Of a stretch of DNA of 25,925 nt, positions 1-25,925 are shown piece after piece. Every line of letters begins with the position of its first letter. The stretch's first letter is position 1. Origin of the DNA: an uncultured Rhodospirillaceae bacterium (lineage in GTDB: Bacteria; Pseudomonadota; Alphaproteobacteria; RF32; CAG-239); the NCBI GenBank assembly GCA_900313155.1, contig OMQE01000054.1:1-25925 (forward strand), in the 5' to 3' direction. The notes under the pieces were generated by a model. That model was not told where the DNA came from. It searched no databases and worked only from the letters and a program-made list of their open reading frames with translations. The position numbers were made by a program, and so were the translations under genes.

Positions 1-1
1 A

Positions 2-2020
2 AAAGGTTCCACATTCCAAATTGATGAAGCCACATCAGAGCTTTTAGAAGAAGCCTACGGTTTTGAGGTAAATTGCAACTATGCTATTATGACTGATGAT
101 AACGGCTCTTTTACTTGCTACCAAATCAATGAAGCTGATGGAGAAGCATTTAATAATGAAATAAAAAAAGAAATAGAAAGATCAAAAAAAATAGCAAATC
201 AGTCTATTTCAGAAACCTTATTAACCGGAGAGAATTGCATGGGTATATGCCTGTGGAATCAGTTAACTGGACTTATCGGTGGTGGTGCCATTGAAATTCT
301 GAAACAAACCGGTGCTCTAACTGCTTTTTCGTGCACAAAAGATAAATGCAACAAAAATGGAACAACCTACGAGCCGCTCGGGGCAGCAGTAGAAGGTCTG
401 GCTCAACGAGCTGAAAAATGTCGAGAAGACATGGAAAATACAGCGCAACAACGCGATAAAATGATTGCCAAACGCAAAGAAGCACACCAACTGCTTGATA
501 TTCTATCCGGTAATTTAGATGTGATGTGCACTTGCGAAATGCACGAGGTGAACGGCGTTCAGGAAGCAACCGGAAACATTCAAGAATGTGTTGCCTACGA
601 TCCGGAGTTTATGGAAGATAATATGGGCAGTTGTCCGACTATATCGGAATATCAAACTAAGATGATTGGGCAAGATAATCAGAAGTGTGTTATTTGCCGC
701 CTGTTTCACACTGTTTTAAAAGCTGTTCAAACTCTGGCGCAAAGAGCTTATGATGCATTAGCGCCGGCACTGATTTCATTATTAGGGATTGCATTTGGCA
801 TATATATTGCTTACTTAACTTTAATAACCATAGCCTCACCGGCAACGGCAAAAATCAGTGAATATTTAACCAAACTAACCACACAAGGGGCAAAAGTTGC
901 CATAGCCATCGCTTTGCTTTCTGCTCCGGGCTTTGTATATAGTACCTTTATTGGTCCTATAATAGATGGAGGTATTGATTTTGGCATTACTCTTGCCGGA
1001 GAAGAAAAAGCAGCCATTCAAGAAATGGGGGCAAAATTCGAATTTGATGCCGGTAACACCTACTTACAAACAGAAATACTGCAAAACACCGTCGGTGCAG
1101 CAGCTGCATTCAATAAGACAGCCATTCTAGTTCCATCTATTGGACGCTCCATGATGTGTAATGCATGGTATAATGATGACAGCTTGAAAAATCTCGTATC
1201 CGGCAGTTACCACTTTTTCCCGCGTATTCAAATGTGGTTAGAAGGCGCCATTCTCTACATATTCGGGCTAATGATTGCTTTTGCCGTTGGTTTTTATATG
1301 GTAGATTGTGCACTGCAACTTGGTGTTGTGTGCGCCATGATGCCGTTTTTTGTCGCCAGTTGGCCGTTCAAAATCACGAAAAGTTATACCAAACAGGGGT
1401 GGGATATTTTCTTAAATACCTTCTTTAACTTTGTGGTTATGGGAGTTGTTATCAGCGCCACTTCACAAATTATGACACAAGCTTTGTCAACCGGATTATC
1501 AATGCAAACACTGGAAACTCTCCTAGATAGCAATAAAGTTGATGAGCTGATGGAAGTTATTGACTTTGGCGGTTTGCAAATGGCTATGTTAGTTATTTGT
1601 TGTATGTTGGCACTGAAATTAAGCGGTGAAATTCAGAACATCACCAATAAGCTGTCCGGCGGTTTAGGAATTAGCGTTGGGGCAGAATTGGGTGGAACAT
1701 TAGGCGGATTGGTCAAAAAAGGTACTTTGGCGGCGGCCGGCGCAGCCGGCGTGGCTGCAGTTGCCAAAGGTGGGCAAATACTGGAAGCCTCAGGTGTTTC
1801 CGGTGCCGTTCGCTCAATGACCGGCGGGGCCAAAAACACCGCCACAGCCGCGGCCGGAGAAGCCGGCATGGGTTCTCAGGCTCAACAATCATCTTCAAGT
1901 AGCAGAGACCATGGACAACAAACACAATTCGGCGCCGGTGCTGAAAACAACGACAGTCCGGAAAACGACGAAAGTATCGATGAATCGAATGAAGAATCGG
2001 AAGACAACAACAGTGAATAG
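2..2020 (+). CDS. VirB6/TrbL-like type IV secretion inner-membrane protein, paralog 1 (5' end truncated by the window)
   Basis: The frame is open from base 2 through the listed ATG at 89, so the true start lies upstream. It has a Cys-rich N region ending in CVICRLF, two TM helices, FIGPIIDGGIDFG, a periplasmic loop with SIGRSMMCNAW, a multi-TM block (FYMVDCALQLGVVCAMMPFFVASWPFKITKSY) and a Gly/Ala-rich TrbL-like tail. Confidence 0.7.
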   Translation, partial: KGSTFQIDEATSELLEEAYGFEVNCNYAIMTDDNGSFTCYQINEADGEAFNNEIKKEIERSKKIANQSISETLLTGENCMGICLWNQLTGLIGGGAIEILKQTGALTAFSCTKDKCNKNGTTYEPLGAAVEGLAQRAEKCREDMENTAQQRDKMIAKRKEAHQLLDILSGNLDVMCTCEMHEVNGVQEATGNIQECVAYDPEFMEDNMGSCPTISEYQTKMIGQDNQKCVICRLFHTVLKAVQTLAQRAYDALAPALISLLGIAFGIYIAYLTLITIASPATAKISEYLTKLTTQGAKVAIAIALLSAPGFVYSTFIGPIIDGGIDFGITLAGEEKAAIQEMGAKFEFDAGNTYLQTEILQNTVGAAAAFNKTAILVPSIGRSMMCNAWYNDDSLKNLVSGSYHFFPRIQMWLEGAILYIFGLMIAFAVGFYMVDCALQLGVVCAMMPFFVASWPFKITKSYTKQGWDIFLNTFFNFVVMGVVISATSQIMTQALSTGLSMQTLETLLDSNKVDELMEVIDFGGLQMAMLVICCMLALKLSGEIQNITNKLSGGLGISVGAELGGTLGGLVKKGTLAAAGAAGVAAVAKGGQILEASGVSGAVRSMTGGAKNTATAAAGEAGMGSQAQQSSSSSRDHGQQTQFGAGAENNDSPENDESIDESNEESEDNNSE

Positions 2021-2030
2021 GAGGCAGTAA

Positions 2031-2255
2031 ATGAAATCGGTATTACTCTCATTTTTGATGTTCATTGTTGTTTTTACGGCGCTCAAATTTAACGTTTTAC
2101 GCATATTTGACCACCACATTATTGTATATGTTTCTTGGACGGCGTTTGTCATCGTTATCTTTTGCGCTCTGTATTTTATCGGCGCTCCCAAATGGCAAGG
2201 TGTCAAAAACGCTTTCAAAAAAAAGCCGGAGGAAAAAAATGATGAACAAAAATAA
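2031..2255 (+). CDS. Small 74-aa membrane protein (two predicted TM helices, Lys-rich tail), function unknown
   Basis: GGAGG RBS at 2020-2024 with ATG at 2031. It has two hydrophobic stretches, fills the gap between paralogs 1 and 2, and overlaps the start of paralog 2. Confidence 0.7.
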   Translation: MKSVLLSFLMFIVVFTALKFNVLRIFDHHIIVYVSWTAFVIVIFCALYFIGAPKWQGVKNAFKKKPEEKNDEQK

Positions 2256-4866
2256 GATAAAATATATTTTGTTTATATTCTGGCTGATTTGCTTTGTCGG
2301 AATGGCGCCATCTTTTGCGCTGGCTGTGGAAAATTCTGATTCTGCCACTTGCACCGAAGAACAGGTTAAAGAAATTGAAAAACACTTAAATCAAGCCGCT
2401 CTTGAAGGATTAAAAAATTCAAAAGCACTTCTGGATAATTACAATAAAATTGCCGAACAATACATTTCCGGATGTAATAAAAACGTTAATAAAGGAACAC
2501 CGGTATTTTGGTCAATGGACGCCTATCAAAGCGCCTACACCAAAGACCCCGGACTAGCCGATTCGCTTATGAAAGACCGTAGCCAATACCAATATACCGG
2601 TATTGTTTGGTCAGGCGAAACACCAACATCGGAAAATTGTAAAAATTTACGCAACAACGCAACTGCGGCATTAGATGCTTTTAACCGTTCACGCATAACC
2701 ACGTCGAACATGTTAGGTCGCGCCGGCGGACGAAAAGTGCCGAAAACCTGTATTTGTTCGGAGAACGCCGATGAACAGGAATGCGTTTCTTATGCTAACG
2801 AAGATAACGAACAACAAACAACAAAAGATGGCTGCCCGACATTTAATGAATATTTGGCAGACCTGACCTCTTGCCCGCTGTGTGTCATTTTTGAAGTTAT
2901 TTTAAACACCGACAGTGCGGTTGCTCATATTGCATGGGAAAAATTATCCGGCCCGCTTCAAGGCGTTGTTTCCATATTTTTCTTGGTATTTTTGGCTTTA
3001 GAAACTCTAAAAGTTGTCGCTAATATGGCCGGTTCTGGAACTTCGTCATATTTAAAAACCATTATCATACTCGGGTTTAAGGTTGCTATTGTTTTAATTT
3101 TGTTACAAGATTCAACCTATGTGTATGGCTATTTTATTTCCCCTGTTCTCAAGGGCGGTTTGGAAATGGGACAGGAATTTTTGCGAGCCGGTGCGGAAGA
3201 TGCCGGAGCTTGCCAAATAACCGGCACAACGTCTTTTGGTTCAATTCAGGGAAATGAGCTGGATTCTTCCATTTTGAGCAGTATTTTAGAAACAATCCGC
3301 TGTTTCAGCAATTCATCCTTAATAATGCCTTCAATCGGGCGTGCATTGATGTGTCATGGTTGGGAAAATGAAGGTTCTTTTTTAGGTATTCCTGATTTTG
3401 AAATGTGGTTTGCCGGCATCATTACCTATGTTTTCGGCCTCATGATTTGGTTGAGTGTCACATTCTATTTAATAGACTGCACGGTTCAATTGGGTATGGT
3501 CTGCGGATTAGTTCCGTTGTTTATTGCCTGCTGGCCGTTCAAAATGACACAACGCTACACCTCAACCGGCGTCAAAATGATACTGAACACATTTTTCACC
3601 TTTGTGTTAATGGGAATTGTGATGTTGGTGGGGATGGAAATTATCAGTTTTGCAATTTCCGGCGGTTCGAATCAGAGTGATGTTGCTTCTAAAATAGCTA
3701 TTTTAAACAGTTCCAACTTTAATATGGACAGACTTAAGAAAATGGTTTCTCTGGATAGTGAGGCAATTTTAATTTTGATTGCTTGCTGTATTATGGCGAT
3801 GAAACTCTTGGGTGTTGTTACCAGCGCTGCGGGTAAATTCTCTTCCGGCTCCGGCATGAATGTTGGTAGTAAAATGGGTGGCGCTGCCGGAACATTTACT
3901 AAAAATATTACCCTTGGAGCAGCTGCCGCTACATGGATTGGTGGGAAAGGCGCTCTTCGCAGTGCCGGAAATTACTTAGCCAACAATACCGATGTCGGGC
4001 GAGGTGTCGCAAATGGTTATAATCGTTTGAAAACCAGTGTCCGCAACTTCAAGTCTTCCATCAACCGTGAACTGACAGAAAATACACCAGCCGCACTCGG
4101 TGCCGCTATGGGGTTGGAACGTTTCCAACCGGAAAGACAGACAGAGATGCCGACCAATGAACAGGCAACGCGTCAACCAAATACGCCTAATACACCTAAA
4201 ACGCCAAACAATAATAATCATTCAAACCCGAATAATGCAGAAAATAAGCTAAATCCGGAACATCAAAAATTGATTGATAATGCAAAACAAAAATTTGATA
4301 ATTCGGATAAAGGTAAAAAACTACAAAATAATATAGATAAAGCCAAAGAAAATTATCTGAAAGCTGTTGAAGAGCACGGCAAAAACAGTGTTGAAGCTAA
4401 AGATGCAAGAGATAAATTGCGTGATGCTGTTGATGAAAGACGCGATGCCAAACATGATGCTATTGGCTCTTATTTAACGGAAAATGCGCAATCTTCCGGC
4501 GCTCATGGCACATATCTGAAGCAAATGAATTTGGAAAATCAGGCTCAACATGATCGTATTGCTCAAGCCAAGCAAGAAGTGGAAAATGACACGTATATGA
4601 AAAATATAGATAAACAAATCGCTGATACCGAAAATTGGAACAATACATTGGAGAGAGCTCACCAAATCAATCCTCAATTGGCTCAAGCAATTGAACAATC
4701 CACAGGTGGGGCTATCGGTCCATTACCTCAAGAAGAAATAACCCGCCGAACCGATGCTATGAAACAGGCTAAAGATGTACATATGTTGCACGAAATGCAA
4801 AACAAGCTCAGCGGAGCTGATTTTGAGAGATTTTTAACCTCATATCAACAAGGAGAAACGTTTTGA
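2239..4866 (+). CDS. VirB6/TrbL-like protein, paralog 2, with Cys-rich periplasmic N-domain and helical/coiled-coil cytoplasmic tail
   Basis: Start moved from 2065 to ATG 2239 (GGAGG at 2228-2232; signal peptide MMNKNKIKYILFIFWLICFVGMAPSFALA). Core motifs are CPLCVIF, FISPVLKGGLEMG, SIGRALMCHGW and FYLIDCTVQLGMVCGLVPLFIACWPFKMT, followed by a Gly-rich KMGGAAG segment. Confidence 0.72.
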   Translation: MMNKNKIKYILFIFWLICFVGMAPSFALAVENSDSATCTEEQVKEIEKHLNQAALEGLKNSKALLDNYNKIAEQYISGCNKNVNKGTPVFWSMDAYQSAYTKDPGLADSLMKDRSQYQYTGIVWSGETPTSENCKNLRNNATAALDAFNRSRITTSNMLGRAGGRKVPKTCICSENADEQECVSYANEDNEQQTTKDGCPTFNEYLADLTSCPLCVIFEVILNTDSAVAHIAWEKLSGPLQGVVSIFFLVFLALETLKVVANMAGSGTSSYLKTIIILGFKVAIVLILLQDSTYVYGYFISPVLKGGLEMGQEFLRAGAEDAGACQITGTTSFGSIQGNELDSSILSSILETIRCFSNSSLIMPSIGRALMCHGWENEGSFLGIPDFEMWFAGIITYVFGLMIWLSVTFYLIDCTVQLGMVCGLVPLFIACWPFKMTQRYTSTGVKMILNTFFTFVLMGIVMLVGMEIISFAISGGSNQSDVASKIAILNSSNFNMDRLKKMVSLDSEAILILIACCIMAMKLLGVVTSAAGKFSSGSGMNVGSKMGGAAGTFTKNITLGAAAATWIGGKGALRSAGNYLANNTDVGRGVANGYNRLKTSVRNFKSSINRELTENTPAALGAAMGLERFQPERQTEMPTNEQATRQPNTPNTPKTPNNNNHSNPNNAENKLNPEHQKLIDNAKQKFDNSDKGKKLQNNIDKAKENYLKAVEEHGKNSVEAKDARDKLRDAVDERRDAKHDAIGSYLTENAQSSGAHGTYLKQMNLENQAQHDRIAQAKQEVENDTYMKNIDKQIADTENWNNTLERAHQINPQLAQAIEQSTGGAIGPLPQEEITRRTDAMKQAKDVHMLHEMQNKLSGADFERFLTSYQQGETF

Positions 4867-4892
4867 CATACCACGCGAGATATAAGGCAAAT

Positions 4893-4937
4893 TTAACCAT
4901 ATTGTAATATTTATTTTTTAGAATTTATGTTACAATA
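4893..4937. promoter_or_regulatory. Putative regulatory site: CtrA-like box and imperfect inverted repeat in the only sizeable intergenic gap of the array
   Basis: TTAACCAT at 4893-4900, also readable as TTAA-N7-GTAA at 4893-4907. Inverted repeat TATTGTAATAT (4900-4910) / ATGTTACAATA (4927-4937) with one mismatch. A -10-like TACAAT lies at 4931-4936. Confidence 0.35.
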
Positions 4938-4980
4938 AAAACAAGGAACTAAAGGTAAAAACACGCAAGGACTGAAGCAA

Positions 4981-6363
4981 ATGAAAAAGACAGCGATATT
5001 ACATATATTAAGATGGCTTTGCTTGCTTTTATGTGCGTGTTTTTTACTATCGGCATGTTCAGAGAGTAGTAGTAGCAACACCCCAAGAGATCAAGGAACT
5101 TTTGTGACAACAAAAGAAGCCGGTGAAGATATTCAAAAAATTGCGCAATCTCATCATTCTTGCATAACCGGTTCTGTACTGAAAGTTATGTATCAAGATA
5201 TAGGCGCGATGACAACGGACGTATATAAGACATTGACATCTGAAAATTTGCTCTCTTTGGTGATTTTAGCTTTTACGATATGGATGGCATTTCAGATTTT
5301 ACAACATATTTCTTCTACCACGCCGGAGTCTATTGGGGAATTTTGGACCAAGGTCTTACGAAAAGGCGCTATTTGCACGGCCTGCGGCATATTAGCGTCT
5401 TCACCAGAAAATATTCTGTATGTCATTAACACCTTTATTTTTCCGGTATATGTCACCATTTTAGAATTTACAGCCGAGCTAATGAAGCATTTGGGCAGTA
5501 TGCCTGAAGCCAAAACCACTGCCATTAAGTTGCTTGGTTCAGATACTTGTGTGGAATTTGTGCATCGTATTGGCGAAGAATCATGTAGTTTTGACGGCAT
5601 GGATAAAGTGGAAATGACAACAGCCGGTTTTCCAACCCAGCCATTGGAACTGATGAGTTGCATGGCTTGCTCGGTTAGTGATAGACTATCTATGGGGTGG
5701 GATATAGGTTTGAGAACCATGATTTCTGTCAACCCAACTGCTTGGATAGCCGGTTTTTTCATACTGGGAATTTTCTTTATTACCAGAATAAGCTTTGCAT
5801 TGTACCTTATAGACAGTATTTTCCGCTTAAATATGATGATAATCATTATGCCGTTTTTAATAATGTTCTATCCGTTTGAACAAACCCGAAAATGGTCAGT
5901 TAAAGGTTTTCAAATTATCCTCAGTTCGGCGGCTATTATGATGTGTATCAGCCTTGTTGTGGTCATGACCGTTTTTGCCATGGAAAAACTACTGATAGAT
6001 AAAAGCTCACGCATTCCATATGGTGACCCTGAACAATATATGAACTTCGGCATTATTGCCATGTCTTTGCTCTTTATGGCATTGATTGTTAAGCAAGCCT
6101 GCTCTATGGGCGTAGAACTTGCCGGTCGTGTCACCGGTTACAGCGGCGACACCAACTTTTCTAAAAATATCAAGTCAATCATTCAATGGGTCGGGCAAAT
6201 CGGCATGGCCGCACTCACATTTGGCGCCAGTTATGTTTGGTATCGAGCGTACAAACATATTGAACTCGTTCGCAAAGCCCAACAAGCTTATGAAAAGGCT
6301 AAAAATAAGGCAGAAAATGCCATGGCTAGTATTAATCATGCCGCCGGACGAGACAGAGAGTGA
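4981..6363 (+). CDS. VirB6/TrbL-like protein, paralog 3, compact lipoprotein form
   Basis: Lipobox LSA-C26 followed by a Ser-rich linker. The core is homologous to the other paralogs (CITG in place of CxxC, FIFPVY, FALYLIDSIFRLNMMIIIMPFLIMFYPFEQTRKWS), with a short C-terminal tail. Confidence 0.68.
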   Translation: MKKTAILHILRWLCLLLCACFLLSACSESSSSNTPRDQGTFVTTKEAGEDIQKIAQSHHSCITGSVLKVMYQDIGAMTTDVYKTLTSENLLSLVILAFTIWMAFQILQHISSTTPESIGEFWTKVLRKGAICTACGILASSPENILYVINTFIFPVYVTILEFTAELMKHLGSMPEAKTTAIKLLGSDTCVEFVHRIGEESCSFDGMDKVEMTTAGFPTQPLELMSCMACSVSDRLSMGWDIGLRTMISVNPTAWIAGFFILGIFFITRISFALYLIDSIFRLNMMIIIMPFLIMFYPFEQTRKWSVKGFQIILSSAAIMMCISLVVVMTVFAMEKLLIDKSSRIPYGDPEQYMNFGIIAMSLLFMALIVKQACSMGVELAGRVTGYSGDTNFSKNIKSIIQWVGQIGMAALTFGASYVWYRAYKHIELVRKAQQAYEKAKNKAENAMASINHAAGRDRE

Positions 6364-6370
6364 GGCCGCC

Positions 6371-7081
6371 ATGATGAAATTGTTTGAAATACAGAAAAAC
6401 TTTTTGATCATCATCACCCTAACTTTGTCACTGACATTTGTTGCAACACCAGTGTGGGCTCAAGCCGAATATGGTGATGTTGTTCAAACAATGACCGAAC
6501 GCAACGAATATAACGGACAAGATTATAATGGAGCACAAACAACATCTCTAACTCCAACCAATGATATTGCCCAAAGAAATACTTATAAAGGTATGGATGC
6601 CAATGGCGCTATCATAGATGTTAAAAATGTTGGTAAACTATATGATGATAAATATAACAAAAAAGCCTGTTCAATAGAAGCCATCCGAAAAGACTTTTTA
6701 GACGGCGCAACTGCCAAAAATTGTTGGTATTGTAATATTGTCAGCACCATGACCAACTCGTTTTTAACTGCCGTTGCGGAATCTAACGGTATTGTTCAAA
6801 CACTGGCCTTACTGATTTTGCGCTACGGCTTTTTGATATGGTTGGCTTATTATATATTGCAACAAGTCAGCTCTTTGGCACCTATTAAAACAACCAAAAT
6901 GTTGCAAGATATTTTAATGATGGGTTTCAAAGTTCTACTTGCCACATTAGCCGTTCGTCAAGGCATCCCGCTCTTAACCGAATTTTTCATAGATCCGGTG
7001 ATGTTGCTTGGCGTTGACTATGGACAAGAAATGCTCGACGGCCTCCTTGCCGCTAACATCAAAAGCGGAGGTGCCTCATGA
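6371..7081 (+). CDS. N-terminal half of a split VirB6-like unit (signal peptide, periplasmic domain, CxxC, two TM helices)
   Basis: Start moved from 6119 to ATG 6371 (GAGG at 6362-6365; signal peptide ending VWA-QA). It contains CWYCNIV, two TMs and FIDPVMLLGVDYG, which match the first half of the other paralogs, and then stops. The stop overlaps the next start (ATGA at 7078-7081). Confidence 0.7.
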   Translation: MMKLFEIQKNFLIIITLTLSLTFVATPVWAQAEYGDVVQTMTERNEYNGQDYNGAQTTSLTPTNDIAQRNTYKGMDANGAIIDVKNVGKLYDDKYNKKACSIEAIRKDFLDGATAKNCWYCNIVSTMTNSFLTAVAESNGIVQTLALLILRYGFLIWLAYYILQQVSSLAPIKTTKMLQDILMMGFKVLLATLAVRQGIPLLTEFFIDPVMLLGVDYGQEMLDGLLAANIKSGGAS

Positions 7082-9483
7082 AAAAATTTTCATTTAAACA
7101 CCTCGCCTATATTGCTCTAACAGCTATAGTTTTGAGTCTGCCGGCATTTGCCGGTCGCTATGCCGCTCATAACGACTATATGTTGGCAACTGTTTTGTGG
7201 CACGAAATTCGTGGCGGTTCCGATATGGAAATAAAGCAAGTTGCAAATGTAATCATGAATCGTTTAGATATGTTCGAAGGAAACAGCAAAGACGGCTATC
7301 AGCTTGAGCTTGGCGATATCTTAACCGCAAAAGCGCAATTTTCCGGTAGCGAAAAATATCTCAATGCCCGCATGACAGACCAAGACATTTTAAAACATGT
7401 CAATCTCCATGGTAGCGAAGGTGTTGCTTGGAAACGTTGTTTAAATATTGCGCAACAAGCTCTTGCCGGACAACTGCCTGATTTAACTCACGGAGCAACC
7501 CATTATCGCACATGCACCGGTCCAAACATGACCTTCTGGGGTGCCTCTAAAATAAATGGTGTGTCTCACGGGAAACATTGCTTCTTTAAAGGCATCAATA
7601 TGGGCTCCATGAAAGTTAACGGCCATACATTCAAACAAGGTAAAGTTTCCGGAAAATACAGCAAAGGCGGTGCTTATGTCGATAATGGCGGAGGTGGTTC
7701 GGGCGAAGGCTCGGGTGATTGGAGTTCATATAGTGGTGGTGAAAAAACATTTGGCAGTAACTATGTTGAAGGCAGTGGCGGATTTACTGATTTAACTTTT
7801 TCTGAAACAGAATACACCGCCATGTGCGAAACCGCTAAAACCGAAACAGACGGTTCGACAACACCGCCAAATTTGTTCAATACACAAATTTTGACCCGTA
7901 TGACGCAAATGATGGAGAAAATATATATTTCTCTTGGACAGGTTTATGCGTTAGGACAAGCCTTGATGTGTTTTGCAACCGATGTTGCTCCACTCAAATT
8001 TTTGGCATTTAAGTTTGTAAATGTGCCTTATTGGATTACCGGTCTATTTATTTACTTATGTGCTTTCTTCATCACCATGGCTGTGGGAATGTTCTTTATT
8101 GATATTTCCTTCAAAATCGGATTTGCCTTATTGATGCTTCCTATCAGCATTGCCTTATGGCCTTTTGAACCGACAAAAGGCAAATTGAGCGAGAATTTTT
8201 CCATCATCATCCGTAACTCCATGCTTTTTGCGCTGGTTTCGGTTGGTATTGGCTATGCGGTCATTTTGCTTGAAAATGGCGTCACGCATGGCATGGACGA
8301 AGTTGCATATTATAATGCTTTTTATAACTCGTATAGCGCATTAGATATAGCAAAAGAATTTGCCATGAGTGGCGTCCATGTTTTGATTATTGTATTTTGC
8401 CTCATCTACGGTTTTAAAATTATTCAATCCAGCATCAATGATTATCTCAACCGCCTGTTTCCGGATAATGTGTTCGGCGGTCAAAGTCCTATGCATACTC
8501 AAGGTGTTCAAGCCATTGGTACAACAGCCATGCACACGGTTCTGCCGGCAGCATCTTTGGCTTATGATATTACCAAAAATCAAGCCGGTCGAGGCATAGA
8601 GGCACTTGGTCGTGGTATGCAAAATATCGGTAAATCGCCATCAGCTCCAACACCAATGCCTGTAACAGGAGGCGGTTCAGGTCCAACAGGTCCTGGTCAG
8701 CCGACAGGTTATCAGTCAGACGAAAACCCTATTGAATCGGAAACTGCCGAAAGTTCTGCAGAGGATATCTTACCAACAACAGAAACTCCTATTGCGGAAA
8801 ATAATAGCAACGACCAACCTGTTGAAACGCCACAACAAATGGCTTCACGGCAGACAAATCCTGCGTCTCAACCTGAAAACGAACAAGCATTTAATGCCGG
8901 CGTTGCACCAACCTCGCCGACACCAAACAATGGTGGACTAAGTGCGGCCTTGCAAGCCGGTATGTCTCTCGGGCAACAAGACAAGGTGGAAAACTACTCT
9001 CTGTCACCGGGGAATTTGCTGAAAAACACTGCAAATACAACGTTGAATATCTTAACGGCGCCGCTCAATGCCAAAACCTATAAGCAGTTGATGCAACTTC
9101 CGCAAATTATGGAAAAGCGCAACCAAAATGCCGCAATGCGGCAAAAACAACGCGATGCTCAAGAAAACGCCGCAATGCCTAATGCCACAAACGGACAAAA
9201 AATTGTGATGCGTCTTTCACGCGATGCAACTTTGTTTGTCCGCACAGCCAAGCAAACCGTGAAAAATACCGGTGTTGAGACTCTGAATTCAACAGGCTCG
9301 CTTTTAGAAAAATTTGGCAGTAAAATTCGTCCGACCAAAGGAGGAACGAAAGGTTTTGAGTATTGGCGTCAATGGATAAAAGATCGCGAAGACGAAAGGA
9401 TAGCCCAAAAAATAGCTGAAAAAGATCAGCGTGAAACAGATGAAACTTTGGCAGACGACTATGTTGACCGTGGTAATGGATAA
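7078..9483 (+). CDS. SleB-like (Hydrolase_2) cell-wall hydrolase fused to the C-terminal half of a VirB6-like unit
   Basis: Own RBS (GGAGGT at 7067-7072) and signal peptide (..LPAFA). Bases ~7171-7593 encode LATVLWHEIRG...VANVIMNR...AQFS...AWKRCLNIAQQALAGQLPDLTHGATHY...HCFF, the SleB pattern, with the catalytic Glu codon at 7204. A Gly/Ser linker follows, then ALGQALMCFA and the TM block FFIDISFKIGFALLMLPISIALWPFEPTK, then a Pro/Thr/Gln-rich tail. Confidence 0.78.
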   Translation: MKKFSFKHLAYIALTAIVLSLPAFAGRYAAHNDYMLATVLWHEIRGGSDMEIKQVANVIMNRLDMFEGNSKDGYQLELGDILTAKAQFSGSEKYLNARMTDQDILKHVNLHGSEGVAWKRCLNIAQQALAGQLPDLTHGATHYRTCTGPNMTFWGASKINGVSHGKHCFFKGINMGSMKVNGHTFKQGKVSGKYSKGGAYVDNGGGGSGEGSGDWSSYSGGEKTFGSNYVEGSGGFTDLTFSETEYTAMCETAKTETDGSTTPPNLFNTQILTRMTQMMEKIYISLGQVYALGQALMCFATDVAPLKFLAFKFVNVPYWITGLFIYLCAFFITMAVGMFFIDISFKIGFALLMLPISIALWPFEPTKGKLSENFSIIIRNSMLFALVSVGIGYAVILLENGVTHGMDEVAYYNAFYNSYSALDIAKEFAMSGVHVLIIVFCLIYGFKIIQSSINDYLNRLFPDNVFGGQSPMHTQGVQAIGTTAMHTVLPAASLAYDITKNQAGRGIEALGRGMQNIGKSPSAPTPMPVTGGGSGPTGPGQPTGYQSDENPIESETAESSAEDILPTTETPIAENNSNDQPVETPQQMASRQTNPASQPENEQAFNAGVAPTSPTPNNGGLSAALQAGMSLGQQDKVENYSLSPGNLLKNTANTTLNILTAPLNAKTYKQLMQLPQIMEKRNQNAAMRQKQRDAQENAAMPNATNGQKIVMRLSRDATLFVRTAKQTVKNTGVETLNSTGSLLEKFGSKIRPTKGGTKGFEYWRQWIKDREDERIAQKIAEKDQRETDETLADDYVDRGNG

Positions 9484-9499
9484 TATAAGGAACAAACAG

Positions 9500-12400
9500 A
9501 TGAACAAGAACGTATTGAAAATATGTATTTTTATTCTGACAACCTTTATTGGTATGTCGGCGTTCGGTTGCTCTGTTTATGCAGCTGAAAATCAATCCTG
9601 TTCCGGTAATTGTTCTGCCGCAAATAAATGCAAACCGGCCAGAAACGGCTTTTCATATGTTACCACTTCATCCAGTAATGTCATTAACGGCAAATGTATC
9701 AAAGATGCAACAGCTAACAGTTGCTACAATGCCAATCCGACCAGCTGTTCCGGTTCATATAACGGTTTAGGCAGTCGCGGTTCTTCACGCAACCACTACG
9801 GAAGCGATATTGGTAGCGCCGCATGCGGTGCGGCAAAAGGAAAAATACAGGTTTATGCACCTGCCGATGGAACTATTGTTTGGACAGGCGTCTCTTCAGG
9901 CGGCGGCCGAACAATGGTGATTGAGCACGAAAAGAAATGCTCCGGCGGCGGAAAATATAAGACAATATTCAGACATTTAGCCGCTTACATTAAAACCGGT
10001 GGCTCTGTCAAAAAAAATGAGCCGGTTGGCATTGAAGGCGGTTCTAACTGCTACAATAAAAGTGCCGGTGACGCTTGTATTTGTGATAATAAGGAACAAA
10101 GCGTCGGCAAAGTTTATAGCGGTTGCAGCAAAGTCCATGCCTATGCTATTCACCTACACATGGAAACGGTAAACAGTGGATTTAATGGTTCTAATTATTC
10201 CGGTGGCGAAGCAGATAATGTATTAGAAACTTCCTGCGGAGCCGTTCAAACACTTTGCGGCGGTTGCCCGATTGACACAACTTCTTGCGGCGGGAAAATG
10301 GAAATGACCAGCGATGGCACCGTTGCCTCTATGGACGGTATTGAGGGCGGTTCCGAGGGCGGTGATTTCGGTGCCGGTGGCAGTGGCGAATACAAAAGCG
10401 ATAAGTGCGATTTTAAAGAGTATCTCGATTCGCAAAATTGCACCTTCTGCGAAGTGTTTAAAAAGCTTTGGAACGCCGCCAGTATTATGGCAAAAACCGC
10501 TAATGATACTTTGGCAACGCCTACCAAAACATTGGTTTCCTTCGGATTCGTTATCTGGCTTTGTATATACCTCTTGAGGCAATTGACGTCATATTCCAAA
10601 GTTAGCACGGCAGAAATGCTCAAAGGCATATTGTTCCAAGGTTTCCGTGTGGCGGTGGTGCTTATTGCCTTAAGCGGCGCCATTTATGAGCTGATGGATT
10701 TAACCATCAACCCCGTGTTAGAAACAGGGTTGAGCTTTGGGCGAACACTGAACAAAGATGCCTCTTGCGACAGTAACGCAAGCTACATGCAAAACATTGT
10801 CGGCTACGACGAAACAACGGGCTTTCCTAGACCGGAAGACGGCACCAGCGACCAAATCGGCGGACTTTCGAAACATTTGGGTGAATCAATTATATGCAAC
10901 CTGAAAACCTTAGAAGATAAAACCGGATTTTTAATGTCTTTGGGCAAATACTCCATTTGTATAGGTTGGGAGCGTCACTTTATTTTAAGCAGAGAATTTT
11001 TACCCGGACTGGGCTATTTTTCCACCGGTATATTATTGTGGATAACCGGTTTATTGTTGCTGTTATCATTCCCATGGTGTTTGGTAGATTGTATTCTACA
11101 ACTCTGCATTTCCGTTGCGCTTTTACCATGCGCTATTGGGGCTTATGCCTTCAAAATTACGGCACAATATTTGAAAATGATATGGAATATGTTTATGAAC
11201 GCCATATTCAACTTTGTCTTTATGGCCATTATTATATACATTATCAACGCCCACCTTGGCGATTGGATTGGCTACACCCCGGGAACCGCCCCTCAAGACG
11301 AGATATTTATTACCGGTTATCTATCCGCAAATGGTTTGGCTTGGTGGGGATTGGGCTTTGTTAAAATAGTCATTGTCTGCGTGTTTTGTTGGACCTTCTT
11401 TGACGAGGCAAGTTCAATGGCTAATGAATTTGGCAAGGGTATGAGTCTGCACAATATCGGTCGCAAGCTGGGTGGAACTGTTAATCAAGCAGCGCTAAAC
11501 TATGGCGTTAAACCGGGAGCAATTGTTGCCGGCAATTTAGCACTGGGCACCGGCAGACGTATCGGCGAAGCCGTTAATTCACGCTATGGCAACAGCTTCC
11601 GTAGCGGCGTTAACAAACTTAAAGGCGAAGTCATTAAACGTATACCGGCACGTTCACGCAACACAGTGACTAATCCGGACGGTTCAACCAGCACAACCGC
11701 AACATACAGTTTTCTCGGTTTTGAACAAACCAGAACCGTGACAAAAGGTGCTGATGGTATTTATACCCATAGCAAAGAAACACACCGCAAAAATGACCAA
11801 TTCGGCACACGTTCAACTAATGATGCCTTTATGCAAATTAAAGAAAAAACCGATAAAAACGGCAAAGTTGTCGGTCGTTCCATTAAGTTTAATAACACCA
11901 CCGCCAAATATTTGGTCAAAGATGACGGCACCATCAATATGCACGCCATGCAACAAATGATTAACGGCGCCGAAAACAAAGAACGCGCCTATGAAGGGAT
12001 TATGTTGATGGTGGCACAAAAACGCGGTCTTTCTGTGAGCGAAAACTTCCAAAACCGTGAGGTGAAAATTAATCCTGATAAATCAGTAACCATTTCGCAA
12101 ACCAATTTGGACGGCACTCAGCAAATTCTTACGGCTCAAATGATTGGTAACCAAATGGTGCTTTCTCAACAAAGTTTTGACCGCAAGGGTAATCCTATCA
12201 GATTTCAAAAATCAAACGGCGTCCGCACGTTAACCGAAACTTATGAACGCCGCGCTGACGGCACCTATTTGGCATCCATTCGCCACGGTTTCACCGATTA
12301 TTGGCAGTCAAAAGATATTTTAACCGAAGAAAACGGCGTTGGTGAATGGCGTTTCAGATACGATTCGAACATGGATGCTCAAAAAGCCATGACCGGCTTT

Positions 12401-13222
12401 GATAAAAACGACTTTGATGAACATATGGCGCAAATGCAACATGCACGCCGAACCAGACACGATAGAATGCCGAAAAACTATATCTCACTGGATAATTTAT
12501 CGGCTGATGCCGTGATGGCAAGAATGGGAAATAAAAGAATGGCTACACCGACCCCTGTTACTCCACAACCTGCGCCTACCTCTCCAACACCGGAAACACT
12601 ACAAACAGGAACGTTGAATTCCTTTGATGCAACCCAGGAACGTACTGAAGTAGAACAGCCTCGGCAACCGGAAAAAACTGAAAACAATTTCATTATTGAT
12701 AAGAATGATAAAGGCGAGATAATAACATATAGTCTGGAAGAAGCGCAAAAATGGGAAGAAGCTGAACGTCAAGCGCAAGAAAACCAAAATCGCATTCAGG
12801 CAGAAAAAGATACAAGACACCGGCAAAATCAGGAAGCCCGTAAAAAACGTGAAGAACAAATTCGTGAAGCTGCCGAAGATGAAAGAAAACGTGTTGAAAC
12901 TAATAAGGAAAATAAAAAGAAATTAGAAGAAGAAACTACTAAACGTGTAGAAAAGAGAGAGGAATACAAAGCTCAATTACGTGATTTACAAGAAAAATTA
13001 CGTAATGCGAGAGAGATAGCTCAGTCTTCCGGCAAACCTGAAGATATCAAATTCTACAATGAACTTAAGGCTAAAACAGAAGAAACCAGAACAAAATTAA
13101 CCAACATTCTAAAAGACTACGAAGAGCAAAGAAATCGCTATAACAGAGCTGTTGAAGAACATAATGCTCGCGTTGCCAATAAATCAGAAACTAAAGAGGT
13201 TGATACTGGAAACAAGGTATAG
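9500..13222 (+). CDS. M23 (LytM-type) metallopeptidase fused N-terminally to a complete VirB6-like unit with a long cytoplasmic tail
   Basis: Start moved from 9431 to ATG 9500 (AAGGA RBS; signal peptide). M23 motifs: HYGSD (HxxxD, codon 9794), VYAPADGTIV, GGRTMVIEH, FRHL and HLH (codon 10151). A Gly linker leads to CTFCEVF, INPVLETGLSFG, SLGKYSICIGW and LVDCILQLCISVALLPCAIGAYAFKIT. The protein ends in a charged coiled coil. Confidence 0.8.
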   Translation: MNKNVLKICIFILTTFIGMSAFGCSVYAAENQSCSGNCSAANKCKPARNGFSYVTTSSSNVINGKCIKDATANSCYNANPTSCSGSYNGLGSRGSSRNHYGSDIGSAACGAAKGKIQVYAPADGTIVWTGVSSGGGRTMVIEHEKKCSGGGKYKTIFRHLAAYIKTGGSVKKNEPVGIEGGSNCYNKSAGDACICDNKEQSVGKVYSGCSKVHAYAIHLHMETVNSGFNGSNYSGGEADNVLETSCGAVQTLCGGCPIDTTSCGGKMEMTSDGTVASMDGIEGGSEGGDFGAGGSGEYKSDKCDFKEYLDSQNCTFCEVFKKLWNAASIMAKTANDTLATPTKTLVSFGFVIWLCIYLLRQLTSYSKVSTAEMLKGILFQGFRVAVVLIALSGAIYELMDLTINPVLETGLSFGRTLNKDASCDSNASYMQNIVGYDETTGFPRPEDGTSDQIGGLSKHLGESIICNLKTLEDKTGFLMSLGKYSICIGWERHFILSREFLPGLGYFSTGILLWITGLLLLLSFPWCLVDCILQLCISVALLPCAIGAYAFKITAQYLKMIWNMFMNAIFNFVFMAIIIYIINAHLGDWIGYTPGTAPQDEIFITGYLSANGLAWWGLGFVKIVIVCVFCWTFFDEASSMANEFGKGMSLHNIGRKLGGTVNQAALNYGVKPGAIVAGNLALGTGRRIGEAVNSRYGNSFRSGVNKLKGEVIKRIPARSRNTVTNPDGSTSTTATYSFLGFEQTRTVTKGADGIYTHSKETHRKNDQFGTRSTNDAFMQIKEKTDKNGKVVGRSIKFNNTTAKYLVKDDGTINMHAMQQMINGAENKERAYEGIMLMVAQKRGLSVSENFQNREVKINPDKSVTISQTNLDGTQQILTAQMIGNQMVLSQQSFDRKGNPIRFQKSNGVRTLTETYERRADGTYLASIRHGFTDYWQSKDILTEENGVGEWRFRYDSNMDAQKAMTGFDKNDFDEHMAQMQHARRTRHDRMPKNYISLDNLSADAVMARMGNKRMATPTPVTPQPAPTSPTPETLQTGTLNSFDATQERTEVEQPRQPEKTENNFIIDKNDKGEIITYSLEEAQKWEEAERQAQENQNRIQAEKDTRHRQNQEARKKREEQIREAAEDERKRVETNKENKKKLEEETTKRVEKREEYKAQLRDLQEKLRNAREIAQSSGKPEDIKFYNELKAKTEETRTKLTNILKDYEEQRNRYNRAVEEHNARVANKSETKEVDTGNKV

Positions 13223-13259
13223 TAATCATCGGGTTTTGTATATAAGATAAATTTTTGTC

Positions 13260-13296
13260 TTGCATTCTGTAAAAAAATGTCTAGTATTAGACTAGA
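13260..13296 (+). promoter_or_regulatory. Putative sigma70-type promoter of the XRE gene overlapped by a palindromic operator
   Basis: TTGCAT (13260-13265), a 16-nt spacer and TAGTAT (13282-13287). The palindrome TCTAGT-N5-ACTAGA (13280-13296) covers the -10 element. Confidence 0.4.
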
Positions 13297-13328
13297 TTGT
13301 TTATCGTATTGTTTTATGAGGCGTTATT

Positions 13329-14303
13329 ATGGAAGAAATTGTTTTCCCAAATCAAATCAGAATGCATAGAAGGCTTCGCGGCGTGCCTATGCAACAACTG
13401 GCAGACTATCTAGGTGTCAGCCTTTCTGCTGTGTCTAAAATCGAGAAAGGTTATCGCCGTTTGAATCAAGAACAGTTGATACAAGTTGCCGAATTGTTAG
13501 ATTGTTCCATGCAAGATTTGTATGTTAATGAGCAAAATTCGCAAGAAGAAGTTGTTCAGGCTTGGAAACGCGAACAAGAACGCCGCAGTAAAATTAACCA
13601 AACTGCCGGCCTGAAAACATTAGGTGCCGGCTTGCGCCACATTCGTAACGAAAACGGCTTAACATTGATAGAAGTTTCTGAACACGCCGATATGACCTTA
13701 TCGGTTTATCATCGTATTGAAATGGGACAACGCGAAGTTTCTGATAAGGAATTTAAAAATATTGCTCATGCCATGTCTATGACCATTGACGGCTTGAAAG
13801 CTCGAATTAAGGAGCTTGAAGAAGCCGGTGACTTGACTGATATTATTGAACACAACGATAATCGTTATAGGGTTCTGAATAATTCTCGTTACGCCAATTT
13901 GGGTGCAATGATGCTTGGAGAACGCGATACGGTTATGGTTCCGGTCTATGGCTCCAGCAACGCGGAAGGTAATATCATTATTGACCGTAATGGAGCCTTA
14001 AAAGAAGTTTCTTGTCCGATTCAATTACAAGCCAAGCATGATATTTATGCCATCAATTTATGTACACGCCGTCTGGGTTCGCTGATTTCCAGTCGTGCAG
14101 TTTTGTTTGCAGACCCGACAGAAGTTGTCAGTGCCGGTGATATTGCTTTGTATTACATCAAAGAAGATGAAGCAAAACTTTTAAGCATCCGAGAAGATGA
14201 AAATGGTCGTCTTTATGGTTTAAGATGGAATCCTGATGAAAGAGTTGCGCTAGATAACAGTGATTTGGCAAAAATCCATAAAATTGTTGTGATAAATCTT
14301 TAG
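13329..14303 (+). CDS. XRE-family transcriptional regulator with two tandem HTH domains and a degenerate S24 peptidase-like C-terminal domain
   Basis: HTH1 is IRMHRRLRGVPMQQLADYLGVSLSAVSKIEKG and HTH2 is LRHIRNENGLTLIEVSEHADMTLSVYHRIEMG. The C-terminal VPVYG...IYAI...VLFADP...GDIALY resembles the S24/LexA fold. GAGG RBS at 13318-13321. Confidence 0.85.
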   Translation: MEEIVFPNQIRMHRRLRGVPMQQLADYLGVSLSAVSKIEKGYRRLNQEQLIQVAELLDCSMQDLYVNEQNSQEEVVQAWKREQERRSKINQTAGLKTLGAGLRHIRNENGLTLIEVSEHADMTLSVYHRIEMGQREVSDKEFKNIAHAMSMTIDGLKARIKELEEAGDLTDIIEHNDNRYRVLNNSRYANLGAMMLGERDTVMVPVYGSSNAEGNIIIDRNGALKEVSCPIQLQAKHDIYAINLCTRRLGSLISSRAVLFADPTEVVSAGDIALYYIKEDEAKLLSIREDENGRLYGLRWNPDERVALDNSDLAKIHKIVVINL

Positions 14304-14329
14304 TATCAGGCAAATTTTAATAAGAAATT

Positions 14330-14370
14330 TACACTCTCTATTGTATGGTAGAGAGTGTAGTTTTATTTTT
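14330..14370 (+). terminator. Intrinsic terminator-like hairpin after the XRE gene
   Basis: Perfect 11-bp stem TACACTCTCTA (14330-14340) / TAGAGAGTGTA (14349-14359) with an 8-nt loop, followed by TTTTATTTTT. Confidence 0.7.
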
Positions 14371-14387
14371 GGCGTAAGGATAAAAAC

Positions 14388-16889
14388 GTGGCAGAGGAAA
14401 AACTGACGGAAGCAAATCAGCAACAAACAGAAGAAGAGAACCCGATTCTGGTTGCTCAACGCTACCTGAATATTTATCACCAAATCCATATATTCCCGCC
14501 GGAAAAAAGAGAAGAATTTGCGGCATCTCTTAAAAGTATGCCGGCACCAATCCGTCATATTTTACCGTCAATTCCGGGCGGACGGGCGCTCTTGGATCAT
14601 ATCTTGGAACTAGAGGGAATCCAAAAGAAAGATTATGCTGAAAACACCGGCTTACTGCAACAGGAAGAAACTCAAACATCAAAATCGCCGGAAAGCGTTG
14701 TTAATGTTCCGGTTGTAGCCTCTGGTAAAATCAGTTTAGATCCGGATTTTGCTCGTAATTTGGCGGGTTCGCTGGCAACAGCTTTCAAAAACAATAATCT
14801 GATGCCGGGAGGAAACTTAAACGAATTATCCAATGTATTGAGCAAATCGTTCAATGCTTATGCGAACAATATGCAACAAATGACTGAGACTATTCTCTCA
14901 CAAAACATTGAACAACTCAATCGCTCGCAGTCCGAATTGCAGGAACACATCAAAACTCAACTCAATATGCAAAATGAGTTGCAAAGCAAAGTGGCAGAGC
15001 AATTAAATACACAACTCAATAAACAAACCGAATTACAAAATAAGGTTACTGAGCAACTCAATAATCAACTGATTAAACAAGGTGAATTGCAAAATAAAAT
15101 CACCGAACAGGTAGGCGAACAAATCAGCCAAGTTCAAAACCGATTGAACACTCAAATCGGGAAACAATTGGATTGGCAAAACAAAATGCAATCTCAATTT
15201 GAACAAAATATGAGTTTGCAAAACCAATTACAGCAAAAAATTCAAAGCCAAATAACTGCACAATCTGCCAGCATTAGTGCCGAAGCTGTTCCTGTTGGAA
15301 CCATTCCGCATGCTGCAGCGCAGATGAATGCGCAAACCAACAACGCCAATACAACCACAATTAACAACATTAATGTGGATTCGTCGTGTTTTAACGGCAT
15401 AACACAAACATTGCGTGAAACGGAAGAAAAGCGTCGTGCCGATTTTCAGAAAATTATTGAAGTTTTGAACAAAAATTTTGCGACAAATAAAAATCAAAAA
15501 ACTCAAGAATTACCTGTTTCCGCCATAACCAACTCCATTACCGAAGCTCTGCGTGAAAACAGCAAACAGCAACTTGCGGCCATTAAGGCCTTTGGTGAAA
15601 CATTATCCCAAACTATTCGGCAATCACAACAAGAACTGGCTAAAACTTTAAGCAAAACCAATTCTCAGCCGGAAAAAATATATATCACCCAAACGGCACC
15701 AACACCTGTTGAAAAAGAAACTTCAAAGCCTTCGCAAGCTCAACTTCAATCTCAGACCAAGGCAGAAAAAAGAAAAGACAAGACGGAGCAAAAATCTCAA
15801 AATCAGCAAAAGAAAAATGCCGAGCAACCTTTAGCACAAAAAACGCCGAAAACGGATAATCAAACGCAAAACAAATCTAAAGAATTACCTAATCCGGCAG
15901 ATAAAGACTTAGACTTTGAAAAAGCCTTTGAAATTGACAATTTGAAAGATGAGGAAAATATTTCTCTTGATGATATTTTTGCCAATAGTCTAGAGCCGGA
16001 TTTAGCCAAAGCATTTTCCGAACCAACTAAAAAACAGCCTCCTCTGCCTGAAAAAAAGAAATCGGCAGAAAAATTACCCAATGAAACCCAAAAAACAGAT
16101 GATTTTCTAAATGCTTTTACAAAAACGGAACCAAAATCCGCACCACAAAAAACTAAACCGCAACCCCAAAAACCTGCAGAACCGGAACATAAAAAAGATA
16201 TAAAACAAGAACAACCGCCAAAACCTAAACCACATTCGCATCTGTATGATGATGCCATGCTCAAAATTAAAGAAGCTTTACAATCGTCCGAAACAGTTGC
16301 TTTAGATGATTTAGATGATGTTCGACCTGTTTCTTTGGTTGACAACATGCCTGAACCGGAGCCGGAACAACAAGAACCGACATACATTGATACACCTCTG
16401 GATGATAGTTTTTTGAACGCATTTGAAGGACAAGAAAAAGAAAACACTGACGAGTGGGAATATGTTGACGAGAACGACAATCCCATTGAAGCAAGCGATA
16501 CCGACGAGTGGGAATATGTTGACGAAGACGGCACCCCCGTTGAAGCAAGCGATACCGACGAGTGGGAATATGTTGACGAGAACGGCAACCCCGTTGAAGC
16601 AAGCGATACCGACGAGTGGGAATATGTTGACGAGAACGGCAACCCCGTTGAAGCAAGCGATACTGACGAGTGGGAATATGTTGACGAGAACGGCAACCCC
16701 GTTGAGGCAAAAGATACTGACGAGTGGGAATACGTTGACGAGAACGGCAACCCTGTTGAAGCAAGCGATACTAACGAGTGGGAATATGTTGACGAGAACG
16801 GCAACCCCGTTGCGAAAGATGATGAACTAATGAATGCTTTTAGCGAAAATCAAACGACATCTGAGAAAGAAAATAAAGATGATAAATAG
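14388..16889 (+). CDS. Hypothetical 833-aa cytoplasmic protein: small folded N-domain, Gln-rich coiled coil, Pro/Lys/Glu-rich disordered region, acidic C-terminal tandem repeats
   Basis: GTG start with AAGGA RBS at 14376-14380. No signal peptide or TM helix is evident. The repeats are read directly from the translation. Confidence 0.8.
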   Translation: MAEEKLTEANQQQTEEENPILVAQRYLNIYHQIHIFPPEKREEFAASLKSMPAPIRHILPSIPGGRALLDHILELEGIQKKDYAENTGLLQQEETQTSKSPESVVNVPVVASGKISLDPDFARNLAGSLATAFKNNNLMPGGNLNELSNVLSKSFNAYANNMQQMTETILSQNIEQLNRSQSELQEHIKTQLNMQNELQSKVAEQLNTQLNKQTELQNKVTEQLNNQLIKQGELQNKITEQVGEQISQVQNRLNTQIGKQLDWQNKMQSQFEQNMSLQNQLQQKIQSQITAQSASISAEAVPVGTIPHAAAQMNAQTNNANTTTINNINVDSSCFNGITQTLRETEEKRRADFQKIIEVLNKNFATNKNQKTQELPVSAITNSITEALRENSKQQLAAIKAFGETLSQTIRQSQQELAKTLSKTNSQPEKIYITQTAPTPVEKETSKPSQAQLQSQTKAEKRKDKTEQKSQNQQKKNAEQPLAQKTPKTDNQTQNKSKELPNPADKDLDFEKAFEIDNLKDEENISLDDIFANSLEPDLAKAFSEPTKKQPPLPEKKKSAEKLPNETQKTDDFLNAFTKTEPKSAPQKTKPQPQKPAEPEHKKDIKQEQPPKPKPHSHLYDDAMLKIKEALQSSETVALDDLDDVRPVSLVDNMPEPEPEQQEPTYIDTPLDDSFLNAFEGQEKENTDEWEYVDENDNPIEASDTDEWEYVDEDGTPVEASDTDEWEYVDENGNPVEASDTDEWEYVDENGNPVEASDTDEWEYVDENGNPVEAKDTDEWEYVDENGNPVEASDTNEWEYVDENGNPVAKDDELMNAFSENQTTSEKENKDDK
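14934..15260 (+). repeat. Degenerate ~18-residue Gln-rich coiled-coil repeats (ELQxKVxEQLNxQLxKQx) within the 833-aa protein
   Basis: ELQSKVAEQLNTQLNKQT, ELQNKVTEQLNNQLIKQG and ELQNKITEQ..., plus weaker flanking copies. End points are approximate. Confidence 0.65.
16446..16811 (+). repeat. In-frame tandem repeat of 54 nt (18 aa, TDEWEYVDENGNPVEASD), six full copies plus a seventh partial copy
   Basis: Units start at 16446, 16500, 16554, 16608, 16662, 16716 and 16770. The central copies are nearly identical at the nucleotide level. Confidence 0.95.
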
Positions 16890-16901
16890 CGTAAAAAGAT
16901 A

Positions 16902-16930
16902 TTTACAAAACGCCGGAAGACGTATAAACT
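16902..16930 (+). promoter_or_regulatory. Possible sigma70-type promoter for the three downstream genes
   Basis: TTTACA (16902-16907), a 17-nt spacer and TAAACT (16925-16930). The context is AT-rich, so a chance match is possible. Confidence 0.3.
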
Positions 16931-16956
16931 AACGGCATATAACAAGGAAAAAGACA

Positions 16957-17442
16957 ATGGCAGAAGAAAATAAAACAGTCGTTTCAAAAGAATCTCTTTG
17001 GTATGTTGACAACTACATTGTGTTGTTAGATTATTATGATCGCACAATTTCGCGTATTGCCGCACGTTGTGTTCGTCAGGGAAATATTGCCTTAGAAGAA
17101 TATAAGTTTTACCCATATATTTTAGATGTTTTGGAAGAAATCTGCGATACCGGTAACTACATTTTGGAACATAAAGAGCTTTATCCCTATGTTGAAAAAC
17201 GCGTCGCCGGCGGCATTGAAGCACTGAAAAAGAATCTGTCACTATATCAGGAAGAACTAACCAATAACCAATCACCGGATATGCTCCGTGCAGATCCGGA
17301 TGAAGCTAAAAAACTCAATGAGGTTATGAGCAATTTTGACAAGTCGGTTGACCCAACCGTTGGCGCAGGTATGAATATTGACGAACTGATGGAAAAATTG
17401 ATGGCTGAAAATAATATCAGCAATAAAGAACAAACAGAATAA
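16957..17442 (+). CDS. Hypothetical 161-aa cytoplasmic, mostly helical, acidic protein
   Basis: AAGGA RBS, fits the gap between its neighbours, protein-like composition, no recognisable motif. Confidence 0.75.
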   Translation: MAEENKTVVSKESLWYVDNYIVLLDYYDRTISRIAARCVRQGNIALEEYKFYPYILDVLEEICDTGNYILEHKELYPYVEKRVAGGIEALKKNLSLYQEELTNNQSPDMLRADPDEAKKLNEVMSNFDKSVDPTVGAGMNIDELMEKLMAENNISNKEQTE

Positions 17443-17460
17443 CAATAAAAGGCTGGACTC

Positions 17461-25925: not shown

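Follow-up and report, generated by a model that had tools for sequence, protein, structure and literature searches.

We found that the fourth VirB6-like gene of a tandem array in the window analysed here (the whole stretch of 25,925 nucleotides, from an uncultured alphaproteobacterium) is split into two adjacent genes, and that this split is neither an error nor the mark of a pseudogene. Our preferred reading, to which we assign a probability of roughly 0.6, is that the two translationally coupled genes encode chains that form one VirB6-like subunit, and that this subunit bears a grafted SleB-type hydrolase acting on the cell's own peptidoglycan.

The array, comprising p1, p2, p3, the split p4 and p5 at positions 2 to 13222, consists of five tandem members of the VirB6/TrbL family and holds the only VirB6-like genes of the source genome. 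Core genes of a type IV secretion system (T4SS) are present in the same genome, with VirB4 on contig C153, TrbI/VirB10 on C107 and VirD4 on both C168 and C45; neither virB4 nor any other T4SS gene lies adjacent to the array, and a virB3-virB4 placement upstream of it was not seen. In relatives, the region upstream of the array contains a Lon-like gene (G011) or genes for a 145-aa lipoprotein, a protein of about 282 aa and a 63-aa membrane protein (L085, L107 and L108). The lineages with a split VirB6 are uncultured Alphaproteobacteria of the rumen and gut.

The front-half gene (6371 to 7081, plus strand, as are all features given below) encodes 236 aa, in which a signal peptide is followed by a Cys-bearing periplasmic stub, a CxxC, two membrane helices, a FIDPV...DYG helix and the stop codon. 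Based on sequence reading and a hydropathy scan, the signal peptide is predicted to span aa 1-30 (6371 to 6460), ending as MMKLFEIQKNFLIIITLTLSLTFVATPVWA before QA. The stub carries Cys100, and the CxxC (CWYC, aa 118-121, 6722 to 6733) stands immediately N-terminal to the first of two hydrophobic helices, placed by hydropathy at aa 141-159 and 177-195 (6791 to 6955); the motif FIDPVMLLGVDYG lies at aa 206-218, with the stop 18 residues downstream. The CxxC, the two transmembrane segments, the motif and the stop had all been described in the initial annotation and were all found where it placed them. Among 17 aligned front-half orthologs the CxxC is invariant, and in A5, a profile made from 105 family members with an unsplit gene, the corresponding Cys are nearly invariant throughout the family. 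No part of the split protein is better conserved than the front half, whose core shares 35-67% identity over 17 species with C5, C23, W24, Y25 and C26 invariant. The family as a whole shows a 3+1 pattern of conserved Cys across the break (three before and one after), which the odd number of invariant periplasmic Cys in the front half fits; a disulfide between the two chains was considered as one possible reading of it.

At the junction, a GGAGGT ribosome-binding site for the back-half gene (7067 to 7072) lies within the end of the front-half gene, and the start and stop codons overlap as ATGA (7078 to 7081, with ATG at 7078-7080 and TGA at 7079-7081), an arrangement of the kind associated with translational coupling. 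All 42 related genomes examined have the split, and front and back cores were found in one open reading frame in none of the 42. Wherever both halves are on one contig they are adjacent and in the same order, and a GGAG-type site likewise precedes the back-half start in relatives. The form of the junction itself varies: the identical ATGA overlap is found in L013, L107 and L108, other relatives have spacers of 2-20 nt, all three frame offsets occur, and in L069 a 155-aa gene intervenes between the halves. On the suggested check for conservation in relatives, the split is kept in all 42 genomes and the overlap is not universal. Contigs from independent metagenome studies, including one from a strain about 2% diverged, agree with the junction and show no indel or substitution at 7070-7090. 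In addition, dN/dS values are 0.06-0.28 for both halves. Given the conservation of the split, the variety of its junctions, the purifying selection on either half and the lack of indels in independent assemblies, we regard the split protein as a functional two-gene design and not a frameshift, as had been argued from the sequence of the junction.

Profile A5 matched the front half at nt 6644-7051 over profile positions 21-152 (E 2.6e-32) and the back half over positions 153-420 (E 1.6e-62), so that the two halves tile the unsplit family with neither gap nor overlap. Chance can be discounted as the source of this tiled layout, which is found again in dozens of genomes. The original description of a VirB6-like gene broken in its periplasmic loop past the second membrane helix is borne out by the tiling and by a MAFFT alignment with the paralogs of the window, in which the back half resumes at ALGQALMC, opposite SIGRALMC and SIGRSMMC of the intact paralogs. 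A 479-aa protein of G025 is the positional counterpart of p4 by p3-p4-p5-HTH synteny; it forms a long branch outside the p4 clade in a tree of the C-terminal core (C-core) and was rejected as a strict ortholog, and we therefore used it solely as an unsplit structural reference. In pairwise alignment with this relative, the front half covers residues 58-166 and the back half residues 177-453. The AlphaFold2 (AF2) model of the relative (pLDDT 79.8, pTM 0.71) shows that the longest coil of the core, residues 164-181, is the break site, and in a Foldseek search of the PDB its top nine matches were all TrwI/VirB6 chains of the R388 stalk, including chains 8RT9_F and 8RTD_L and those of 7O3V (probability 1.0, TM 0.50-0.61 on the target). 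In the predicted VirB6 (TrwI-like) fold, the break thus maps to a coil between two membrane-anchor helices and the stalk-forming helices; this fold test covered the unsplit relative alone. In TrwI, alpha1 and alpha2 are the only helices in the inner membrane and the remainder builds the stalk (PMC9259494). Judging from the model, the helix pair of the front half is probably the counterpart of VirB6 alpha1/alpha2.

Searches with Pfam TrbL (PF04610) found no match to either half at E<=0.01, each half being only part of the domain; the domain was matched by paralogs p2 (40.4 bits, cut-off 25.9) and p3. It was also matched by 12 of 20 aligned C-core sequences (best 6e-12), a set that mixes back-half orthologs with unsplit paralogs and in which the C-core of the source genome itself had no match. 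Since the C-core profile had no sequence match in the PDB, the VirB6 fold was approached through structure prediction and Foldseek, and the assignment of the halves to VirB6 is one that paralogs, profiles and predicted fold point to.

The back-half gene (7078 to 9483) encodes 801 aa with a signal peptide, a SleB domain, a Gly-rich linker, the remaining VirB6 helices and a long hydrophilic tail. The signal peptide, predicted from sequence and hydropathy at 7078 to 7152, reads MKKFSFKHLAYIALTAIVLSLPAFA before G and ends in AFA with cleavage at aa 25/26; a signal peptide start is common to every back half in relatives, including those without SleB. The SleB/CwlJ-type (Hydrolase_2) domain at 7159 to 7629 has its putative catalytic Glu43 at 7204-7206 and is joined to the VirB6 core by a Gly/Ser-rich, presumably flexible linker at 7666 to 7866 (AF2 pLDDT <50 for aa 197-275). 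The VirB6 core resumes at 7813 to 8628, with a loop helix bearing the invariant Cys298 (ALMC), a beta-hairpin and hydrophobic helices recognised by profile A5, and is followed at 8629 to 9480 by a C-terminal tail of the 'extended VirB6' type, which is long, hydrophilic, mostly of low confidence in the AF2 model and conserved at its extreme C-terminus.

Pfam Hydrolase_2 (PF07486) matched aa 54-170 of the back half (E 5.7e-9, 37.0 bits against a cut-off of 27). A single-sequence search of the PDB with the 801-aa protein gave no match, and a profile of the SleB domain was therefore needed; its best matches were SleB structures 4FET and 4F55, with WHE43IRGG aligned to YGESRGE of 4FET, at about 22% identity and E 0.003 to characterised SleB. 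In the AF2 model of the back half, pLDDT is about 80-90 over aa 30-190 and about 55-65 in the VirB6 core modelled alone. The top two Foldseek matches were 4FET_B and 4FET_A (probability 1.0, TM 0.66-0.67, 154 columns), with an E of only 0.045 because most of the 801-aa query is of low confidence. E43 is invariant in 28 orthologs, SleB copies on the front half retain it too, and dN/dS indicates purifying selection on the domain. Pfam, the PDB profile and the predicted fold thus agree with the earlier view of the N-terminal domain as SleB-like. No SLT domain (Pfam PF01464) was matched in the split protein.

Within the genus, the SleB-type enzyme is attached to whichever periplasmic end is free: 23 genomes have it on the back half and 15 on the front half, 2 lack it, and the split persists in all. 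The split protein can do without the enzyme, since two species of the genus and whole sister genera have the split but no hydrolase. In other genera of the family the junction shows the same ATGA/GGAGG design and the back half starts with a signal peptide, yet neither half bears a hydrolase. In unsplit relatives, hydrolases occupy the same place with no break in the gene, as an M23 domain in the loop, a GDSL and SLT pair in the loop or an SLT domain at the N-terminus. These observations speak against the link drawn in the initial annotation between split and hydrolase, in which the break would serve to give the enzyme a free N-terminus; that link is contradicted by the hydrolase-free split genera, by SleB on the front half or missing, and by loop-borne hydrolases in unsplit relatives. 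We also rejected the idea that the split generally arose when a SleB gene inserted together with its signal peptide, since other genera have split genes that bear no hydrolase. In the tree, the fused SleB copies form one clade, separate from stand-alone 150-aa paralogs, and the front-half copies nest within the back-half copies, with which the core tree agrees; SleB on the back half is apparently the older arrangement. The deep nodes of the C-core tree, which bear on the order of fission and re-fusion, have SH-aLRT values of only 81-83%.

Under the preferred reading, the front half would contribute the pair of helices that anchor the protein in the membrane, preceded by a signal peptide and a small periplasmic stub with Cys residues, while the back half, exported via its own signal peptide, would supply the rest of the VirB6 fold and the long tail; the two chains would then re-associate into one VirB6-like subunit. 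In the genus, a SleB-type enzyme with an intact catalytic Glu would have been joined by the Gly-rich linker to the back half, whose N-terminus is free in the periplasm, and a derived clade would then have shifted it to the start of the front half. If active, the enzyme would make a local opening in the producer's own peptidoglycan at the secretion machine, filling a role like that of VirB1 with an enzyme of another family that is tied to VirB6. SleB as a substitute for a missing VirB1 was also considered: no SLT domain was found in the source genome (83% complete), but 38 of the 41 genomes of the genus encode a stand-alone SLT protein of about 205 aa, which may already provide a VirB1-type enzyme, and the idea was dropped.

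The four-base overlap of reading frames in different phases is what might be left by a frameshift, whether introduced in sequencing or assembly or programmed so as to give one long protein, or by recent decay into a pseudogene, and a strain-specific split virB6d is recorded in Rickettsia bellii OSU 85-389 (PMC2653234). We consider any such origin hardly credible here, since the split extends to all 42 genomes and to further genera with varied spacers and all three offsets, the independent assemblies lack a junction indel, dN/dS is well below 1 on both sides, a read-through product would contain an internal signal peptide, and L069 has a gene between the halves. Given two real genes, their products might no longer cooperate, the back half acting by itself as a hydrolase anchored in the membrane or as a stalk protein like VirB6, and the front half having turned into a small membrane protein in its own right, such as one that recruits pilin or resembles a chaperone. 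Each half does have its own signal peptide and start, an unrelated gene can intervene, and the anchoring of R388 VirB6 by alpha1/alpha2 only, with the rest forming the stalk, implies physically distinct modules (PMC9259494). However, adjacency and order are kept wherever both halves share a contig, ATGA coupling is retained in distant lineages, and the front half is the most conserved part, with an odd Cys count fitting a 3+1 pattern that spans the break; independence of the halves thus seems unlikely.

The remaining alternatives concern the enzyme. Parts of other extended VirB6 proteins, such as TraG of F, are thought to reach the recipient, and a tethered hydrolase carried outward by the VirB6 stalk could be aimed at the wall of another cell, whether recipient or prey; the grafting of SleB, M23, SLT and GDSL domains onto the same paralog across lineages would look like an arms race. 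This target is improbable, as the enzyme is predicted to be Sec-exported and covalently tied to an inner-membrane or stalk protein by a linker of only about 70 residues, and no immunity-like gene is evident beside the hydrolase-bearing gene. Still less probable is a catalytically dead SleB domain that serves as a peptidoglycan-binding anchor positioning the machine: such a loss would suit the weak profile similarity to characterised SleB and the dispensability of the domain in some species, but not the Glu of the catalytic motif, invariant in all fused copies on either half, or the purifying selection on the domain.

Beyond the split pair, a wider generalisation is possible, though we hold it only tentatively and with the odds somewhat against it: VirB6 may consist of two modules, membrane 'legs' and a periplasmic 'dome', joined by a hinge that tolerates a permanent break and is a preferred docking point for wall-cutting enzymes, and throughout a family of gut Alphaproteobacteria the fourth paralog may be a drill for peptidoglycan that is built into the machine. 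SleB, M23, SLT or GDSL with SLT would then have been acquired at different times, either within the hinge or at a free terminus, and split and unsplit-with-insert forms might pass into each other by gene fission and fusion. According to a recent review, it is not known what the additional domains of 'extended VirB6' proteins do (PMC12857230); in the present data one class of these additions can be recognised as peptidoglycan hydrolases, which belong to three or more unrelated families and all sit at this one hinge or at chain ends that emerge from it. The conserved natural break amounts to an evolutionary experiment showing that anchor and stalk parts can be separate, separately exported chains; its position suggests where the peptidoglycan layer meets the stalk, and it offers a simple design for split-VirB6 experiments in model systems.

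In the literature on split VirB6 proteins or VirB6-hydrolase fusions, we found only the strain-specific R. bellii split. The array resembles RvhB6a-e of Rickettsiales and VirB6-1 to VirB6-4 of Anaplasma and Ehrlichia in that four to five VirB6 genes lie in tandem and carry large hydrophilic extensions, and in Rickettsiales with extended VirB6 arrays the T4SS genes are likewise dispersed over the chromosome (PMC2653234; PMC12857230). Neither hydrolase domains nor a conserved split have been described for those arrays, virB6d of one R. bellii strain being the only split reported; unlike rvh, the present array is not beside virB3/virB4, and its organisms are free gut and rumen lineages of Alphaproteobacteria known from metagenome-assembled genomes. 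As a wall-cutting enzyme serving a T4SS, the hydrolase would resemble VirB1 and the Gram-positive VirB1-like proteins PrgK, TraG of pIP501 and TcpG, the Gram-positive enzymes being membrane-tethered and able to combine SLT, CHAP and LytM domains (PMC12857230). VirB1 is of the SLT family and a soluble periplasmic protein in Gram-negatives, whereas here a Hydrolase_2/SleB domain stands within a VirB6 polypeptide; since the enzyme family differs, the role is VirB1-like by analogy only, not by family membership. The predicted catalytic-domain fold, the Glu motif and the Pfam family match those of the Bacillus SleB spore-cortex lytic transglycosylase (4FET, 4F55), from which the present domain differs in having about 22% identity, no spore context and no Bacillus-type N-terminal peptidoglycan-binding domain, and in being fused to a secretion-system membrane protein. 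With VirB6/TrwI of the R388 stalk (PDB 7O3V, 8RT9, 8RTD), the modelled unsplit relative shares the same fold, in which an N-terminal helix pair is followed by long, partly hydrophobic helices; TrwI, however, is a single chain of about 340 aa that carries no enzyme, whereas the protein described here has a chain broken between the anchor helices and the rest, a signal peptide on each piece, a Cys-rich periplasmic stub, a hydrolase and a 340-aa tail.

The VirB6/TrbL-like genes of the window lie in tandem on one strand (positions 2-13222), comprising p1 (2-2020, truncated by the window start), p2 (about 2236-4866; Pfam TrbL, E 3.6e-10), p3 (4981-6363; Pfam TrbL match), the two genes of the split p4, and p5 (9431-13222; 1263 aa). 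The p4 front half (6371-7081, 236 aa) carries a signal peptide, Cys100, CWYC at aa 118-121, two hydrophobic helices and FIDPVMLLGVDYG, and stops 18 residues past FIDPVMLLGVDYG; a GGAGGT site is present at 7067-7072, and the ATG of the back half at 7078 overlaps the TGA of the front half. The back half (7078-9483, 801 aa) has a signal peptide (AFA/G), a Pfam Hydrolase_2 domain (SleB/CwlJ family) at aa 54-170 and a Gly-rich linker, after which the paralog alignment is rejoined at ALGQALMC. All features listed in the initial annotation were thus found in the two halves and their junction. The sharpest test of the observation is a profile of the unsplit family, on which the front half covers positions 21-152 and the back half 153-420, with neither gap nor overlap, so that the two tile one VirB6 alignment exactly.

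Based on gene order, we located the unsplit counterpart of the pair in G025, the genome of a relative from a sister family of the same order, in which a 479-aa gene stands at the same place in an array of p1/2-like, p3-like, 479-aa and p5-like genes followed by an HTH regulator. A full-library HMMER search supplied 104 homologs, and with these AlphaFold2 modelled the 479-aa product well (pLDDT 79.8, pTM 0.71). The nine best PDB matches of the model are each a TrwI/VirB6 chain from the R388 stalk, with E values as low as 2e-4, a probability of 1.0 for matches one to eight and 0.95 for the last, and TM scores on the target of 0.50-0.61. The front half aligned without gaps to residues 58-166 of this protein and the back half to residues 177-453; within the confidently modelled core, the longest coil is residues 164-181, between helices 141-163 and 182-214. 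Of the seven long helices of R388 VirB6, alpha1 and alpha2 alone are held in the inner membrane, and the others form the periplasmic pentameric stalk base (PMC9259494). By inference, the natural break would part membrane "legs" from "dome", and the proposed structural reading, a VirB6 core broken in a periplasmic loop, proved right.

The window comes from an uncultured ruminant-gut Alphaproteobacterium; its relatives on record are MAGs from rumen, deer, sheep, yak, horse and human gut. Among 20 same-genus genomes and 41 species-level genomes from a conserved-motif scan (overlapping sets), no case was found of front and back cores in a single open reading frame. The front gene always ended 10-40 residues past the DYG motif, and the following gene always began with a leader that runs from a Lys/Arg-rich part through a hydrophobic stretch to AxA. 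The split is kept in all sampled relatives. The junction DNA varies: some genomes have the ATGA overlap and others 2-20 nt between the genes, with a GGAG site, and the halves occur in each of the three relative frames. Values of dN/dS for both halves in species pairs were 0.06-0.28, with dS saturated in most pairs, and 0.13 and 0.09 in the least saturated pair (dS 0.8-0.9). In addition, contigs of three other studies (bovine and sheep samples) cover 7044-7110 with no indel and with 7070-7090 unchanged, one junction-spanning contig representing a strain about 2% diverged. The variable junctions, the lack of a shared reading frame, the purifying dN/dS and the indel-free independent contigs rule out, for practical purposes, an assembly error, recent decay or programmed frameshifting, and the two-gene feature is real and conserved. 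Some loci of related genomes depart in detail: in L069, a gene for a 155-aa signal-peptide protein without a recognised domain (2542-3009) lies between the halves; in L059, about 500 nt separate them; and in L056 (5215-6393), an in-frame stop between the SleB part and the front-half core may mean that the protein is made in three pieces, or may reflect a sequencing error or decay.

The N-terminal domain of the back half was correctly identified as SleB-like. It scored above the Pfam threshold, and the best PDB sequences for its profile were Bacillus SleB (4FET and 4F55), in which the catalytic YGESRGE lines up with WHEIRGG; Glu43 was invariant among aligned copies. When the 801-aa chain was modelled with AF2, this domain was the confident part (pLDDT ~80-90) and the SleB catalytic domain its top structural match; the linker (aa 197-275) was disordered, and the membrane core, modelled with its partner left out, had moderate confidence.

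The further proposal that the purpose of the split is to hold the hydrolase was not supported. Within the genus, SleB is on the back half in 23 genomes, as in the window, at the front-half N-terminus in 15, and absent in 2. In a tree of concatenated cores, the front-half and SleB-less layouts fell into one clade, with the back-half layout as a basal grade beside it; in the SleB-domain tree, the fused copies formed one clade, with front-half copies nested inside back-half copies, separate from the stand-alone ~150-aa paralogs that are also present in each genome of the family (e.g., G000:C43:1720-2199, locus L079, in the window's own genome). These trees indicate that SleB was gained once, most likely on the back half, later passed once to the partner chain and was lost once, with the split persisting throughout; the layout of the window is apparently the older one. 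Further genera of the family have the same two-gene design, with front halves of ~170-310 aa, the ATGA overlap, a GGAGG site and a back-half signal peptide, and carry a hydrolase on neither chain; in a 151-genome family sample, SleB matches in long open frames were confined to the window's genus. Therefore, the split either predates the SleB graft or is independent of it. On the other hand, unsplit proteins from the same paralog clade have M23 inside the very loop where the window's gene breaks (P0111, P0147 and the gene at 5920-8508 of L085, in the p4 position of a syntenic array), unsplit P0114 (1661 aa) has GDSL lipase and SLT in the loop, and unsplit P0051 has SLT at its N-terminus. Together with both N-termini on the periplasmic side, the loop is thus a recurrent hydrolase docking site for which no break is necessary. 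Inserts of ~300 aa occur in this loop in ~27 of the best 150 family representatives, most of those scanned lacking a Pfam match. The p5 product has Peptidase_M23 (aa 121-206; Pfam, E 2.3e-7) at its periplasmic N-terminus, with a full-length VirB6 core behind, as does the 1146-aa protein at the p5 position of L107.

A profile of 105 unsplit members found no VirB6-like genes outside the array in the 1.15-Mb, 83%-complete genome, whose VirB4, VirB10 and VirD4 are on other contigs; the TrbI/VirB10 domain (G000:C107:12338-12934) lies inside a 1395-aa open frame, a length well beyond that of usual VirB10 proteins. After the array come a double-HTH regulator and, directly 3' of it, an 833-aa protein (14388-16889) that has Gln-rich repeats and contains the acidic TDEWEYVDENGNPVEAS repeat seven times, at the position of which L085 and L107 also have a large protein; several unassigned genes and an N-type ATPase operon follow (20435-25923; beta, epsilon, AtpQ-like ATPase_gene1, AtpR, a, possibly c, b/delta and alpha). 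In other genera, a conserved trio lies upstream of the array (L085:313-1890; L107:375-1935; L108:220-1764; L076:11903-13237), consisting of a ~145-aa lipoprotein, a ~282-aa protein (in G025, DUF676 esterase-like) and a two-helix membrane protein of ~63 aa, perhaps a component akin to a pilin or to VirB3.

We infer that the two coupled genes would yield two chains exported by Sec that come together again as one VirB6-like subunit, with the flexible linker allowing the SleB domain to reach the sacculus near the stalk base and open peptidoglycan there locally. Such local opening is the role of VirB1 in classical systems. Most genomes of the genus also encode a stand-alone SLT protein of ~205 aa, so the SleB graft adds to this protein and does not replace it. 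Of the near-invariant Cys residues family-wide, three precede the break and one follows it, which would allow an inter-chain disulfide between the halves.

Rickettsiales are known to have tandem "extended" VirB6 paralogs, among which the sole split reported is strain-specific (PMC2653234), whereas the split described here is conserved across relatives. According to a 2025 review, the roles of extra VirB6 domains are unknown and Gram-negative VirB1 is soluble (PMC12857230). Our literature searches found neither a VirB6-hydrolase fusion nor a conserved split VirB6; the split VirB6 with SleB is a new architectural form within a known protein family.
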